Part shown: piece after piece, positions 1 through 64,000 of the stretch
Numbering within the stretch: the stretch's first letter is position 1
Layout: each line of letters begins with the position of its first letter
Assembly (NCBI GenBank): GCA_965222615.1
Contig: CBDCUI010000007.1
Coordinates: 736,001-800,000 of the forward strand
Source of the DNA: Gammaproteobacteria bacterium
Lineage (GTDB): Bacteria; Pseudomonadota; Gammaproteobacteria; UBA4575
Length of the DNA: 64,000 nucleotides
Reading direction: 5' to 3'
Made by a program: the position numbers and the translations under genes
Notes under the pieces: model-generated
Databases searched by the model: none
Told to the model about the DNA's origin: nothing
What the model saw: the letters and a program-made list of their open reading frames with translations, nothing else

Positions 1-1039
1 ATCCGCAAGCAATTAACATAGAAGGTGCATCACTACCCAATGCTTGTGGGTTAATTTTAGAGCCGAGGGAAAGCTGGCTAAAGGGATTTGCAATCGTAGT
101 GGTAATACCTACTTCATTTGCGATTTTTTCATCAAGACCTGGAATTGCTGCACAGCCACCAGCTAAAAGTAGATGATCAACATTTACATGTTGACTGGCT
201 GAATAGTAAAACTGTAAAAAGCGATTCGCCTGTTGTGCTGCAGTATTTTTAAATGGTTCTAATAAATCAGAGACGTAATTTTCTGGTAGCCCACCCTCTT
301 TTTTTGCTAAACCTGCCTCTTCAAAGGTAAGTCCGTATTGGTGCATGATTTCTTCCGTGAGTTGTTTGCCACCGAAAGGTTGCTCCCGTGTATACACCAT
401 TTTGTGGTCCTGAATAATATTAAGGCTGGTCATTGTGGCACCAATATCAAGTACCGCAACCGTTTTCCCCATACCTTGATTTTCAACCGTGTCCGTAATC
501 AACGGAAATACGTTTTCAATTGCATAAGCCTCAACATCAACTACGATAGGGGTGAGTCCTGCAGCTTCTGCAGCAGCAACGCGCATGTCTACGTTTTCAC
601 TACGTGAAGCAGCCAATAGTACATCAATCGTTTCCGGATTATCTTCGGTAGGTCCGAGCACATCAAAATCTAGATTTACCTCTTCTAATGCATAAGGGAT
701 GTATTGGTCGGCTTCTAATTGTATTTGTCCTTCCAATTCTTCTTCATTGAGGTTGGCAGGCATATTGATCACTTTGGTGATGACCGCAGAGCCCGCTACG
801 GCTAAACAACAATTCTTGGCTTTGGAACTTGATTTCTTCATGACTTGTCGAATGCTTTCACCTACGGCATCGACATCTGAAATCACTTTTTCGGTAACGG
901 CATTGGGGGGCAAGGCTTCGACACCATAATGGTCTACACGATAACCACTATTCGTTTGCGAAAATTCCATCGCTTTAACTGACGAAGAGCTAATATCTAT
1001 ACCAATTACGGGTCCCTTATTTTTGTTGAACAGAAGCAC
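1..1039 (-). CDS. pilM: Type IV pilus assembly protein PilM (3' end runs off the window)
   Basis: Not in the ORF track. Manual minus-strand translation from GTG at 1039 gives VLLFNKNKGPVIGIDISSSSVKAMEFS...LDIGATMTS...LAGG, an actin-like PilM; divergent from mrcA as is typical. Confidence 0.93.
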   Translation of the reverse strand, partial: MLLFNKNKGPVIGIDISSSSVKAMEFSQTNSGYRVDHYGVEALPPNAVTEKVISDVDAVGESIRQVMKKSSSKAKNCCLAVAGSAVITKVINMPANLNEEELEGQIQLEADQYIPYALEEVNLDFDVLGPTEDNPETIDVLLAASRSENVDMRVAAAEAAGLTPIVVDVEAYAIENVFPLITDTVENQGMGKTVAVLDIGATMTSLNIIQDHKMVYTREQPFGGKQLTEEIMHQYGLTFEEAGLAKKEGGLPENYVSDLLEPFKNTAAQQANRFLQFYYSASQHVNVDHLLLAGGCAAIPGLDEKIANEVGITTTIANPFSQLSLGSKINPQALGSDAPSMLIACG

Positions 1040-1221
1040 GATTTTATTAATCTAACTAGTTTTACGATAGTTATAAATAAGTATTATATGTCTGTATTAA
1101 AGAATATACGTAACTCTATATCAATCGGAGGGTTAAGCAAAATACTTGCTGTACCGCTTAAATTAGGTTTTGATATCGAATTCGATCGATAATTTACTAC
1201 AGCAATGATCATTGTAAGGTT

Positions 1222-3684
1222 ATGCCCTTGTTTTTAAAGCTATTACGCCTAATATTCATCGGATTTTTCGGGATGTCCGTCGCAGCGGGGATCGTAGCTT
1301 TGGGTACCTATATCTACTTCGCACCTGGCCTACCCAGTGTAGCCACGCTCAAGGATGTAGAACTCCAGGTGCCACTTAGGGTGTACAGTCGTGATGCCAA
1401 GCTCATTGCGGTGTATGGAGAAAAACGCCGTCAGCCGCTCAAATATGGTGAATTTCCGCAGCAAGTGATCCAAGCGTTTCTGGCGGCTGAAGATGATCGG
1501 TTTTTTGAACATCCTGGGGTGGATTATCAAGGTCTGATTCGCGCCGCTATCGATGTTTTGCTTACTGGCGAGAAGCGTCAAGGTGGCAGTACCATTACTA
1601 TGCAGTTAGCGAGAAATTTCTTTTTAGGTAACGAACGAACCTATGTGCGTAAGTTGAGGGAAATATTATTAGCGCTTAGAGTTGAGCATGAGTTAACTAA
1701 AAACGAAATTTTAGAGCTCTACTTAAATAAAATCTACTTAGGTAATCGTGCCTATGGCGTTGGAGCGGCAGCGGATGTCTATTATGGCCTCGGCCTTGAC
1801 GAGCTCAATATTGCCCAAGTAGCGATGATTGCTGGTTTGCCTAAAGCTCCCTCACGCTACAATCCCATTATCAATCCAGACCGCGCTTTGTTACGTCGTA
1901 ACTACGTACTAGGCAGAATGCATGAGCTACGCTTTATTGATAATACGACGTATCAAGATGCAATCGACACGCCGGTTACGGCATCGCGACATTATCCACG
2001 CGTGGAGGCCAATGCCCCCTATATAGGCGAGATGGCAAGGGCCTATATTGTCGAAACCTATGGAAAAGATGCCTATAATAAAGGCTTCCATGTCTATACG
2101 ACCATTGACACAAAGCTACAAGAAACGGCAAAACGTGCACTTAAGAATGGTCTGCTTAATTATGATAAGCGACACGGTTTCCGTGGTCCGGAAACAAATA
2201 TTGGAGACATTTTCTCTGATTCAACAGAGCTAAATTTTGAACTAATAGATGAAGCTTTAACTGAACTGCACGAAATTGGTGGCCTCGTTCCGGCTATCGT
2301 GACTAAGGTTGAAGATACCAAGGTCGAATTTTATTTAGGTGGAGAGCGCTTAGGAAATTTATCGATAGACCAAGTTAAATGGGCCAAGCCCTATCTAAAT
2401 GAAAATGCGGTAGATAAAGAGCCACAAAGCTTTACTACAATATTTAAACCAGGAGATGTGATTCGAGTAGTAGAAAGCGACACGAATCAGTGGACTTTGA
2501 GTCAAGTTCCAGAAGTATCAGGTTCATTTGTTGCCATCGATCCACAAAACGGCAGTATTCTGGCTTTAGTAGGCGGCTTTGATTACAACCATAGTAAATT
2601 TAATCGTGCCATTCAGGCAAAACGTCAACCTGGTTCAAGCTTTAAACCTTTTATTTACTCGGCGGCATTAGAATCTGGCTATACGCCGGCAAGTATTATT
2701 AATGATGCGCCTGTCGTGTTTGAAGATGTGGCGCTGGAAGACACCTGGCGGCCGCAAAATTACAGTGGCAAGTTCTTTGGACCCACACGTTTACGAGATG
2801 CGCTCACCAAGTCACGCAATATGGTTTCAATTCGTTTATTAAAAGATATCGGTCGTCGACATGCCATGCAGCATGTCAATAAATTTGGTTTCGATCCAGA
2901 GCAACTTCCATATGACTTAACACTTGCGCTTGGTTCAGGTGCAGTGACGCCACTTGAGTTGGCAACGGGCTATGCGGTATTTGCCAATGGTGGTTACTAC
3001 ATTGAACCCTATATGATTGAGCGTATAGAAGATGCAAAAGGAAAGGTGTTATATCGATCTAGCCCGTTGATGGTATGTGAAGCAGATTGTCAGGCTCTAC
3101 AGAAACAAATGGAGTTAGAAGATAGTGAAATCTCCATCGATGATACGGAAGAAGATTCTGCGGTCACCGTTGCGATTCGTTCAGCAAAACGTGTGTTATC
3201 ACGAGAAAATGCCTATCAAATGGTAAGTATGATGCAAGATGTAATCCGGCGTGGTACGGGTTCCAAGGCCCGCGAAATTGGGCGCAATGATATCGCTGGT
3301 AAAACAGGTACTACCAATGATCAGCATGATGCATGGTTCAGTGGTTTCAATGGTGATTATGTCGCGACTGCTTGGGTGGGATTTGATCAGCTTAAGCCTC
3401 TTGGCAAAAGAGAAGTGGGTGGCGTCGCGGCTCTACCTATATGGATCGAATTTATGCGCTCGGCTTTGGAAGGTAAACCGGAGCATACGCTTGAACAGCC
3501 TGCGGGTATTGTTACTTTGCGAATCGATCCAGAGACTGGGCTTTTAGTCGATCAAGATAGCAATCAGGGCATTGAAGAGACTTTCCGTGAAGAGTATATG
3601 CCAACGTTGAGTGCAGAAATTGATAATCAATCCACCTATATAGAAAGTGGCGAAGAAATGGAAATTCCAGAGCAGCTATTTTAA
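1222..3684 (+). CDS. mrcA: Penicillin-binding protein 1A
   Basis: Transglycosylase motifs EDDRFFEH and GGSTITMQL; transpeptidase SSFK, SRN, KTG. Confidence 0.97.
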   Translation: MPLFLKLLRLIFIGFFGMSVAAGIVALGTYIYFAPGLPSVATLKDVELQVPLRVYSRDAKLIAVYGEKRRQPLKYGEFPQQVIQAFLAAEDDRFFEHPGVDYQGLIRAAIDVLLTGEKRQGGSTITMQLARNFFLGNERTYVRKLREILLALRVEHELTKNEILELYLNKIYLGNRAYGVGAAADVYYGLGLDELNIAQVAMIAGLPKAPSRYNPIINPDRALLRRNYVLGRMHELRFIDNTTYQDAIDTPVTASRHYPRVEANAPYIGEMARAYIVETYGKDAYNKGFHVYTTIDTKLQETAKRALKNGLLNYDKRHGFRGPETNIGDIFSDSTELNFELIDEALTELHEIGGLVPAIVTKVEDTKVEFYLGGERLGNLSIDQVKWAKPYLNENAVDKEPQSFTTIFKPGDVIRVVESDTNQWTLSQVPEVSGSFVAIDPQNGSILALVGGFDYNHSKFNRAIQAKRQPGSSFKPFIYSAALESGYTPASIINDAPVVFEDVALEDTWRPQNYSGKFFGPTRLRDALTKSRNMVSIRLLKDIGRRHAMQHVNKFGFDPEQLPYDLTLALGSGAVTPLELATGYAVFANGGYYIEPYMIERIEDAKGKVLYRSSPLMVCEADCQALQKQMELEDSEISIDDTEEDSAVTVAIRSAKRVLSRENAYQMVSMMQDVIRRGTGSKAREIGRNDIAGKTGTTNDQHDAWFSGFNGDYVATAWVGFDQLKPLGKREVGGVAALPIWIEFMRSALEGKPEHTLEQPAGIVTLRIDPETGLLVDQDSNQGIEETFREEYMPTLSAEIDNQSTYIESGEEMEIPEQLF

Positions 3685-4306
3685 AGCCGTGGAGCATAAA
3701 AAAAATGATCGATTAAGAAAAATGCTTGCGCATGAAGCTGCAAAGATCATTGCTACCGAGGGTGTATGTGATTTCCAACAAGCAAAACGTAAGGCCTGTG
3801 AACGTATAGGTAACTCTAATCGCGGATCTTTGCCCAGTAATAGCGAAATTGAACAGGCAGTATGTTCTTTTCAGCACACTTTTTTGCTTGATCATGATGC
3901 CATACTTGCACAACAACGCAAGACGGCACTTACTATTATGCGCTGGTTGCGAGAATATTCTCCCTATTTAGTAGGCCCAGTATTGGAAGGCACCGCTCAT
4001 GCCAACACCGCGATTACTATTCATGTTTCATCGGATGTGGTAGAAGAAGTAGTAGAAATAATTGAACGTAATGATATTGATTTAAAAATAGAAGAGCGAC
4101 GTCTGAAGTTTGGTAAAGAAACTGCCTATTTGCCAACTATAGTGTTTTTTTTCCAAGAAAATGAAATTGCAGTTACAATTTTTACCTTACGCCAACAACA
4201 TCAGGTTCCCAAAAGTAAAATTAAAAACCGTAGCTTGCAAAGGATGAATTTAAAAAACCTAGAAAATTTACTAGCAAAAGCCGAAACTAGTGATAGGCAG
4301 GACTGA
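3647..4306 (+). CDS. Conserved hypothetical protein (nucleotidyltransferase-like fold); true start probably slightly downstream
   Basis: EAAKIIA..AKRKA..LPSN.EIE and [12 protein letters not shown] motifs of a conserved proteobacterial family. Confidence 0.75.
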
Positions 4307-5348
4307 GTTCTTTCACAGCCTCCACTAAAACAGTGACTTTTTCAGGATCAACAAATTGTTGAATCCCATGTCCTAAGTTAAAGACATGTCCACTACCATG
4401 TCCAAACTTATCTAATATTTTTTTTACCTCCGTTCGAATAACATCATCACCTGCATATAAAACATTAGGATCTAAGTTACCTTGCAGCGCAACTTTTTCA
4501 CCAACCAAAGCACGCGCTTGGTCAATTTCGGTAGTCCAATCTAGGCCTAATGCATGACAACCTGTTGCAGCCATTTCATTGAGCCAATTTCCGCCACCTT
4601 TCGTGAATAGAATGATTGGCACATTAGTTTCAGAGTTTATATGCATGAGATTTGCAACTATTTTTTGCATAGGAGAGAGTGAAAATTTGAGATACGCTTC
4701 TTTGGATAATACCCCTCCCCAAGTATCAAAAATCATCACGGCCTGAACGCCAGCGTCAATTTGCGCACGTAAGTAATCGCTAACTGCAATCGCTAAAATC
4801 TCTAACAACTGTTTTAGTATTTGTGGTTCTTTATACAGCATGGTCTTAATGTTGCGAAACTCTCGACTACTTTGACCTTCAACCATATAAGTAGCCAGTG
4901 TCCAAGGACTGCCTGAGAATCCGATTAGGGGTACTCTCCCATTTAGTTCTTGTCGAATTAAACGCACTGCATCGAACACATATGCGAGATCATTGATGGG
5001 CTTTAGTGTTGCAATACGTTTGATGTCACCCACACTGCTTATCGGCTTGCTGAATTTAGGTCCTTCGCCTTCACTGAAATACAGACCCAAGCCCATCGCG
5101 TCAGGGATGGTTAATATGTCAGAAAATAAAATCGCTGCATCCAGATCATAACGCCCCAATGGTTGCAGTGTTACTTCACAAGCAAGTTCGGGTGTTTTAC
5201 AAAGCGTTAAAAAATTCCCTGCCCGTTTGCGTGTCTCCCGATATTCCGGCAAATAACGGCCTGCTTGACGCATAATCCACAGGGGCGTGCGTTCAATAGG
5301 CTGCTTTAAGAGCGCACGTAAAAAAAGATCGTTTTGTAAATCGGACAT
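4287..5348 (-). CDS. hemE: Uroporphyrinogen decarboxylase
   Basis: [29 protein letters not shown]. Confidence 0.97.
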
Positions 5349-5461
5349 GAGTCTATAGTTGCTTGTAGTGATATGGAATAACTATAGATGATCTACTTGT
5401 TACTACAAATGCAGATTATCTAATATCAATTTAATTGCAGTACTAACGGTTTCTGTTGGTA

Positions 5462-5911
5462 CTAACTATTCAATTTAGTCTTTATTTTAGCGCTCACTTT
5501 TCCCATATCTGCTCTGCCAGTAAGTTTGGGTTTCAGGATTCCCATGACTTTCCCCATGTCTTTAATGCTGGTGGCACCACTCGCAGACAAGGCTTCGCCA
5601 ATTAGTTCATCTATTTCGTCTTCACTCAATGCTTTGGGCAGATATGTATTGATCAATGCCAGTTCTTGTACTTCTTTGTCTACTAAATCCTGGCGATTGG
5701 CTTTTTCAAATTGAGTAATAGATTCACGGCGTTGTTTTTGCATTTTTGTTAACACATTGATGATGTCGTCATCGCTAAGTTCTTTACGTGTATCTACTTC
5801 TTGCTGTTTAACTGCAGCAAGGATTAAACGAATCGTTTGCAGTGAAGACTTTTCTCCACTACGCATAGCAGACTTCATGTCTTCAGTGAGCTTAGATTTT
5901 AGAGTTGACAC
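5462..5911 (-). CDS. GatB/YqeY domain protein
   Basis: KQRRESITQF, DMGKVMG; downstream of rpsU. Confidence 0.92.
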   Translation of the reverse strand: MSTLKSKLTEDMKSAMRSGEKSSLQTIRLILAAVKQQEVDTRKELSDDDIINVLTKMQKQRRESITQFEKANRQDLVDKEVQELALINTYLPKALSEDEIDELIGEALSASGATSIKDMGKVMGILKPKLTGRADMGKVSAKIKTKLNS

Positions 5912-5935
5912 CAGCGAGGTGTTAGAAATATTCAG

Positions 5936-6151
5936 TTAATACAAGCGGCGGCGGCGCAGGCTCGTTCGAGCTACGCGCTTGAGATTACGCTTGACTGCAG
6001 CAGCAGCTTTGCGTTTGCGGACCTCAGTTGGCTTTTCATAATACTCGCGTCTACGTACTTCAGTGATAGTGCCAGCTTTCTCACAGGAACGACGAAAACG
6101 TCGCAATGCGAAATCGAAAGGTTCATTTTCTTTTACACGTACACCTGGCAT
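5936..6151 (-). CDS. rpsU: 30S ribosomal protein S21
   Basis: [24 protein letters not shown]. Confidence 0.98.
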
Positions 6152-6315
6152 ATGAATTAGCTATTGTTAAAAAGTCAACTTTTGCAATCAAAAAGAGCCG
6201 CGATTATACCGATAGGCCTCGATAATTCAAATATTTAAGCTTAAAGCCTATAAATATCACGACCGAAATAAAACCGAGGCTGTGTATTACGTGAATTCAC
6301 GTGATAATACTGCGT

Positions 6316-7326
6316 ATGCGTGTACTAGGGATTGAAACTTCATGCGATGAAACTGCTGTCGCGATCATTTGCGAGGAATCTGGTTTGCTCGCGAATCAGA
6401 TCTACTCACAAACCTCTTTGCATAATGAATATGGCGGCGTAGTGCCTGAGCTTGCCTCACGTGATCACATACGAAAACTAGGGCCTTTGATTAGGCAGGC
6501 TTTGCAGCAGGCACAGCTCGCGAGTATCCAGGAGGTCGATGCGATTGCCTACACTTCTGGGCCTGGCTTGATGGGGGCGTTGTTTGTTGGCGCGGGTGTG
6601 GGTAGGAGTCTGGCTTGGGCCATGGGGAAACCGGCGATTGCGGTACACCATATGGAAGCACATCTACTCGCGCCGTTGTTGGAAGAAGTTGCGCCAGACT
6701 ATCCTTATGTCGCTTTACTGGTGTCAGGTGGGCATACCTTGTTAGTGAAAGTTAAAGCTGTTGGCAACTATAAAATTCTAGGTGAAAGCATCGATGATGC
6801 CGTAGGGGAAGCATTTGATAAGGTCGCAAAAATGCTGGGCTTAGCCTATCCAGGCGGTCCTGCCATTGCCAAATTAGCCGTACAGGGAAATCCCAAGCGC
6901 TTTAATTTTCCAAGACCCATGATTGATCGCGCAGATTTAAATTTTAGTTTTAGTGGTTTAAAGACTCATGTGTTGCACACTTTACAAGGATGCGAAGATC
7001 TCGATGAGCAAACTCGTGCCGATGTGGCCTGTGCATTTGAGGATGCAGTCGTCGATACATTAATTATAAAAGCTGAGCGTGCACTTATGGCATGTGATGC
7101 AAAAACATTGGTAGTAGCAGGGGGAGTAGGTGCCAATTTGAAATTGCGTCAGCAATTGAAACAACGCTTACAGAAGAAGGCGGTTCAGGTATTTTATCCT
7201 AAACCGGAATTTTGTACTGATAATGCCGCGATGGTTGCTCAATTGGGTTTATTACGCATACAAAATGGTTATCAGGAGCCCTTGCGTATCAAAGTACAGC
7301 CACGTTGGTCCCTCGAAGATATCTAA
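6316..7326 (+). CDS. tsaD: tRNA threonylcarbamoyltransferase TsaD
   Basis: [31 protein letters not shown]; start set at ATG 6316. Confidence 0.97.
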
Positions 7327-7429
7327 AGGAAGCCCTGATTTATTCTGATACGTTGTTAAAAAATGTCTCAAATTTTTCGACATTTTTTGCCTCGTCTCAG
7401 TCGCTATTGCTAATAAATCAAGGCTTCCT
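7327..7429. mobile_element. MITE-like palindromic element, copy 1 (internally deleted)
   Basis: 18-bp terminal inverted repeats AGGAAGCCCTGATTTATT / AATAAATCAAGGCTTCCT (1 mismatch); strongly similar to the reverse complement of 31461-31596. Confidence 0.8.
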
Positions 7430-8036
7430 AGTCCTCTCCAATTTTTGTTTCATCTCCAGAAATTAGATTCTTAATATTACTGCGATGTTTCCAATAAACG
7501 ATTAAGCCAATCACGCAAAGTAAGGCAATTTTCCAAACTTCGTAATTAAAGTACCAAGCAATAATGGGAGTAAGTAACATTGCTATTAAAGCCGCCAAAG
7601 AAGAATAACGAAACATGAAGGCAACAACTAACCAAAAGGCAGACCACACCACTGCTAATGACCAATCGAAACCTAATAAAACTCCAAGTGTAGTTGCAAC
7701 GCCCTTGCCACCTTTAAAACCATAGTAAAGCGGATACATATGTCCCAATAAAGCTGCTAAAGCAGTGGCTATAATTAACTGAGCATCTCCATCGAAGAAC
7801 ATGGCAATAGCTACGGGGATAAAGCCTTTTAATATGTCGCCTAATAAAGTAACTGCTGCAGCCAATTTACCTCCAGTGCGCAGCACATTGGTCGCACCGG
7901 GATTGCCTGAGCCCAAAGTACGAGGATCCGGAAGTCCTTTTACTTGGCTGACTAAAATCGCGCTGTTGATTGAGCCAAGCAAATATGCACCGATTACAAG
8001 TAGAATCTGAACAACAACGTTATCAAAAAAGTTCAT
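7428..8036 (-). CDS. plsY: Glycerol-3-phosphate acyltransferase PlsY
   Basis: GSGNPGATNVLR, GGKGVAT, HRSNI. Confidence 0.97.
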   Translation of the reverse strand: MNFFDNVVVQILLVIGAYLLGSINSAILVSQVKGLPDPRTLGSGNPGATNVLRTGGKLAAAVTLLGDILKGFIPVAIAMFFDGDAQLIIATALAALLGHMYPLYYGFKGGKGVATTLGVLLGFDWSLAVVWSAFWLVVAFMFRYSSLAALIAMLLTPIIAWYFNYEVWKIALLCVIGLIVYWKHRSNIKNLISGDETKIGED

Positions 8037-8050
8037 CCTAAAAATTCACT

Positions 8051-8812
8051 ATGGCGAAACTACATATCTCAAAATTTGGTAAAGGCCCAGATCTAATATT
8101 GTTACATGGATGGGGTTCAAGTTCGAAAGTTTGGCGGTTATGTTTAGAAAAGCTGAGTTTAAATTTTTGCGTGTGGTGTATAGATTTGCCTGGGCATGGA
8201 GAAAGCCATGCAGTTAAGTGGGATTATAGTGTTGCACAAGGTGTGGAAATGTTGGCTCAAAGTTTGCCGAAAACCTGTTCGGTTATAGGTTGGTCACTTG
8301 GTGGTCTGTATGCACAATTATATGCCACACAGTACCCACAACGTGTGAAAAAACTGATGTTAATTGCAAGTATTCCGAAATTTATAGCTGATTCAGGTTG
8401 GCCACATGGAATGCCAAAAGATGAGTTTGAAAATTTTTCTCGACAATTTGTAAAATCCCCGCGCAAAACCTTACAGAAATTTTATTCCCTGCAAGTGTTG
8501 AATACTAATTTATCCAAGAAAACCCATTCAATTTTGCTGAACGCATTATCTAATCAACAAAAACACCTAAACAATATTCAGTGGGGGTTGCATTGGTTGC
8601 GGGATATAGATTTGCGTACAGAAGCAGCTCTTACTGATAGGCCGATTCATATACTACATGGCGATAAAGATGCCATATGTTCATTTTTTGCCGCACAAGA
8701 TATGGTCAAACAGTGGGGCAACACACATTTAGAAAAAATATCGAATGCTGGTCATGCACCCTTTATTTCACATTTAAATCAATTTCTAAAACAAGTTGAA
8801 GCTTGGTGTTAA
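8051..8812 (+). CDS. bioH: Pimeloyl-ACP methyl ester carboxylesterase
   Basis: LHGWG, DLPGHG, GWSLGG, GHAPF; adjacent to bioC. Confidence 0.88.
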   Translation: MAKLHISKFGKGPDLILLHGWGSSSKVWRLCLEKLSLNFCVWCIDLPGHGESHAVKWDYSVAQGVEMLAQSLPKTCSVIGWSLGGLYAQLYATQYPQRVKKLMLIASIPKFIADSGWPHGMPKDEFENFSRQFVKSPRKTLQKFYSLQVLNTNLSKKTHSILLNALSNQQKHLNNIQWGLHWLRDIDLRTEAALTDRPIHILHGDKDAICSFFAAQDMVKQWGNTHLEKISNAGHAPFISHLNQFLKQVEAWC

Positions 8813-8816
8813 TTGC

Positions 8817-9692
8817 ATGGCCAATGTAAAAATTAACAAAAAGCACGTACGCAAGGACTTCTCTAATGCTGCATGTAGCTATGATGAAGCAGCCATTGTG
8901 CAGCACGAAATATGTGATCGCACTTTGGAAAGAGTTGATATGCTCAATAAACAACCACTATCGATTTTAGATATAGGGTCGGGTACCGGTCGTAGTTTAC
9001 AAGGGCTTAGATCTCGTTTTCCCAATTGCACTCTCACCGCATGTGATTTTGCCTTACCCATGCTAGAGCAGTGTAAACAAGGGTTATATAGTAAATACCA
9101 AACCCATTTGGTATGTAATGATGCAGAACAGTTGGCTTTTGCAGATGCAAGCTTTGATCTGATATTTTCTACTTCTACGTTTCAATGGTGTACTGATTTG
9201 AATCAAGTATTGTCAGAGTGCATGCGCGTATTATGTAACAATGGCGTACTGATTTTTTCTACTTTTGGGCCAGATACTTTGGTGCAGTTACGCAACAGTT
9301 GGGCGCAAGTGGACGATTTTGACCATGTACATAAGTTTATGGATATGCATGACATAGGAGATTTATTGCTTGCCACTCAATTCTTAGATCCGGTAGTCGA
9401 TATGGAAACAATAGATGTACAGTATCCATCCTTACGGCAATTATTACAGGATTTAAAAGACACAGGGAGCCGCGGGAAATTTACTAATATTGTGGCCTCG
9501 AATACTAAAGGACTGATGAGTAAACAAAAATACCAGCGTTTGCAACAAGCCTATGAAAGTTACCGTCAAAAAAATGGACTACTACCTGCAAGTTATGAAG
9601 TGATTTACGGCTATGCCCGTAAGCCTGATGGTGGGCAATCAAAAAATAAGAATCAAGAATACAAAGTGCCAATAAGCGATATAGGAAGATAG
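8817..9692 (+). CDS. bioC: Malonyl-ACP O-methyltransferase
   Basis: LDIGSGTG, FSTFGPDTL, FMDMHDIGD, YEVIYG. Confidence 0.93.
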   Translation: MANVKINKKHVRKDFSNAACSYDEAAIVQHEICDRTLERVDMLNKQPLSILDIGSGTGRSLQGLRSRFPNCTLTACDFALPMLEQCKQGLYSKYQTHLVCNDAEQLAFADASFDLIFSTSTFQWCTDLNQVLSECMRVLCNNGVLIFSTFGPDTLVQLRNSWAQVDDFDHVHKFMDMHDIGDLLLATQFLDPVVDMETIDVQYPSLRQLLQDLKDTGSRGKFTNIVASNTKGLMSKQKYQRLQQAYESYRQKNGLLPASYEVIYGYARKPDGGQSKNKNQEYKVPISDIGR

Positions 9693-9854
9693 ATAATTTA
9701 GTTTGATAACGATATAAGTGTTCATAAAATATCCGTAGAGAAAGACTATCTCTACTGGCTAGCAGCATAGCTATTAAATTTTACTTATGGAGAGATACAA
9801 TTAGGGAAATAGTTGATGCTAAATGTATAGTAGTTATTAAAGATTTTTAATTTG

Positions 9855-10337
9855 ATGATTGCGACTAAAGTTTCTAGCCCTACTCAATTTATAGTACAAC
9901 GTAACCAATCGCTTTCATGGTATGGAAATAAGGTATTTATTGCCTATATGGCGATATTATTACTAGGGATCGGCTGTATATTTGCGTATTTAGGGATGTG
10001 GCTAATATTACCGTTTGCAGGATTGTACGTACTAGCCCTTGCTATCGGGTTGTATGTTTGTTGTTTGCGTAGTCATGATCGCGAAGTGATTACGATTGAT
10101 GAAGAAAAATTGTTAGTTGAAAAAGGCAGAATAAAACCAAGACAACAATGGAAATTTGATCGAGCCTGGCTGCAACTAGAATTAAAGAAACCGCTTTATA
10201 ATGGTTATCCTAGTAAGTTAATGGTTCGCTCAAAAGGAAGAGAATGCGAAATCGCTAAGCACTTAACCAATGATGAGCGAAAAAGTTTGGCGCAATCAAT
10301 TGTTGAGGTGCTACAGATACCACTGATTAATAGATAA
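9855..10337 (+). CDS. DUF2244 family membrane protein
   Basis: N.SLSW, WLILPFAG, L..DERKSLA; upstream of the cox operon. Confidence 0.85.
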   Translation: MIATKVSSPTQFIVQRNQSLSWYGNKVFIAYMAILLLGIGCIFAYLGMWLILPFAGLYVLALAIGLYVCCLRSHDREVITIDEEKLLVEKGRIKPRQQWKFDRAWLQLELKKPLYNGYPSKLMVRSKGRECEIAKHLTNDERKSLAQSIVEVLQIPLINR

Positions 10338-10361
10338 AGTTTGTAATTGGGATTGTATTAA

Positions 10362-11198
10362 ATGAAACAAAAAACTTGGATTAAACGCATAAGCTATAGT
10401 TTATTGACTGTACTAGTTATTTTTAATTCACAATTAGTGTGGGCTGTGCAGCCTTACAATATGCCTGAAGGTGTTACCGCAGCGAGTAAGACGGCATTTG
10501 ATTTACATATGCTTGTTTTTTACATCTGTTGCGGGATAGGTGTAGTGGTATTTTCAATATTGACTTATTCAATTGTGATGCACCGTAAATCTATAGGGCA
10601 TAAGCCTGCCGTTTTCCATGAAAGTTTAGTCTTAGAATTTCTTTGGACTATTATTCCATTTGCAATTTTAATTGTGATTGCGATTCCTGCGGCGAGAGCA
10701 CTTATTGAAATGGAAGATACAACCAATTCAGATATGACAATTAAGATAACTGGTTATCAATGGATGTGGCGCTATGAGTATATTGATCACGACATTGATT
10801 TTTATAGTGTACTAAGTACGCCACGTGGAGAAATCTATAATAAGCAACAAAAAAACGAGAACTACTTGTTAGAAGTTGATAACGAATTGGTAATTCCCAT
10901 AAATCATAAAGTGCGAATTTTGCTTACCTCAAATGATGTAATCCACGCATGGTGGGTACCTGAACTCGCGTTTAAAAAAGACGCCATTCCTGGTTATATC
11001 AATCAAGGTTGGACCGAAGTTACCAAGCCTGGTGTTTATCGCGGCCAGTGTGCCGAACTTTGTGGGCGTGATCATGGCTTTATGCCGATAGTGGTACGTG
11101 CTGTAGAGCCAGAGGAATTTGAGCAATGGGTTGCAGAACAGAACGTAGATAAAAATTTAGCTGCTAATGAGCGTGCAGCCAATGTCTTAACAGATTAA
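10362..11198 (+). CDS. coxB: Cytochrome c oxidase subunit II
   Basis: YQWMWRY, DVIHAWW, CuA motif CAELCGRDHGFM. Confidence 0.97.
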   Translation: MKQKTWIKRISYSLLTVLVIFNSQLVWAVQPYNMPEGVTAASKTAFDLHMLVFYICCGIGVVVFSILTYSIVMHRKSIGHKPAVFHESLVLEFLWTIIPFAILIVIAIPAARALIEMEDTTNSDMTIKITGYQWMWRYEYIDHDIDFYSVLSTPRGEIYNKQQKNENYLLEVDNELVIPINHKVRILLTSNDVIHAWWVPELAFKKDAIPGYINQGWTEVTKPGVYRGQCAELCGRDHGFMPIVVRAVEPEEFEQWVAEQNVDKNLAANERAANVLTD

Positions 11199-11226
11199 AT
11201 ATTAAAAAAGCTTAGGAGTTTAAATC

Positions 11227-12852
11227 ATGTCAACTGTGGCAGCAGAGGAACACCACGAAGAACATCCATCCGGCATTATGCGCTGGATTACCACTACCAA
11301 TCATAAAGACATTGGAACTTTATATTTGTGGTTCGCATTGATCATGTTTTTTGTTGGTGGGTTCATGGCCTTGATCATTCGTGCAGAATTATTTGAACCT
11401 GGTTTACAATTTGTAGATCCACAGTTTTTCAATTCTATGACTACTCTGCATGCCCTGATTATGGTGTTTGGAGTGGTCATGCCTGCATTTACTGGCTTTG
11501 CGAATTGGATGATTCCGATGATGATAGGTGGCACCGATATGGCTTTGCCGCGCATGAATAATTGGAGTTTTTGGATCCTACCGTTTGCATTTGCCATGAT
11601 CAGTTCCACCTTGTTTATGGACGGTGGTGGTCCAGCAGGTGGCTGGACATTATATCCGCCACTTACTTTACAAACTGGTGATGCACTGCCCTTTGTGGTT
11701 TTCTCGATTCACTTTATGGGCATGTCTTCGATTATGGGTGCCATCAATGTTATCGCAACGATCTTAAACATGCGCGCACCGGGGATGACCTTGATGAAAA
11801 TGCCATTGTTTGTGTGGACCTGGTTAATTACGGCATATCTATTAATTGCAGTAATGCCTGTGCTTGCTGGTGGCGTAACAATGTTGTTAACAGATAAGTT
11901 TTTTGGTACTAGTTTCTTTAATGCCGCGGGGGGCGGTGATCCAGTATTGTTTCAACATATCTTTTGGTTTTTTGGTCACCCGGAAGTTTACATACTAATT
12001 CTGCCTTCTTTTGGTGTGATTTCGACCATCGTACCGACCTTTTCACGTAAACCACTATTTGGTTACTCATCCATGGTATATGCCTCAGCGTCTATTGCGT
12101 TTCTATCTTTTATTGTATGGGCGCATCACATGTTTACAGTAGGTATGCCATTGGCGGGTGAGTTGTACTTTATGTTTGCCACCATGCTTATTGCGGTGCC
12201 TACAGGGGTGAAGGTGTTTAATTGGGTTGCCACCATGTGGCGGGGAGCATTGACATTTGAAACTCCGATGTTATTTGCTATTGCATTTATCGTGCTATTC
12301 ACTATTGGTGGATTTTCCGGCTTGATGGTGGCACTTGCGCCAGCTGATTTTCAATACCACGATACCTATTTTGTCGTGGCACATTTTCATTATGTGCTAG
12401 TACCTGGAGCGATTTTTGCAATCATCGCTGCAGCTTATTACTGGTTGCCTAAATGGACGGGTCATATGTACAACGAGACCCTGGGCAAAACCCATTTCTG
12501 GTTATCTACAATTTTTGTGAACGTTACCTTCTTTCCAATGCATTTTGTTGGCTTGGCAGGTATGCCACGACGCATCCCCGATTATGCATTACAGTTTGCA
12601 GACTATAATCTAATTGCTTCAATTGGTGCCTTTGGATTTGGTTTTGCACAACTGATTTTTTTATGGATAGTTATTCAAACTATACGAGGCGGAGCGAAGG
12701 CGACGGATAATGTTTGGGAAGGTGCAGTGGGTTTAGAATGGACCTTGCCATCACCACCGCCATATCACAGTTTTACAACTCCTCCGAATGTAGAAGGCGA
12801 ATGGAACTGGTTTACACATGAACACGTTGAAACAACAAAAACGCGGAGTTAA
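11227..12852 (+). CDS. coxA: Cytochrome c oxidase subunit I
   Basis: [24 protein letters not shown]. Confidence 0.98.
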
Positions 12853-12928
12853 ACGTACGGCGATACTACTTGCCGTAGTTGTATTGATTTTTTATATAGG
12901 CTTTTATTTTTTAATGGCAGGTAAATAA
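12818..12928 (+). CDS. Small single-TM protein between coxA and ctaG (36 aa)
   Basis: Manual translation [36 protein letters not shown]: basic N-terminus plus one TM helix; below the ORF-track cutoff. Confidence 0.7.
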
Positions 12929-12936
12929 TTAAAACC

Positions 12937-13509
12937 ATGAATACATCTCCTAAAAAGATAGTATTGACGCTAGGTGTAGTTGTGGTAGCTATGTTTGGTT
13001 TTGGTTATGCGCTGGTGCCTTTGTATGACTTATTATGCGATGTGACGGGCTTAAATGGAAAATCAGAAACCGTAACACAACCGCAGACAGCGTCATTTGA
13101 AGTAGATGACTCACGTACAATTACCGTTGAATTTATCACTAATCTCAATCAAGGCATGCTGTGGGATTTCAAGCCGGCCGTAACTAAAATGCAAGTTCAT
13201 CCTGGCAAAGCCTATCAAACTAGCTTTTTTGTAAACAATAAAACCAATCGAACCATGATTGGCCAAGCCGTTCCAAGTGTGGCTCCGTTCGCGGCTGCCA
13301 ATCACTTTGTTAAGACAGAGTGTTTTTGTTTTTCAAACCAAACACTACAAGCGGGCGAAGAGCTTGAAATGCCAGTCGTGTTTGTAATTAATCCAGCATT
13401 ACCTGAGAGAGTAAAGACAGTTACGCTCTCGTACACATTTTTTGATATAAGTAATTCAGCTGAAAATATAGATAAAAAAGATTTAAGCAATTCAAACCAA
13501 AAAACATAG
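12937..13509 (+). CDS. ctaG: Cytochrome c oxidase assembly protein CtaG/Cox11
   Basis: VPLYDLLCDVTG, ECFCF, TLSYTFF. Confidence 0.95.
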   Translation: MNTSPKKIVLTLGVVVVAMFGFGYALVPLYDLLCDVTGLNGKSETVTQPQTASFEVDDSRTITVEFITNLNQGMLWDFKPAVTKMQVHPGKAYQTSFFVNNKTNRTMIGQAVPSVAPFAAANHFVKTECFCFSNQTLQAGEELEMPVVFVINPALPERVKTVTLSYTFFDISNSAENIDKKDLSNSNQKT

Positions 13510-13521
13510 TAAGAGCAAAAT

Positions 13522-14394
13522 ATGGCACACGCAGAAAGTAATTATTACATCCCACATGGAAGTCATTGGCCTTTTGTAGGCTCCATTGCAATTTGTAGTC
13601 TTATGGTTGGAATTTCAAACTTTCTCAATGGCGATACTTGGGGAAAATGGCTAATAATAATCGGAGCATTGATTTTATTAGTTATGTTATTTGGTTGGTT
13701 TGGTTCGGTTATCAGAGAAAGTGAGTCAGGCACCTATAATCAGCAAGTCGATGTCTCATTTCGTTGGGGTATGTTTTGGTTCATCTTCTCCGAGGTGATG
13801 TTCTTTGCAGTTTTTTTTGGTACTCTTTTTTATGTGCGTATCTATGCATTACCTTGGTTAGGAGGTGAAGGTTCCGGTGCACTTACCAACAACTACCTAT
13901 GGCCAGGGTTTGAATCTATTTGGCCGTTGACGGCAAATGGCCCGGCTGAAATCGGTGGTGATTTTAAACCCATGGCGGCATGGGGCTTGCCGGCGATTAA
14001 TACTGCAATCTTGCTCACTAGCGGGGTCACCATCACGTGGGCACATCATGCTTTAAAAGCCAACCATCGTGGACAACTTATTCTTGGATTGTTTTTAACC
14101 GTTGCTTTGGGTGCGATATTTGTCGTACTTCAAGGAATAGAATATTACGAGGCTTATCATCACTTGGGTTTGACATTGGGTTCAGGTATTTATGGCTCAA
14201 CGTTTTTTATGCTAACTGGGTTTCATGGTTTTCATGTGACCTTGGGGGCCATAATTCTGGCTGTGATACTGATACGTTGTATATTCGGCCATTTTAAACC
14301 CGAACATCATTTTGGGTTTGAAGCTGCAGCATGGTATTGGCACTTTGTGGATGTAGTATGGTTGGGCTTATTTATATTCGTATACTGGCTATAA
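13522..14394 (+). CDS. coxC: Cytochrome c oxidase subunit III
   Basis: FIFSEVMFF, TGFHGFHV, AWYWHFVDVVW. Confidence 0.97.
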   Translation: MAHAESNYYIPHGSHWPFVGSIAICSLMVGISNFLNGDTWGKWLIIIGALILLVMLFGWFGSVIRESESGTYNQQVDVSFRWGMFWFIFSEVMFFAVFFGTLFYVRIYALPWLGGEGSGALTNNYLWPGFESIWPLTANGPAEIGGDFKPMAAWGLPAINTAILLTSGVTITWAHHALKANHRGQLILGLFLTVALGAIFVVLQGIEYYEAYHHLGLTLGSGIYGSTFFMLTGFHGFHVTLGAIILAVILIRCIFGHFKPEHHFGFEAAAWYWHFVDVVWLGLFIFVYWL

Positions 14395-14496
14395 AAAATA
14401 TCTCTTAGTAAAAGCACCTATTATTTTTAAATACATCTATAGATGATATGTCTTTGGCTGTGCTCGCGGCAGCTTTTTTCTATGTTTTCAATTTAT

Positions 14497-14706
14497 CTAG
14501 CCTGAAATTCCGTGTGGTTGAATAAGCCCAGTAAAATATCCAATGATGAGTAACAAAAATGCGATTAGTGAGATTGCAATTCGTAATGTCAACGCATTGG
14601 CGGTACGTTTTGTTTTGCCTTTATCTGTAACTAAGTAAAACAGACCAGATCCGAGACTGAATAAAATAGCAATAAATAGTATGACGACAAAAATTTTGAT
14701 TAACAT
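14497..14706 (-). CDS. Twin-TM small protein (DUF2909-like)
   Basis: SLGSGLFYL..ALTLRIAIS..G.IQPHG; typical antisense position in cox clusters. Confidence 0.85.
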   Translation of the reverse strand: MLIKIFVVILFIAILFSLGSGLFYLVTDKGKTKRTANALTLRIAISLIAFLLLIIGYFTGLIQPHGISG

Positions 14707-14742
14707 GTTGAGCTTTATCTTATTCGTTTAATTTTCTACGCT

Positions 14743-15480
14743 ATGACTACAAATAATACTTGGCGAAAGCCCTCATGGCTAATAACAAGCATTACTGTAC
14801 TGGGTGTTTTTTTTCTAAGCTGCTTGGGCGCCTGGCAATTACAGCGAGCGGAAGAAAAGAAACAGATCATACTTGATATTAAACGACAAAATAATTCTAA
14901 TCCTGAAAAACTTGAATTACCCATTGATGATGTAACGGCCTTGAGATTTAAAAAAGTTGAACTTCAAGGACATTACATACCGTCACGCCAATTTGTATTA
15001 GACAATCAAGTGCTCGATTACCAAGTGGGCTACAACATATTAACGCCGTTTATGTTGTATGGCTCAAAGCTTGTGGTGTTAGTAGATCGAGGTTGGGTAG
15101 CGCTAGGCCCATCCCGTAAAAGTCTTCCTAACATTGATATTGATGGTGAACTGCGAACTGTCGTTGCAACTGTATACGTACCGTTTGGTGAACCGTATAC
15201 CTTAGGAGAAATCGATAATGGTGAAACAGATTGGCCACGATTAATTCAATATCTGGACTTTGCTGCGCTTGAAACACGTCTCGAACATAAATTGTTACCG
15301 TTAACGTTACGTTTAGAAGCCGGCCAAGATAGTGGTTTTATAACCAAGTGGCCAACAGCCACGCTTACACCGAAACGCCATCTGGCGTATGCAGTACAGT
15401 GGTTTGCGTTGGCAATTACACTGTTAGTAATCTTTATCGTGTTGCATATGCCAAGACAGTCTAAGGAATCAAGCAAATGA
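14743..15480 (+). CDS. SURF1 family protein
   Basis: LGAWQLQRAEEK, LVDRGWV, HLAYAVQWF. Confidence 0.94.
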   Translation: MTTNNTWRKPSWLITSITVLGVFFLSCLGAWQLQRAEEKKQIILDIKRQNNSNPEKLELPIDDVTALRFKKVELQGHYIPSRQFVLDNQVLDYQVGYNILTPFMLYGSKLVVLVDRGWVALGPSRKSLPNIDIDGELRTVVATVYVPFGEPYTLGEIDNGETDWPRLIQYLDFAALETRLEHKLLPLTLRLEAGQDSGFITKWPTATLTPKRHLAYAVQWFALAITLLVIFIVLHMPRQSKESSK

Positions 15481-16070
15481 AAAAACAGACATTAAACCGA
15501 TTATACCTGTTGGCGTTATTTGGGGTATTTTTTGTGCCTATGTTGGTTGCCATGTGGATGTATTTTGGTGCGGGTAGTTGGTTGACGACACAAAAACAAA
15601 ATCATGGTGTATTAATACAACCCCCTCGACCATTAAACGAATTTAGCTTAACAGCGGATAATGCAACTACTTGGACACAAGAAAAATTTTTAGATAAGTG
15701 GACACTTTTGTATTTAAGCGATGGCAGCTGTGATTTATATTGTGAAGCAAGCTTATTTAAGATGCGGCAAGTGCAACTATCATTGGGGCGGGACGGTTCG
15801 CGTATTCAACGTAAATATTTTAGTATTGGAAAAAACTTGAATAAAAAAGGCCTGCAAGAAATTTTTGCAAGATATCCAAACATGCAAAATGCTTGGTTTG
15901 ATCCAGCCGTATTTCGTATACAGTTGCCTCAGTTTCAGGATTTGCATAAACATTCTATTTACATTATTGATCCGCTTGGGAATTTGATGATGGTTTACTC
16001 CAAGCACGCGACCTCTAAAGGTATAAAGAAAGATTTAAAACGGCTGCTAAAGGTTTCAAGAATTGGCTGA
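15477..16070 (+). CDS. Cytochrome oxidase-associated SCO/thioredoxin-like protein
   Basis: N-terminal TM, CDLYC, IIDPLGNLMM, DLKRLLKVS. Confidence 0.8.
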   Translation: MKKQTLNRLYLLALFGVFFVPMLVAMWMYFGAGSWLTTQKQNHGVLIQPPRPLNEFSLTADNATTWTQEKFLDKWTLLYLSDGSCDLYCEASLFKMRQVQLSLGRDGSRIQRKYFSIGKNLNKKGLQEIFARYPNMQNAWFDPAVFRIQLPQFQDLHKHSIYIIDPLGNLMMVYSKHATSKGIKKDLKRLLKVSRIG

Positions 16071-17082
16071 CTTACAAGTATCCAAGTTATTTCATCGAGT
16101 AGCTGTGTTTGCGTGTCTGCTGGCATTTGCTGTAGTGGTATTGGGTGCTTATACGCGTCTCTCAGATGCCGGACTCGGTTGTCCCGATTGGCCTGGCTGT
16201 TATGGTCATTTGCTGGGTGTACCAGAATCGACACAAGAGATTCAACAAGCTGAAACCGAATTTCCGCAACGCGCGGTAGAGAAACATAAAGCCTGGAAAG
16301 AAGTCATACATCGCTACTTTGCCGGCACGTTGGGCTTAGTTATTTTATGGCTGGCAATACTGGCCTGGAAAAATAGAAAGCTTACGCATCAGCCAGTAGC
16401 ACTACCGATATTTTTAGTAGCACTAGTGATATTTCAAGCTTTACTTGGAATGTGGACGGTAACTTTGTTATTAAAACCAGTGATCGTAATGCTGCATCTA
16501 TTAGGAGGTCTTGCCATATTGTCATTGCTTTGGTGGTTGGCGTTAAGTACCGGTTCGAGATCTCATGTTGTCGCACAAAACACCGTTGGAAATTTTGGTC
16601 CTGCGATCGTGTTTGGTTTGATACTTTTACTCGGGCAAATTTTTCTAGGTGGTTGGACCAGTGCCAACTATGCGGCCTTGGCTTGCACTGATTTCCCCAC
16701 CTGCCAAGGACAATGGTGGCCAGCTACTGATTTTAAAGAGGCCTTTGTGTTTTGGCGTGGGCTAGGGATTAACTATGAATTTGGGGTGTTAGAAAATCCG
16801 GCACGAACTGCCATTCATATGAGCCATCGCATCATGGCAATCGTTGTTGCAGTGTATTGGTTGTATCTGCTGTTCCATTTGTTACGCAGTCGTGAGACAT
16901 ACACAGTACGGACTGCGGCAATAGTTACCTTAATAGTATTATTAGTTCAGTTGGTACTTGGTGTTTCCAATATTGTTTTGCATTTACCCATTGCAGTTGC
17001 TGTTATGCATAATGCTGGTGCTGCTTTACTATTACTTAGTGTGATCAGTCTTTTGTATTTTTCTAAACTGAGGCAGGCCTAG
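16063..17082 (+). CDS. ctaA: Heme A synthase (COX15/CtaA)
   Basis: GLGCPDWPGC, EVIHRY, HN motif. Confidence 0.94.
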   Translation: MADLQVSKLFHRVAVFACLLAFAVVVLGAYTRLSDAGLGCPDWPGCYGHLLGVPESTQEIQQAETEFPQRAVEKHKAWKEVIHRYFAGTLGLVILWLAILAWKNRKLTHQPVALPIFLVALVIFQALLGMWTVTLLLKPVIVMLHLLGGLAILSLLWWLALSTGSRSHVVAQNTVGNFGPAIVFGLILLLGQIFLGGWTSANYAALACTDFPTCQGQWWPATDFKEAFVFWRGLGINYEFGVLENPARTAIHMSHRIMAIVVAVYWLYLLFHLLRSRETYTVRTAAIVTLIVLLVQLVLGVSNIVLHLPIAVAVMHNAGAALLLLSVISLLYFSKLRQA

Positions 17083-17093
17083 CTTGGTAAGAT

Positions 17094-17969
17094 TTATCCA
17101 ACTGCAACTGCAGTTTTCAATTTTTTTATCGCGTTATTTTCAATTTGTCGCACACGCTCAGCTGAAACACCATATTTTTGTGCTAATTCTTGCAATGTCG
17201 ATTTACTTTCAGCTAACCAACGCTGAGCAATAATGTCACGGCTGCGTTCATCTAATGTGGTAAGAGCAGATTGTAGCTGTTTAGTTTGATGGGCTTGCCA
17301 ATCATTCTCTTCTGCTTGTGTTTCAGGACTTGCAGCGTCATGACTCAAATAACTGGCAGGCGCAAATGCCGTTTGAGTACCAACATCGTCTTCCTCTGCA
17401 TCGTTTGGTAAATCAAAGCCGAGGTCTGTGCTACTCAAACGCTTCTCCATTTCCAAGACTTCAGCAGGTTTGACGCCAAGCTCCTTAGCGACATTTTCTA
17501 CTTCATCTTGATTTAGCCAAGCTAGACGTTTTTTAGAACTACGTAAATTAAAAAATAACTTTCGTTGTGCTTTAGTGGTAGCAATTTTAACGATACGCCA
17601 ATTGCGCAATACGAATTCATGGATTTCTGCACGAATCCAATGCACTGCGAAGGACACCAAACGTACACCCTTGTGCGGATCAAAGCGTTTAACGGCTTTC
17701 ATTAACCCGACATTGCCTTCTTGTATGAGATCGGCCAGTGGTAAGCCATAGCCTGTATAGCCGCGTGCAACTTGGATGACAAAACGCAGGTGGTGAATAA
17801 TGAGGCTACGCGCTGCATCGAGATCATCATGCTCATACAGCCGCAACGCCAAAGATTGTTCTTCTTCAGCACTGAGCACGGGTACCTGATAAGCTGCAGC
17901 GATATAGCTTTCGATATTGCCACTTGGTACAGCCATCATGGGTTGTAATGATGTATTCGATTTCGACAT
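17094..17969 (-). CDS. rpoH: RNA polymerase sigma-32 factor
   Basis: RpoH box [23 protein letters not shown]; start set at ATG 17969 (MSKSN). Confidence 0.97.
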
Positions 17970-18001
17970 AGAATGAAACCCCGAATAAATATAAAATGAT
18001 T

Positions 18002-18028
18002 TTAGCACTCCTAGTTATAGAGTGCTAA
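18002..18028. promoter_or_regulatory. CIRCE element (HrcA operator)
   Basis: Exact TTAGCACTC-N9-GAGTGCTAA (N9 = CTAGTTATA), 32 nt upstream of the rpoH ATG. Confidence 0.95.
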
Positions 18029-18043
18029 TAATGAGAGAAGTTC
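18017..18043 (-). promoter_or_regulatory. SigmaE (RpoE/AlgU)-type promoter of rpoH
   Basis: Minus strand GAACTT-N16-TCTAT, close to E. coli rpoHP3 (GAACTT-N16-TCTGA). Confidence 0.7.
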
Positions 18044-18112
18044 AATGAGTTAGTGCGCAAAGAGCTTGGATAAGCGGCACTTAACCATAATATATATATG
18101 GTTAAATACTTT

Positions 18113-18922
18113 TTAATGTAGGCTGCGTTTAATGAATACCCAGGGTTCCATGCGTGCAAATAAAACCTCTTCTTTCACCGGCTTGCTAATAAAATCATTC
18201 ACACCGAGCTGACGTAATTCGGTGTAGTTCAGTTCTGTAGAGCTACTTCCAGTGGCTAATAATATCGGTAATGCTTTTTTATCGATGCCTAAGTCATGCC
18301 GAATATAACGAACCAAATCTATTCCCGATACGTCGTCATCGAGATTTAAATCGGTGATTACAATATCAAATTCAGTATTCAATTGGGTTTGTAAGGTGTC
18401 AATTAATATCTTGGCTTCGCTGCCAGAGCTCACCGCTGAATAAGGAATTGCATTTTGATCAAAGATACGACTTATGACCGTCAGTACCGTTTTACTATCC
18501 TCGACAAACAACACTCGCGGGGGTGGTATTTTTGGTTTAGGCAGAAAGCTTTCTAGATATTCAATGAGTGCATCAATACCTAAAGATTTATCAAAATGTG
18601 CATTAATGCCATGTGCAACTCTGACTTGAGTATCGTCTGCACTTGCATTACTGGAAATCATAACGATAGGCGTATCGGCATTCGGTGCTAAGCTGCGAAT
18701 CTTAGTGGCTAAATCCAAACCGTTCCCGTCTGGTAGGGTGAACCCGATTGCAACTAAGTCATAACTCTGCTTACGTAACTTGGGTATTGCAGAGCTAACC
18801 GTTGCACGGGTATCAATCACCAGCTCTGGCCGCATATGCTTAAGTTTATTGGCTACTAGTTTACGACTGGCGCTGGAGCCATCGACAACAAGTACATTGG
18901 TCGTAGATTGGTTTTCATTCAT
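18113..18922 (-). CDS. Response regulator with two receiver domains and no output domain
   Basis: REC1 VLVVD..DLVAIG..GNGL; REC2 VLFVED..DIVITD..ATG..FISKP. Confidence 0.88.
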   Translation of the reverse strand: MNENQSTTNVLVVDGSSASRKLVANKLKHMRPELVIDTRATVSSAIPKLRKQSYDLVAIGFTLPDGNGLDLATKIRSLAPNADTPIVMISSNASADDTQVRVAHGINAHFDKSLGIDALIEYLESFLPKPKIPPPRVLFVEDSKTVLTVISRIFDQNAIPYSAVSSGSEAKILIDTLQTQLNTEFDIVITDLNLDDDVSGIDLVRYIRHDLGIDKKALPILLATGSSSTELNYTELRQLGVNDFISKPVKEEVLFARMEPWVFIKRSLH

Positions 18923-19109
18923 TTCAATCAGACCCCATCTGATTTGGTGGTTACGTCGCTCTGTCTGCACGTTTTACCCAATTGCAGCTTGTCTTAAGAG
19001 ATTCTCTCGGTATCTTTAGCTGAGATTTAAGGCGGTCGAATGAATACAGAGAGAGCTTGCTCATTGTGCAATTACGACAGAAATTTGCTCGGCCTTCCAT
19101 CGGCCCAAA

Positions 19110-19126
19110 ATTAGACTTTGTCTAAT
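19110..19126. promoter_or_regulatory. Palindromic putative operator
   Basis: Perfect inverted repeat ATTAGAC-TTT-GTCTAAT in the divergent intergenic region. Confidence 0.4.
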
Positions 19127-19191
19127 ACGCAAACGCCTTAATAAATATGCTCATACAATTTATTAAAATGACCTATTGTAACTTCTCGTAA

Positions 19192-19404
19192 ATGGCTGGC
19201 GTACAAGTAAGCAAATCGGATTTGGCGCATATATTTGGCGTTGACCAACCTACCATAGATCATTGGATTCGACGTGGATTACCCTATATTCGCAAACGAC
19301 TGAAAGGTGTTGCTGTGCATTCAGATGAACGCGAACTAGTCTTCGATACTGCAGATGCAATTAACTGGCGTTTATCAGTGACTAACTTAGAACATGAATG
19401 GTGA
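19192..19404 (+). CDS. Small winged-HTH protein resembling the DNA-binding domain of lambda Nu1 (terminase small subunit)
   Basis: VSKSDLAHIFGVDQPTIDHWIRRGLP...FDTADAINW parallels lambda gpNu1 VNKKQLADIFGASIRTIQNWQEQGMP...YDSAAVIKW. Confidence 0.8.
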   Translation: MAGVQVSKSDLAHIFGVDQPTIDHWIRRGLPYIRKRLKGVAVHSDERELVFDTADAINWRLSVTNLEHEW

Positions 19405-19449
19405 CGCAAAGTCTTAGTTTGATAACTTCATAATAAAGTGTGCTCAAGG

Positions 19450-19626
19450 ATGAGTGTAGATACCCAACAAATTAATACCAACCAACCTGCATACTACATC
19501 ATCAACATGCGTGATGATAAATGGGTCAAAGTCAGTAAAAGCTTTAAAGATTTAGCCGAAGCAAAAAATGCCTATACTGAATTGCTAAAAAAATATCCCT
19601 TTGCACGCTTAGGCGGAAGGCGCTAA
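19450..19626 (+). CDS. Small hypothetical protein
   Basis: Protein-like 58-aa ORF co-oriented with its neighbours. Confidence 0.6.
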   Translation: MSVDTQQINTNQPAYYIINMRDDKWVKVSKSFKDLAEAKNAYTELLKKYPFARLGGRR

Positions 19627-19746
19627 TTTAATAGCGTAGAAAAAGACAGTGCAAACTGTTGTTAACCTCAATCTATATATATTGTTAATAACTTAATATA
19701 GAACTTAATGATAGACTCAAGTAGTCCATTCACATTGGAGGAGAAT

Positions 19747-20094
19747 ATGAATAACGATGTTGAATATCTTAAATCAAGTATCTCAACGGATACTTATGAA
19801 CCGTTTATGGTGGGTGATAAACAAGCAGGGGAAGTGCATTGGTTGACACAAACCAACTCAAGCGGACAGGCAACTTATTCAGGCCTGTGGCGTTGTGAAC
19901 CCATGACATTTGCATATGAATTTCCAGGCGACGAAATATTTCAAGTACTGCAAGGTAGCCTAGTGGTTGAAATTGCAGGCGGTGATACGGTTAATTTACA
20001 AGAGGGTGATATTGTTTCATTCAACAAAGGGATGAAATCAACTTGGACGATACAAACGTCTTTTAAGAAGTTTTTTGTAATTTCTAATTGCTAA
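19747..20094 (+). CDS. Cupin domain protein (DUF861/EutQ-like)
   Basis: SGLWRCEP, DEIFQVLQG, GDIVSFNKG..STW, KKFFV; GGAG RBS before ATG 19747. Confidence 0.88.
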   Translation: MNNDVEYLKSSISTDTYEPFMVGDKQAGEVHWLTQTNSSGQATYSGLWRCEPMTFAYEFPGDEIFQVLQGSLVVEIAGGDTVNLQEGDIVSFNKGMKSTWTIQTSFKKFFVISNC

Positions 20095-20211
20095 TTTGCA
20101 AATTTTAGAATAATAGTCACTGAAAGCAATCCAACAGAATTAGTTACTAGTTCCTGTATTAGGTCATTTGTGCGAGGTCATTATTCTAGTGCTGGTTACT
20201 TATGTCGGATA

Positions 20212-21180
20212 TTAGCTTGGTTCGATCTTTGCGATATGGCGGCCAACGGCTAGCCAAGAACCGACTAAACCTAGTGCAACACTTAGTGCAATCAAACCAA
20301 GGCTTTGTTTTATAGATGGGAAAATCAGTTGAAAATTGCTGTTATATAAGCCTACCAATTCTTGTGTAGGTTTTTTTATTACTAATAAAACAATTACCAC
20401 GAGTAGTAAAGCAATAATGCCACCGATTAGACCGTACCAAACACCGCCATACAAAAAAGGGCGGCGGATAAACCTATCCGTAGCGCCAATTAGTTTCGTG
20501 ACTTCGATCTCTTCACGACGATTTTCGATATCGAGGCGTATACTATTACCAATAACGAGTAATACCGAGGCCGCTAACATTACACCGATGATGGTAATCG
20601 CTCGGCGCACAATTGCACTGATGGTTTGTAAACGTTGCAACCATTGCATATCAAGTTGCACACGTTCTACGTTCGTGTAAGCTCGGAAATTATTGACGAG
20701 TTTATCCAAGCTATCGGCTTGTTTAACAGATTCGACTGGTGTAAGTACCAAAGTAGCTGGCAGAGGGTTGTCTGGCAGCCCTTCTAGCAGTTCCCCGAAT
20801 TCACTACGATGGCGAAATTTTTCTAGGGCTTCTTCAGGAGCAATATAACGAACCGATTCAATCTCGGCTAATTTTTCCACACGTCCTTGTAATTGCTTAA
20901 TTGCATCTTTACTGGTATCAGCAGACAAGAACAGCGTGATTTGGCCTGCATCATCCCAATCATGGGTTACGGACTGCAGGTTGTTTAACAAAATAAACAA
21001 ACAGGCCGGTAAAGCTAGTGCCACTGCCACCATAAGCAAAGTAAGCGTAGTAGCGAATGGCTGTCGATATAATTTTCCAAGACTAAAAACTAAACCACGT
21101 AAATGATCACGCCCATAAGCGCGTAAGCGCGTTATTAAATTTGGTTTTAAAAGTGATTGTGGTCGTTTGGCTTTTGCCAT
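20212..21180 (-). CDS. ftsX: Cell division permease FtsX
   Basis: NPLP, IGNSIRLDIENRREEIEVTKLIGAT..FIRRPFLY. Confidence 0.96.
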   Translation of the reverse strand: MAKAKRPQSLLKPNLITRLRAYGRDHLRGLVFSLGKLYRQPFATTLTLLMVAVALALPACLFILLNNLQSVTHDWDDAGQITLFLSADTSKDAIKQLQGRVEKLAEIESVRYIAPEEALEKFRHRSEFGELLEGLPDNPLPATLVLTPVESVKQADSLDKLVNNFRAYTNVERVQLDMQWLQRLQTISAIVRRAITIIGVMLAASVLLVIGNSIRLDIENRREEIEVTKLIGATDRFIRRPFLYGGVWYGLIGGIIALLLVVIVLLVIKKPTQELVGLYNSNFQLIFPSIKQSLGLIALSVALGLVGSWLAVGRHIAKIEPS

Positions 21181-21200
21181 AAAACTTTAATATTTATTCT

Positions 21201-21896
21201 TTAATGAGTAGCGGTAAATTCTCTGTATTGTTGATCGCTTTCTGAGTCAATACATTTTCCATTATGTAAACGTACTATGCGTTTGCGCATTCGAGAAATT
21301 AAGTCTAAATCATGGCTAGCAATTAATACGGTCACGCCTACTTGATTAAATTCTGCAAAGAGTTGCATGATCTCAGCTGATAACTCTGGGTCAAGGTTTC
21401 CAGTGGGTTCGTCCGCCAACAGGATTGCAGGCTTATTTACTACTGCACGCGCAATACCCACACGTTGTTGTTCACCACCAGACAGCGTTACAGGCATTAC
21501 TTGTTCTTTGTCTAACAAGTCTACTTTGTCTAGTGCGGCACGCACACGACGGTTGATGTCGGCCTGAGCATAGCCAGCAATTTGAAGTGGCAGTGAGACG
21601 TTGTTAAATACATTACGGTCGTATAATAGATGGTGATCCTGAAATACCACACCCATATGTCTACGCAAGGCTGGAATTTTTCTTTTTGGGATGCGGGTAA
21701 TATTTTTTCGATTGATAAATAACTGGCCACGAGTAGGTCGTTCAATCGCCGCGATCAATTTGAGCAAAGTACTCTTACCTGCACCTGACGGGCCAGTAAG
21801 AAATGCCATTTCTCCTTGTTCTAAGGTTAAATTCAAATGCGAAAGGGCTTCACGATTGCCTGGATAACGCTTAGTGATGTTCTGCAGTTCAATCAT
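21201..21896 (-). CDS. ftsE: Cell division ATP-binding protein FtsE
   Basis: GPSGAGKST, VFQDHHLL, LSGGEQQRV, ADEPTGNLD. Confidence 0.97.
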   Translation of the reverse strand: MIELQNITKRYPGNREALSHLNLTLEQGEMAFLTGPSGAGKSTLLKLIAAIERPTRGQLFINRKNITRIPKRKIPALRRHMGVVFQDHHLLYDRNVFNNVSLPLQIAGYAQADINRRVRAALDKVDLLDKEQVMPVTLSGGEQQRVGIARAVVNKPAILLADEPTGNLDPELSAEIMQLFAEFNQVGVTVLIASHDLDLISRMRKRIVRLHNGKCIDSESDQQYREFTATH

Positions 21897-21913
21897 TGCC
21901 AGACAGCAGTTGT

Positions 21914-22861
21914 TTATGAGATAGTTTTGTCAATGGCTTCACGACCGAGTAGTGCAGCGGCATAATGCCGTGCATCAAACACGCGTAAATCTTCCACCGC
22001 TTCGCCAACACCAATATAACGTATCGGCAATTTTAATTTATCGGCAATAGCAACTACCACACCACCCTTAGCGGTGCCATCCAATTTAGTGATACATAAG
22101 CCCGTGATGTTGAGAGCTTGATGAAACTCGGTAGCTTGTTTGATTGCATTTTGTCCAGTACCACCTTCTAACACTAAGAGTATTTCGTGTGGGGCTTCAG
22201 GTTCAATTTTTTGCATGGCACGCTTGATTTTTTGTAATTCATCCATGAGATTTTGTTGAGTATGTAAGCGGCCAGCAGTATCGGCTATCAAGATATCCAT
22301 TTTGCGTGCTTTGGCAGATTGATAGGCATCAAATATCACGGCAGCACTGTCTGCACCGCTTGCCTGCGCAATGACTGGTACATTAATTTTAGCTCCCCAT
22401 GCTTGTAATTGCTCGACAGCTGCGGCTCGAAAGGTATCGCCCGCAGCTAGCATCACCGCTATACGATGTTCAGCAAGGCGTTGAGCAATTTTACCAATGG
22501 TGGTTGTTTTGCCTGCACCATTGACACCGACCACTAAAACAGTAAAGGGTCTAATGTCGCGCATAAGCAACGGTTTATTACAGGGAAGAAGAATTTCCGT
22601 AATCGCATCTTGTAGTGCATCGTATAACACATCAATATCTGATAATTCCTTGCGCTGTACTCGAGTTGTCAAACCAGTGATAATTTTGTTCGTGGTTTCG
22701 ATGCCAACATCCGCTAGTACTAAGCGATCTTCAAGCTCAGTGATAAGTTCTTCGTCTAGTTCTTTTTTGCCTATTACAACATTAGATAACCCGTCAGTAA
22801 GCGCTTCACTGGTTTTGGCCAATCCTTGTCGTAATCTTGATAAAACTCCGCTCTCAGACAT
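21914..22861 (-). CDS. ftsY: SRP receptor FtsY (short form)
   Basis: GVNGAGKTTT, DTFRAAA, DTAGR, TKLDGTAKGG. Confidence 0.97.
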   Translation of the reverse strand: MSESGVLSRLRQGLAKTSEALTDGLSNVVIGKKELDEELITELEDRLVLADVGIETTNKIITGLTTRVQRKELSDIDVLYDALQDAITEILLPCNKPLLMRDIRPFTVLVVGVNGAGKTTTIGKIAQRLAEHRIAVMLAAGDTFRAAAVEQLQAWGAKINVPVIAQASGADSAAVIFDAYQSAKARKMDILIADTAGRLHTQQNLMDELQKIKRAMQKIEPEAPHEILLVLEGGTGQNAIKQATEFHQALNITGLCITKLDGTAKGGVVVAIADKLKLPIRYIGVGEAVEDLRVFDARHYAAALLGREAIDKTIS

Positions 22862-22957
22862 AGATTTTGAACAAATATTTATAGTATGGTCTAACTAGGA
22901 ATTAATGGCGTCACAATGCGGCGCTAATCCTAACATCAAATATAACGATAGAATGCT

Positions 22958-24316
22958 ATGCAAGTAAGAAAAATTATTCCGCTTTTTATTTTTTTGGTGG
23001 TTTCGCTATCAGTTTATAGCAAAACAATCAGTACGCATGAAAAAATATTTGATAATGGCATGAAAGTGATTGTTAAGGAGGATCATCGAGCGCCAGTGGT
23101 AATTTCACAAATATGGTATCGAGTAGGTTCGGCACAAGAGCATAGTGGAATTACTGGTGTATCTCATGTGCTTGAGCACATGATGTTTAAAGGCACAGAA
23201 AAATATCCATCTGGAACCTTTTCTTCTACGGTAGCGGGAATCGGCGCACGGGATAACGCCTTTACGGGTCGCGACTACACCGCCTATTATCAGCTTATGG
23301 AGAAGAGTAAGTTGGAAATAAGTTTTGAATTAGAATCAGATCGAATGTTGAATTTAATATTGTCACCGAATGATTTTGCCAGTGAGCTTGAAGTAGTAAA
23401 AGAAGAAAGACGTCTTCGAACTGATGACAATCCTAATGCCTTGATCTATGAACAACTTTATGCAACAGCATTTAATAATAGTCCTTATCATCATCCCATT
23501 ATTGGCTGGATGAATGATTTAGATAATCTTCAAGTAGAAGATTTACAAACATGGTATGAGCGTTGGTATACCCCCAATAACGCCACCTTGGTTGTAGTGG
23601 GGGATGTGAATCCACAAGAAGTGTTTGCACTAGCTGAAAAATATTTCGCTGGGCTCGACTCGCGGAAAGTCACTGACAGCAAACCTCGAAAAGAGCATCC
23701 GCAAACCGGTATACGTAGGGTTACCGTTAAAAAAATAGCTAAGCTACCCTATATTATGCTTGGCTATAAAGTGCCATCACTGGCCACAGCAGAACATGAT
23801 TGGGAGCCTTATGCACTGTCAGTTTTAGCCGGTATACTCGATGGTGGTCGCAGTGCACGATTAAGCAAACATTTAGTGCGTGAAAAAGAATTGGTTGCTA
23901 GTGCCGGTGCCGGGTACAACCTCTATGCACGTTATCCAACTTTGTTTTTGTTTGACGGTACACCCGCTGCAGCACACACTATTGAGGAAATCGAAGCAGC
24001 ACTGTATGAAGAAATTAAACAACTGCAAGAAACTTTAGTAGATGAAAAAGAGCTGGAACGTGTTAAGGCACAAGTGATTGCCAGCGAAGTGTACCAACAA
24101 GATTCTATTCAGAGACAAGCTACAGTCATCGGTAGCTTAGAAACCATAGGTTTGGGCTGGCAACTAATGAATGAATACAGCACGCGCATTAATCAAGTTA
24201 CTGCCGAACAAATACAACAAGTTGCAGTTAAGTATTTAGTTGAGCAAGGCCTAACTGTTGCAATGCTTGAGCCATTGGAAAATGATACTCAGACGCAGCA
24301 AGAATCCACACAATAA
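22958..24316 (+). CDS. M16 family zinc peptidase (catalytic subunit)
   Basis: Signal peptide; inverted zinc motif HVLEHMMFKGT. Confidence 0.93.
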   Translation: MQVRKIIPLFIFLVVSLSVYSKTISTHEKIFDNGMKVIVKEDHRAPVVISQIWYRVGSAQEHSGITGVSHVLEHMMFKGTEKYPSGTFSSTVAGIGARDNAFTGRDYTAYYQLMEKSKLEISFELESDRMLNLILSPNDFASELEVVKEERRLRTDDNPNALIYEQLYATAFNNSPYHHPIIGWMNDLDNLQVEDLQTWYERWYTPNNATLVVVGDVNPQEVFALAEKYFAGLDSRKVTDSKPRKEHPQTGIRRVTVKKIAKLPYIMLGYKVPSLATAEHDWEPYALSVLAGILDGGRSARLSKHLVREKELVASAGAGYNLYARYPTLFLFDGTPAAAHTIEEIEAALYEEIKQLQETLVDEKELERVKAQVIASEVYQQDSIQRQATVIGSLETIGLGWQLMNEYSTRINQVTAEQIQQVAVKYLVEQGLTVAMLEPLENDTQTQQESTQ

Positions 24317-24351
24317 TTTATTTTCTAGAATTACTTTACAAGAATAATTTT

Positions 24352-25659
24352 ATGGAGCTTAAGCTATATACTTTTCTAATAGGCCTATGTCTGACTAACA
24401 TTGTCAGTGCTGCACCGGATATTCAGCAATGGCAATCTGAAAACGGTGTGAAAACATTATTTGTGTCGGCACTTGAATTGCCGATGGTTGATATCGCTAT
24501 CACTTTTGATGCCGGTAGTGGACGGGATGGGGAACTTGCCGGTTTATCACAGCTTACCCATAGCTTGTTAAATTCTGGTTCGGGTCAGTTAGATGCCGAT
24601 GCCATCGCTGAAAAATTTGAAGACGTTGGCGCTCAGTTTAGTGCCAGCGTAAATCTAGACCGCTCTAGTGTTGCATTACGTAGCTTGACCGATGAAAAAC
24701 TATTTAATCAAGCCCTAACTACTTTTATCGCAATACTTACCCAACCTAGTTTTCCAAAAAAAGATTTTCAACGCTTAAAGAAACAAGCGCTTATTGCAAT
24801 TAAAGATGAGGAACAGCGCCCCGGTGATATTGCCACTAAAGCATTTTATAAAGCAATTTACAACGAGCATCCCTATGCACAACCGACCTTAGGTAATCAA
24901 AACAGCATCAATACGATTCAATTAAAAGATATTGAAAATTTTCATCAGCAATACCTAGTTGCTGAAAATGCACTGATTGCTATCGTCGGTGGTATCGATA
25001 CAAACAAAGCCAAACAAATTGCTAATCAAATTGCATCGAGTCTAGCGCGTGGGCAAAAACCTGCACCCATCGCTAAACCTAGCCCTCAATTATCCGCGCA
25101 AGACATTTTTATTCCTTATCCGTCTCAACAAGCGCATGTGTATTTAGGACAATTAGGCATTCCACGTGGTGATCCCGATTATTTTACTTTGTATACAGGA
25201 AATCATGTGCTTGGAGGTGGCGGTTTTACCTCGCGTTTAGTAAAACAAGTGCGCGTTGAACGTGGGTTATCTTATAGCGTATACAGCTACTTTTTCCCCA
25301 TGCAATTAAATGGTCCATTTGTGTTGGGCTTACAGACACGCAGTGATCAAGCACAACTTGCTGCCAAGGTTTCATTAGATACAGTAAAAAAGTTTATTGA
25401 AAAAGGTCCTACGGTAGAAGAATTGCAATTAGCAAAAAATAATATTATTGGTGGGTTTCCCTTACGTATTGATAATAATCGTGACATCTTGGGCTATCTA
25501 TCTTTGATTGGTTATTACGATTTGCCACTCGATTATTTAGAAACCTTTACAAAAAATATTGAAAAAGTTACTCAAAAAGATATTCGAGAAACCTTCAACC
25601 GCCGATTGCAATTAAATAATATGATAAAGATTATTGTTGGTGGTTCAGAAGAAGAATAG
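24352..25659 (+). CDS. M16 family peptidase (non-catalytic partner)
   Basis: M16 features, GGGGFTSRL..RVERGLSYSV; no HxxEH. Confidence 0.9.
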   Translation: MELKLYTFLIGLCLTNIVSAAPDIQQWQSENGVKTLFVSALELPMVDIAITFDAGSGRDGELAGLSQLTHSLLNSGSGQLDADAIAEKFEDVGAQFSASVNLDRSSVALRSLTDEKLFNQALTTFIAILTQPSFPKKDFQRLKKQALIAIKDEEQRPGDIATKAFYKAIYNEHPYAQPTLGNQNSINTIQLKDIENFHQQYLVAENALIAIVGGIDTNKAKQIANQIASSLARGQKPAPIAKPSPQLSAQDIFIPYPSQQAHVYLGQLGIPRGDPDYFTLYTGNHVLGGGGFTSRLVKQVRVERGLSYSVYSYFFPMQLNGPFVLGLQTRSDQAQLAAKVSLDTVKKFIEKGPTVEELQLAKNNIIGGFPLRIDNNRDILGYLSLIGYYDLPLDYLETFTKNIEKVTQKDIRETFNRRLQLNNMIKIIVGGSEEE

Positions 25660-26203
25660 TTTACGTATTATTGGCGGCACTTGGCGCAGTCGTCGTATTC
25701 AATTTGTCGATCATCCTGAAATTCGTCCCACGCCTGACCGTGTGCGCGAAACCTTATTTAATTGGTTGTCTAATTCGATCAATGGTGCCAAGTGTCTAGA
25801 TGTATTTGCCGGAAGTGGTGCGTTAGGATTTGAAGCTGCATCACGAGGCGCCAGTCAAGTGGTGTTGGTGGATAAGGACAAATCCTGTATTGAAATGTTG
25901 CTTAAACAGAAACAGTTACTCGATGCACAACAGCTTGAAATTGTACATCAAGACGGCTTGCAATATTTGCAACAAACCACACAGCAGTTTGATTTGGTGT
26001 TTTTAGATCCGCCCTTTAACAGCGGACTACTTCGGCAAGCCTTACGGTTCTTGAGCGAAGGTTCGATCATGGCGCCTAAGGGGTTTGTATATATTGAAAG
26101 CAGTGTACAAGAAACAGCCTCTACTAGTTTGCAGAAGTTACATTGTCTACGTGATAAAGTAGCTGGAGAAGTGCATTATGGGTTATACGAAATTTCAAAA
26201 TAA
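25634..26203 (+). CDS. rsmD: 16S rRNA m2G966 methyltransferase
   Basis: RIIGG, RPTPDRVRETLFNWL, FAGSGALG, DPPF. Confidence 0.96.
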   Translation: MLVVQKKNSLRIIGGTWRSRRIQFVDHPEIRPTPDRVRETLFNWLSNSINGAKCLDVFAGSGALGFEAASRGASQVVLVDKDKSCIEMLLKQKQLLDAQQLEIVHQDGLQYLQQTTQQFDLVFLDPPFNSGLLRQALRFLSEGSIMAPKGFVYIESSVQETASTSLQKLHCLRDKVAGEVHYGLYEISK

Positions 26204-26252
26204 TTTCAATAATTGTAAATAATTTCACCACTAACAAAGCGCTTCATATTAG

Positions 26253-26759
<507 letters not shown>

Positions 26760-26772
26760 GTGCTATCGGCTG

Positions 26773-28476
26773 ATGTATCGAGCAGTTGTATTTACCTCAC
26801 TACTTTTTTTAAGCGCCTGTGGATTTAAAGGCGAATTAGTAAATGAAACCCCTCTTCCACCTAACTTTGCCGTGGCTAGCGCCCATCCACTTGCGACCCA
26901 GGCCGGGATCGAGATTTTGCAGCAAGGCGGCAATGCCTTTGATGCAGCAGTTGCTGTAACTGCGACATTAGCTGTGGTGGAGCCTTATGCCTCTGGTTTA
27001 GGCGGCGGTGGGTTTTGGTTGTTGCATCGTGGCGATACCCAACAAGACATCATGATTGATGGACGCGAAATGGCACCAAGTAAAGCCACACAAGATATGT
27101 ATCTAGGTGCGGATGGAAAGCCAACGGATCAGTCGGTGGAAGGGCCTCTAGCGGCAGGTATTCCCGGTGTGCCGGCAGGCATTGTACATATCTCCAAGCA
27201 CTATGGTCGTTTACCATTGAGTACCAGCTTGGATTTTGCTATCCGGGTCGCACATGAGGGATTTGCGATCGACCAACGTTATCATCGCTTAGCTACTGCA
27301 CGTTTAAAATCGCTGCAGCAATCTGCACAGACCGCGGCAATTTTTCTTACTCAAGGCGAAGTTCCAAGCGTAGGTTATAACCTTAAGCAGCCACAATTGG
27401 CACATGTCTTAGAACAGATTCGTGACCTAGGTGCAAACGGCTTTTATCGCGGTGCTGTAGCACAAAAATTGGTGAGGGGGGTGCAACAAGCCGGAGGCAT
27501 CTGGCAATTAAAAGATTTGCAGCAATATCAAATTAAAGAACGCCAACCTATCTTTGGTCAATATGGAGATATCAACCTTGTAAGTGCTGCACTACCGTCT
27601 TCAGGTGGCATCGTGTTGATACAAATGCTGAATATGTTGGCAACGCAGGAGCTTGAAAATTTACATGGCGCACAACGTATTCATACACTGGTAGAAGTCA
27701 TGCGGCGTGCCTATTCCGAGCGTGCCAAACACCTAGGTGATATGGATTTTATAGAAGTTCCCATTGAAAAATTGTTATCCGAAGACTACGCCCAACAACT
27801 TATAGCCGATTTTAATGTGCACACCGCTACTCCCAGTCAAAACTTTTTAACCGACCCGGTATTATTGGATGGGGATGTGCAGCAGGAAGGGCAAAATACC
27901 ACGCACTTTTCTATTATCGATCAACATGGTAACTATGTCGCGGCAACATTATCGATTAATTATCCCTTTGGCTCTGGTTTTGTGCCTGCGGGTACCGGTG
28001 TGTTGTTAAACAATGAAATGGATGATTTTGCTGTTCAGCCGGGCCATCCAAACTTATGGGGCTTAATCGGTAGTGAGGCCAATGCCATTGCACCGGGCAA
28101 GCGAATGTTATCCAGTATGTCGCCGACTTTTTTATATGACGACAATCGAATAGCTATTTTAGGTACGCCGGGAGGGAGTAGGATTATTACCATGGTGTTG
28201 TTAGCAGCATTGGAATTTGCAAAAGGTGCCAATGTACAAACTATGGTTGAATTGCCACGCTTTCATCATCAGTTTTTACCAGATCAAATACAGTTTGAAA
28301 GCAACGCACTGGATACGGCTACGCAAACGGTGCTGATTAATATGGGGCATCAGCTACATGAGATGCAACGCAGCTATGGCAATATGCATGCAATCATGTG
28401 GGATAAAAAAACTAAGCAAGTAACTGCTGCAAGTGACCCACGCGGCATTGGTCATGCACAAGTTGGTCCACATTAA
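26773..28476 (+). CDS. ggt: Gamma-glutamyltransferase
   Basis: GGNAFDAA, TTHFS, NNEMDDF, LSSMSP, GTPGG; lipoprotein-like LSAC. Confidence 0.95.
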   Translation: MYRAVVFTSLLFLSACGFKGELVNETPLPPNFAVASAHPLATQAGIEILQQGGNAFDAAVAVTATLAVVEPYASGLGGGGFWLLHRGDTQQDIMIDGREMAPSKATQDMYLGADGKPTDQSVEGPLAAGIPGVPAGIVHISKHYGRLPLSTSLDFAIRVAHEGFAIDQRYHRLATARLKSLQQSAQTAAIFLTQGEVPSVGYNLKQPQLAHVLEQIRDLGANGFYRGAVAQKLVRGVQQAGGIWQLKDLQQYQIKERQPIFGQYGDINLVSAALPSSGGIVLIQMLNMLATQELENLHGAQRIHTLVEVMRRAYSERAKHLGDMDFIEVPIEKLLSEDYAQQLIADFNVHTATPSQNFLTDPVLLDGDVQQEGQNTTHFSIIDQHGNYVAATLSINYPFGSGFVPAGTGVLLNNEMDDFAVQPGHPNLWGLIGSEANAIAPGKRMLSSMSPTFLYDDNRIAILGTPGGSRIITMVLLAALEFAKGANVQTMVELPRFHHQFLPDQIQFESNALDTATQTVLINMGHQLHEMQRSYGNMHAIMWDKKTKQVTAASDPRGIGHAQVGPH

Positions 28477-29128
28477 TCCACTAATATCTCAGAATAAATC
28501 AGAGTTTCCTCAAGTGAAGGTTGTTTATTTTGCCAGTCCCATGTGTTCTTGGTGTTGGGGATTTGCCCCAGTAATGCAAAAAATCAAGACTATCTTTGCA
28601 AAACAAATTAAATTGCGCTTGGTACTGACACCGTTTCGAATCGATAACACCACACCTATGGATAAGAGCTTACGCGATTATGTATTACAACAGTGGTACA
28701 AAGTTCATCACACTACAGGACAGTCATTTGATTTTAATTTTGCTATGAGCGCTGATTTTATTTATAACACCAAGTCAACCTGTCTTGCCATTAAGGCATT
28801 TTCTCAACAACGACCCGAACTTGAACTTGAATTTCTAAACTCTATACAAGCGGCTTTTTATACTGAAAACTTAAATGTAACCAATGAGGAAATATTAGTT
28901 GATTTGTTACGTCCTTATTCTGTAGATATCGATCAATTTATCCAGGACCTACATGCGAAAGCCGTGCACAATCTTCTTGAAGAAGACTTTAATTTCTGTA
29001 AACAACTAAAAGTTGATGCTTATCCGACCTTGGTGGGGATGAAAGAAGACTCAATAACAGTGTTGACGCATGGCTATATGCCCTGTGCAGATCTGGAAAT
29101 AAAACTGAAAAGTTGGATAAGGGATTAG
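28433..29128 (+). CDS. DsbA/thioredoxin-fold protein (start uncertain)
   Basis: SPMCSWCWGF and YPTL motifs. Confidence 0.85.
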   Translation: MTHAALVMHKLVHINPLISQNKSEFPQVKVVYFASPMCSWCWGFAPVMQKIKTIFAKQIKLRLVLTPFRIDNTTPMDKSLRDYVLQQWYKVHHTTGQSFDFNFAMSADFIYNTKSTCLAIKAFSQQRPELELEFLNSIQAAFYTENLNVTNEEILVDLLRPYSVDIDQFIQDLHAKAVHNLLEEDFNFCKQLKVDAYPTLVGMKEDSITVLTHGYMPCADLEIKLKSWIRD

Positions 29129-29158
29129 CTAAACAACAAGCTGCCAAGAGTGTTCAAA

Positions 29159-29338
29159 TTACGATTTACAATCACTACTATCAGATTTTAAAGAGCTACT
29201 TAGGTTATTGCGAAGAATCTCAATTTGCCAAGTTTGTAAAGTATTCGTATCCGTCAGCATCAAGGTATTGTCATCGATCACTTCGATCGAATAGCGATCA
29301 AGATCGGTAGCTTCCAATGTCGGGGTTTTTGTTGTCAT
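29159..29338 (-). CDS. Small hypothetical protein (59 aa)
   Basis: Manual translation MTTKTPTLEATDLDRYSIEVIDDNTLMLTDTNTLQTWQIEILRNNL...; fills the gap, weak RBS. Confidence 0.45.
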   Translation of the reverse strand: MTTKTPTLEATDLDRYSIEVIDDNTLMLTDTNTLQTWQIEILRNNLSSSLKSDSSDCKS

Positions 29339-29533
29339 GACTATAATCCAAGTGCCGCATTTTAAAAGGGTTTTATCTGTGGTACTCAGGGTTTAGGACG
29401 TATGGACAGAACCAAAATATGAATGACTTGTACCTGGGACAACTGGTATATATTGACTACTGAATGGTAACCCTATGATTAGCAGTATTATTAATTGGAG
29501 TTATTTTGAAATTTAGGGCAACTGATTTTTTAT

Positions 29534-30346
29534 TTAATGCTGACAATGTGAGCAAAAAAAACTACTGCGTTGACCTAGCACCCGTGCTTGAATTGGACTG
29601 CCACATTGTGGACAGGGCTGACCTTTTTTATTGTAAACATTGAGCTGATTTGCAAAGTAACCAGGGTTGCCGTCTTCGCGCACAAAATCACGCAAGCTGG
29701 TACCTCCCATATCGATGGCATTTTGTAAAACTTCTTTTATTTTAGTTGCGAGAATTGCATAACGTTGACTAGATATTCTACCGGCAGCACGCTGTGGATG
29801 TATGCCACTTAAAAAAAGTGCTTCACTGGCATAGATGTTACCGACACCTACCACGACATGACTATTCATAATAAAGTTTTTAACACTTACTTTTCTTTCT
29901 TTGGCACGTAAATGTAAATATTTACCATCGAAGTCTTCATTAAGTGGTTCGGGTCCTAGCTGACTCAATAATTTGTGTCGCAATGGGTCTTTACGCGTCC
30001 ACAGAATGGTGCCAAAGCGGCGTGGATCGTGAAATCTTAAAGTTTGATCACCGAATACAAAATCTACATGGTCATGTTTTCTTGGATTGGTATTACTCGC
30101 AACAATGCGCAGACTACCTGACATACCTAAATGTAAAATAATATGGCCGGCGTCAGTTGCAAACAGCAGATATTTAGCACGACGTGAAATGCTATTAATG
30201 TGCTGATTTTTAACTAGCGCATTCAGGTTCCTGGGGATAGGCCAACGGAGTTGTCGTTGACGGAGGATAACTTTATTTATTTGTTTGCCATGTATATGGG
30301 GGGTAATGCCGCGTCGTGTGGTTTCAACTTCGGGTAATTCTGGCAT
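29534..30346 (-). CDS. mutM: Formamidopyrimidine-DNA glycosylase
   Basis: MPELPEVE, HLGMSG, GVGNIYA, C-terminal zinc finger. Confidence 0.98.
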   Translation of the reverse strand: MPELPEVETTRRGITPHIHGKQINKVILRQRQLRWPIPRNLNALVKNQHINSISRRAKYLLFATDAGHIILHLGMSGSLRIVASNTNPRKHDHVDFVFGDQTLRFHDPRRFGTILWTRKDPLRHKLLSQLGPEPLNEDFDGKYLHLRAKERKVSVKNFIMNSHVVVGVGNIYASEALFLSGIHPQRAAGRISSQRYAILATKIKEVLQNAIDMGGTSLRDFVREDGNPGYFANQLNVYNKKGQPCPQCGSPIQARVLGQRSSFFCSHCQH

Positions 30347-30360
30347 AACACTTAAAAGTG

Positions 30361-31386
30361 CTAGGCTTGATAAAAGGCTTCAATTTCGACTAACAAATCT
30401 TCTCTACACATATCGCCGAGTAATAAAATTCGTGGTGTAGTGCCAGAAAGGCGTGCTGCTAATATTTTTTTAATATGTGCAACATCTTTGCGATGTCGAA
30501 TGTATACCTTCATGTAGAGTAAATCGTCTTGTGCATTGAGCTGGGTCTGATGTTGATCGTTAGCATGTGCAACTAAAGTTTCTACATTGTTGATGGACTC
30601 GTTGAGTTGTTCACAGACATCATCGACATGTTGGGTTTGATGTCCAACAATACTTGCCGTACCGGAGACATAAAAATGGGTGCGGTTGCCCCAGACCTTA
30701 AGTATGCCGCGTGAGAATAATGGTCGTTTTAGTATGTCGTTAACGGGATAATGATAAGCACTGGTTTGCCGCGGGTTTTCTACCGCAATGCCAGGTGTAT
30801 CACTGGCTAAAAAGTAAACTTGCAGCACTTGCTGTTGATTGCCGATTACGGTAGCGGCTGGGTAGATTGCATTATCGATATTACACTTCTGCATGGCATT
30901 GAGACGAGCACGGCAAAATAATTCATAACGATTTGTGTGTGCATAACCTTGCACAATACTCGTTATGCCAGGAAAGTAATTCCAAGTACGTAATAAATGT
31001 TTACAACCTGCTTTAGCTAAACATTCAAATATTTCTTGATATGCCTGTTCGCTACCATAAATAAAACTTTCATCATCTGTACAGGGCAACTGAACATGAC
31101 CAAAAAGCATTTGCGCATTACCTGCATAGTGCACGTTTTTATAAGTGCTGCGGTTGACTTCTTTATCGGTAAACCAATATTGGGAAAATAAATTCGATCC
31201 CAGCACATTTAAGCTGGTTTGAATCGATAAATGATGGTCATGGATGTGATTGTCCTCGTCACTCTGACCGAAATATAAATACGTCAATAATGGTTGATCG
31301 GTTTGCATCGGTGTAGGATCTTCACTGACAGCAATGTTTAAATTTGCTGTTGCCGAAGTCAGCTCATTAATGGAAAGAGAAGTCAT
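30361..31386 (-). CDS. FkbO/Hyg5/XanB2-like chorismatase
   Basis: LLRTWNY, YPAATVIG, ENPRQTSAYHYP, FSRG, SGTASIVG, CREDLLVEIEA. Confidence 0.85.
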   Translation of the reverse strand: MTSLSINELTSATANLNIAVSEDPTPMQTDQPLLTYLYFGQSDEDNHIHDHHLSIQTSLNVLGSNLFSQYWFTDKEVNRSTYKNVHYAGNAQMLFGHVQLPCTDDESFIYGSEQAYQEIFECLAKAGCKHLLRTWNYFPGITSIVQGYAHTNRYELFCRARLNAMQKCNIDNAIYPAATVIGNQQQVLQVYFLASDTPGIAVENPRQTSAYHYPVNDILKRPLFSRGILKVWGNRTHFYVSGTASIVGHQTQHVDDVCEQLNESINNVETLVAHANDQHQTQLNAQDDLLYMKVYIRHRKDVAHIKKILAARLSGTTPRILLLGDMCREDLLVEIEAFYQA

Positions 31387-31460
31387 AGTTTTTACTGTAG
31401 CGTGCTTTGCTGAGAGTCGCTAGCTAGTAGTATCATTAATTCATGGATTAGTTTTATTTT

Positions 31461-31596
31461 TAAGGGAGCCCTCATTTATAGTAACAGCGACTGAGACGAG
31501 GCAAAAAATGTCAAGAAAGCGGAGTTTGCACATTACGTAAATGAGCATTTTGAGGCATTTTTTAACAAAGCATCAGAATAAATCAGGGCTTCCTTA
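31461..31596. mobile_element. MITE-like palindromic element, copy 2 (136 bp)
   Basis: Terminal inverted repeats TAAGGGAGCCCTCATTTAT / ATAAATCAGGGCTTCCTTA; homologous to 7327-7429. Confidence 0.82.
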
Positions 31597-32937
31597 GGCT
31601 TTACGTCTGCGTATGCCAATGAACACACCCGCTAACAATACGCCAAGTGGCACGATCAATAAATAAGTACTGGCTAAACTGGCAATAGCAACATTACTAA
31701 ATTCTATCGAACTATCCGGAGCTCGATACGGGAGTAGAGATATGCGTTGGTCATCATGTACTAACCACTGTAATACACTTACACTTAGTGTTAGATTTTC
31801 ACCGTTACCGATATAACCATTCGCCATAAAATCACTGTCACCAATAATGACAATGCGTTGTGCTTCGTTGTTGGCAATTTTGCGCGTCAGTGCTGCTGCC
31901 ATTAATAATGGACCTGCAGTATCACCATCCTCGGTATTAAATACTGCATCAGCGTTTGATAGTGGTTTGGTTTCTGACCAGGCACGTGGTAGCGAATAAA
32001 ATAATGGCTGCATTTGAAACTTAGACTGTGTGGCGAACTCAAGCCCTACGGCAAAGGGGTAAAGAGTTTGATTGGTTAAGGCTTCAGTAATCGTGTGTGG
32101 TTGATATTCTATTACCGGTACTACAGCAGGGTGTTGAATGCCAAGGATAGAACGCAGTTGCTGATTGGCATCAATAATAGTGCCTTTGACCCATTGAACA
32201 CCAAGTTCTTGTGCGAGAGCATCTAATAGATCACGGTTGTTTGGTTCGTGCAACCAAAGTAAATTCCCCCCATTTTCTACGTATTCAATGATTACTTCTT
32301 CTTCGCCTTGCAATAAATCCGCTTGTGGCGCGGCGATAACGAGTACGGATATATTGTTTGGTAGGGTAGTAGTTTGCAGTAAATTAATATCTTGTGTTTG
32401 TATGCCGCTGGTATCCAGAGTTTTCATTAAAGTACTGTAACCCTGGTTGTCTTCGTTAAAGATATCACGTTCACCATGTCCGGATAAAAAAATCACCCAA
32501 GGTTTAGAGGTGCGCGTTAGTCTTTGTAGTGAATTGGTGATTTCACGTTCCGAGATGAGATCAACGATTTCAAAACGATCCTGATAATCCAGACGTAGCT
32601 GACCATGATTATTAAGATGTAGCTCTTTTGCCTGTGGTAATTGTTTATCGGTGTCTAAAAAAATGACTTCGATATCTGCTTTGTGGCGTTGATATTTTTC
32701 AATAGTATTACGTAGTTTACGCCGTTCACTTGCCGCTTTGTTTGCCAGCACAGTTATGCGCAACGGTTCGTTAACTTGTCTTAAAATTTCACGGCTAGTG
32801 TTACTAAGGGTATTGCGATTATCTCGGGACCAATCAAATACTAAGTGATACTTCTGGGTTAACCAGGCAGCCATGGCGATTAGTGAAATAAACGCCAATA
32901 TGCTTATCCATTTCATTAGTTGCGGTTTGCTACGCAT
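31594..32937 (-). CDS. GldG-family ABC transporter auxiliary protein
   Basis: DWS..RNTLS, FLSGHGE, IIGDSDF; N- and C-terminal TM helices. Confidence 0.88.
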   Translation of the reverse strand: MRSKPQLMKWISILAFISLIAMAAWLTQKYHLVFDWSRDNRNTLSNTSREILRQVNEPLRITVLANKAASERRKLRNTIEKYQRHKADIEVIFLDTDKQLPQAKELHLNNHGQLRLDYQDRFEIVDLISEREITNSLQRLTRTSKPWVIFLSGHGERDIFNEDNQGYSTLMKTLDTSGIQTQDINLLQTTTLPNNISVLVIAAPQADLLQGEEEVIIEYVENGGNLLWLHEPNNRDLLDALAQELGVQWVKGTIIDANQQLRSILGIQHPAVVPVIEYQPHTITEALTNQTLYPFAVGLEFATQSKFQMQPLFYSLPRAWSETKPLSNADAVFNTEDGDTAGPLLMAAALTRKIANNEAQRIVIIGDSDFMANGYIGNGENLTLSVSVLQWLVHDDQRISLLPYRAPDSSIEFSNVAIASLASTYLLIVPLGVLLAGVFIGIRRRKA

Positions 32938-32958
32938 TCTGTAAACAATTTTAATAAG

Positions 32959-33711
32959 TTAAAGTGAACGTCTATAAGTAAGGTTCCAGATAGATAGGCC
33001 TAAAAACAAAATCGTGAACAAAATGAAATAACTGATATGAGTTGTATCGATTGAGCCTGATAAACTACTAAATAAATGAGTATAGCTAGATAGGTACAAA
33101 AATAATTCGCTACTGCTAGCAGTAGCAGAACCTGACATGTAAAGTAAAAAAAGACCTAACAATAAAGCTAGAATTGTACTAGTAGCAATAATAGGTGTGC
33201 GCGTTAAATTCGCGAGAAATAATGCGGCCGCGCACAATGAACTCAAGAATAAGAAAACCCCTACACAAGCAGCAGCAATTTTACCGTAATCTATGGGAGT
33301 AAAATAACCGAGTACGAGTACATAACTGCTGCAAACCAAAATAAATATCAATGCCAGAATGGCTAATACCGAAAATTTGCTCAATACAATTTGCACTATG
33401 CTTAATGGTGCACTGGTTAATAGTAAATTCGCACCTTGTTGACGTTCTTCTGTACAACTGCGCACAGCAAATAGTGGAATGATTAAGCTACCGACGATTG
33501 CCACCCAAAACAAATAGGGTGCGATAACTAAATCAGTTAAACCGGGTGCTTGTTCTAATCCAACTAGCTTGGTTTGAATTTCGCTATAAAAATTACTTAG
33601 TAAAAATAGTAGTAATAAGCCCAGTACAAATAATGCCAAACCAAACAATATCCAGGCAATGGGCGAATACCATACGCGCTTGAGCTCATTGTGTATGATA
33701 GCAAGACTCAT
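32959..33711 (-). CDS. ABC-2 permease (GldF-like)
   Basis: ELKRVWYSPIAW, EERQQG..LLTSAP; multiple TM helices. Confidence 0.88.
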   Translation of the reverse strand: MSLAIIHNELKRVWYSPIAWILFGLALFVLGLLLLFLLSNFYSEIQTKLVGLEQAPGLTDLVIAPYLFWVAIVGSLIIPLFAVRSCTEERQQGANLLLTSAPLSIVQIVLSKFSVLAILALIFILVCSSYVLVLGYFTPIDYGKIAAACVGVFLFLSSLCAAALFLANLTRTPIIATSTILALLLGLFLLYMSGSATASSSELFLYLSSYTHLFSSLSGSIDTTHISYFILFTILFLGLSIWNLTYRRSL

Positions 33712-33717
33712 TGTTAG

Positions 33718-34650
33718 TTATTGCATCGTTGCATCACGTACCACAAGATCTAAAAACACATTTTCTAAAGAACTGGCAATAGGCGAAATTTCATAAAGTT
33801 GCCAGTTGTTTTGCAAGGCCAATGATTGTACTTGTTGAATAAAGTCAGCATCGTTATAACGACATATGTAATTACCGTATTGTGAACAACTCACGGATTC
33901 ACAACCGGCAATAGCATTCAACTCTTCTATACTGGGGTTAGCGTTAAAGCGTAATTTAATGCGTTTACCGGAGCTTTTGTTTAGCTCTTGCAAACTTTGA
34001 TCGAGTAGCAATGTTCCTTGGTCAATAATCATCACACGATCGCAAGTTGACTCCGCCTCTGCCAACATATGAGTGGATAATAAAACACTGTGATTACTGG
34101 ACAGTTCACTAAGCAAAGCACGAATATCTTGCATCTGCACTGGATCAAGACCAATGGTGGGCTCATCTAAAATTACTAATGCAGGCTTATGAATGATGGC
34201 TTGTGCAATGCCGACACGTTGTTTAAAACCTTTTGATAAATCAGCAATAAGCTTATTGCGCACGGCAGTTAAACTGCAAACTGCTATGCTATGGTCAACA
34301 GTTTGCTTGACTTGGCTAGCGGTAATACCATGGATACGAGCTGCGAACTGTATATATTCTTGTACAGTTAATTCACGATACAGTGGCGGGATATCTGGTA
34401 AATAGCCTAGATTAAATTTTGCTTGTTTAGGTCGAATAGAAATATCTTGATCGCAGATTTTTACTGTGCCAGTGTCAGGTTTTATGTTGCCGCTGATAGC
34501 GTTTAAAGTTGTTGATTTACCTGCTCCATTGGTGCCTAACAATGCGACTACTTCACCGCGGTGAATTTCAAAATTAACATCATGAATAGCCTTTTTGCCA
34601 TCATAGCCATAGCTGAGATTTTGTACCGATAACAATGTTTCTTGAGTCAT
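33718..34650 (-). CDS. ABC transporter ATP-binding protein (GldA-like)
   Basis: GTNGAGKST, LSKGFKQRVG, LDEPTIGLDP. Confidence 0.92.
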   Translation of the reverse strand: MTQETLLSVQNLSYGYDGKKAIHDVNFEIHRGEVVALLGTNGAGKSTTLNAISGNIKPDTGTVKICDQDISIRPKQAKFNLGYLPDIPPLYRELTVQEYIQFAARIHGITASQVKQTVDHSIAVCSLTAVRNKLIADLSKGFKQRVGIAQAIIHKPALVILDEPTIGLDPVQMQDIRALLSELSSNHSVLLSTHMLAEAESTCDRVMIIDQGTLLLDQSLQELNKSSGKRIKLRFNANPSIEELNAIAGCESVSCSQYGNYICRYNDADFIQQVQSLALQNNWQLYEISPIASSLENVFLDLVVRDATMQ

Positions 34651-34678
34651 AAACTAAATCATTTCGCTAGTACATAGT

Positions 34679-36640
34679 ATGCATATTCTAGGTGTAGATA
34701 CTGGAGGAACTTTTACCGATCTCGTCTATTTTGACGGACAACACTTGTTGACACATAAAGAATTATCAACGCCTGATGCACCAGAGCGTGCCATTCTTAA
34801 AGGCATTACGGCGTTGGGTGTGAATACTAAAGATTTGCATATTGTACATGGTACTACAGTAGCTACGAATGCTCTGCTTGAAGGCAAAGGGGCACGTACA
34901 GTATTTATTACCAATCATGGTTTTAAAGATCTATTGTTAATCGGTCGACAAACGCGCCGAGAATTATACAACCTTACTCCTAAAAAACAGCGCTCATTGA
35001 TTGAGCCGCAGCTATGCTTGGAAACCGGAGGCAGGATCAATCCACAAGGCGATACGATTCAACCACTGTTACCCGAAGAATGTAAACAACTGATCGCAAA
35101 AATTGACCAACTACAACCTGAAGCAATTGCTATTTGCTTGTTGTTTGCCTTTGTTGATGCCAGTTATGAACAAGCAATTAGAAAATTATTTTCCGAGCAA
35201 TACTTTGTATCTATTTCATCAGAAGTATTGGCTGAACATCGTGAATATGAACGCGGTTTGGCTACTTGGTTAAACAGTTATCTTGGTCCGGTAATGCACA
35301 ACTATCTTTCTAGCTTAGGTAAACAACTACCAAATTCAAGTATTTCAGTGATGCAGAGTCATGGCCTAACACTGAATGCGGCTGCGGCGCAACGCAATGC
35401 GGTGCGTCTGTTGTTATCGGGTCCCGCAGGAGGGTTGTGGGCGAGTCTACATGCAGGTGAGGCGATCGATCACACACAATTGCTTACTTTTGATATGGGC
35501 GGGACTTCTACAGATGTATCTATTATTAATCATGGCTTTAATTTAACCAATCAAGGCGAAGTGGCAGCCTTACCGATTGCCGTACCGATGTTAGATATTC
35601 ATACCATCGGTGCGGGTGGTGGTTCAATTGCCTGGATAGATGAAGGTGGCTTACTGCAAGTTGGGCCTGATTCTGCGGGCGCAGCACCTGGTCCTGCATG
35701 TTATGGACAAGGTGGTGAACAAGCCACGGTAACCGATGCGCATGTGGTGTTAGGGCGATTGCCTGCAACTAGCAAATTGGCAGGGAATTTGTCACTCGAT
35801 CGCGATGCGGCCTATGCGGCGATCGCTAAACTTGCCAAACGTCTGCAACTAGATGTACATGCTTGTGTACAGGGTATTGTGCGCGTAGCCAATGAACAAA
35901 TGGCACAAGCATTGCGCGTAATGTCGGTACATCGTGGTTACGACCCAAACCAGTTCACCTTGGTGAGTTTCGGTGGTGCAGGTGGATTACATGTATGTGA
36001 TTTAGCCGATGCACTTAATATTAAATACGCGTTAGTTCCAGCCTATGCAGGCGTATTATCTGCTTTTGGCTTGTTGATCGCACCGCCAGGAAAAGAAATA
36101 TCACAAAGCCACATCAAATTAGTTAGTGAATGTAGTGATGCAGAAATAAATAAATTATTTTTGCAACTTGAAGAAAAAATTTCTCGCGATTTACATTCAG
36201 AAAAAAATGTAAGTTTCTCCATCAAACGAGAAATTGAATTGCGTTATCAAGGTCAAGCCGCAACATTAAAATTATTATGGCAGGATCTGCATCAAGCCAC
36301 CCAAAAATTTCATACTAAACATGAAAGCCGTTTTGGTCATCATTTACGTATACCAGTCGAAGTCGTAAATTTACGTCTGACCGCTAGTGGCGAAAGCCAT
36401 AAAATTTCACTTAGTCAAGAATCATCGACGGCACCTTCGTTACCACATGAACACACTTGGTTAGCCGAATTAAATACCGAAGTGCCGGTGTATGAACGTG
36501 AAAATATTGAACAAAAACAAGAACTTTTAGGGCCATCAATCATTATTGAGCGGCAGGCTACAGTTTATGTAAGTCCTCATTGGCGAGTAACCGCCCAGGC
36601 TTCAGGAGGCCTATTATTGGAGCGAATGGATAAAAAGTGA
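34679..36640 (+). CDS. Hydantoinase/5-oxoprolinase subunit A family
   Basis: GVDTGGTFTD, HGTTVATNA, DMGGTSTD, SAGAAPGPACY. Confidence 0.93.
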   Translation: MHILGVDTGGTFTDLVYFDGQHLLTHKELSTPDAPERAILKGITALGVNTKDLHIVHGTTVATNALLEGKGARTVFITNHGFKDLLLIGRQTRRELYNLTPKKQRSLIEPQLCLETGGRINPQGDTIQPLLPEECKQLIAKIDQLQPEAIAICLLFAFVDASYEQAIRKLFSEQYFVSISSEVLAEHREYERGLATWLNSYLGPVMHNYLSSLGKQLPNSSISVMQSHGLTLNAAAAQRNAVRLLLSGPAGGLWASLHAGEAIDHTQLLTFDMGGTSTDVSIINHGFNLTNQGEVAALPIAVPMLDIHTIGAGGGSIAWIDEGGLLQVGPDSAGAAPGPACYGQGGEQATVTDAHVVLGRLPATSKLAGNLSLDRDAAYAAIAKLAKRLQLDVHACVQGIVRVANEQMAQALRVMSVHRGYDPNQFTLVSFGGAGGLHVCDLADALNIKYALVPAYAGVLSAFGLLIAPPGKEISQSHIKLVSECSDAEINKLFLQLEEKISRDLHSEKNVSFSIKREIELRYQGQAATLKLLWQDLHQATQKFHTKHESRFGHHLRIPVEVVNLRLTASGESHKISLSQESSTAPSLPHEHTWLAELNTEVPVYERENIEQKQELLGPSIIIERQATVYVSPHWRVTAQASGGLLLERMDKK

Positions 36641-36774
36641 GCAGGTGTCTATAAGAGCACGCCGGTTATCATTACTAGCTTGCTTACACCCACTAGCAAC
36701 ACGTATGATTTACCTGCTTATGGATTAAGCAGTTTTTCATAAAAAAATAATAATAATTAACTAGGATCAACTAT

Positions 36775-37959
36775 ATGCTTAATGGATTAATTACTCTTCC
36801 TTGGTGGGGCTACCTTGTAATCACATTAATTCTCACCCACATAACGATCATATCCGTAACCCTATATTTACACCGCTGTCAGGCACACTGTGCCTTAGAC
36901 CTGCATCCAATCGTGGCACATTTTTTTCGTTTTTGGTTATGGTTAACTACGGGCATGGTGACCAAAGAGTGGGTTGCTATTCATCGTAAACATCATGCAA
37001 AAACTGAAACTGCAGATGATCCACATAGTCCATATACCAAAGGAATTAGCAAGGTATTTTGGCAGGGTGCTGAACTATATCGCGAGGAAGCCAAAAATCA
37101 ACAAACTCTAGATAACTATGGTCACGGTACACCGAATGATTGGATTGAGCGTAACTTTTACTCACGTTTTAGTAATAACGGTATCGCATTAATTTTTGTT
37201 ATCAATTTAATTGTATTCGGACCACTTGGCTTAACTATTTGGGCGGTGCAAATGATGTGGATTCCATTATTTGCAGCGGGGGTGGTTAATGGCATCGGTC
37301 ATTACTGGGGTTACCGTAATTTTGAAAGTGAAGATGGTTCAACCAATATTGTAAATCTTGGCATAATTATTGGCGGTGAAGAATTACATAATAATCATCA
37401 TGCCTATCCAAGCTCGGCCAAGTTTTCCAGCAAATGGTGGGAGTTTGATTTAGGTTGGTTGTATATCCAATTACTTGCTTATTTGCATTTGGCAAAAGTA
37501 CGCCGACGTGCACCTCAGCCAACTCGGCTACTTAATAAAGATATGGTAGATCTTGAAACCGCTAAGGCAATTATCTCAAGTAAATTGCACGTAATGGCAG
37601 ATTACGCACAGCGAGTCACGCTACCGACATTTAAAACTGAATTTCCTACTATCAATGATGGCCGCTATCAAAAAATTATGCACCAAATGCGCAAAGCATT
37701 GGTGTGTGAAGATAGCCGTCTTAAACCTTTACATCGAGAGTATTTGCAAGAACTTTTGCAAAATAATGAAACGATGCACACGGTCTATGAGTTTCGCCGT
37801 AAATTGCAAGAACTATGGAGTGAGACTTATGCTAGTCACGAACGCTTAATTCAAGCGATTATTCAATGGTGTAAAGAAGCAGAAGAAACTGGTATTAAAG
37901 TGTTGCAAGATTTTGCGCAGAGTTTACGTGGTTACGCATTACAACCTGCCACGGTCTAA
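36775..37959 (+). CDS. desA: Delta-9 fatty acid (acyl-CoA) desaturase
   Basis: His boxes HRCQAH, HRKHH, HNNHH. Confidence 0.92.
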   Translation: MLNGLITLPWWGYLVITLILTHITIISVTLYLHRCQAHCALDLHPIVAHFFRFWLWLTTGMVTKEWVAIHRKHHAKTETADDPHSPYTKGISKVFWQGAELYREEAKNQQTLDNYGHGTPNDWIERNFYSRFSNNGIALIFVINLIVFGPLGLTIWAVQMMWIPLFAAGVVNGIGHYWGYRNFESEDGSTNIVNLGIIIGGEELHNNHHAYPSSAKFSSKWWEFDLGWLYIQLLAYLHLAKVRRRAPQPTRLLNKDMVDLETAKAIISSKLHVMADYAQRVTLPTFKTEFPTINDGRYQKIMHQMRKALVCEDSRLKPLHREYLQELLQNNETMHTVYEFRRKLQELWSETYASHERLIQAIIQWCKEAEETGIKVLQDFAQSLRGYALQPATV

Positions 37960-37978
37960 ATAATTTTTTTAACTAAGG

Positions 37979-38018
37979 CAAGAAATGAACGTTCAGTTCG
38001 TTCATTAATTTTCATCAG
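37979..38018 (+). repeat. 40-bp inverted repeat, left arm
   Basis: 36/40 identical to the reverse complement of 40064-40103. Confidence 0.85.
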
Positions 38019-38024
38019 ATTTAC

Positions 38025-38229
38025 TTGTTCATTTTCTTTGCTTGTCCAAAGAAAACGAACCAAAAGAAAAGACACCCTACCAACTTGTCCTGCGGATTCG
38101 TTCACGACATCGAGTAACGTTGGCCGGCATGATGACGCCATCCAGGCGCAACATGCCTAAAGCAGCCATCCTTGGCTGTTTTACCTTCCGTTTCTTTCGA
38201 TGTCGCTCACCAAGTTGGATGGGAATTAT
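38025..38229 (+). repeat. Dispersed structured repeat element, copy 1
   Basis: Head TTCATTTTCTTTGCTTGTCCAAAGAAAACGAACCAAAAGAAAAG plus nested stems; homologous to 52598-52816 and the reverse complement of 54639-54889. Confidence 0.88.
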
Positions 38230-38352
38230 CCGAAAGGCATTATTAATAAACCCTCTGTAAAAACTTAGTGATCAAAAACCTGCTTAAACTTGATGACCTT
38301 CGAGAAGATAAAGTGTAAATAGAAAAACTATTTAAAGAAGTTAAACCCTACA

Positions 38353-38416
38353 AACTAACGCTATAATTAACAAAGCACGTTACTTTTGCGCGTCTGGATT
38401 TAGCGTCGTGTTAGGT
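38353..38416 (-). other. Degenerate integron attC site
   Basis: Minus strand ACCTAAC...imperfect palindrome...GTTAGTT, 64 nt, starting 4 nt after a cassette-like gene's stop codon. Confidence 0.65.
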
Positions 38417-38420
38417 GCTG

Positions 38421-38858
38421 TTATTTCCATCCTAGTTTTGTTTTTAGTCTATTAAGTAAATTTACTGGTGTATTACTGAGAATATAGAAAATATCTTCCA
38501 TATCGTATTTTAAAAGTTGGATCTCGTTTGTTATATTCACAAAACCCAAAAAATTATACGAGTATATTTCGTTATTATAAAGATAGAAACGTTCCCGTTC
38601 TTTGTTAAATTTCAAGTAGTATTTGTTTATCAATCTTACATTATGATTCCATCTTCTTACACTTTCAGCACTCTCATAGCCTTTTGTCTCAAGTACTTTT
38701 CCAGGAGCTATTTTTTCAATGAATTTTAGAATTTCATTTATAAATACTTCATCACGAAAGTAACAATATGTTTCCTGATCTACTATGAAATCAGTTCCCT
38801 CAAGCTCATCTAAAATAAGTTCTACCTTTTCTGGTTCTACCTGTACTACAATTTTCAT
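38421..38858 (-). CDS. Hypothetical protein (AT-rich, cassette-like)
   Basis: 145-aa ORF with very low GC, followed by an attC-like site. Confidence 0.7.
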   Translation of the reverse strand: MKIVVQVEPEKVELILDELEGTDFIVDQETYCYFRDEVFINEILKFIEKIAPGKVLETKGYESAESVRRWNHNVRLINKYYLKFNKERERFYLYNNEIYSYNFLGFVNITNEIQLLKYDMEDIFYILSNTPVNLLNRLKTKLGWK

Positions 38859-38885
38859 ATACTAAAAACGTTCATCCATAGTCTG

Positions 38886-39170
38886 TTAACAAACTCCTGA
38901 CCGAAATACGATGGCATACCATGCCGCAAAAGCAGAAATTACCGAGGCCAATCCAGAGAGTAAGGCGATCCACCACAGACGGAATTCTCGAATGCTTCGT
39001 GCCGCCTCCTGAATTCTTCGGATGAGTTCATCTTCTAAGTGTTTGTTTCCATCACCACTATAGGTCGAGAATAAACTACATCCCAATTCTTGCGCGAGCT
39101 TGCGTAATGCAACTTCACGTTCACTTTTATCTTTGGACATTATTCGCTTAATTTTTCGTTGCACGTTCAT
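38886..39170 (-). CDS. Hypothetical protein with C-terminal TM helix (cassette-like)
   Basis: 94-aa ORF; GAG-containing RBS; C-terminal hydrophobic helix. Confidence 0.7.
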   Translation of the reverse strand: MNVQRKIKRIMSKDKSEREVALRKLAQELGCSLFSTYSGDGNKHLEDELIRRIQEAARSIREFRLWWIALLSGLASVISAFAAWYAIVFRSGVC

Positions 39171-39184
39171 TTCTCATATCTCAC

Positions 39185-39263
39185 TGATAACGTTTAATGC
39201 CTAAATTCACTGGCGGAGTTGAAGCGCAGCATAATTTGCGTTCAATGTAGCACCTTGTCAACT
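39185..39263 (-). other. Degenerate integron attC site
   Basis: Minus strand AGTTGACAAGG...GCTGCGCTTC..CCGCCAGTGAA...GTTATCA; the R''-like box overlaps the gene's stop codon. Confidence 0.55.
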
Positions 39264-39773
39264 TACATCCCGTTCCCTAATCCTGGCTTGCGTCTTTTCC
39301 CACTCGTCCCGCATAAATGCTTCATCCACACCATGATTTTCCCAGAGTGGTAAATAGATTTCTTCCAGCTTCGGATCGACTGTTCTGAACAGATCGATCA
39401 ACTCAGCAAGCTCGTCGACCATGCTCCGCCGGCCAGACTGCGATATTGCATCCTCAGAGTGGTAATGAAAAAAGCTGTGGACCAGATAATTCCGCTTATC
39501 AAGAACTTTTTGCAACAATTCATCTAGGTTTTCAGGGATAATTGTAGTTTTTCGTGCTGCCTCAAGAAGTTGACCAAGCGTTTTTTTGTCGAACTCGTAG
39601 AAAATCTTCTCAAATGTGTCTCTAGTGAGAACGTTAACCGAAGGTAGCTGAAGCACTACGCCGAGATTAATCAAGCTTTGCTCAATCAAATTAGCCGAGT
39701 AGGCGGCAAGCCCGTAAAAAGCCCATACCTCTTTAGGGTCGTCATAGTTCGGTGTCGGTACTTCTATTGCCAT
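39258..39773 (-). CDS. Hypothetical protein (first cassette after attI-like site)
   Basis: 171-aa helical ORF with motifs TLGQL and RNYLVH; lies between attI-like and attC-like sites. Confidence 0.8.
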   Translation of the reverse strand: MAIEVPTPNYDDPKEVWAFYGLAAYSANLIEQSLINLGVVLQLPSVNVLTRDTFEKIFYEFDKKTLGQLLEAARKTTIIPENLDELLQKVLDKRNYLVHSFFHYHSEDAISQSGRRSMVDELAELIDLFRTVDPKLEEIYLPLWENHGVDEAFMRDEWEKTQARIRERDVS

Positions 39774-39809
39774 TGTCTAAGTTCCAAAACAGAAACCAGC
39801 TCGACAGCA

Positions 39810-39850
39810 AGCTAACATCTTAGTACATAGTAATTTTGCATTGTTATCAC
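39810..39850 (-). other. Putative integron attI-like site without adjacent intI
   Basis: Minus strand ...TACTATGTACTAAGAT-GTTAGCT (GTT core) 36 nt before the first cassette-like ATG. Confidence 0.45.
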
Positions 39851-39948
39851 AACTTATGAGATAAAATTGCCATGATCGTCTAAATTTCGCTTCATAGTGT
39901 GATATTCGCGCATTAGTACACTTTTATCACAACATCGAACTTTTAGGT

Positions 39949-39993
39949 AAAAAAACCCCTCTTAGGAATCACTCATCTGCCTTACTGAGAGGA
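39949..39993 (-). terminator. Possible intrinsic terminator downstream of rpmB-rpmG
   Basis: Minus strand CCTCTCAG...CTAAGAGG stem followed by T7. Confidence 0.4.
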
Positions 39994-40063
39994 AGACTTG
40001 GTTTACAAGCAAGGGTGTTTGCAGAGCTTCGATAAACGGGATGTAGATTTAGCATCCCATAAC

Positions 40064-40103
40064 CTGATGAAAATTAATAAATGAACTGAACGTTTACTTC
40101 TTG
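40064..40103 (-). repeat. 40-bp inverted repeat, right arm
   Basis: Reverse complement matches 37979-38018 at 36/40; begins 17 nt after the rpmG stop. Confidence 0.85.
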
Positions 40104-40119
40104 TGGTAATTGGGAAGAG

Positions 40120-40287
40120 CTACTTGATTTTGGCTTCTTTGTAGATCACGTGTTTACGCACAACCGGATCGTATTTTTTCATCTCTAATTTTTCGGTCAT
40201 GGTGCGTTTATTTTTACTGGTGGTGTAATAATGTCCAGTACCGGCACTGGAAACTAATTTGATTTTTTCGCGAACTGACTTTGCCAT
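40120..40287 (-). CDS. rpmG: 50S ribosomal protein L33
   Basis: Manual translation [55 protein letters not shown]. Confidence 0.97.
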
Positions 40288-40290
40288 TTG

Positions 40291-40536
40291 TTATGTTCTC
40301 TTAGATTTTGATTCGCGTTTGCGGATATCAGCCAAAACCTCGTCAATGCCTTTTTTGTCGATGATGCGCATGCCTTTGCTAGAAACCCGTAATTTTACCC
40401 ATCTGTTCTCACTTTCCACCCAAAAACGGTGAGTGTGGAGATTAGGCATAAAACGACGCCGTGTTTTATTATGGGCATGTGATACGTTATTGCCAGAAGC
40501 AGGGCGTTTTCCGGTAACTTGGCAGACGCGAGACAT
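40291..40536 (-). CDS. rpmB: 50S ribosomal protein L28
   Basis: [29 protein letters not shown]; true start at ATG 40536. Confidence 0.97.
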
Positions 40537-40666
40537 GGTTATTACCTCATAATCCGTTGAAACAGGGCGCGTGAAGATAGCAGAATCGCAAAATTGGCAC
40601 AAGCGTAGGCTAAGATAAGCGGCTAAATGGTCGGCAGTTTTCAAAATAACAGTAGAAATCACAAAA

Positions 40667-41023
40667 ATGGACACAATTTTTCTGCGTGATCTAGAGGTTG
40701 ATGCCACGATTGGTATCTTTGAGTGGGAAAAGCGTATTAAGCAAAAAGTGCGCATCGACCTGGAAATGGGGGCGGATATTGCTAAGGCCGCTGCCACAGA
40801 CGCCATTGAGGATACGCTGGATTACAAGGCTATTGCTAAGCGCGTGGTGCAATTTGTCGAAGACAGCCGTTATGAGCTAATCGAAACCCTGATCGAAAAA
40901 ATAGCCGAGATTTTGTTGCAAGAATTCGATATCCCCTGGGTACGCGTCACAGTAAGTAAGCCTGGTGCAGTACGTGGTTCTCGAGATGTCGGCATTACTA
41001 TCGAACGAGGGGTTCGCACATAG
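40667..41023 (+). CDS. folB: Dihydroneopterin aldolase
   Basis: IGIFEWE..IKQ, LDY, LIETL, VSKP. Confidence 0.96.
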
Positions 41024-41025
41024 TC

Positions 41026-41511
41026 ATGGCAAGGGTTTACATTAGTATTGGGAGCAACATCGATAAAGAGAAAAATATCCCTTCTTCAATCAGGGCTCTG
41101 CAAGAGCATTTTGGTGAAATGGAAATTTCTAACGTGTACGAAACTAAAGCGGTTGGCTTCGAAGGTGAAGATTTTCACAACTTAGTTGTTGGGTTCGATA
41201 CTATTCAATCTCCCTTAGAAATTGCCCAAATATTAAAGCAGATCGAAGCCGATCATAATCGTATACGCGGCAAGGAACAGTTTGAATCGCGCACCCTCGA
41301 TCTAGATCAGTTGTTATATGGTGATCTCGTAATGCAAATGGAGGGGGTTAATGTGCCACATCCTGATATTTTGCGTTACAACTTTGTTTTAAAGCCACTT
41401 GCAGAACTTGCGGGTGAAACTATGCATCCTGAGGAAGAAAAAAGCATAGAAGAACTTTGGAAATCACATCTAGAAAATGGGGAATTAACATTGGTACGTT
41501 ATGAATTTTGA
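41026..41511 (+). CDS. folK: HPPK (hydroxymethyldihydropterin pyrophosphokinase)
   Basis: YISIGSN, RTLDLD, PHPD, FVLKPLAE. Confidence 0.95.
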   Translation: MARVYISIGSNIDKEKNIPSSIRALQEHFGEMEISNVYETKAVGFEGEDFHNLVVGFDTIQSPLEIAQILKQIEADHNRIRGKEQFESRTLDLDQLLYGDLVMQMEGVNVPHPDILRYNFVLKPLAELAGETMHPEEEKSIEELWKSHLENGELTLVRYEF

Positions 41512-41897
41512 TGTACTGTTTTAGTGATAAGTAGATTAGCCTGATCACTTGCCCCTAAAAGTAGATGTTCAGTAACTACATTTACTGAGATAAATTTTTG
41601 AGTACCACATCAAAATAGATAGAAAAGCTTTGAACAATTCATCCATGAATTTTCAGCACACGTAAAGTAAAAGATGTGATTTTTACTTTGCATACAAAAT
41701 CAATGACTACAAGTCATTGATTTTGTTGGTATATTCTTGTGCCACAGGAATCTCTGAATGAGTCAGAGGTTCCACAGGCTTGTTTAGCAGAATTATAAGG
41801 CTCTTCATCGTTCTTTGATGTCAGCGCTTATATTTACAAGTAAAATTTCAAGCATTTCCAGTAACAAATTCCAAATTATATTTATAATCGTCCTTGC

Positions 41898-42176
41898 ATG
41901 TATAAATATGTGCTAGAAAAAAATGTGAAAGCAGACCTTAAAAAATATAAAAACTATACGATCCTGTTTAATGCACGCGAAACAAAAGATGGATTGTACA
42001 ATCCTGTTGCTACGCTTTTTAAATCCGGTGAAACCTCCATTACATTAGATATTAACCGATCGTTTAAGGTAAGGGATGAGGCACTTTCTTTCGCGCTAGG
42101 TGCTGCAGAAGCTGCAGTAGATGCAAAAATTAAAGGCAATAAACCAGACTTTGGGTTATTAGTGAGCGACTTATAA
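41898..42176 (+). CDS. Hypothetical protein
   Basis: 92-aa protein-like ORF convergent with the pteridine reductase; start uncertain. Confidence 0.65.
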   Translation: MYKYVLEKNVKADLKKYKNYTILFNARETKDGLYNPVATLFKSGETSITLDINRSFKVRDEALSFALGAAEAAVDAKIKGNKPDFGLLVSDL

Positions 42177-42190
42177 TAAATAATTACTAA

Positions 42191-42928
42191 TTAATTACTA
42201 AGAGTGCGTCCGCCATCAACTGCAATAATTTGCCCAGTTATGTAATTTGCATGATCGATTAAAAATAAGGCGGTATCAGCAATATCGGAAGGAGCCCCTT
42301 TACGTTTTAATGCAGTCCGAGAAATGATTTTTTCGTGCATGCTTTCATAGTGTTCTATTTCTGGCCACATGATGGCCCCGGGCGCAATACCATTTACACG
42401 TACGTTTGGCGCAAGTTCCCGGGCCATGGATTTAGTCAGCATGACTAAACCGGCTTTGGCAATACAATACACCGGATAATCCTTTAAAGGTCGATCTGCG
42501 TGGATATCGACAATATTGATAATGCAACCTTTTGTTTTGTTTAAATGAGGCGCGATGGATTGAGTCAAAAACAATGGGGCCTTCAGATTGACCCCAATTA
42601 AATCTTCCCATAGGCCTTCATCAATTTCATCCAGACTAGTGGGATAAAATGAAGAGGCATTATTGATCAATACATCGATGTGCCCATACAGCGACATTGC
42701 TTGTTCGATTAGGTTTGGAATTTTTTTGTATTCTTTCAAATCACCTTGTAGTAATTTTACAGATTCAGCGCGTTGTGCATTAAGATTTTTGGCCAGATCA
42801 GTAGCATCTTTTTCTGAGCTACGATAATGTAGAATAATATTCATGTCGGCTTGGTGTAAATGTTGCACAAGTGCAGCACCTACCCGACGTGCCGCCCCCG
42901 TAATCATGACTACTTTTTTGTTACTCAT
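42191..42928 (-). CDS. folM: Pteridine reductase (FolM/PTR1-like SDR)
   Basis: TGAARRVG, NNASSF, YCIAK, VDGG. Confidence 0.85.
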   Translation of the reverse strand: MSNKKVVMITGAARRVGAALVQHLHQADMNIILHYRSSEKDATDLAKNLNAQRAESVKLLQGDLKEYKKIPNLIEQAMSLYGHIDVLINNASSFYPTSLDEIDEGLWEDLIGVNLKAPLFLTQSIAPHLNKTKGCIINIVDIHADRPLKDYPVYCIAKAGLVMLTKSMARELAPNVRVNGIAPGAIMWPEIEHYESMHEKIISRTALKRKGAPSDIADTALFLIDHANYITGQIIAVDGGRTLSN

Positions 42929-42989
42929 ACTTATTTCTTAACAGATATTTACTGCATAAACTCTAACATACCTTGCCTGGATAGACGGC

Positions 42990-44162
42990 ATGTCTAATAT
43001 AACTTCTATTATGCTTACCGATGTACAATCGGCTGCAACAGAACGATGTGCACAATGCATTAAAGATATAATCATCAAACAAGGTGGGAATATTGGCTTT
43101 GATGAATATATGCAACTGGCATTGCATGATGAAACCGTAGGCTATTATCACTCCAAAGCTGAAATTTTTGCAGGGCAGGGAGATTTTACTACGGTGCCAG
43201 AAATCTCAGTACATCTTGCCTATTGTCTAGCGCATGCTTGTGCGAAGCTAATTTACGATGATTCCAAACGTGCCATTTTAGAAATTGGGGCAGGCAGTGG
43301 TAAAATGGCACTTGATATTATTCAGTGTTTACACACTTGGGGACAATTACCACATCGATATTACATTTATGAACCAAGTGCAGTCCTACGGGCTAAGCAA
43401 AAGGATTTGCTACAGTGCGAAATACCTGACCACTTTTCACTTATTGAATGGTTGCCAGATCTATCTTGCAAGTTAGAAACTGTCATTATTATCGCCAATG
43501 AAGTTTTAGATGCTCTACCAGTAAAGTGTTTTGAAATTCACGAACATGAAATAAAGGAAAGATTTGTAAGCTTAAATCAGCACGAAGAATTTTGTTGGCA
43601 GTTGCAAAAGCCTTCCGAGGCGTTAAATTCGGTATTGGACTACTTAACTGTTATGTTAGAACAACCTCTTGCACGAAACTATCAGAGTGAAATTAATGTT
43701 GATTTAGAATCAGCTTTATCAGTTTGGGCGCAAAGTTGTGAACAGTGCATCATGTTTCTTATCGACTACGGTTATCCACGTAGTGAGTACTACCATCCGC
43801 AACGTAATATGGGAACGTTACGTTGTTATTTTAAGCACCAGTTATCGGAAAATCCATTTAGTTATCCTGGCTTACAGGATATTACAGCGGATGTGGATTT
43901 TTCTGCAGTGGCAAAAATTGCCAGTTATTTACAACTTGGTGTACTTGCATTTAGCTCACAACGAAATTTTATGTTAGCGAATCATTTACTTGAATGGCGA
44001 CCATCGGGAGATGATATGGAACATATTGCTCAGATTGCGCAGCTAAAACAGCTTACACTGGGTTCAGCAATGAGCGAGCGGTTTCAAGTTATGGTATTGG
44101 GTAAAGGCATCGACTATGGAGCAGATCGATTTACATTGCGTGATATGCGTGCACGACTATAA
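42990..44162 (+). CDS. SAM-dependent methyltransferase (MidA/NDUFAF7 family)
   Basis: GYY..GDFTT.PEIS, EIGAGSG, ANEVLDA, IDYG, DITA.VDF. Confidence 0.92.
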   Translation: MSNITSIMLTDVQSAATERCAQCIKDIIIKQGGNIGFDEYMQLALHDETVGYYHSKAEIFAGQGDFTTVPEISVHLAYCLAHACAKLIYDDSKRAILEIGAGSGKMALDIIQCLHTWGQLPHRYYIYEPSAVLRAKQKDLLQCEIPDHFSLIEWLPDLSCKLETVIIIANEVLDALPVKCFEIHEHEIKERFVSLNQHEEFCWQLQKPSEALNSVLDYLTVMLEQPLARNYQSEINVDLESALSVWAQSCEQCIMFLIDYGYPRSEYYHPQRNMGTLRCYFKHQLSENPFSYPGLQDITADVDFSAVAKIASYLQLGVLAFSSQRNFMLANHLLEWRPSGDDMEHIAQIAQLKQLTLGSAMSERFQVMVLGKGIDYGADRFTLRDMRARL

Positions 44163-44178
44163 AGGATGATGATAAAAA

Positions 44179-44979
44179 ATGAGCTCACTACATGCATTTT
44201 TGTTAGCAATTGTACAAGGTATTACAGAATTTCTGCCGATATCCAGTTCTGCTCATTTAGTGTTGTTGCCAATCATCATGCAGTGGCAAGATCAAGGTGT
44301 TGTGTTAGATATAGCTGCACACTTGGGTAGTTTATTGGCGGTAGTTTTTTATTTTCGCGAAGATCTACGCAAGCTGATCAGTAGCTGGTGTGGCTCATTT
44401 TTTCCTTCTAATAAGAATAATGAGGACGCAAAACTTGCCTGGTTACTATTTTGGGCTACGTTACCGATAATGATCATTGCGTTACTTTTGCAAAGTTACT
44501 TGATTGAATATGTACGCAATGCCATCGTAATTGCTGTTGCCTCAATATTTTTTGGATTATTGTTGTGGTTGGCAGATTGGCGTGGTCAACAAACGCGTAC
44601 TACAAAGCAATTAACAATTTTTGATGCAATGTTTATCGGGTTCGCGCAGGCCGTTGCCTTAATTCCAGGCACGTCACGTTCCGGAATCACCATGACGGCT
44701 GCGTTATGGTTAGGGCTTACGCGTGTCGAAGCGGCACGTTTTTCATTTCTGTTAGCAATACCTACTATTCTTGCAGCTTCTTTATACGGGATTTATCGCG
44801 CTGTACTTCAGGATGAAGTTTTTCAATGGAGTTTGGCTTTAGTTGTAATTGCTTGCTCGGCAGTTGTTGCTTGGTTGTGTATACACTGGTTTATTAAGTT
44901 TGTGAGTAAGATCGGCATGATGCCATTTGTGCTATATAGAGTATTACTAGGGATAGTTTTACTTTATTTTTACTTGTAA
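44179..44979 (+). CDS. uppP: Undecaprenyl-diphosphatase
   Basis: QGITEFLPISSSAH, PGTSRSG. Confidence 0.96.
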   Translation: MSSLHAFLLAIVQGITEFLPISSSAHLVLLPIIMQWQDQGVVLDIAAHLGSLLAVVFYFREDLRKLISSWCGSFFPSNKNNEDAKLAWLLFWATLPIMIIALLLQSYLIEYVRNAIVIAVASIFFGLLLWLADWRGQQTRTTKQLTIFDAMFIGFAQAVALIPGTSRSGITMTAALWLGLTRVEAARFSFLLAIPTILAASLYGIYRAVLQDEVFQWSLALVVIACSAVVAWLCIHWFIKFVSKIGMMPFVLYRVLLGIVLLYFYL

Positions 44980-44994
44980 CGCGCTACTACTTTT

Positions 44995-46158
44995 CTACTT
45001 AGAATGTCTTTCTTCTATTAATTGTTTTAACAATTTAAGTTGTGCACTTTCTAGGTTATCTGCGAGCTCTTGACTGGTTACACCACGTTTAATCCAAGGT
45101 CCGACATCGATACTATCGATTGTTTTTGATGCCAGAGTAAGCCAATCTGCTTGAGGGTAAGTTTTTTCATTCGTCGCCATCATATAAATGGTTGCAAAGA
45201 TCTTCAATAAAGAAGAAAAGCGTTCCGGTTTCCTTCTAGCGTCTAGTTTATGCAGCAAACTTAAAAGTTGCTTTTCATTTAATTCTAAAGCTTGATGACA
45301 TAGGTGTTGTAGATTAGCAGTATGGTTAAGCAATTCTTTACAAGGATTTGGAATAGGCAATTGTTTGCATAATTTTTGCACATCAGGGTAAGCGTCGTCT
45401 TGAAAATCGTAATAAAGTCCACCGATCATGGTTGCAAAGCGTACGCACGGTTGTGTTTCTTGAAGAGAAATTTTATTTAGTGAGCTAAATCCAAGTTCCC
45501 GTGCAGTTGTATTTTTAAATTGACTACTAATACTTGAATGAGTTTGTGCTAATGCATCTACTTCTTGCAATACTGAAAAAAATATTGAGGGAGATTGTGT
45601 AGCTAGTGCAGTATAGGTTTCGCTCCATACACGTTCTCGTACTAGATCAGCCAACTCTCCCGTTTTTACAATACGCCGCATAAGCTGTAGTGTTTCATTG
45701 GCAATAGTAAAACCAAGATGATGAAATGTTGCTGCAAAGCGTGCGACACGTAGCACACGTAAAGGATCTTCTGTAAATGCAGAAGATACGTGACGTAATA
45801 GTTTGGCAGCTAAGTCTCGTTGTCCACCATAAGGATCAATGAGTTCACCACTCTTGCTTTTTGCTATGGCATTGATGGTTAAATCTCTGCGGAGTAAATC
45901 CTCTTCAAGCGTCACGCTTGGGGATGCGTGTATCTCAAATCCATAATAGCCACGCCCTTTCTTCCGTTCCGTACGGGCTAAGGCATATTCTTCTTTATTT
46001 TGTGGATGTAAAAATACCGGAAAGTCTCTGCCAACGGGTTTAAAGCCTTGTGTTAGCATTTCTTCGGGAGTAGAACCAACAACTACCCAATCGCGTTCTT
46101 TTATTGACAAACCTAGCAGTTCATCTCGTACTGCTCCGCCAACTAAGTAAACTTCCAT
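44995..46158 (-). CDS. cca: tRNA CCA-adding enzyme
   Basis: VGGAVRD..ERD, DLLRRDLTINA, EDPLRVLR. Confidence 0.94.
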   Translation of the reverse strand: MEVYLVGGAVRDELLGLSIKERDWVVVGSTPEEMLTQGFKPVGRDFPVFLHPQNKEEYALARTERKKGRGYYGFEIHASPSVTLEEDLLRRDLTINAIAKSKSGELIDPYGGQRDLAAKLLRHVSSAFTEDPLRVLRVARFAATFHHLGFTIANETLQLMRRIVKTGELADLVRERVWSETYTALATQSPSIFFSVLQEVDALAQTHSSISSQFKNTTARELGFSSLNKISLQETQPCVRFATMIGGLYYDFQDDAYPDVQKLCKQLPIPNPCKELLNHTANLQHLCHQALELNEKQLLSLLHKLDARRKPERFSSLLKIFATIYMMATNEKTYPQADWLTLASKTIDSIDVGPWIKRGVTSQELADNLESAQLKLLKQLIEERHSK

Positions 46159-46191
46159 TGTTAGATTTTGTAAATGTGATAACGTAAATGC

Positions 46192-47244
46192 ATGGTTAAA
46201 ATATATCGTCTAGTTTTGCTTGGCTCATTAGTTTTTAGCTGTATAGGATGTACGACGATAAGCTACTATCATCAATCTATTAGTGGCCATTTTGCATTAA
46301 TCTCAAAGCGTGAACGAATTGAGGATATCGTAAGCGATTCTACACGCGACGAAAGACTAGTCGAGCAATTAATGCTTGCACAACAGATTAGATCATTCGC
46401 GAGTGCCACGCTTAAATTACCAGAAAACGATAGTTACCGTAGTTATGTTCAGTTAGATCGGCCGTATGTTACATGGAATGTGTTTGCGGCGCCGGAATTC
46501 TCCACCAATTTGCAACAATGGTGTTTTCTTGTCATTGGATGCGTTTCTTATCGTGGCTATTTTGATGAGATGGCCGCACGGAATTACGCAGCAAATTTAG
46601 CTAAGCAAGGCCTGGATGTCTATGTTGCAGGGGTCCCTGCTTATTCCACCTTGGGCTGGTTTGATGATCCCTTACTGAGCACGATGATTGATCGAGGTGA
46701 AATTGTAACTGCATCATACGTTATTCATGAGCTCGCTCACCAGCAGTTTTATATAAAAGGTGATTCTGCCTTTAATGAAGCCTTTGCTACTGCAGTAGAA
46801 GAGATTGGTGTACGTAAATGGTTGCAGCAACAGCAACGCCGACAAGATCTTGAAAAATATGAGAAATGGTTGCAGCAGAAGACGCTTTTTTTTAATTTTA
46901 TTAAGACAGTTCAACAAGAATATAAACAGCTTTATGCTCAAGATCTTAATGATGAGATCATGCGAACAAAGAAAAAAAATAAAATTGCCGACGTTCGCAA
47001 AAGATTTACAGTACTTACACAACAACACCGTCAATTATCTAGATATTCAAACTGGATGTCAGGGCCATTGAATAATGCACAATTTGGTGCGATTGCACTA
47101 TATCGAGATTTAGTGCCAGATTTTGTTCAGCTTTTTAAAGTGTGTGGAAATAATTTTGAACGTTTTTATAAACGTGCTGAAGAAATTTCACATCTTGCCA
47201 AAGAGCAACGTCTGCAAACACTCGCTACTGGCAGTGATTGTTAA
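46192..47244 (+). CDS. Putative zinc aminopeptidase lipoprotein
   Basis: IGC lipobox, YSTLGWFDDP, HELAH, FNE. Confidence 0.88.
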   Translation: MVKIYRLVLLGSLVFSCIGCTTISYYHQSISGHFALISKRERIEDIVSDSTRDERLVEQLMLAQQIRSFASATLKLPENDSYRSYVQLDRPYVTWNVFAAPEFSTNLQQWCFLVIGCVSYRGYFDEMAARNYAANLAKQGLDVYVAGVPAYSTLGWFDDPLLSTMIDRGEIVTASYVIHELAHQQFYIKGDSAFNEAFATAVEEIGVRKWLQQQQRRQDLEKYEKWLQQKTLFFNFIKTVQQEYKQLYAQDLNDEIMRTKKKNKIADVRKRFTVLTQQHRQLSRYSNWMSGPLNNAQFGAIALYRDLVPDFVQLFKVCGNNFERFYKRAEEISHLAKEQRLQTLATGSDC

Positions 47245-48185
47245 GTATTTTTTCTAGCACGAAAATCTTGGTATTTAGCGTATCTGGATTTACTTAGCAA
47301 ATAGTTGGGAGCAATAGCTTCTATAGGTGTGAGGCAATTATAAGCTTCACTGCATATGCTATCTGTTTGTAAAGAATTATAGTTGTCTATAGAAAAAGGT
47401 TTGCCTGGTGCAAACTCTAAAATTTGTGCCTGCAATCTAGATAACCAGTTTGGTAGTCCAATTACTTTTCTTTTGTACCCACAAACAATCGCTATATATT
47501 GAACGAGCTGTTTTAGTGAATATTGTTTTGGCCCACATAAATCGGATCTCTTACCATATGTCTTTGGGTCATCGATTGCATCTACCATCACATTCACTAC
47601 GTCACCAACATATACGGGTGCAAATTTAGTGTTGGCGCATGCCAAAGGGAATACCCATGGTGTTATTTTTAATATCGATGCAAATCGATTTAAAAAGTCA
47701 TCATCTGGACCAAAGATTACTGAAGGTCGAAAACTCGTGATAGCCATTTTATTTGCTGCAAAGGTGTGAACGTAATTTTCGGCTTCGCCTTTGGTGCGCA
47801 AGTAAAAACTAGTGCCATCTGGATTTGCGTTGAGTGCGCTCATATGTAATAACCGTGTAACTTTACAGCTGGAACAGGTTGCAACGACTTTTCGCGCTAG
47901 TTCTACATGTGCAATGTGAAAGCCTTTTCCACTATGGCCTTTTTCGTTAAGAATTCCGACTAGATTTACAACTACATCGCAATCCTGAAAATGCATAGTA
48001 AGTTGTGACTCGTCATGGATATCGGATTCAACCATCTGCAAACTAGGTAAAACCAGCAGTTCTCGATGCTTTTCGCGACGACGTGTCAATATTTTCACGT
48101 TATGCCCACGTTTTACCAATTCCGTGCATAAATGACTGCCGACAAAGCCAGTTCCACCCAACACACAAATGGATAGTTTTTTCAT
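47241..48185 (-). CDS. NDUFA9-like NAD(P)-binding protein (atypical SDR)
   Basis: GGTGFVG, NLVGIL, YLRTK, RPSVIFG. Confidence 0.9.
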   Translation of the reverse strand: MKKLSICVLGGTGFVGSHLCTELVKRGHNVKILTRRREKHRELLVLPSLQMVESDIHDESQLTMHFQDCDVVVNLVGILNEKGHSGKGFHIAHVELARKVVATCSSCKVTRLLHMSALNANPDGTSFYLRTKGEAENYVHTFAANKMAITSFRPSVIFGPDDDFLNRFASILKITPWVFPLACANTKFAPVYVGDVVNVMVDAIDDPKTYGKRSDLCGPKQYSLKQLVQYIAIVCGYKRKVIGLPNWLSRLQAQILEFAPGKPFSIDNYNSLQTDSICSEAYNCLTPIEAIAPNYLLSKSRYAKYQDFRARKNT

Positions 48186-48540
48186 TTTATTTACTGCTTT
48201 TTTATCCACATAGTACTAAATTCAGTTTTATGGTGTGTGAGTGCCTATTGTACGAGCGATCTGGGCCAACTGTTATATACATAAATTTGACGCCTTATTT
48301 GGAACTGAAGGTACTATCCGCGGCTAAAAAATAACCTATTGTTCGTCGATTAGTCGTGAAATACGCGCCCCTATCGGCAAAAACTGCCGAATTTATCATC
48401 CAGACTTGTAATCGATTTAAGAATGCATAAAAATATACGTTGCAGAAATTAGCTGCAGAGATCCCCTTAAATTCGCCATTCCAGGCGTGAAATTTCACGA
48501 ATAACGCTTTTAGCTTTTATAACAGTGGAGTATTAGTTGA

Positions 48541-48867
48541 GTGAGTGAAGATATTAGTCATATAACGGATGACAGCTTTGACAAAGAAGTATTACAGTCA
48601 GACCAACCCGTATTAGTGGATTATTGGGCAGAGTGGTGTGGTCCATGCAAAATGATTGCACCCTTACTTGATGAAATTGCGGGTGAATACAAAGGTAAAC
48701 TCAAAATCACTAAGCTAAATATTGATGACAATCCAAGCACTCCGCCGAAATATGGAGTACGGGGTATCCCGACATTAATGATTTTCAAAAATGGTAATGC
48801 CGAAGCTACAAAAGTTGGAGCATTATCTAAATCGCAATTAACTGCATTTATTGATCAAAGTATATAG
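48541..48867 (+). CDS. trxA: Thioredoxin
   Basis: WCGPC; upstream of rho. Confidence 0.98.
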
Positions 48868-49089
48868 ACCAGTTTTTTATAAAAATTCCTATTCAATTAT
48901 CAAAATTTATTAACCAATAATATTAAATAGCGCATAAGCAACACTTACCAACCACGCTGAGAAATTCTGGATAAATAAGACGCTTTTCGCAGCGTTAACC
49001 GAGTTCTACACAAAGTATGCAAGGCATATCTTTTTGTGTGGCCGATTATATAAACCCATAACTTTTAATCACAAAATACTTGTAGTGTC

Positions 49090-50346
49090 ATGAACTTAAC
49101 CGAATTGAAGAAAAAACCTGCCTCAGAATTGATCGATACGGCCGCGGATATGGGCATCGATAATTTAGCTCGCTCGCGAAAACAAGACATCATCTTTTCA
49201 ATTCTCAAAGCACATGCAAAAAATGGCGAGGATATTTTTGGCGATGGTGTGCTTGAAATTTTGCAAGACGGTTTTGGCTTTTTGCGTTCCGCTGATTGCT
49301 CTTATCTCGCGGGTCCAGATGACATCTATGTTTCTCCTAGTCAAATTAGAAGGTTTGGTCTACGTACTGGAGACACTGTTTCAGGAAAAATTCGTCCTCC
49401 AAAAGATAGTGAACGTTATTTCGCTATGCTTAAAGTGGACGAAATTAATTTTGACAAGCCTGAAAATGCAAAACGCAAAGTCTTATTTGAGAACTTAACC
49501 CCACTGCATCCAGATGAACGCTTAAAACTAGAACGTGGTAACGGCAGTACTGAAGATATCACTGCACGGATAATCGATATTTGTGCGCCGATTGGAAAAG
49601 GTCAACGTGGCTTAATTATTTCGCCTCCAAAAGCTGGTAAGACATTAATGCTGCAGAACATTGCGCAAAGCATTACCTCTAATCATCCTGAATGTTACCT
49701 GATCGTTTTACTTATCGATGAGCGCCCTGAGGAAGTCACAGAGATGGAACGCATGGTACAAGGTGAGGTGGTATCGAGTACCTTTGATGAACCCGCAAGT
49801 CGTCATGTACAAGTAGCCGAGATGGTAATCGAAAAGGCTAAGCGCTTGGTAGAGCATAAGCGTGATGTAGTTATCCTACTTGACTCGATCACCCGATTGG
49901 CACGCGCCTATAACACTGTAGTACCCGCATCTGGAAAAGTACTTACCGGAGGCGTAGATGCCAATGCCCTACAACGTCCAAAACGATTTTTTGGAGCCGC
50001 TAGAAATATTGAAGAGGGTGGTAGCCTTACAATCATTGCTACAGCCTTAATCGATACTGGTTCGAAGATGGATGAAGTCATTTACGAAGAATTTAAAGGT
50101 ACCGGTAATATGGAAATCCATATGGATCGTCGTATTGCTGAAAAACGTGTATTCCCTGCAGTAAACATTAATCGTTCCGGTACACGACGTGAAGAGTTGA
50201 TTACCGATCAAGAAGAATTACAAAAGATATGGGTATTACGTAAGTTCTTACATCCCATGGATGAAATCGAAGCTATGGACTTCATGCTTGGGCGCATGCA
50301 AACCACTAAAACGAATGAAGGATTTTTTGAGGCGATGAAGCGTTAG
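49090..50346 (+). CDS. rho: Transcription termination factor Rho
   Basis: [22 protein letters not shown]. Confidence 0.99.
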
Positions 50347-51623
50347 ATAGTGCTTAAAGCACGATAGCCAATGTCAGTACGATAAAACATTTTTGGCCAA
50401 GAAATTTGTTTGACTAAGGTGTAGGCATGTTGTTGAGCCGTGGCCAAATCATCGCCTAATGCAGTTGCACACAACACGCGACCACCATTAGTAATTACTT
50501 GACCATCAGTTAGTTTTGTACCGGCATGAAACACCTTTTGTGTTTCGAGTTCATGTTGTGGTAGTCCTTGTATTACATCGCCTTTGTTGTAGTTTTCCGG
50601 ATACCCACCTGCAGCGAGCACAACCCCTAACGCACAACGCGGGTCCCATTCGATTGCATACTGATCCAATTGTTGTGAAAGCGCGGCCATACATAGTGTA
50701 GTTAAGTCAGACTGCATGCGTAAAAGGATGGGTTGTGTTTCTGGATCACCAAAGCGGCAATTAAATTCCAGTACATAGGGATTATTATGTGCATCTATCA
50801 TGATTCCGGCATATAAAAATCCTGTATAGGGTGCGCCTTGGTTAGCAAATCCCTGCACGGTTGGATAAATAATCTCATCAAGAATGCGTTGATGCATAGA
50901 GGGAGTCACAATCGGCGCAGGGGAGTAGGCACCCATGCCACCAGTATTGGGTCCTAGATCTCCTTCATCTCGGGCTTTATGATCTTGTGAACTAGCGAGA
51001 GGAAGTACATGTTTGCCATCGACCATACAAATAAAACTGGCTTCTTCACCTTGGATAAACTCTTCTACGACAATACGATGCCCTGCTTCACCAAAACTAG
51101 CACCACTTAGCATGCGCTCGACACATTGCAGAGCTTCAGCATGTGTTTGCGCAATTACCACGCCTTTACCGGCCGCTAATCCGTCGGCCTTGATTACAAT
51201 GGGGACAGGTTTAGATTTGATATAAGTAGTCGCGTCTTCAGTATTCGTAAAGACTGCATATTCACCTGTCGGGATGTTGTGTTCATGCATAAACTTTTTT
51301 GCAAAGGCCTTGGAGCCTTCTAGTTGTGCAGTTATCGCACTGGGCCCAAAGATGGGCAATTGCTGTTGTTGGAATTGATCGACAATTCCTGCCACTAAAG
51401 GTGCCTCAGGTCCAACTACGGTTAAATCAATAGCATGTTGTTTGGCAAACTCTAGCAATGCTTCAATATCTTCTGCGTCGATAGCAATGTTGTGTGTTTT
51501 GGGCTCGGCGGCAGTGCCGGCATTACCCGGTGCAACATAAATTTCAGAAACCTGTGGGGATTGACCTAATTTCCATGCCAAGGCGTGTTCACGTCCACCA
51601 CCACCGACAACGAGTATTTTCAT
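50343..51623 (-). CDS. purD: Phosphoribosylamine-glycine ligase
   Basis: [28 protein letters not shown]. Confidence 0.98.
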
Positions 51624-51653
51624 TTGAGTTCGACTTTCCGTGATTAGTTATTG

Positions 51654-52541
51654 TTAATATGAAGTCAGTACGAATGCCAATGCGAGTGGCAATGTAATGA
51701 TAGCGAAAAGATTGCCAAACAACACAATTGAAGCCACAGCTTTGGGTTGTTGACCGAAGCGTTCAGCAAATAAAAAATTCATCACGGCAGGAGGCAATGC
51801 TCCAAATAACAGTAATGAACCAGCTTGAATGGTTGAAAAATCAAAATATATGACCAAGACGTATGCTGAACAAAAGCCCACCAATGGGATCAACAGAGCA
51901 AACAACACTCCCATTTTCCACTCTTGAAAATCAATGCTGGCTAGGCGTACCCCTAGAGAAAACAGCATTAATGGAATAGCGATTTGCCCCAACATATCAA
52001 TCGGTAACATGATACTTTTGGGGAGAGAAGTCGATGTGGCATTGAATAGCAATGCTGCTACTGCGGCCCAAATCACCGTCTGTTTAAGCGCAATAAATGG
52101 ATTAGTGCCACGACTTAATATCATACTTCCAAGTCCATAATGGGTGACATTGCCGATTAAGAACAAAACTAATCCAGTAACTAAGCCAGGTTTTCCAAAT
52201 GCTAGCGTCATTAAGGGTAAGCCGACATTGCCTGCATTGTGAAACATCATAGGCGGTGCAATGGTTCGAAATGGGTAGGAACTGAACTTAGAAATACACC
52301 AAGCAATAACTGCTGCAATTAACACAATTGCCAAACCCGCTATTGCAAGGGAGAGATGTTCATTAAGCGCAAAAGATTGATCGCTTAGTGACGCGAATAC
52401 CAAAGCCGGCACAAACACATCTAAATTTACGCGATTCGCGGTATCCATATTTAAATGCCAGACTCGACCAAGTACCGTACCCAAGGCAACAATTGCAATA
52501 ATCGGAAACATAATCCCAAGAATTTGTATAAAAAGATCCAT
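51654..52541 (-). CDS. AEC family transporter
   Basis: VPALVF, NAGNVGLP, PLMLFSLG, PPAV; about 10 TM helices. Confidence 0.9.
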   Translation of the reverse strand: MDLFIQILGIMFPIIAIVALGTVLGRVWHLNMDTANRVNLDVFVPALVFASLSDQSFALNEHLSLAIAGLAIVLIAAVIAWCISKFSSYPFRTIAPPMMFHNAGNVGLPLMTLAFGKPGLVTGLVLFLIGNVTHYGLGSMILSRGTNPFIALKQTVIWAAVAALLFNATSTSLPKSIMLPIDMLGQIAIPLMLFSLGVRLASIDFQEWKMGVLFALLIPLVGFCSAYVLVIYFDFSTIQAGSLLLFGALPPAVMNFLFAERFGQQPKAVASIVLFGNLFAIITLPLALAFVLTSY

Positions 52542-52597
52542 TTCTCTATTTTGTTCTTTTATTAGTAATGAATATAAATTGAGCGTTCTAAAATGTA

Positions 52598-52816
52598 TTG
52601 TTCATTTTCTTTGCTTGTCCAAAGCCTTAATTAAATAGACTAGGGGAACCAAAAGAAAAGACCCCCGAATTTACTTGCCCTTCGGGTTCACTCGCTACAC
52701 AGAATGACTTTACTGTCGGCATGATTCGCATCCTGCTCAGCATGCCTCAAATGAACATCCCTGTTCATTTGTCAGCAGTCTTATCTGCTTGCTCGTCAAG
52801 CAAATAATGGGAATTT
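52598..52816 (+). repeat. Dispersed structured repeat element, copy 2 (most diverged)
   Basis: Same head (with an insertion) and the same stem order as copies 1 and 3, with different paired sequences. Confidence 0.8.
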
Positions 52817-52944
52817 AAGCAGCATCAAAAATGATTGCTTTCGTCCAATAGCAATGGTATGGCCTCCCTCAACTTTAAACGGCATCGTAATGTGCCCATA
52901 CTGGAAGCGATAGAACCAGTTACTTTGAATAAAGGAGACCATAC

Positions 52945-53979
52945 ATGAACAAGATTACACGCATGGGTGTGGATTTGGCAAAGCATGTTTTTCAACTACA
53001 CGGGGTGGATCGCACGGGAAAGTGCGTATTCAAACGACGCTTATCTCGAAGCAAGTGGCTTAAGGTATTAGTGGAGCATGTTGAACCGGGTGGTGAGATT
53101 GGCATGGAGGCCTGTTCGGGTGCACACCACTGGGCTCGTGTATTACAACAACGAGGCTATGTGGTGAAATTGATTGCACCCCAGTTTGTAAAGCCTTATG
53201 TAAAGAGCAACAAGAATGATGCCAACGATGCCGAAGCCATTTGCGAAGCCATGAGTCGCCCCAACATGCGCTTTGTCACGATCAAAAGTATTGAACAGCA
53301 AGACATTCAGGCCCTGCATCGTGTGCGTAATACTTTGGTGCAACAACGCACCGCTAAAGCCAATCAGATTCGAGGCTTAGTGAGTGAATATGGCTTAGTC
53401 GCACCCCAACAGTTACATCGATTACGCGCTGCAATACCGACTTGGTTAGAAGACGGAGAGAATGGCTTAACGCCACACTTTCGTTCTTTACTACAGGGAC
53501 TTCAACATGACGTACTAACATTAGATGCGCGTGTAAAAGAACTTGATCAAACGATTGAACAACAGGCCAAACAAAACGAAGTCACCAAGCGTCTACAACA
53601 GCTACGAGGGGTCGGGCCGATGGTGGCCACAGCATTGATTGCCACGGTAGGCGATGCCAAACAATACAAGAGCAGTCGCCAGATGGCGGCAGCCTTAGGC
53701 TTAACCCCCAGACAACACAGTTCAGGCAATAAAGAGCGTTTACTGGAAATCAGTAAACGCGGCGATGCCTATCTGCGCACCTTACTCATTCACGGAGCAA
53801 GGGCTGTCGTCTCGCAAGCGAAACATAAAGAGGATCGATTGAGTCAGTGGGTCACGCATCTTTCTAAAACCAAACATACGAATGTGGCCGCTGTCGCACT
53901 GGCGAATAAAACCGTGCGTATGGCATTTGCAATGTTGCGAGATGAAAGTGAATATGATCCGAACTTTGCGCTTATGTGA
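52945..53979 (+). CDS. IS110 family transposase/recombinase
   Basis: GVDLAK, MEAC, KNDANDA (DEDD), GVG, GLTP..HSSG. Confidence 0.97.
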   Translation: MNKITRMGVDLAKHVFQLHGVDRTGKCVFKRRLSRSKWLKVLVEHVEPGGEIGMEACSGAHHWARVLQQRGYVVKLIAPQFVKPYVKSNKNDANDAEAICEAMSRPNMRFVTIKSIEQQDIQALHRVRNTLVQQRTAKANQIRGLVSEYGLVAPQQLHRLRAAIPTWLEDGENGLTPHFRSLLQGLQHDVLTLDARVKELDQTIEQQAKQNEVTKRLQQLRGVGPMVATALIATVGDAKQYKSSRQMAAALGLTPRQHSSGNKERLLEISKRGDAYLRTLLIHGARAVVSQAKHKEDRLSQWVTHLSKTKHTNVAAVALANKTVRMAFAMLRDESEYDPNFALM

Positions 53980-54019
53980 AATAAAACAATTAACGAAATT
54001 ACATGTACTTACACTTAAG

Positions 54020-54240
54020 AGGATTATCTACCACGATTGCAAAGTAATTTATTAGATGGCAAACCGGTCGAACCGACCTAAGCGTAACCCGTGAATGTCC
54101 AGGTACTTCGAGTACGTAATAGCGATTGGGTGCTTAGGTGCGAATACACCATCCTGGCCCAGCATCAACGCTTGCTATCAATAGAGGCCGAATATACGTG
54201 TGCAGTCGACTCTACTTTGTCATTGAATATTTTGCTTGCA
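54020..54240 (+). ncRNA. Putative bridge RNA/seekRNA of the IS1111 element (boundaries approximate)
   Basis: AATGTCC (54094-54100) and AATAGCG (54118-54124) match both strands of the reconstructed target; ACCAT (54148-54152) and ATATAC (54192-54197) match the joined IS ends. Confidence 0.75.
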
Positions 54241-54275
54241 AACGGAGGGAGGCCATATACGGACATTTTATAAAT

Positions 54276-54581
54276 TCAGCAACATGGAATGCCTGAAATA
54301 ATCATACCGGATAAAATCCAAATAAATAATCCGAGGAATAATAAATAAATTGAAATATCATTTTTAAAAATAGTGGGTAGCATAATCAAAGGCAAACTAA
54401 AAATTGCGAATATCCCTGCAAATAATATATCTGACTTATCTATGCCAAACCTAAAGATTAAGAAAGGACCAAATAAAGCATCATAGTCTGATGGCGGGGA
54501 TCCATAAAGAGAGAAATAGCTTACAAGACCAAATACTAAAAACGCTATTGAAAGTAGAATAAAGTATTTAAATTTTTTCAC
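54276..54581 (-). CDS. Hypothetical AT-rich membrane protein
   Basis: 101 aa with about 3 TM helices; low GC; GTG start. Confidence 0.65.
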   Translation of the reverse strand: MKKFKYFILLSIAFLVFGLVSYFSLYGSPPSDYDALFGPFLIFRFGIDKSDILFAGIFAIFSLPLIMLPTIFKNDISIYLLFLGLFIWILSGMIISGIPCC

Positions 54582-54638
54582 TAATATATTTTTAGAATGG
54601 TTACTTTAGATTGTTAACGGACATACTAGCACCTCTTA

Positions 54639-54889
54639 ATAATTCCCATCCAACTTGGTGAGTAATATCGAAAGCAAGTGAAGGTAAAACATCCATGGAT
54701 GGGTGTTTTAGGCATGTTGCGCCTGGACGGCGTCATCATGCCGGCCAAACTTGCTTGATATTACGAACGTACTCGAAGAGCAAGTTGGTGGGGAAAGGCA
54801 TGTAATTAATGTTTAAGCGCTAGTAATTTAAGTCTAGCAAGGGCACTTTTCTTTTGGTTCGTTTTCTTTGGGCAAGCAAAGAAAATGAA
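54639..54889 (-). repeat. Dispersed structured repeat element, copy 3
   Basis: Reverse complement shares head, core and tail with copy 1, plus an insertion after the head. Confidence 0.88.
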
Positions 54890-54959
54890 TGAAACATTTT
54901 AAATGTTTTTATTTAGTGAATCGTACGTTCACTTCTTGCCTAATGTAAAGAGTAGCAAA

Positions 54960-56534
54960 TCAATGCCTAAAATGTCTCATCCCTGTGAAAACCATTGCCA
55001 TCTCATGTTCATCCACTGCTTTAATAACTTCATCATCGTTGACCGATCCACCTGGCTGAATAATCGCTGCAATGCCGATTTCATGCGCGGCATCTATCGC
55101 ATCTCGAAATGGGAAGAATGCATCTGAAGCCATTACTGATCCTGCAACTGGTAAATTCTCATCCTGAGCTTTTAGAGCGGCGACTTTTGCAGAGTATACT
55201 CGGCTCATTTGCCCTGCACCTACACCAATAGTTTGCTGATTGTGCGCATAGACAATGGCATTCGACTTGATGAATTTAACTACCTTCCAGGCAAATAATA
55301 GGTCGCGTATCTCGTCATCCGTAGGAGTACGTTTTGATACAACTTTTAAATCGTCTTTTTCGACCACGCCAAGGTCACGATCCTGAACTAGTAATCCCCC
55401 TAGCACACGTTTGTAATCAAAAGATGAAATGGTGTTTAACCAGGTGCCACATTCCAGTACACGAACGTTTTTCTTGCCTGCTAATACTTCACGTGCAGCA
55501 AAGGAAATAATTGGAGCAACTAGCACTTCAACAAATTGACGATCAGTAATAGATTTAGCAGTTTGCTCGTCGAGTTCTTTATTAAAGGCGATTATGCCAC
55601 CAAAGGCGGAGGTTGGATCGGTTTGATAGGCTAGTTCGTAAGCTTGCAATATATCGTTGCCTACAGCTACTCCACATGGGTTGGCATGCTTTACGATTAC
55701 GCAGGCCGGAGAAGTAAATTGCCTTACACATTCCAATGCAGCATCGGTGTCTGCAACGTTATTAAATGATAGCTCTTTACCTTGCAGTACTTTCGAGGTC
55801 GCAACACTAGCTTCTAGCGCCCCTTCCTCTACATAAAACGCACCACGTTGATGAGGATTTTCGCCATAACGTAAAATTTGAGCTTGATGGAATTGAAGAT
55901 TTAAGGTTCGAGGAAATGTCTCATTACTACTGGGTAGTTTTTTGCCAAGATAATTGGCAACCATGCCATCATATTGTGCAGTGTATTCAAAGGCTTTAAC
56001 AGCAAGATTGAATCTTAACTCATCATCAACTGCACCATCATTACTACGCAGCATATCTAAAATATTGGCATAATCAGTTGGGTCTACGACAACGGCGACA
56101 TGCGTATGATTTTTGGCGGCGGCACGCAACATTGCAGGACCACCAATATCAATATTTTCAATTGCATCTTCCAAAGTGCAATTAGGTTTTGCAATAGTTG
56201 CTGCAAATGGGTAAAGATTGATTACTACTAAATCGATGGGATCAATGTCATGTTGTTGCATGACTTTTGCATCGACATCTCGACGACCAAGTATTCCACC
56301 ATGAATTTTTGGATGTAAGGTTTTGACACGTCCATCCATAATTTCTGGAAAGCCCGTATGCTCGGAAACTTGTGTGATTTTTAGACCATTTTCATTAAGT
56401 AATTTAGCAGTGCCTCCTGTCGATAAGATTTCAATGTCGAATTTACTCAACTCTTGAGCGAACTCGACGATGCCGGTTTTGTCGGAAACACTGATTAGTG
56501 CACGACGAATCGTCTGCCTACTGGAACTAGCCAA
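54960..56534 (-). CDS. purH: Bifunctional AICAR transformylase/IMP cyclohydrolase
   Basis: [29 protein letters not shown]. Confidence 0.98.
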
Positions 56535-56563
56535 AGAGCTAATCTAGAAAGAGGAAAAGGCTA

Positions 56564-56845
56564 TTAATTTAGCCCATACATTTTAAGCTTTTTTCGAAGA
56601 GTGCCGCGATTTAGGCCTAAATACCGTGCTGCCTTGGTCTGATTACCGTTGCAATATTGCATAACTGACTCAAGCAAGGGGCGCTCTACTTCCTCTATGA
56701 ACATTTTATAGAGGTCTTCAGGCTCATGACCGCTTAATTGGTTTAAATAAAGACGTAAAGAATTTGTAACCGTATCACGTAATGGTTGTTTGCGGCGTTC
56801 GCTATGTAAGTTGGTTACTTGTGCGGTAGAAAACGATGCAATCAT
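56564..56845 (-). CDS. fis: DNA-binding protein Fis
   Basis: GNQTKAA..LGLNRGTLRKKLK; downstream of dusB. Confidence 0.95.
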   Translation of the reverse strand: MIASFSTAQVTNLHSERRKQPLRDTVTNSLRLYLNQLSGHEPEDLYKMFIEEVERPLLESVMQYCNGNQTKAARYLGLNRGTLRKKLKMYGLN

Positions 56846-57831
56846 GCGGCTAACTCCATGTTGTATGCTTGCGGATACTTAAAGAAAGACGATAACAATT
56901 GTTTTTGTTGCAACGCATTGTCAGTTCGTAACAACTTATCTTTAAATATCGCATAGCTTGTAAATTTTTTTAAGTACCAGGCGATATGTTTTCGAGCAAC
57001 ACGAACTCCCACTTCTTTTCCATAATGTGAATACAAACCATCAAGGTGTACTTGTATTACGTTTTCGATTTCTTCCAATGAGGGTGTGGGCAACGTCTTG
57101 TTATTTTTTAAATAGTAATTTACTTGGTTAAAGATCCAAGGATTACCTTGCGCTGCTCTTCCTATCATAATCGCATTTGCTTCAGTAAAAGCCAAGACCT
57201 TTTTTGCAATTTCTGGTGAATTAATATCACCATTTGCAATTATTGGAATCCCGACCACACTTTTGACTTGTTTAATGGTTTCATATTCAACTTTACCTTT
57301 ATATAGGCATTGACGTGTGCGGCCATGTATGGCAAGCGCTTGTATGCCGATAGATTCAGCAATTATTGCAATGTTTTTAGCATTGCGACGTTGTGGAGAG
57401 ATACCTGTACGAATTTTTAAAGTAACTGGTACGTCAACTGCATTCACTACAGCTTTTAAAATTGCAGCGACAGTAGTTTCGTTTTCTAATAAAGCCGAAC
57501 CCGCCTTTTTTTTGCAAACTTTCTTAGCGGGGCAACCCATATTGATGTCAATAATTTGCGCACCTTTGTTCACACACACTTGAGCTGCGGTTGCCATCCT
57601 TTTTGGATCAGTGCCTGCAATTTGCACAATACGCGGTTCAGGGTCTGTAGCTTTGATAAGACGCGTATAACTTTTAGGGTTTTGCCATAAAGATATATCA
57701 GAGGTCAGCATTTCGGCAACGGTTGCTCCTGCGCCGTGTTGCATACAGATTTTGCGAAATATTGAATCTGTTATCCCAGCCATAGGGGCTAGTAAAATGT
57801 TACTTTTTAATTTATAGGGTCCAATTTTCAT
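56842..57831 (-). CDS. dusB: tRNA-dihydrouridine synthase B
   Basis: LAPMAG, INMGCP, HGRT, ANGDI. Confidence 0.95.
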   Translation of the reverse strand: MKIGPYKLKSNILLAPMAGITDSIFRKICMQHGAGATVAEMLTSDISLWQNPKSYTRLIKATDPEPRIVQIAGTDPKRMATAAQVCVNKGAQIIDINMGCPAKKVCKKKAGSALLENETTVAAILKAVVNAVDVPVTLKIRTGISPQRRNAKNIAIIAESIGIQALAIHGRTRQCLYKGKVEYETIKQVKSVVGIPIIANGDINSPEIAKKVLAFTEANAIMIGRAAQGNPWIFNQVNYYLKNNKTLPTPSLEEIENVIQVHLDGLYSHYGKEVGVRVARKHIAWYLKKFTSYAIFKDKLLRTDNALQQKQLLSSFFKYPQAYNMELAA

Positions 57832-57856
57832 TGAATTTAGAACCAGTCTAAATTAT

Positions 57857-58648
57857 TTAGTAAAACTCGATTTCATAGGCGATCACCGTACTCCCCGGAT
57901 CAAATACTTCCAAGCGTGCACCAACTGGTTGGTTGGGTTGCATCCTTGCTTCAATTAAGTCTTTGTTTACTAAGTAATCAGCTGGTGAAAAGCGCCGTAT
58001 TGCAACAATTTCTCCATGTGTATTGAGTAAAGCAATTTGTAGAAATGGAAAATGCTGCACATGATCACTTTCATTAACAAAAGAGGTTGTAATCATTAGT
58101 GCATTTTTTACATTTGGGTGAGTAAAAATATTTCGGTTTAATATGCGAACGGTGGATAGGTCACGCTCAGCATTTGAATCACATCCAACTATTGCACAAA
58201 AGTTATTTACCCATGATTGTGGCAGTACACTTACATTTTGCCAGTAAGTAATTTGGCCTAGGAAAAAAAGTGCAAGTGCGATAGAGCCTAACGTCCACAT
58301 TATAATTTGCAAAGGGCTGTTTGCTTTGGCTAATACGTTGCCACCAAAGTCATCTCTAATTACTGTTGGGATTGAGTCTGAATCAATTAAGGTATCTTCA
58401 TCGTCTTGGTGATCGTCATCAATTTCTACATAAGTTTCATTATCAAGCTCTGAATCGACTTCAAACTCATGCTTATACTCAATCTTACTTTCATCTTCAG
58501 ATAACGGTTCCTTATCGTCTTCATGCAGGTGATCAGTACCGTTAAAAATTTCATCACAGATGCCACAACGTACTAAGCCATCGGCCATTTCAAGTAGTTC
58601 CGTGCTGATGCGAAATACGGAGTTACATTCAGGGCATTTGGTATACAT
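57857..58648 (-). CDS. Zinc-ribbon/DUF3426 domain protein
   Basis: CPEC..VRCGIC zinc ribbon, acidic linker, TM helix, RRFSP; between prmA and dusB. Confidence 0.88.
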   Translation of the reverse strand: MYTKCPECNSVFRISTELLEMADGLVRCGICDEIFNGTDHLHEDDKEPLSEDESKIEYKHEFEVDSELDNETYVEIDDDHQDDEDTLIDSDSIPTVIRDDFGGNVLAKANSPLQIIMWTLGSIALALFFLGQITYWQNVSVLPQSWVNNFCAIVGCDSNAERDLSTVRILNRNIFTHPNVKNALMITTSFVNESDHVQHFPFLQIALLNTHGEIVAIRRFSPADYLVNKDLIEARMQPNQPVGARLEVFDPGSTVIAYEIEFY

Positions 58649-58665
58649 GCATGAATTTTTTTATA

Positions 58666-59535
58666 TTAACGCCGAGATACTTCGACTAATAACCATTCTT
58701 TTTTTACGTAAACCTGATCGATACTAAAATGGCTTAAGTAGTGTTGCTTTAACTCTGCTAATTGGGTCTGAAGTATACCGGATAATATTATTTTTCCATC
58801 GGTTGCTAAAGATTTTGCAAATTGCTGCTCAAGATGAATAAGAGGTCGCAGCAAAATATTAGCCATCACCAAATGATAGCCTGTGCCATCCACATCGTCA
58901 GCGTTTATAACGTTGATGGTTTGAAGTGGAACGCGATTGTGTTTGATATTAGTGTAACAAGCTTGTGTTGCTTGAGGGTCATGGTCTATTGCTACAATTG
59001 ATTTGGCGCCTAGATAGTAGGCCGCAATCGCTAAAATACCACTACCACATCCAAAATCCATAACCTGCAAATTGTGCGGTGGATGCTTTGCTAGCCATTC
59101 AAGACATAGAGCGGTGCTTGGATGAGTGCCTGTACCAAATGCAATTCCTGAGTCGAGTCGAATATTGATCGCAAACGGATCGGGCGTAATACACCAGCTC
59201 GGGCAAACCCAAAGGCGCTTGCCAAAGTGCATAGGCTGGAAGTCTTGTTTGTAAGTGTTTTGCCAATCGTGATCGTGAACAGTTTGTTGCGAAATCTCAA
59301 TTGAGCAAGCCAGAACTTGTTCAAGTGTATCCTGAATTAATTGCAGTTCTATATATTTATCAAAGAGTGCAGTAACTAATATATGTTTCCACAACGGTGT
59401 TTTGTTTAGCTCCTGTACGAAAACGGATTCGTTTTTTGCATCGTGTAAGCTGATTGATGATGCGCCGAGTTCTTCTAAAACCGCTTCCACGGCGATATGT
59501 TGTGTCGTGGTAACGCATAGGTTAATTTCAAACAC
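58666..59535 (-). CDS. prmA: Ribosomal protein L11 methyltransferase
   Basis: AFGTGTHPST, DFGCGSGIL, ANIL, SGIL. Confidence 0.96.
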   Translation of the reverse strand: MFEINLCVTTTQHIAVEAVLEELGASSISLHDAKNESVFVQELNKTPLWKHILVTALFDKYIELQLIQDTLEQVLACSIEISQQTVHDHDWQNTYKQDFQPMHFGKRLWVCPSWCITPDPFAINIRLDSGIAFGTGTHPSTALCLEWLAKHPPHNLQVMDFGCGSGILAIAAYYLGAKSIVAIDHDPQATQACYTNIKHNRVPLQTINVINADDVDGTGYHLVMANILLRPLIHLEQQFAKSLATDGKIILSGILQTQLAELKQHYLSHFSIDQVYVKKEWLLVEVSRR

Positions 59536-59552
59536 AAGTATGTGAGAAGAAG

Positions 59553-60893
59553 CTATTCTTTAAGCTTATTTTCAAGGTAGTGAATGTTATGGTTGGCGTC
59601 CGCAAATACGGGATCACGCATTAAGTCTTGCAATAAAGGGATGTTGGTCGTAATGCCATCAATTACAATTTCATGTAAAGCACCTGTCATGCGTGTAATA
59701 GCTCCATCACGACTATGTCCTGCGGCAAGTAATTTTCCAATCATTGAATCATAATGCGGTGGTACGGTGTACCCATTATATAGATGTGTATCCACACGAA
59801 TGCCTGGTCCACCTGGGCAGTGAAAATGCGTAATCTTCCCTGGGCATGGGATAAATTTATAAGGGTCCTCGGCATTAATTCGACACTCAATTGCATGGCC
59901 ACGAATCTTGATGTCGTCTTGGGTAAAAGAGAGTTTATCTCCTGAAGCTATTAAGAGCTGTTGTTTTACAATATCAATTCCTGTGATCATTTCCGTTACA
60001 GGGTGTTCAACCTGCACACGAGTGTTCATTTCGATGAAATAAAATTCACCATTTGCATATAAAAACTCAAAAGTTCCGGCGCCGCAATAACCAATCTGTC
60101 GACAAGCTTCGGTAATTCGCTCACCAATTTGATTTCGTTGTTCAACAGTAACGCCAAAGGCAGGGGCTTCCTCAATAACTTTTTGATTACGGCGTTGCAT
60201 CGAGCAATCCCGTTCACAAAGATGTATGGCATTACCGTATGTATCAGCTAGTACTTGGAACTCCACGTGTCGAGGTGCCTGTAAAAATTTTTCCATAAAC
60301 AGGCGGTCGTCATTAAATGCGGCTCCGGCTTCTGTTCGGGTTAACGAAATTGCCTCTTCTAATTCGCTTTCACTCTCCACTACCCGCATACCGCGTCCAC
60401 CACCACCACCGGCTGCTTTGACCATAACCGGAAAGCCAATTTCCAATGCAATTTCTCTGGCCCTGCTCATGTCATCACCAATCGGTTCAATAGTGCCTGG
60501 CACACAAGGCACTCCTGCTGCCTCCATTGCTTTTTTCGCAGCAATTTTGTCACCCATCATGCGAATGGTTTCTGACTTGGGCCCTATAAAAGTGAAACCA
60601 CTGGATTCAACAATTTCAGCAAATTCTGCGTTTTCAGATAGAAAACCATAGCCTGGATGAATGGCCGTTGCATCGGTTACTTCTGCCGCGCTAATGATGG
60701 CAGGAATATTTAAATAGCTATCTGTCGCGGGAGCTGGGCCTACACAGACTGATTCATCTGCCATACCGATATGCATTAAGTCTCGGTCAGCTTCAGAGTG
60801 AATGGCTACGGTTTTAATTCCCATATCGCGACATGCGCGTAAGATACGCAAAGCGATTTCACCACGATTAGCAATGACTACTTTTTTTAACAC
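59553..60893 (-). CDS. accC: Acetyl-CoA carboxylase biotin carboxylase
   Basis: [23 protein letters not shown]. Confidence 0.98.
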
Positions 60894-60914
60894 AGGGCTT
60901 GATTTAGTCAGTAA

Positions 60915-61367
60915 TTAGTCAATTACAAACAGTGCCTGTCCATATTCAACAGGCTGTCCATTCTCAACCAACACAGTTTTGACAACACCGGTTTTATCGG
61001 CTTCAATTTGGTTTAACATTTTCATCGCTTCAATTATGCATAGGGTGTCACCAACCTCTACTGATTGCCCTACTTCAACAAAAGGTTTTTGTCCTGGTGC
61101 AGGAGCTTCGTAAAACGTGCCTACCATGGGGGAATTTACCGTGTGTTCCGTTGACATGACAACGGTTTCATCAGTTACTGGTGTTTCTATAGGTGAAGGA
61201 GTTGAAACTAGTGGTGCAGGGTTAGTTTGCGGCACAATAATTTGGCTGCTACTAGAAGTATTACCACGACTGATGCGTACAGATTCTTCACCTTCTTTGA
61301 TTTCAATTTCGGCCATGCCGGATTCTTCTAGCAACTCGATTAATTTTTTTACTTTACGAATATCCAT
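60915..61367 (-). CDS. accB: Biotin carboxyl carrier protein
   Basis: [13 protein letters not shown]. Confidence 0.98.
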
Positions 61368-61369
61368 GC

Positions 61370-61813
61370 TTAATTCTCAGATAATTTATAGTCGGCAGCT
61401 GTGACTGCAAGTTCGTATCCAAGTGCTCCCATACCCGATATCACGCCAACGGCGATATCGGATAAAAACGAATGTTGGCGAAATTCTTCACGTGCAAACA
61501 CATTAGAAAGGTGTAGTTCAATGAATGGAATATCGACACCTAGCAGCGCATCACGTAAGGCAATACTAGTATGCGTAAAAGCACCTGGATTAAAAATAAT
61601 CATCTGCACACCATCTTGTTTGGCTTGATGAATGCGATTTACTAATTCATGTTCAGCATTGCTTTGGAAGTCTTCTAGTTGATGCCCCAATTGCGTCGCA
61701 GCCTGGTATGCACGCTGAATCACATCAGACAAGGATTCGTAGCCATAGACCTCGGGCTCACGCTGACCCAATAGGTTTAGATTTGGGCCATTTAATAGTA
61801 GAAGTTTGAGCAT
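61370..61813 (-). CDS. aroQ: Type II 3-dehydroquinate dehydratase
   Basis: [20 protein letters not shown]. Confidence 0.97.
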
Positions 61814-62036
61814 ATTTGTGGCTATTTCGCTGCGATTTGTTGTTAATTTGCAGGTTTATTAGATTATTTCTAAGTTTACATGAAATTTATGAGAGTGACA
61901 GTCTATTTTTATAAAATAGGCGATTTCTCAGAAATTCAAAGAAGTTAGTAGCAAGATAGCGAAATTTTAATAACACTCGACCAAATACTTGAATTGTCAT
62001 ACAAAAAATAATAACTATGTAACTCAATTAGTGCAG

Positions 62037-62063
62037 GAACTCACTGTTTTAAAAAAACTCTAA
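62037..62063 (+). promoter_or_regulatory. Putative sigmaE/ECF-type promoter of msrA
   Basis: GAACTC-N16-TCTAA, 42 nt upstream of the ATG. Confidence 0.5.
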
Positions 62064-62105
62064 AAAGAGCAAAGCCTCATTTAAATCTTTAAATATCAAT
62101 TACTT

Positions 62106-62780
62106 ATGCAATCCAAAATAATCGCCATCGTTACAACTGTGATTTGTATTGCCTTGTTAGCCAATTGGGCTTGGTCTGAGAAATCTGACGGAGAAGTCGA
62201 AGTCGACAGTCAGCATGCTAAGGCCATTTTTGCTGGGGGTTGTTTTTGGTGTATGGAACCACCATTCGACAAATTGGATGGGGTCTTGTCAACGGTATCA
62301 GGCTATACCGGGGGCCACACTGAAAATCCTACTTATAAACAGGTGTCATCTGATATTACGGGTCATTATGAAGTCGTCGAGGTTACCTACGACCCCAATA
62401 AAATTGATTATGCAACGTTGCTAAATGTTTTTTGGCATAACGTTGACCCATTAAATGATCGGGGGCAGTTTTGTGATAATGGAAATAGTTATCGCACAGC
62501 GATATTTTATTTAAATGATGAGCAAAAAAAACTCGCCGAAAATTCAAAACAAGAACTCATGGAATCAAACTATTTCAAAGATGAGATTGTAACGGTGATA
62601 GAAGCTGCAAAAACATTTTATCCAGCCGAGGATTATCATCAGAATTATTACCAAGTGAACCCTATTCGTTACAAATACTACCGTTTTGCATGTGGCCGTG
62701 ATAAACGCCTTAAAGAGTTATGGGGGGGATCTGCTGGAAAAGCTGGTCCATTGATACCATCTTTAGATCTCGCACACTAG
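62106..62780 (+). CDS. msrA: Peptide methionine sulfoxide reductase MsrA, probably exported; C-terminal tail derives from the repeat array
   Basis: N-terminal signal-like segment, GGCFWC, AEDYHQNY. Confidence 0.95.
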   Translation: MQSKIIAIVTTVICIALLANWAWSEKSDGEVEVDSQHAKAIFAGGCFWCMEPPFDKLDGVLSTVSGYTGGHTENPTYKQVSSDITGHYEVVEVTYDPNKIDYATLLNVFWHNVDPLNDRGQFCDNGNSYRTAIFYLNDEQKKLAENSKQELMESNYFKDEIVTVIEAAKTFYPAEDYHQNYYQVNPIRYKYYRFACGRDKRLKELWGGSAGKAGPLIPSLDLAH

Positions 62781-63112
62781 CCGCTGCAACTAAGGCTGGT
62801 CCGTTAATACCAACCACTGGTCTCGCACGTTAATCACTGCTGGAAAAGCTGGTCCATTAATACCATCTTTAGAACTCGCACACTAACCGCTGCAACCAAG
62901 GCGGGGCCATTAGTCCCAACAACAGGTCTTGCACGTTAATTGCTGCTACGAAAGCGGGACCACTTGTACCAACCATTGACCCGGCACATTAATCGCTGCA
63001 ACCAAGGCGGGGCTATTAGTCCCAACAACAGGTCTTGCACGTTAATTGCTGCTACGAAAGTAGGACCACTTGTACTAACCACCGACCACGCACACTAACC
63101 GCTGCAACCAGG
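62728..63112 (+). repeat. 53-bp tandem repeat array (7 full units plus a partial unit)
   Basis: Units end in TAG/TAA at 62780, 62833, 62886, 62939, 62992, 63045 and 63098. Confidence 0.95.
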
Positions 63113-63233
63113 GGGGTCGCCTGTGCCGCACTTAAGCCTAGTAAATTAATTGCCACAACTTATCGACAAACGTGTGAAATCGATCGCTATTCTTGCTAGA
63201 CATTTCCCATAAAATTAATTAATCTACCTACTA

Positions 63234-63286
63234 GCGCTGATTTGAGCATCAGCTTGCGGGCGCATTACAAGTACGGCTAAAGCGGG
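63234..63286 (+). promoter_or_regulatory. SAM-II riboswitch aptamer 1
   Basis: GCGC-TGATTTGA...TTGC..GCGC...GCTAAAG matches the SAM-II layout; upstream of metF. Confidence 0.85.
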
Positions 63287-63296
63287 AAGAAATTAT

Positions 63297-63333
63297 AAAA
63301 CCCACATAAGGCTGTGCCGATGTGGGTTTTTTT
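63297..63333 (+). terminator. Intrinsic terminator after aptamer 1
   Basis: AAAACCCACAT...ATGTGGGTTTTTTT. Confidence 0.85.
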
Positions 63334-63335
63334 AT

Positions 63336-63389
63336 GATCGCCGGTTTAATAAACAACTTGCAGGGCGATACAAAAATACTGCTAAAGCG
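63336..63389 (+). promoter_or_regulatory. Second SAM-II/SAM-V-like aptamer
   Basis: ATCGCC-GGTTTAA...CTTGCA.GGCGAT...GCTAAAGCG; same layout as aptamer 1 with a different P1 stem. Confidence 0.7.
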
Positions 63390-63633
63390 TTGCCGTTTTT
63401 GGGCCCAATAAACGTACCAACGTAATCATCCATTGGGCTGGGAGACGGTGTCATGTTAGAAATAATTGACCAAAACTTTCAAATCAAGACGACAAACTCT
63501 ACTTTGTCATTAGTATTTCTACACTTGTGCAGTATCTCTACTGTAAGAGCAGATTTTTCACTTTTGGTTAGTAGCAGATATTGCCATATTGATGACTTTC
63601 GCAATTTTGTTGCGCACATAGTGTATGGAGTAA

Positions 63634-64000
63634 ATGGACATGGAACAGTATAAACCTACAATAGAAAGTGGTAGTGCATTCAGTACTCAGGTTACATTTG
63701 AATTTTTTCCACCCCATACGCCAGCAATGGAGCAAACATTGTGGAAGTCGATCAAACATCTCGCAGTACTGCGACCACGATATGTTTCCGTTACCTATGG
63801 TGCCGACGGTTCAACTCGAAAGCGAACTCACAATATTGTCGCAAAGATACTCAGGGAAACTGAAATGACAGTAGCACCACATCTGACATGTATTGGTGCC
63901 AGTCGAGGTGAGATCGATGATATTGCACGAAACTATTGGGATCTTGGCGTACGTCATTTGGTTGCCTTGCGTGGAGATCCGCCCAAAGGTAAGGGCCGTT
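63634..64000 (+). CDS. metF: 5,10-methylenetetrahydrofolate reductase (3' end runs off the window)
   Basis: Not in the ORF track. Manual translation ...TFEFFPP...VSVTYGA.GSTR...APHLTCIG...VALRGDPP. Confidence 0.96.
   Translation, partial: MDMEQYKPTIESGSAFSTQVTFEFFPPHTPAMEQTLWKSIKHLAVLRPRYVSVTYGADGSTRKRTHNIVAKILRETEMTVAPHLTCIGASRGEIDDIARNYWDLGVRHLVALRGDPPKGKGR

Follow-up and report, generated by a model that had tools for sequence, protein, structure and literature searches.

What is the structured repeat that occurs three times in this stretch of gammaproteobacterial DNA, and does it act as RNA or as DNA? The window, i.e. the whole stretch of 64,000 nucleotides that was analysed, had been described beforehand as holding three copies of an element with a common order of stems, placed at the borders of accessory DNA and left unassigned to any named family. 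All three flagged stretches are genuine copies of a single repeat. In the reading that we consider probable, albeit with modest confidence, each copy is a structured non-coding RNA of about 250-300 nt of the extended TwoAYGGAY class, encoded on the strand opposite to the one first read, which spreads in a mobile-like manner and may bind a CsrA-type protein.

Copies, fold and strand

Copy 1, which is of type A, extends as a full element over 37965-38223 on the (-) strand, with its 5' end (CCCAU) at 38223. Its core matches the Rfam model RF01731 at 38067-38232 (-) over the full model (39.0 bits), followed by a 3' pseudoknot module at 38027-38074 (-) and a terminal hairpin segment at 37965-38035 (-). 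With R1, a covariance model built from 5 copies, it scores 235.9 bits. Three open reading frames lie upstream of copy 1 on the same strand, coding for 145 aa (38421-38858, (-)), 94 aa (38886-39170, (-)) and 171 aa (39258-39773, (-), DUF4145). No PADLOC or NCBIfam match was found for these ORFs, and the cargo of the islet consists of a DUF4145 protein and two orphans. At the far border of the 2.1-kb islet lies a solo 3'-terminal hairpin segment (40061-40103, (+)), inverted with respect to copy 1 and recovered as an nhmmer match at C7:776060-776114 (E 2.8e-08). The two arms, 37979-38021 and 40061-40103, are 43 nt long and 88% complementary; the copy 1 islet is thus bounded by inverted ends. A candidate ISL3 remnant beside copy 1 was rejected, the 394-aa ORF being a DesA-family desaturase with a curated DesA/ISL3 tail domain that is conserved in the same-genus genome G001.

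Copy 2, of type B, is located at 52560-52811 (-), with its 5' end at 52811, the end of its 3' module at 52600 and an atypical terminal segment. It scores 95 bits with R1 and matches RF01731 locally at 52717-52771 (-), where 31.3 bits are reached over the two hairpins only. Copy 3, again of type A, is located at 54645-54952 (+) and has 47 extra nt inserted after the basal stem, ahead of the 3' module. It scores 209.2 bits with R1, and its RF01731 match at 54636-54801 (+) covers model positions 1-168 with 44.0 bits. Together, copies 2 and 3 form a divergent doublet. Between them, 26 bp off the 5' end of copy 2, lies an IS110/IS1111-type insertion sequence (52838-54268, (+); transposase at 52945-53979 with PF01548 and PF02371), the boundaries of which were set by other copies in the genome and by a 78%-identical relative elsewhere in G001. 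A 101-aa hydrophobic orphan ORF (54276-54581, (-)) sits between this insertion sequence and copy 3, divergent from the latter, and gave no family match in domain, PADLOC and NCBIfam searches.

The boundaries given here are slightly wider than those in the preliminary description because the 3'-terminal hairpin segment is part of the repeat. As described there, each window copy lies between a core gene and accessory DNA. The further statement that this DNA is AT-rich fared less well, with a GC content of 38.3% for the copy 1 islet versus 39.2% for the genome, and 28.7% for the stretch by copy 3 (54269-54644).

In four contig sets from one study, contigs break at the repeats. One contig set (X2) leaves 38492-39819 uncovered, yet the gap is cleanly bridged by no contig and is given no weight. 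Apparent 'joints' in assembled contigs at 38035/38077 and 52608/52744 were discarded as cross-matches among repeat copies.

A genome-wide search with a covariance model, the check proposed beforehand, yielded 15 full copies in the 3.10-Mb genome (R1, E 5.8e-71 to 1.9e-12), plus fragments detected by BLAST and R1. A second model, R2, was made from these 15 copies. Four groups can be told apart: five copies, copies 1 and 3 among them, are of type A; six, copy 2 among them, are of type B; three, whose 3' module is a variant, are of type C; and one copy is a further variant. Having three subtypes within one genome provides dense covariation.

From 5' to 3', the element begins at a conserved CCCAU with a short outer stem (CCC/GGG), followed by a long branched basal stem with a mini-hairpin and by two hairpins that each show an invariant GGA in the loop. 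The 3' end consists of the pseudoknot module, a final hairpin and then CUUCUUGC, which abuts the stop codon of a convergent gene. The total length is about 250-300 nt, and more in copies with an insertion (16, 47 or about 80 nt). Every stem listed in the preliminary description was recovered: the closing and long stems, the mini-hairpin, both hairpins whose loops read TCC there and GGA on the complementary strand, and the head with its U-rich and A-rich sides.

The copies keep this one fold through compensatory changes, as had been claimed. In the 15-row alignment, 92.6% of 1024 cells are paired, versus 35.8-43.1% with the partners slid by 1-3 columns, and both-sided changes are seen in 51 of the 71 pairs versus 7-12 when slid. 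As the rows are related copies aligned to the structure itself, these counts are not probabilities, but the margin is large, and the examples of the preliminary description are visible by eye between types A and B. None of 500 shuffles of this alignment reached the observed value, for each of five measures. Both-sided change affects 7 of 10 pairs in one GGA hairpin and 10 of 12 in the other, and the basal stem covaries as well. A 17-row alignment, which also took in a fragment and a reverse-strand hairpin as spurious rows, gave similar figures. The single copy of G001 shows further compensated stems, with the loops kept. The proposed selection for fold is therefore supported by the pairing statistics against slid and shuffled controls.

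Concerning the strand, the RF01731 matches of copies 1, 2 and 3 agree in relative orientation and run against the strand first read. Evidence independent of the Rfam model points the same way. The paired columns of the 15-row alignment hold 50 G-U/U-G cells versus 12 A-C/C-A cells, a count from related copies in a model-fitted alignment. In addition, for 15 of the 15 copies the Rfam strand has the lower minimum folding energy of the two strands, by 2-21 kcal/mol, a comparison that requires no alignment. The G-U excess and the folding-energy asymmetry suggest selection on one transcribed strand, and the sequence data favour the Rfam strand as the likely RNA strand. The orientation first proposed is hence reversed: the former 'tail' is the 5' end and the former 'head' is the 3' pseudoknot module. 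No promoter-like sites were predicted beside copy 1, and around copies 2 and 3 their number (6 versus 6.4 expected) did not exceed that in shuffles.

This strand asymmetry also argues against a second explanation, in which the repeat would be a DNA-level mobile element (foldback/MITE-like or REP-like). Its hairpins would then be needed as single-stranded DNA by some transposase or recombinase, and outward pairs would be the long inverted ends of a composite unit carrying cargo from genome to genome. We regard this explanation as possible though unlikely, and the evidence from placement and copy number that bears on it is given further below.

Family identity and the 3' module

The Rfam scan of the window gave one above-threshold match, RF01731 (TwoAYGGAY), which is copy 3 with 44.0 bits versus a gathering score of 43; no other family exceeded its threshold, and no tRNA or tmRNA was found in the window. 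Low-scoring matches to snoRNA and miRNA families (E 0.1-0.9) were attributed to chance. The preliminary description, which could name no family, had listed a match to a described repeat family as evidence against itself, and this is close to what was found. In permissive scans, copies 1 and 2 remain below the gathering score (39.0 and 31.3 bits versus 43). Genome-wide, RF01731 gives 5 matches at E<=1, one of them above the cut-off, i.e. 1 of the 15 copies passes; the homology of all 15 copies to copy 3 follows from our own covariance models and not from the Rfam cut-off. The strict AYGGAY loop is present in some hairpins only, the loops of copy 1 being AAGGAU and CUGGAU, while the GGA triplet is invariant in both loops of all 11 aligned A and B copies.

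Weinberg et al. (2010, PMC2864571) presented TwoAYGGAY as a probable RNA, not cis-regulatory, from the human gut, gamma-Proteobacteria and Clostridiales. According to Gardner and Eldai (2015, PMC4333381), its loops match the CsrA-binding motif, and a CsrA-sequestering sRNA was proposed. In a preprint of September 2026, Li et al. (bioRxiv 10.64898/2026.09.22.753630) reported an extended TwoAYGGAY in Pseudomonadota with a longer basal stem, further hairpins and a pseudoknot on the 3' side, preceded in the Pseudomonas form by 5' GMTBT(T) repeats of 5-6 nt. The preprint further gives 0 to 202 copies per genome and doublets that are divergent in 68.4% of cases with a median spacing of 249 bp, and suggests that the RNAs act as Csr/Rsm sponges and expand in a mobile-like way. 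When its main text was searched by word, neither a triple helix nor defence cargo nor Bacteroidota came up in connection with TwoAYGGAY. A literature search by family name gave no functional work on TwoAYGGAY beyond the papers cited here. The family has thus been an orphan motif since 2010 with a single proposal, CsrA binding, to which this locus adds a clean example outside Pseudomonas.

The element fits TwoAYGGAY in the extended multi-copy form of Pseudomonadota, an already described family, where the assignment to the extended form was made by the printed description in the preprint. The upstream GMTBT 5-mers are not enriched here, with a mean of 1.33 of the six 5-mers in the 200 nt upstream of the 15 copies versus 1.02 (sd 1.0) in 5000 random windows.

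On the RNA strand, the 3' module reads GUGUC-UUUUCUUUU-GG-UUCG-UUUUCUUUG-GACAAG-CAAAGAAAA-UGAAC. The pyrimidine run UUUUCUUUU adjoins the UUUUCUUUG/CAAAGAAAA hairpin, the loop of which pairs just upstream, giving an H-type pseudoknot. A 24-base pattern of this module, in which one position may be either purine (R), is found without mismatch in at least 118 stretches of a species-representative genome collection, versus a chance expectation, by our own arithmetic, of about 0.01 matches in 596 Gb on both strands. Among the 80 loci listed, placed by their record titles, those in Bacteroidota belong to many genera of Flavobacteriaceae and to Chitinophagales, Saprospiraceae, Cyclobacteriaceae and Lentimicrobiaceae. 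The gammaproteobacterial ones among these 80 are from Rhodanobacteraceae, Lysobacterales, Chromatiales, Marinobacterium, Rodentibacter and an Enterobacteriaceae MAG, and the same 80 loci also include Desulfobacterota and one Gemmatimonadota MAG. The module thereby reaches well beyond the taxa of RF01731.

The pseudoknot pairing was scored in 120 occurrences of the 24-mer from other genomes, 88 of which have a recognisable upstream pyrimidine strand, the other 32 being unscorable. In 86 of the 88, Y pairs with R (NGUC with GACA, NGCC with GGCA); two are shifted by the pattern and none is mismatched, which supports the pseudoknot reported in the preprint. In copy 3, 1 of the 4 pseudoknot pairs is able to form, though this is the sole copy above the Rfam cut-off. 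The foot pair of the 3' hairpin covaries in Bacteroidota (n=20), with G-C in 12, C-G in 3, U-A in 2, A-U in 2 and G-U in 1.

Beyond the module itself, the flanking folds differ between groups. When 20 of the 24-mer loci were scanned against Rfam, RF01731 matched only the Enterobacteriaceae locus (55 bits), and the sole other RNA family to appear was a tRNA. R2 gives full-length matches of 76-130 bits on the gammaproteobacterial loci, and in Bacteroidota it gives shorter elements of about 150-165 nt with 45-66 bits. In an alignment of 20 Bacteroidota sequences, the predicted fold has a closing stem, then two hairpins, the first with a GCCUUGGA-type loop, and again the 3' module; 23 of its 39 predicted pairs are kept through both-sided change in at least one sequence. 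CsrA was found in none of five Bacteroidota genomes carrying the 3' module, for which genome completeness is not given; the presence of the module in genomes where CsrA was not found implies that its role is independent of CsrA.

The UUUCUUUU run is parallel-compatible with the hairpin AAAGAAAA, allowing U.A-U layers and one C+.G-C, and the three putative triplex strands hardly vary. A major-groove triple helix is plausible at this point and would explain the near-invariance of the module. Type C provides a partial fit only, since its third strand shows a U-to-G change opposite an A-to-G change, where C would be expected. We interpret the 3' module as a pseudoknot with a stabilising role, to which a triple helix may be added. 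In this triple helix, made of U.A-U and C+.G-C layers, the pyrimidine run would occupy the hairpin's major groove and would lock and stabilise the 3' end.

Placement, cargo and spread

Of 41 genomes searched, this one and 40 relatives, 7 gave a match to the element. G001, the only same-genus genome searched and a complete single contig of 2.7 Mb, has 1 copy versus 15 here, so that occupied sites can be set directly beside their empty counterparts in a sister species. The interval 37950-40120 of the window, with copy 1 and its three ORFs, corresponds to a gap of 17 bp in G001. At 52543-54957, where copy 2, the IS110-type element (52838-54268), the 101-aa ORF and copy 3 are found, the gap in G001 measures 145 bp. 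Outside the window, a solo type B copy between nlpB and dxs faces a gap of 85 bp, and a solo type A copy between radA and a corC-like gene one of 43 bp. Whole units are therefore missing at matching sites, and a multi-copy element with mobile-like presence and absence, in line with the mobile nature suggested beforehand, is supported. The best-supported conclusion is that a structured RNA gene of the TwoAYGGAY class has expanded in this lineage. Both the copy number of 15 versus 1 and the absence of the copy 1 islet and the copy 2/3 unit from G001 would likewise be expected of a DNA-level mobile element, as would exact 24-mers common to several phyla, which fit horizontal spread.

Three inverted pairs with their 3' ends pointing outward enclose cargo, at 37965-40114, at 52560-54952 and, outside the window, at C7:115097-117532. 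The arrangement of copies 2 and 3 around accessory genes had already been recognised, and two more pairs are added here. The third pair holds, as its only cargo, an antiviral reverse transcriptase of the AbiP2 type (504 aa; PADLOC, E 5.6e-194). Two of the pairs (copies 2 and 3, and C7:115097-117532) are full divergent doublets, the remaining one consisting of a full element and a solo end. In each full doublet, one partner is of type A and the other of type B, an arrangement that avoids a long perfect palindrome. Cargo between inverted ends, including a reverse transcriptase, and the A-with-B combination would also fit a composite DNA unit.

The inverted pairs fit a composite transposon-like unit, or cargo that landed between two existing outward-facing copies. 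Divergent doublets with short spacers and no cargo exist at other gammaproteobacterial loci (55 bp at L075 and 92 bp at L033), and together with the median spacing of 249 bp in the preprint they make us lean towards a later landing of the cargo. They also count against a DNA-level unit with inverted ends. The idea of a gene-capture hotspot, also raised beforehand, stays a conjecture. Several solo copies lie between core genes with no islet (e.g. nlpB-dxs), and one adjoins a tRNA-Val and an OLD-family nuclease.

Insertion sequences favour the element sites. Besides the IS110-type element between copies 2 and 3, an rve-type insertion sequence of 1081 bp has 3 of its 5 copies 36-92 bp beyond the 3' ends of elements. 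This clustering is again in line with a DNA-level mobile element. The rve-type insertion sequence was considered as a source of the element ends and rejected, as it is a separate 1081-bp unit beside the elements, in either orientation.

Other observations count against such a DNA element. A single unit, here copy 1, has no terminal inverted repeat of at least 20 nt between its own two ends, as a MITE would have. No target duplication was seen at three junctions, a comparison that is weak on this point given an empty-site reference only 70-80% identical. No transposase or recombinase tied to the element was found. This genome has one Y1_Tnp gene (HUH-type), and across the genomes compared Y1 genes are present in 4 of the 7 with the element versus 13 of the 34 without it, the three bearers lacking Y1 being fragmented assemblies of 190-280 contigs. 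A transcribed, structured RNA that spreads like a mobile element is the preferred reading, and for its spread we propose that it would multiply like a non-autonomous mobile element into gaps between convergent genes, with accessory genes lying, or landing, between two outward-facing copies.

The position of the copies relative to genes raises another possibility, namely that the element might be a cis-acting end-of-operon module, in which a stable structure plus a hairpin would terminate or insulate transcription and protect the 3' ends of neighbouring mRNAs, with no RNA function of its own. The 3'-side neighbour is convergent for 12 of the 15 copies here and for 7 of 8 in relatives, with the terminal hairpin often 0-22 nt from its stop codon, and on the 5' side five copies follow co-directional genes or operons. 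Moreover, the terminal hairpin of copy 1 scores terminator-like for desA on the (+) strand. However, any tolerated insertion would also sit between convergent genes, and relatives manage with 17-145 bp at matching sites. A covarying multi-branch fold of about 200 nt with invariant GGA loops and a pseudoknot is needless for a terminator, and TwoAYGGAY was rated as not cis-regulatory by its describers (PMC2864571). For these reasons, we judge such a module very unlikely.

A broader idea starts from the 3' module, which carries other 5' domains in Bacteroidota, Desulfobacterota and Gemmatimonadota, including in genomes where CsrA was not found. The module might be the shared 'engine' of pan-bacterial structured mobile repeats, with TwoAYGGAY as their proteobacterial branch equipped with CsrA loops, while outward pairs would offer defence genes such as AbiP2 a place to land or a shuttle. 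This is a speculative idea that we consider rather improbable.

Function and comparison with known systems

Returning to the structured RNA, this genome has one gene for CsrA (C8:997499-997654, 92 bits). With CsrA encoded and GGA kept in both loops, CsrA binding is the leading functional guess. The two GGA loops would bind a protein dimer, most likely CsrA, and the RNAs would thereby titrate CsrA. Two GGA sites per RNA are few for a sponge, and this counts against titration. As a best guess, the element would give rise to a small RNA that binds a protein of the CsrA type, and its spread would resemble that of a mobile element.

Repeats of the REP/REPIN and MITE types are dispersed and structured, are found after gene ends, often as inverted pairs, and are landing sites for IS110-family and other insertion sequences. 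The element resembles them in its dispersed structured copies, its inverted pairs and the landing of insertion sequences. It differs in being much longer and multi-branched, with conserved loops, and in that no terminal inverted repeats of the single unit and no target duplication were seen.

Triple helices occur in H-type pseudoknots such as those of telomerase RNA and the SAM-II and preQ1-II riboswitches, and at the 3' end of RNAs in the MALAT1/PAN ENE. Here too, a pyrimidine strand lies by a U-A-rich helix and the loop pairs upstream, the triple helix being sequence-compatible only. Unlike in those RNAs, there is no ligand or poly(A) context, and about 60 nt follow after the module.

With the Csr/Rsm sRNAs (CsrB, CsrC, RsmX/Y/Z; PMC4333381), the element has in common GGA in hairpin loops and a host that encodes CsrA. 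It differs from them by just two GGA hairpins, by many dispersed gene copies and by a large extra fold. In the window, no Rfam match to CsrB or Rsm was obtained, and no sequence relation was found.

The closest relatives are RF01731 and its extended form. As in the Rfam model, two consecutive GGA-loop hairpins stand on a common basal stem, and copies 1 and 3 match model positions 1-168, whereas the element here is about 100 nt longer at the 3' end. Compared with the extended TwoAYGGAY, the host, whose PurH is 77% similar to that of uncultured Thiotrichales MAGs, is judged to be of a Thiotrichales-like lineage and not Pseudomonas, and the doublets enclose 0.4-1.9 kb of cargo versus the median spacing of 249 bp. 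The longer basal stem and the extra hairpins (helices 1-3 and 7-9) and the 3' pseudoknot are all present here too, as are the multi-copy occurrence, the variation in copy number and the divergent doublets.

Genes beside the elements and at the islet border

Directly upstream of copy 1, a type A TwoAYGGAY element in the window, lies a 394-aa ORF (36775-37959, + strand) that matches two Pfam families, FA_desaturase and an ISL3 transposase. NCBIfam assigns it as a DesA-family desaturase with a curated 'DesA/ISL3 alpha bundle tail' domain. As the same-genus genome also keeps this ORF, its identity as an IS remnant could be ruled out. A 171-aa ORF (40291-40806, - strand) contains ribosomal protein L28 in residues 93-152 only; most likely, the long N-terminal portion is spurious, the ORF call having run into the islet border.

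Other genes adjoin the elements elsewhere in the genome. One divergent type A/type B doublet encloses a single gene, on the + strand of contig C7 at 115555-117069 (4555-6069 of the excised stretch L180), which PADLOC identifies as an antiviral reverse transcriptase of the AbiP2 type (E 5.6e-194). Immediately upstream of a type A element, an OLD-family ATPase/TOPRIM nuclease is found at C9:952324-954105 (- strand; 2324-4105 of stretch L190), flanked by tRNA-like sequences and near a tRNA-Val (L190:4396-4472).

Insertion sequences and transposase genes

An insertion sequence of the IS110/IS1111 type lies in the window (52838-54268, + strand); its inverted repeats are subterminal. The genome holds about six copies, the others being located at C7:813540, C7:820683, C9:256707, C9:260084 and C9:962178, and two of them adjoin TwoAYGGAY elements or remnants thereof. 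In addition, a 1081-bp IS encoding a 337-aa rve-type transposase is present in five near-identical copies, one of them at C7:117569-118649 (L180:6569-7649). Three of the five are situated 36-92 bp past a 3' end, belonging either to a TwoAYGGAY element or to a solo terminal segment, a lone copy of the element's 3'-terminal hairpin segment, and these occur in either orientation. The single Y1 (IS200-like, HUH) transposase-family gene of the genome (C8:549505-549831, + strand) showed no link to TwoAYGGAY by position or by distribution among the 41 genomes searched.

A second repeat family

A relatively GC-rich repeat of about 250 bp was identified at C8:422736-423000 (14736-15000 of stretch L183) and in about seven other places. 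One copy precedes a type A TwoAYGGAY element by about 100 bp. In the same-genus genome, the DNA about 850 bp upstream of its only TwoAYGGAY copy shares 91% identity with a 139-bp piece of this repeat, far above the 70-80% of core genes between the two genomes.

Bacteroidota elements with the same 3' module

Multi-copy elements of about 150-165 nt were also found in Bacteroidota, on public contigs (L006-L123). None of the loci scanned had an Rfam match, and CsrA was found in none of the five element-carrying Bacteroidota genomes searched. In these elements the 5' domain differs from that of TwoAYGGAY and carries one GCCUUGGA-type loop; the 3' module, the pseudoknot part near the 3' end, is exactly the same in both.

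What the first reader, a model, noticed from the sequence alone, without database searches (positions are those of the whole stretch)
54020..54266. IS1111 non-coding region carries readable guides for its target and its own ends
Seen: removing the IS (52852-54259) leaves ...TCCAATAG|CGGACATT.... The 3' non-coding region has AATGTCC (reverse complement of GGACATT) and AATAGCG (top strand across the junction), separated by the hairpin GTAC-TTCGA-GTAC inside a longer stem. A second loop has ACCAT and ATATAC, matching the predicted circle junction ..CCATATAC-AATGGT... Established: IS110/IS1111 recombinases use bridge/seek RNAs with target- and donor-binding loops. The transposase ORF is intact, so this looks like a complete RNA-guided recombinase with a decodable target.
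Basis: partly seen in the sequence, partly recalled or inferred. Interest (0 to 1): 0.72.

Follow-up and report, generated by a model that had tools for sequence, protein, structure and literature searches.

The report
IS1111-type jumping gene with guide RNA
This is an intact IS1111-type insertion sequence whose non-coding tail encodes the guide RNA that picks its insertion site, so it is a clear natural example of a system described in 2024 and not a new kind of element.

Summary
The element at 52852-54259 is an intact IS1111-group insertion sequence. It has a 344-aa DEDD transposase, 13-bp subterminal inverted repeats and a 280-nt 3' non-coding region.

The genome holds 4 near-identical copies and 2 copies of a 79%-identical sister. 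All 6 sit at the same point of a 28-bp palindrome..CCAATAG^CGG(A/T)(C/T)AT. An uninterrupted site 28/28 identical to one copy's joined flanks also exists.

AATGTCC (54094-54100) and AATAGCG (54118-54124) lie on the two sides of an internal loop closed by covarying stems. In 61 unique related insertions these positions match each element's own flanks better than in any of 2000 flank permutations. An unbiased covariation map puts 54118-54120 first.

A third IS lineage in the same genome has only 138/349 identical residues. It inserts 5 bp away in a variant palindrome and carries exactly the guides this code predicts.

The donor matches ACCAT and ATATAC are weak alone: 658/20000 shuffles contain both. 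They do covary with the element ends.

The layout matches published IS1111 seekRNAs (PMC11187229). Verdict: a new member of a known kind, of low to moderate interest. This scan found the same kind before on other DNA.

The parts
52831..52851 (+). Left half of the 28-bp palindromic target (ATGATTGCTTTCGTCCAATAG). The last 5 bases, AATAG, are read by the bottom-strand guide.
   Evidence: All 6 copies have ..CCAATAG directly left of the element. Target positions -5, -4 and -3 covary with 54118-54120.
52852..54259 (+). Complete IS1111-group insertion sequence, 1408 bp. The boundary is ambiguous by the single C at 52852/54260.
   Evidence: There are 4 copies at 99-100% and 2 sister copies at 79% in the genome. 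Flanks are and an uninterrupted site.
52858..52870 (+). Left subterminal inverted repeat TATGGCCTCCCTC, 6 nt from the left tip.
   Evidence: It is the reverse complement of 54245-54257. The same arrangement was found in 67 of 80 related loci.
52945..53979 (+). Transposase gene, 344 aa, DEDD/RuvC-like N-terminal domain plus Transposase_20 C-terminal domain, with the motif GLTPRQHSSG at residues 252-261.
   Evidence: Pfam PF01548 (2e-20) and PF02371 (3.2e-24). NCBIfam NF033542 'IS110 family RNA-guided transposase', 347 bits against a cut-off of 140. Motif. PDB relatives are ISCro4 and IS621.
54034..54208 (+). Predicted long guide RNA (seekRNA/bridge RNA) body. It is closed by CGAUUGC (54034-40) pairing with GCAGUCG (54202-08).
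   Evidence: RNAalifold consensus on 65 sequences gives 34 pairs, 14 with compensatory changes. 0 of 500 shuffles reach the observed values. The closing helix itself is almost invariant, so it is untested by covariation.
54077..54138 (+). Target-binding loop domain: outer stems CCUAAGC..ACCCG / UGGGU GCUUAGG, an internal loop, and the inner hairpin GUAC-UUCGA-GUAC.
   Evidence: The same fold appears in types A, B and C. In the outer stem 7 of 8 pairs show double changes. In the inner hairpin 3 of 4 pairs do.
54094..54100 (+). Target guide T (AAUGUCC), complementary to the top strand right of the cut (GGACATT, 54261-54267).
   Evidence: Own-flank matches summed over +1..+9: observed 6.13, permuted mean 5.12, permuted maximum 5.66, so 0 of 2000 permutations reach the observed value.
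54118..54124 (+). Target guide B (AAUAGCG), identical to the top strand across the cut (AATAG|CG), so complementary to the bottom strand.
   Evidence: Identity with the element's own flank is 85-98% at positions -5..+1, against 42-97% after permutation, and 0 of 2000 permutations reach the sum. These positions give the three highest values of the unbiased covariation map.
54148..54152 (+). Probable donor guide (ACCAU), complementary to left-end bases 3-7 (ATGGT, 52854-52858).
   Evidence: The left-end base 7 and the guide base go together: T with A in 6 of 7 rows, G with C in 58 of 60, and the ATGAG end with CUCAU in 2 of 2. Type C has the end ATGTATG and the guide CAUACAU.
54156..54189 (+). 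Inner stem-loop of the donor loop (GGCC...GGCC).
   Evidence: Pair 133/167 is C-G in 43 sequences and U-A in 21. Copy A4 carries a 16-bp tandem duplication inside this hairpin.
54192..54197 (+). Probable donor guide (AUAUAC), identical to the right tip plus the core C (..ATATA|C).
   Evidence: In locus L020 the right end CCATACA goes with the guide GAUACACG. Type C has AUAUACA. The position is otherwise invariant.
54236..54241 (+). TTGCAA, the predicted -35 box of a junction promoter. In the excised circle it lies 16 nt before TACAAT, which is formed from 54258-54259 plus 52852-52855.
   Evidence: Script scan of the in-silico circle junction scored 9 of 12 consensus positions. GCTTGCAA is conserved in relatives. 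No sigma-70-like site was found on the + strand inside the linear element.
54245..54257 (+). Right subterminal inverted repeat GAGGGAGGCCATA, 2 nt from the right tip.
   Evidence: It is the reverse complement of 52858-52870.
54260..54267 (+). Right half of the target (CGGACATT): the core C followed by the bases read by guide T.
   Evidence: Right flanks of the 6 copies are CGGACAT (2), CGGTCAT (3) and CGGTTAT (1).

Best explanation
The stretch is the 3' non-coding region of an intact IS1111-group insertion sequence. It encodes the element's guide RNA, called seekRNA or bridge RNA.

One internal loop carries two 7-nt target guides. AAUGUCC pairs with the top strand just right of the cut. AAUAGCG pairs with the bottom strand across the cut. 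Together they place the DEDD transposase on ..AATAG^CGGACATT inside a 28-bp palindrome.

A second loop probably reads the joined ends of the excised circle. There ACCAU pairs with the left end and AUAUAC with the right end plus the core C.

What is shown here:
- the element and its copies;
- the shared target;
- the guide-to-flank code and its covariation;
- the covarying stems.

What is inferred from characterised relatives:
- the region is transcribed, most likely together with tnp from a promoter formed at the circle junction;
- the RNA is bound by the transposase;
- the RNA is needed for excision and insertion.

I put the target-guide part at about 0.9 and the donor-guide part at about 0.65.
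For: Family:
- Pfam PF01548 plus PF02371 and NCBIfam NF033542, 347 bits against a cut-off of 140.
- 13-bp subterminal repeats, and a 280-nt non-coding region downstream against 93 nt upstream.

Same target:
- 6 of 6 copies in the genome are flanked by ..CCAATAG | CGG(A/T)(C/T)AT.
- An empty site is 28/28 identical to copy A1's joined flanks.

Conservation: types A and B differ at 21% of bases, yet both target guides and both donor segments are unchanged. The closing stem shows CCC/GGG changed to CUC/GAG.

Covariation with flanks:
- 80 related loci were fetched. Ends were found in 67. With the two own types this gave 61 unique insertions with both flanks.
- Guide B: own-flank matches sum to 6.41, against a permuted mean of 4.95 and a maximum of 5.31.
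- Guide T: 6.13, against a mean of 5.12 and a maximum of 5.66.
- In both cases 0 of 2000 permutations reach the observed value.
- In the unbiased map, the three top pairs are target -5, -4 and -3 with 54118, 54119 and 54120. Their MI values are 0.99, 0.81 and 0.55, against a null maximum of 0.48.

Structure: 34 consensus pairs, 14 with compensatory changes, 98.1% of cells paired, 0 of 500 shuffles as high, and slid controls at 27-46% paired.

A prediction that was fulfilled: a third lineage (type C, 138/349 aa identity) sits at ..CGACC^CAAAGCGGA... Its non-coding region contains UCCGCUUU, then a hairpin, then CGACCCA, which are exactly the strings the code predicts. It also has the donor strings CAUACAU and AUAUACA.

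Agreement with print: PMC11187229 sections 8-10 and 14 and PMC11208160 passages.
Against: - No RNA evidence. No run on record as RNA holds the stretch, and only assembled contigs could be laid. Neither transcription nor a circle junction was observed.
- No Rfam family matches the region, so membership rests on my own comparison.
- Single-sequence folding is not exceptional: z = -1.2 for the 280 nt, and -1.9 for the target-loop domain.
- Guide T is tolerant. Only 2 of the 6 own copies match it 7/7, and the others match 5-6/7. In relatives its per-position match is 57-90%. In the unbiased map its pairs (MI 0.37-0.39) do not exceed the null maximum.
- The donor matches are short: 658 of 20000 shuffles contain both.
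- Exceptions exist among the donor matches: L051, L011, L019, L030 and L074.
- For ISEc11 an 82-nt RNA with only the target matches was sufficient (PMC11187229 section 10).
- The target bases GGCC at -9..-6 are conserved (C in 53 and 49 of 61 at -6 and -7) but match no guide.
Confidence: 0.87

Rival explanations
1. Only the target loop is a guide. The element's ends are recognised by the transposase through the subterminal inverted repeats, and ACCAT/ATATAC are scaffold sequence that resembles the ends by chance or by shared ancestry.
For: - The short 82-nt seekRNA of ISEc11, which holds only the target matches, supported transposition. The authors say it is not known what binds the ends (PMC11187229 sections 10 and 14).
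- The two strings occur together in 658 of 20000 shuffles.
- The donor segments are nearly invariant across relatives, so there are few independent changes to test.
- There are 5 exceptions: L051, L011, L019, L030 and L074.
Against: - Where the ends do differ, the loop follows. Left-end base 7 T goes with A in 6 of 7 rows, and G with C in 58 of 60. The ATGAG end goes with CUCAU in 2 of 2. The CCATACA end goes with GAUACACG in 1 of 1.
- The distant type C has the end ATGTATG and the loop string CAUACAU, 7 of 7.
- Durrant et al. report predicted donor guides for IS1111-group elements (PMC11208160 passages).
Confidence: 0.3
2. The guide acts as single-stranded DNA of the element's right end and not as RNA, as with the DNA guide segments of IS200/IS605 elements.
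For: Sequence complementarity and covariation cannot tell an RNA guide from a DNA guide, and no transcript was observed here.
Against: [quoted passage not shown] An RNA supplied in trans was sufficient (PMC11187229 sections 8 and 10).
- The stems show G-C to G-U changes, which keep an RNA helix. For example, pair 52/108 is GC in 30 sequences, GU in 22 and AU in 11.
- The transposase is an equivalog-level match to the 'RNA-guided transposase' model.
Confidence: 0.03
3. The matches are coincidence, or a remnant copy of the target captured inside the element, and have no guiding role.
For: Single-sequence folding energy is unremarkable (z = -1.2), and there is no Rfam hit.
Against: - Both 7-mers occur together in 87 of 200000 shuffles.
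- The two segments have opposite polarity and are split by a hairpin, so they are not a contiguous copy of the target.
- They covary with flanks across 61 insertions.
- The code predicted the guides of type C.
Confidence: 0.01

Closest known systems
IS1111-family seekRNAs of ISEc11, ISPa11, ISKpn4 and ISPst6 (Siddiquee et al. 2024, PMC11187229; sections 6, 8, 9, 10, 13 and 14 read)
   Same: - A 3' non-coding region downstream of a roughly 340-aa DEDD transposase.
- Subterminal inverted repeats.
- Two short target matches, the top-strand-complementary one 5' of the bottom-strand-complementary one, overlapping in the target.
- ISPa11 also inserts in a REP.
- No internal promoter, so the RNA is expected to come from the circle-junction promoter.
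   Different: - This is a different element with a different target sequence.
- I could not compare sequences with those elements, because no ISfinder sequences were on hand, so identity to them is unknown.
- Here nothing is shown experimentally.
- Here a second loop with end-matching, covarying bases is visible. That paper left end recognition open.
Bridge RNAs of IS110-family elements, IS621 as archetype (Durrant et al. 2024, PMC11208160, passages; Hiraizumi et al. 2024, PMC11208158, passages)
   Same: - Two internal loops, each reading both strands of one DNA partner around a shared core.
- A DEDD/RuvC plus Tnp-domain recombinase with a catalytic serine motif.
- Bridge RNAs were predicted in 93.0% of IS1111-group elements, located in the right end.
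   Different: - IS621 carries the RNA in the left end, upstream of the gene.
- Siddiquee et al. report that the order of the two target matches is reversed between the IS1111 and IS110 types (abstract and Discussion of PMC11187229).
- I recall the IS621 core as CT, which is also cited for ISPpu10 in PMC12288879. Here only a single C is shared between the target and the ends.
- The protein is distant. phmmer against IS621 gave E 6.5e-10 for the whole sequence, and its best-scoring stretch lies in the C-terminal part.
- Handshake guides could not be tested here.
REP-targeting IS110-family elements of Pseudomonas (ISPpu9 and ISPpu10; Pares-Guillen et al. 2025, PMC12288879, abstract and passages)
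   Same: - Insertion at a fixed point of a repeated palindrome.
- Several copies clustered where palindromes cluster.
- For ISPpu10, a hybrid promoter at the circle junction with the -35 box from the right end and the -10 box from the left end.
   Different: Those elements are described there with a CT core and with a bridge RNA preceding tnp in the transcript, which is the IS110-type layout. The element here has the IS1111 layout. No antisense RNA promoter was seen near the start of tnp here.

Membership tests
IS1111 group of the IS110 family | DEDD (RuvC-like) N-terminal domain plus Transposase_20 C-terminal domain, 330-350 aa | tested here: met
   PF01548 at 2e-20 and PF02371 at 3.2e-24. 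NF033542 at 347 bits against a cut-off of 140. The protein is 344 aa.
IS1111 group of the IS110 family | Subterminal inverted repeats of 7-17 bp, set in from the tips | tested here: met
   The 13-bp repeat TATGGCCTCCCTC / GAGGGAGGCCATA lies 6 nt from the left tip and 2 nt from the right tip. The same layout was found in 67 of 80 related loci.
IS1111 group of the IS110 family | The longer non-coding region lies downstream of tnp | tested here: met
   280 nt downstream (53980-54259) against 93 nt upstream (52852-52944).
IS1111 group of the IS110 family | GL-P----S(T)G motif in the C-terminal domain | tested here: met
   GLTPRQHSSG at residues 252-261. The motif is as given in PMC11187229 section 6.
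IS1111 group of the IS110 family | Site- and orientation-specific insertion without a multi-base target duplication | tested here: met
   6 of 6 copies are at the same point and in the same orientation of the palindrome. An uninterrupted site equals the joined flanks 28/28.
IS1111 group of the IS110 family | Excised circular intermediate with a junction promoter | not testable with these tools
   Only the hexamers TTGCAA-16 nt-TACAAT could be read from the in-silico junction. The contigs laid showed no junction.
seekRNA / bridge RNA | Two short segments in one loop, one complementary to each strand of the target, overlapping at the cut, with the top-strand match 5' of the bottom-strand match (the IS1111 order) | tested here: met
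   54094-54100 and 54118-54124. They overlap at the G of 54261. The order is as in PMC11187229 section 9.
seekRNA / bridge RNA | Guide bases change with the target across relatives | tested here: met
   0 of 2000 permutations reach the observed own-flank matches for either guide. The top three pairs of the unbiased map are guide B positions. Type C's guides were predicted from its flanks.
seekRNA / bridge RNA | Loops held by conserved, covarying stems | tested here: met
   14 of 34 pairs have compensatory changes, 0 of 500 shuffles reach the observed values, and slid controls are far lower.
seekRNA / bridge RNA | A second loop complementary to the element's joined ends (donor-binding loop) | tested here: inconclusive
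   The matches are only 5 and 6 nt, and 658 of 20000 shuffles contain both. Covariation is in the expected direction, but there are few independent changes and 5 exceptions. Type C gives strong support with 7 plus 7 nt.
seekRNA / bridge RNA | The RNA is made, binds the transposase and is required for movement | not testable with these tools
   No RNA run is listed and only contigs could be laid.
Any curated Rfam family | A match at or above the gathering score | tested here: not met
   5 matches at E up to 10 in 52500-54600, all below gathering. None lies inside 54018-54259.
IS1111-attC group (targets integron attC sites) | The target is the attC site of gene cassettes next to an integron integrase | tested here: not met
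   Some palindromes follow small ORFs at C9:80.5-82.7 kb. The only tyrosine recombinase found in the 12-kb stretch examined scores 43 bits on the integron-integrase model TIGR02249, against a cut-off of 265.

The most novel reading that the evidence does not exclude
Three diverged IS1111-group lineages share one small family of 28-bp palindromes in this genome. Types A and B are 84% identical in protein, and type C is about 40% identical to A.

The lineages have divided the family by reprogramming their guides. A and B cut after ..AATAG. C cuts 5 bp away, after ..CGACC, in a variant of the palindrome.

All three also carry end-matching, covarying bases in a second loop. IS1111-group elements would then use a full two-loop bridge RNA and not only a target-seeking RNA.

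The conserved GGCC of the target lies outside any guide footprint. It would point to an additional determinant that is not RNA, such as the protein or the hairpin shape of the DNA.
Probability: 0.45. Interest if true: 0.45.

Novelty: new member of a known kind. Interest (0 to 1): 0.3.

Why it matters
It adds no new mechanism. Its value is as a clean, fully decodable natural example.

- The guide code can be read directly from sequence. Guide B equals the last 5 flank bases plus C plus the next base. Guide T is the reverse complement of the next 7-8 bases.
- The code predicted the guides of a 40%-identical relative in the same genome.
- The covariation of the second loop with the element ends bears on an open point: whether IS1111-group elements read their own ends by RNA. 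Siddiquee et al. left this open, and Durrant et al. predicted it.
- The conserved but unguided GGCC in the target suggests a further specificity determinant that could be tested.
- The alignment of 65 guide-RNA regions with their flanks could seed a covariance model, since Rfam has no matching family.

Tried and rejected
- Rfam: no family matches the non-coding region. The listed sub-threshold hits (snoRNA-like, E 0.1; mir-1473, E 4) look like chance.
- Sequencing runs: no RNA holder is listed. The four runs laid are assembled contigs. They showed other copies' flanks and the 16-bp duplication variant, but no joint across the element and no circle junction. Contigs cannot show rare forms.
- Alignment A1 contained one wrongly referenced row, L005 on the wrong strand. 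I discarded it and used A2.
- Masking helix. RNAalifold pairs GAUGG (54056-60) with CCAUC (54149-53), which would mask the donor guide. In the Dyella loci the helix partner, the guide and the left end all change together.
  - A first scan for variants was too loose: 119 hits, none with the RNA context.
  - A tighter scan gave 15 hits, 9 of them real. The four Dyella loci (L207, L208, L212, L213) are compensated; the other five are not. L206, L214, L215 and L216 are four further lineages, and one locus was not examined further. I therefore rate the helix as weakly supported.
- Integron attC target: rejected.
- Extra guide for the conserved GGCC: none appears in the covariation map.
- Cross-pairing (handshake). 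The 7th base of the donor guide B is G. It matches the target base after the core and not the left end. It is invariant in the clade, so there is no test. The T/C choice next to the donor guide T against the target base was 8:2 for A-targets and about 24:25 for G-targets by my own hand count, which is not convincing.
- Naming the element: a protein search of plasmids gave at best 68% identity, annotated only as IS110-family transposase. ISfinder was not available.
- Earlier notes on this genome: none fit.
- Supplementary figures of PMC11187229 and the extended-data figures of PMC11208160 show the published folds and guides. I could not see them, so the loop-by-loop comparison rests on their text.

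Full report
**Observation.**
- AATGTCC at 54094-54100
- the hairpin GTAC-TTCGA-GTAC at 54103-54115
- AATAGCG at 54118-54124
- ACCAT at 54148-54152
- ATATAC at 54192-54197

Removing 52852-54259 leaves ..TCCAATAG|CGGACATT.. One base is ambiguous, because a C both begins the element and follows it.

In composition-matched shuffles of the 280-nt non-coding region, the two target 7-mers occur together in 87 of 200000. The two donor strings occur together in 658 of 20000. The target matches are therefore well beyond chance on their own. The donor matches are not.

**The element.** 52852-54259 is a 1408-bp insertion sequence.
- Its one long ORF (52945-53979, 344 aa) has the DEDD_Tnp_IS110 and Transposase_20 domains.
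- It scores 347 bits on NCBIfam NF033542, 'IS110 family RNA-guided transposase', against a cut-off of 140.
- It carries GLTPRQHSSG, the GL-P----SG motif that PMC11187229 (section 6) gives for IS1111 transposases.
- Its solved relatives are the ISCro4 and IS621 transposases.
- 13-bp inverted repeats lie 6 nt and 2 nt inside the tips (52858-52870 and 54245-54257).
- The long non-coding region is downstream of the gene: 280 nt, against 93 nt upstream.

All of this is the IS1111-group layout.

**Copies and target in the same genome.** The genome has 3.10 Mb in 9 contigs. It holds four copies at 99-100% identity and two copies of a sister element at 79%. I call these type A and type B.
- One type A copy has a 16-bp tandem duplication in the non-coding region.
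- All six copies have intact 344-aa ORFs. A and B proteins share 288 of 344 residues.
- All six are flanked by the same sequence in the same orientation: ATG(T/A)(C/T)(C/T)GC(T/A)TTCG(G/T)CCAATAG | CGG(A/T)(C/T)AT. This is a 28-bp imperfect palindrome.
- An uninterrupted site at C9:82089-82116 equals the joined flanks of copy A1 at 28 of 28 positions. This fixes the ends and shows there is no multi-base target duplication.

The palindrome family is small. A fuzzy search found 22 strand-hits, which amount to about a dozen empty sites plus the occupied ones. Only 5 empty sites pass a strict arm pattern. The sites cluster in a few regions that are also dense in insertion sequences.

**Do the guides track the target?** I fetched 80 related loci whose transposases are 66-83% identical.
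- My script found the subterminal repeats in 67 of them.
- 13 were dropped because no exact repeat of 9 nt or more was found, mostly at contig ends: L008, L033, L034, L037, L039, L041, L042, L043, L047, L048, L058, L062 and L080.
- With the two own types, 62 insertions had both flanks, and 61 of those were unique.

The ends and the RNA scaffold are strongly conserved, but the loop bases vary. I read the loop in fixed register.
- The 3' segment equals the last five flank bases, plus the core C, plus the next base. Identity with the element's own flank is 85-98% at these seven positions. After permuting flanks among loci it is 42-97%. The sum is 6.41, against a permuted mean of 4.95 and a maximum of 5.31, so 0 of 2000 permutations reach it.
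- The 5' segment is complementary to flank bases +1 to +8. The sum is 6.13, against 5.12 and a maximum of 5.66, again 0 of 2000.

I also made an unbiased map of mutual information. It compared every column of the non-coding region with every flank position from -20 to +14.
- Its three highest values are target -5, -4 and -3 with window bases 54118, 54119 and 54120.
- Those values are 0.99, 0.81 and 0.55, against a null maximum of 0.48 in 30 permutations.
- The top-strand guide pairs appear at MI 0.37-0.39, which does not exceed that null. This guide is supported by the directed test only.

Guide T is visibly tolerant. Among the six own copies it matches 7/7 twice, 6/7 twice and 5/7 twice.

**Structure.** The minimum-energy fold of 53980-54259 puts both target guides on opposite sides of one internal loop.
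- The loop is closed by CCUAAGC..ACCCG / UGGGU GCUUAGG and capped by the GUAC hairpin.
- The isolated domain folds the same way in types A, B and C.
- Single-sequence energies are unremarkable (z -1.2 to -1.9).

On 65 aligned sequences RNAalifold gives 34 pairs, 14 of them with compensatory changes.
- Counted with controls, 98.1% of cells are paired, against 92.8% in shuffles, with 0 of 500 shuffles as high.
- With the 3' partners slid by 1-3 columns, 27-46% are paired.
- The outer stem of the target loop carries most of the signal, with 7 of 8 pairs doubly changed.
- The inner hairpin has 3 of 4 pairs doubly changed.
- The inner stem of the second loop alternates GGCC/GGCC with GGUC/GACC.
- The helix that closes the whole RNA (54034-40 with 54202-08) is almost invariant, so it is untested.

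**Donor loop.** The second loop lies at 54140-54200.
- ACCAU is complementary to left-end bases 3-7.
- AUAUAC equals the right tip plus the core C.

Across 69 rows, which include some repeated loci:
- left-end base 7 = T goes with guide A in 6 of 7 rows;
- base 7 = G goes with guide C in 58 of 60 rows;
- the two Dyella loci with the left end ATGAG have CUCAU;
- the one locus with the right end CCATACA has GAUACACG.

The exceptions are L051, L011 and L019 (one mismatch each), L030 (guide altered) and L074 (right tip altered). The changes are few and partly shared by descent, so I rate this part as probable and not established.

**An independent test inside the genome.** A scan with the transposase model found a third lineage, type C, with five full copies and one cut by a contig end.
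- It is 1370 bp and encodes 347 aa, with 138 of 349 positions identical to type A.
- Its copies sit at ..(C/T)(G/T)ACC | CAAAG(C/T)GGACA.. This is a variant of the same palindrome, cut 5 bp away from the A/B point when the two variants are aligned directly.
- From the code above I expected a 3' guide CGACCCA and a 5' guide TCCGCTTT.
- Both are present in its non-coding region, in that order. They are separated by a GGAU..AUCC hairpin and enclosed by a GCUUCGAUG/CAUCGAAGUGC stem.
- Its second loop has CAUACAU, complementary to its left-end bases 3-9, and AUAUACA, its right tip plus C plus A.

This is the strongest single piece of evidence, both for the target code and for the donor loop.

**How it most likely works.** The following is shown:
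- the element and its copies;
- the common target;
- the guide code;
- the covarying stems.

The rest is inferred from characterised relatives (PMC11187229 sections 8-10 and 14; PMC11208160 and PMC11208158 passages).

1. The element excises as a circle.
2. The joined ends create a promoter. Here that is TTGCAA in the right end, 16 nt, then TACAAT spanning the junction. No sigma-70-like site is found on the coding strand of the linear element.
3. tnp and the downstream region are transcribed together, and the guide RNA is cut out and bound by the transposase.
4. The target loop pairs with both strands of ..AATAG^CGGACATT.
5. The second loop holds the joined ends.
6. The recombinase exchanges strands at the shared C.

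**Comparison with what is known.** The layout matches the IS1111 seekRNA description point for point. It has a 3' location, a top-strand match 5' of the bottom-strand match, and overlap in the target. Durrant et al. predicted bridge RNAs in the right end of 93.0% of IS1111-group elements. Natural retargeting between relatives, ISEc11 against ISXne4, is also in print.

I could not compare the sequence with named ISfinder elements. The closest plasmid-borne relatives are 68% identical and are annotated only as IS110-family transposase.

The membership features I could test are met. RNA production, protein binding and the circle could not be tested.

This scan has reported the same kind of element on other genomes four times, each judged ordinary.

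**What remains unexplained.**
- The target bases GGCC at -9..-6 are conserved across hosts but match no guide and covary with nothing.
- A predicted helix, GAUGG/CCAUC, would mask the donor guide. It is compensated in the Dyella lineage only. The five non-Dyella loci that carry a variant at that position show no compensating change.

No transcript or junction was observed, because only contigs were available.

**Verdict.** This is a new member of a known kind.

Noticed in passing
window 52598-52820: A dispersed repeat of about 220 bp lies directly left of the target palindrome. It has at least 12 further copies in the genome at 70-89% identity. It contains hairpins that give a sub-threshold Rfam TwoAYGGAY match (31.3 bits against a gathering score of 43). 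One contig of run X1 skips 56 bases inside it.
   Followed up: partly
G000 C9:255312-256735 (copy A4); insertion point corresponds to window 54168: One type A copy has a 16-bp tandem duplication (CGCTTGCTATCAATAG) inside the inner hairpin of the second loop. The same variant is in contigs of runs X3 and X4.
   Followed up: partly
G000 C7:813562-822884, C8:555-3523 and C9:253803-260112: These regions are dense in insertion sequences. Types A, B and C alternate with empty palindromes, and an rve-type transposase lies next to groEL (L302:5447-6616). Two of the regions run to contig ends, so the assembly probably breaks on these repeats.
   Followed up: partly
G000 C7:816756-818125 and four more copies: There is a third IS1111-group lineage (type C, 1370 bp, 347 aa). 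It inserts at ..CGACC^CAAAGCGGACAT in a variant of the same palindrome, and its guides match that site.
   Followed up: yes
target positions -9 to -6 (window 52843-52846, and all related loci): GGCC (GTCC in the window copy) is conserved in targets from many hosts. It is not complementary to either guide and covaries with no column of the non-coding region.
   Followed up: partly
window 54056-54060 with 54149-54153: GAUGG can pair with CCAUC, which would mask the donor guide. Dyella relatives change this helix partner, the guide and the left end together, but the five non-Dyella loci with a variant at that position do not compensate.
   Followed up: yes
G000 C9:76000-88000 (L301): An island-like stretch holds a recombinase fragment, a DNA-packaging-like ORF and a 639-aa ORF without family. 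It also holds small ORFs, two of which (DUF7684, CBS) are each followed directly by one of the palindromes and one (RRM) is preceded by one, and a tyrosine recombinase that is not an integron integrase.
   Followed up: partly
L007 and L221 (contig CAZAOO010000015.1): The closest transposase relative (83%) and the closest PurH relative (77%) lie on the same contig of an uncultured Thiotrichales genome. The nearest known relative of the host therefore carries the nearest relative of the element.
   Followed up: no

Follow-up and report, generated by a model that had tools for sequence, protein, structure and literature searches.

A 53-nucleotide stop-spanning tandem array of msrA tail copies with a coding-like substitution pattern in an uncultured gammaproteobacterium

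INTRODUCTION

Stop-spanning and other minisatellite-type repeats arise by replication slippage and unequal crossing-over. Silent-cassette systems, such as pilE/pilS of Neisseria and vlsE/vls of Borrelia, operate through gene conversion. A third group of loci is shaped by 3'-end replacement, or accretion at att sites, as described for e14 at icd, ICE and CIME elements at fda, and islands at tRNA genes.

This work presents an array of short repeats downstream of msrA in an uncultured, marine-type gammaproteobacterium with a genome of 3.1 Mb. All positions refer to the window, i.e., the whole stretch of 64,000 nucleotides (nt) of DNA that was analyzed. The locus resembles each of the systems named above in one respect. 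With stop-spanning repeats it shares constant-period, head-to-tail copies that include the stop codon and leave the protein untouched, and with pilE/pilS and vlsE/vls it shares an arrangement in which the expressed copy is followed, on the same strand, by partial copies that lack a start, as well as mosaic units. Its downstream 3'-end copies differ mainly by silent changes, as in att-site accretion, and an in-frame G7 tract stands directly before an alternative C-terminal option, as in homopolymer contingency loci. In the literature, covered at the level of abstracts, we found no description of a gene tail repeated in tandem, each copy with its own stop, with synonymous divergence among the copies.

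RESULTS

Anatomy of the array

The features of the locus are as follows.

62106..62780, + strand: msrA, with an N-terminal hydrophobic helix, a PMSR domain (residues 39-190) and a conserved C-terminal extension
62722..62728, + strand: G7 tract, within Trp-Gly-Gly codons, ending where unit 0 begins
62728..62780, + strand: unit 0, type A (SAGKAGPLIPSLDLAH, stop), formed by the final 16 codons of msrA and its TAG; the sole translated unit
62781..62833, + strand: unit 1, type B, core A-like (AATKAGPLIPTTGLAR, stop); mosaic when compared with units 2 (A2) and 3 (B3)
62834..62886, + strand: unit 2, type A (TAGKAGPLIPSLELAH, stop); 3 of 48 coding bases differ from unit 0
62887..62939, + strand: unit 3, type B (AATKAGPLVPTTGLAR, stop)
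62940..62992, + strand: unit 4, type C (AATKAGPLVPTIDPAH, stop); first 11 residues shared with unit 3, although 8 bases differ
62993..63045, + strand: unit 5, type B (AATKAGLLVPTTGLAR, stop); one core-breaking Pro-to-Leu change
63046..63098, + strand: unit 6, type C (AATKVGPLVLTTDHAH, stop); two core-breaking changes
63099..63110, + strand: stub of an eighth unit, type B, first 12 nt, where the array breaks off
63111..63116, + strand: G6 tract, at the distal edge of the array
63125..63160, + strand: candidate decayed older unit, identical to the start of unit 1 at 26 of 36 bases

Cut from position 62728 in 53-nt steps, the region 62728-63098 consists of seven 53-nt units arranged head to tail and then the opening 12 nt of another, the eighth. 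Every unit comprises 2 nt, 16 sense codons, and a stop codon, in a register inherited from msrA. Only unit 0 lies in the msrA reading frame; units 1 to 6 have no start codon, and each has its own stop. TRF reported a period of 53 with 7.0 copies, 66% matches, and 0% indels, and this result agrees with the register table, which returned peptides identical to those listed in a preliminary description of this DNA. The same description had proposed a higher-order period of 106 nt, which TRF recovered with 83 to 85% matches, and had placed homopolymer tracts at both array edges, where G7 (62722-62728) and G6 (63111-63116) are indeed present. Not a single indel occurs across the 371 nt of the array. 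The array is single copy in its own genome, where no other non-triplet tandem repeat is as large.

The units fall into three types: A (units 0 and 2), B (units 1, 3, and 5 and the stub), and C (units 4 and 6). The near identity previously assigned to alternate units held for units 0 and 2 and for units 3 and 5 (1 of 48 bases differs) and was less close for units 4 and 6 (8 of 48). Beyond the stub, the G6 tract may be what remains, after decay, of the Lys-Ala-Gly codons in the truncated eighth unit. The candidate older unit at 63125-63160 gave a local alignment score of 24, a marginal result that was reached by 6 of 500 shuffled sequences.

Logan contigs of run X1, which may be the source sample of the genome and is thus not independent of the organism, matched positions 62000-62938, 62925-63044, and 63031-63700 with 0 differences. 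Because these contigs match the whole stretch, the period of 53 nt does not stem from an assembly deletion; reads with 54-nt units had been named beforehand as a ground for refutation, and the contigs came out in favor of 53. The related suggestion of a decayed 54-nt coding repeat was not supported, as a stop codon stands in every unit at the point where orthologous MsrA proteins end and the contigs give 53 nt.

Homology of the units to MsrA C-terminal tails

The product of msrA is 224 amino acids in length, as read from the open reading frame (ORF), and residues 39-190 match the PMSR domain (Pfam PF01625, E = 2.1e-63). At its N terminus, a hydrophobic helix (residues 2-22 in an AlphaFold2 model) is a candidate signal peptide or membrane anchor. 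At its C terminus, the protein carries a W..A..G.L(I/V)P-type tail. Of the 120 best-matching MsrA homologues, 81 have a tail of this type, and 18 of these 81 end right at the Pro. MsrA of the array genome forms a singleton cluster, its nearest homologue being 74% identical. The MsrA of a genome from the same genus (G001) ends in ...ATKPGELIPSQGLAN / ...ELWGELATKPGELIPSQGLAN and aligns with the array units, while the MsrA proteins of other relatives within the family end in ...SAGKDGSLFP or ...SAGKSGELLPTVEQN. In a few cases, the ends of homologues resemble types A and B (e.g., ...GPLIPTTGLRD and ...GPLVPSIGLAN). Homologues P0024 and P0016 have B-like tails.

In the AlphaFold2 model, for which the input alignment held 65 sequences, pLDDT was 95 for residues 201-210, 90 for residues 211-220, and 43 for residues 221-224. 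The model thus predicts order for the segment SAGKAGPLIP but not for the very C terminus. Among solved MsrA structures, none was found that spans the C-terminal extension. Since the tail is native to relatives and is predicted to be ordered, we read the units as copies of a conserved, functional piece of MsrA plus its stop codon. The view that the MsrA tail recurs downstream as a series of silent copies had already been put forward from the window alone, and the native tails of relatives now give it a footing in homology.

Origin and distribution of the repeat

A genome-wide TRF analysis retrieved few tandem repeats, most of them with periods divisible by three. All 6 of the non-triplet tandem repeats with a period of at least 30 (periods of 50, 64, 43, 53/106, 49, and 32) include the 3' end, with the stop codon, of a gene. 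The second msrA paralogue of this genome, which is of the cytoplasmic type, has a stop-spanning repeat of its own, in which 50 nt covering the last codons and the stop are present in 2.1 copies. The five stop-spanning repeats other than the msrA array are young and have about two copies. A duplication of this kind is tolerated, and survives, because the protein is left unchanged. Within this class, the msrA array is most plausibly an old member that has expanded. Its anatomy and its sister cases in the genome point to a neutral stop-spanning duplication as its probable beginning, and the 106-nt period shows that it expanded by unequal crossing-over.

The array is known from one genome, with no second strain in the collections searched. 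When a 1,595-nt query containing the array was used, the array part had no match among the places listed for 40 other genomes. At 120 further distinct msrA loci, the 900 nt that follow the gene were free of the tail motif in every frame, and a nucleotide copy of the gene's own last 60 nt was found downstream at 0 of 34 msrA loci. A family-tail pattern retrieved 6 loci, all of which lack a downstream copy, and a pattern search for two cores spaced 53 nt apart returned 0 stretches in metagenome or viral contigs.

In the same-genus genome G001, a probable single B-like relic lies ∼100 nt past the msrA stop and contains two 1-nt indels in 48 nt. Its nhmmer E value is 0.18 over 585 kb, which scales to roughly 5e-5 when the search is restricted to the few hundred bases in which one would look for a copy. 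Between the array genome and G001, msrA itself shows a pS of 0.68 and a pN of 0.20. If the relics in G001 and in the distal flank of the array are real, the duplication would predate the split of the two species.

A survey of 100 msrA ORFs yielded two further cases of displaced tails, one copy each, in unrelated phyla. At the first (L065), a 45-nt copy of the msrA tail lies 98 nt downstream and is 100% identical; at the second (L046), the copy lies 203 nt downstream and is 91% identical. In both, the spacer is unrelated. Displaced tails with unrelated spacers speak for site-specific accretion, in which elements integrating at the msrA 3' end would each bring in a replacement tail, shift the previous one downstream, and later lose their cargo. 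Accretion would also explain tails that have diverged under selection in different hosts. We nonetheless consider it very improbable as an account of the array, whose units abut at an exact 53-nt period with neither cargo nor spacer. The genes around the array (dusB-like, prmA, accC, accB, aroQ, metF, metH, MCP, dsbD, fxsA, and groEL) likewise speak against it: the 10 neighboring proteins that were scanned are all housekeeping proteins and include no integrase, transposase, reverse transcriptase, or recombinase. The array has no matches in phages, plasmids, or viral contigs, and the GC3 of the units (0.12 to 0.38, versus 0.31 to 0.38 in the genes of the genome) gives no indication of foreign composition. 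On the same grounds, i.e., housekeeping neighbors, the lack of phage, plasmid, or viral matches, and native GC3, an origin from a mobile element was rejected.

Substitution pattern and evidence for selection

Fitch parsimony on the unit tree assigned 8, 10, and 25 steps to codon positions 1, 2, and 3, respectively, over the 16 codons. The 2-nt linker, the fastest-changing part of the unit, took 5 steps in its 2 columns, and the stop codon took 1. The coding changes divide into ∼23.3 synonymous and 19.7 nonsynonymous changes, with ∼14 and 34 sites, respectively. In the MsrA register, pN/pS is 0.35; it is 0.39 in the antisense register that shares the wobble positions and 0.88 to 1.67 in the other four. 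The excess of third-position, largely synonymous variation that had been reported for the MsrA register is therefore confirmed by both the step counts and pN/pS. The accompanying caveat, that a stop-free minus-strand register leaves the selected strand unproven, holds insofar as the two registers have nearly the same ratio; it does not extend to the question of descent, as the plus strand is identified as the source by the homology of MsrA tails in other organisms.

Silent units were also compared with each other. Units 3 and 4 (B3 and C4), neither of which is expressed, differ at 15 of 48 bases, with 10 synonymous and 5 nonsynonymous differences (sd and nd); their first 11 codons contain 8 base differences and 0 amino acid differences. 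In neutral simulations, the observed values were reached in 0 of 1,500 runs at each of 6 distances. At an omega of 0.5, the simulations gave a maximum of 0.004 for B3-C4 and 0.0013 for B1-B3, statistics that draw on 43 changes in 48 columns and on pairs that were picked post hoc and share branches. The comparison of B1 with B3 probably re-counts A-B differences brought in by conversion, because unit 1 resembles a B unit with an A-type core. An omega of 0.5 is the floor to be expected if silent copies decay freely and a single expressed lineage is constrained, since the silent branches are no shorter in time than the expressed interval from one copying event to the next.

These simulations disfavor neutral decay, and because the silent pair B3-C4 shows the same pattern, the signal does not come from the expressed unit alone. 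Statistically, the spare units show the divergence of coding sequence, and the peptide that they encode is kept, most of all in its structured segment (A/S)A(T/G)KAGPL(I/V)P. Between unit types, pS ranges from 0.5 to 0.84, so that synonymous divergence is near saturation. Synonymous and nonsynonymous changes number 6.5 and 8.5 on terminal branches and 17 and 11 on internal branches, respectively, and the two sets are not clearly different. Replacements that break the KAGPL(I/V)P core occur only in units 5 and 6, the most distal ones, and units 0 to 4 keep the core; past units 5 and 6, the array is truncated and decayed, which completes a gradient. As for indels, the array has 0 in 371 nt, in contrast to the two in 48 nt of the G001 relic. 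The fast-changing linker and the absence of indels fit modules selected as "tail plus stop."

An inert by-product is the main alternative for this pattern. Here, a neutral stop-spanning repeat would have evolved without exchange with the expressed tail, and its codon-like pattern would reflect inherited history or the small sample; diverged imported alleles might, for example, have repeatedly replaced the expressed tail and left the older tails behind. Such a history is in keeping with the five young two-copy repeats of like kind in the genome, with the presence of the array in no other organism examined, with the decay of both the second copy in G001 and the distal end of the array, and with the nature of the recent changes in units 5 and 6, which are core replacements. 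In addition, by our own arithmetic, the overall omega of ∼0.34 is indistinguishable from 0.5 on pooled counts. However, the silent-silent comparisons disfavor an omega of 0.5 as well as an omega of 1, B3 and C4 encode identical peptides over 11 codons in spite of their 8 differences, and 371 nt have passed without an indel. Native GC3 does not mark the units as imported, and we know of no mechanism that would stack imported alleles in register. On balance, we regard an inert repeat as unlikely.

RNA structure and recoding

No terminator-like site was found between the msrA stop and position 63292, and the array is therefore probably part of the msrA 3' UTR. No RNA data set was listed among those that contain the sequence. 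This location, along with an antisense register of equally low pN/pS, could be taken to mean that the units act as RNA or DNA, be it as a structured 3' UTR, as a sponge or protein-binding array, or through an antisense product. The remaining evidence leaves this reading with very little weight. When the region 62700-63160 was folded, neither strand did better than shuffled sequences (z scores of +0.96 and +2.06), and a search of Rfam at E values up to 10 gave 0 matches in 62722-63116 and 8 weak matches in 61800-64000. A structured RNA element was rejected on the basis of these fold scores and the lack of an Rfam match within the array. Moreover, the strict 3-nt period of the variation and the exchange of Leu codons TTA and CTT are marks of codons, and minus-strand ORFs are all 52 amino acids or shorter.

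Translation of the units in place, whether by frameshift, bypass, or reinitiation, would produce either a repeat extension of MsrA or free peptides. It would account directly for peptide-level constraint on seemingly silent units, and a frame of 37 codons, starting from an out-of-frame ATG at 62720, terminates with the unit 1 tail. We nevertheless find this reading scarcely credible. As the preliminary description had observed, no unit begins with a start codon, ATG, GTG, and TTG all being absent in register. Inspection of the unit sequences revealed no slippery heptamer, and the last sense codons of units 0 to 6 are CAC, CGT, CAC, CGT, CAT, CGT, and CAC, so that the codons preceding the stops differ. 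Bypass with matched codons was excluded because these last sense codons differ between neighboring units, and a programmed frameshift was rejected for want of a visible slippery heptamer and because the linker is the least constrained part of the unit. The recoding-dependent repeat peptide proposed earlier is accordingly not supported: starts are absent, take-off and landing codons are not matched, and the linker changes fastest.

Possible exchange between units and the G7 tract

Unit 1 is a mosaic: its two ends are of the B kind, and four informative sites in a row within the core match type A. By our own count, the chance of such a four-site run is ∼0.02. The mosaic suggests that neighboring units may exchange short patches. 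Types A, B, and C share identical runs of only ∼8 nt. In Logan contigs of 3 runs, which hide rare and copy-number variants, no joints within the array and no G-tract variants were seen, and the G7 tract itself is crossed by contigs of runs X1 and X3 with 0 differences, rare variants being dropped from such contigs. A DGR was rejected, as no reverse transcriptase is encoded among the 10 neighbors scanned and the differences between units involve all four bases rather than adenine specifically.

The G7 tract is a rare feature, with only 26 runs of at least 7 G or C in the 3.1-Mb genome, and relatives have shorter G runs at this position. An additional G there would lead into the +1 frame, which stays open across unit 0 and terminates with the unit 1 tail, within a stop-to-stop ORF at 62714-62833. 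A +1 slip in G7 would therefore give MsrA the tail of unit 1, exactly as had been predicted. Of the six spare units, slippage can reach only this one.

Taken together, one expression site, start-less silent copies, and an adjoining, rare G7 tract that leads into the unit 1 tail might point to a dedicated tail-variation system, i.e., a maintained reservoir from which the MsrA C terminus is beneficially switched by recombination or G7 slippage. Several old tail types under peptide-level constraint are also what balancing selection would give, and type A- and B-like tails are in use in other species. On the other hand, neither the G7 tract nor the array varies in the data at hand (contigs only), and slippage does not extend past unit 1. 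The protein, a putative periplasmic or membrane-anchored repair enzyme, is not an obvious target of diversifying selection and has a dN/dS below 1. A recombinase is missing from the vicinity, as is any special cis element identified near the array, and 0 of 120 other msrA loci share the arrangement. Furthermore, 18 of 81 homologues do without any residues beyond the conserved Pro. A dedicated system thus appears improbable. A working reservoir in the form of a minimal cassette arrangement free of recombinases, in which individually functional MsrA tails would be kept under purifying selection and brought into use by repeat recombination in register, with G7 slippage as a second route to unit 1, is in our judgment improbable as well. 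If a reservoir of this sort were real, the population would contain MsrA isoforms bearing different tails.

DISCUSSION

The explanation that we tentatively prefer, at somewhat less than even confidence, is a tandem amplification across the stop codon, from which spare tails would now and again recombine into the expressed slot and there be filtered by selection. The process would have begun with a tandem duplication of the last 53 bp, comprising 16 codons, the stop codon, and 2 bases after it. Amplification would have been specific to this lineage, with unequal crossing-over multiplying an already duplicated segment and so generating the 106-bp higher-order period, while short-patch conversion would have mixed neighboring units. 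On rare occasions, recombination or conversion in register would place spare tails, or patches of them, in the expressed slot. Exposure in this slot would subject the spare tails to purifying selection, and in a very large population a rare test could suffice. Neither a dedicated recombinase nor a recoding signal would be involved.

Several observations count against this selected amplification. With shared runs of ∼8 nt, RecA-type recombination between types should be very rare. The deep divergence between types (pS of 0.5 to 0.84) sits badly with a turnover that exposes every unit; it is awkward for every model of fast turnover and constitutes the unexplained core of the finding. The nearly equal ratio of the antisense register (0.39) and the similarity of terminal and internal branches also weigh against it, as does the fact that no exchange between units was seen, in one genome only. 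With respect to the preliminary description as a whole, the silent tail copies and the synonymous bias have been retained, while the recoding-dependent peptide and the decayed 54-nt repeat have not.

Stop-spanning duplications are free of cost and would be expected to be short-lived junk. The msrA array, on the contrary, is old, multicopy, and free of indels, and its untranslated copies preserve the peptide. If rare recombination does keep silent copies under selection, the array would offer a model for how systems resembling pilS or vls could originate from a trivial duplication. If the copies are instead translated or switched, they would represent a new way to vary the C terminus of a protein. 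For genome annotation, the locus is a caution that coding-like conservation need not mean translation. The phenomenon may be general.

Comparison with known systems

Each of the described systems departs from the msrA locus in its own way. Att-site accretion involves elements, integrases, and spacers, none of which accompany the msrA array, and the array keeps an exact period of 53 bp. In comparison to pilE/pilS and vlsE/vls, the msrA cassettes are only 53 bp in length, each has its own stop codon, and no switching has been observed; neither a dedicated cis element nor a recombination factor was found at msrA. Furthermore, where those systems are under diversifying selection on an exposed antigen, MsrA is under purifying selection, with a pN/pS of 0.35. 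Relative to homopolymer contingency loci, the G7 tract is near the short end of useful slippage lengths and gives access to 1 of 6 spare units. Stop-spanning repeats of the minisatellite type differ from the array in degree and in age: rather than about two copies, the msrA array has seven, with a pS of up to 0.84 between copies that keep the encoded peptide, 0 indels, and a higher-order period.

Alternative frames through the array

An out-of-frame ATG at 62720, made by the conserved Leu-Trp codons of msrA, opens a 37-codon frame (window 62720-62833) that runs through unit 0, the translated end of msrA, and closes with the tail and stop of unit 1. The sole Shine-Dalgarno-like bases lie 2 nt ahead of this ATG, a spacing that is too short, and the frame is probably a product of chance. 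Further along, a 52-codon frame (window 62940-63098) begins at a TTG immediately 3' of the unit 3 stop and ends with the unit 6 tail; this frame would be accessible only on translation of unit 3.

Candidate riboswitch upstream of metF and metH

Two elements precede the methionine genes:

63224-63301: aptamer-like part, upstream of metF (63634-) and metH, matching Rfam SAM_alpha
63292-63335: terminator-like hairpin with a T run, after the aptamer-like part and before metF and metH

The region 63224-63335 is a candidate SAM-II-type riboswitch, with the SAM_alpha (RF00521) match scoring 28.2 bits (E 8.7e-4), under the Rfam gathering score of 36. Approximately 160 to 230 nt of the region are repeated at 80% identity at two sites on contig C9 of the same genome (161625-161853 and 1112366-1112528), the latter upstream of an ORF resembling a Cys/Met-metabolism PLP enzyme, and the region recurs in relatives as well.

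Stop-region duplications elsewhere in the genome

The genome carrying the window (G000) also contains these features, the last four being non-triplet tandem duplications of ∼2 copies each:

C7:10412-11056, minus strand: second msrA paralogue, cytoplasmic-type, ending ...GGTGVQLT*; outside the window
C7:10324-10428: tandem repeat spanning the stop of this paralogue (50 nt, 2.1 copies, 92% matches)
C7:208255-208376: period 64, containing a gene 3' end
C7:262116-262201: period 43, containing a gene 3' end
C8:685944-686058: period 49, containing a gene 3' end
C9:216996-217066: period 32, containing a gene 3' end

Each of the two msrA genes in this genome has its own stop-spanning tandem repeat, possibly by coincidence. 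In the period-64 duplication, the stop falls within the second copy, so the protein tail is changed.

Second msrA tails in other genomes

A same-genus genome (G001, locus L006, minus strand) retains a probable decayed, type B-like second tail copy ∼100 nt past the msrA stop (nhmmer E 0.18 in 585 kb). This copy spells ATQAGPL... and then loses register through two 1-nt indels. More distant organisms carry repeats of the msrA end as follows:

L065, 3472-3516 and 3614-3658, Burkholderiales MAG: ∼45 nt, 100% identical, 98 nt downstream
L046, about 3555-3600 and 3821-3865, Nitrospirales MAG: ∼45 nt, 91%, 203 nt downstream

Unrelated DNA separates the two copies at both loci. These are scars of displaced tails, different in kind from the array in the window.
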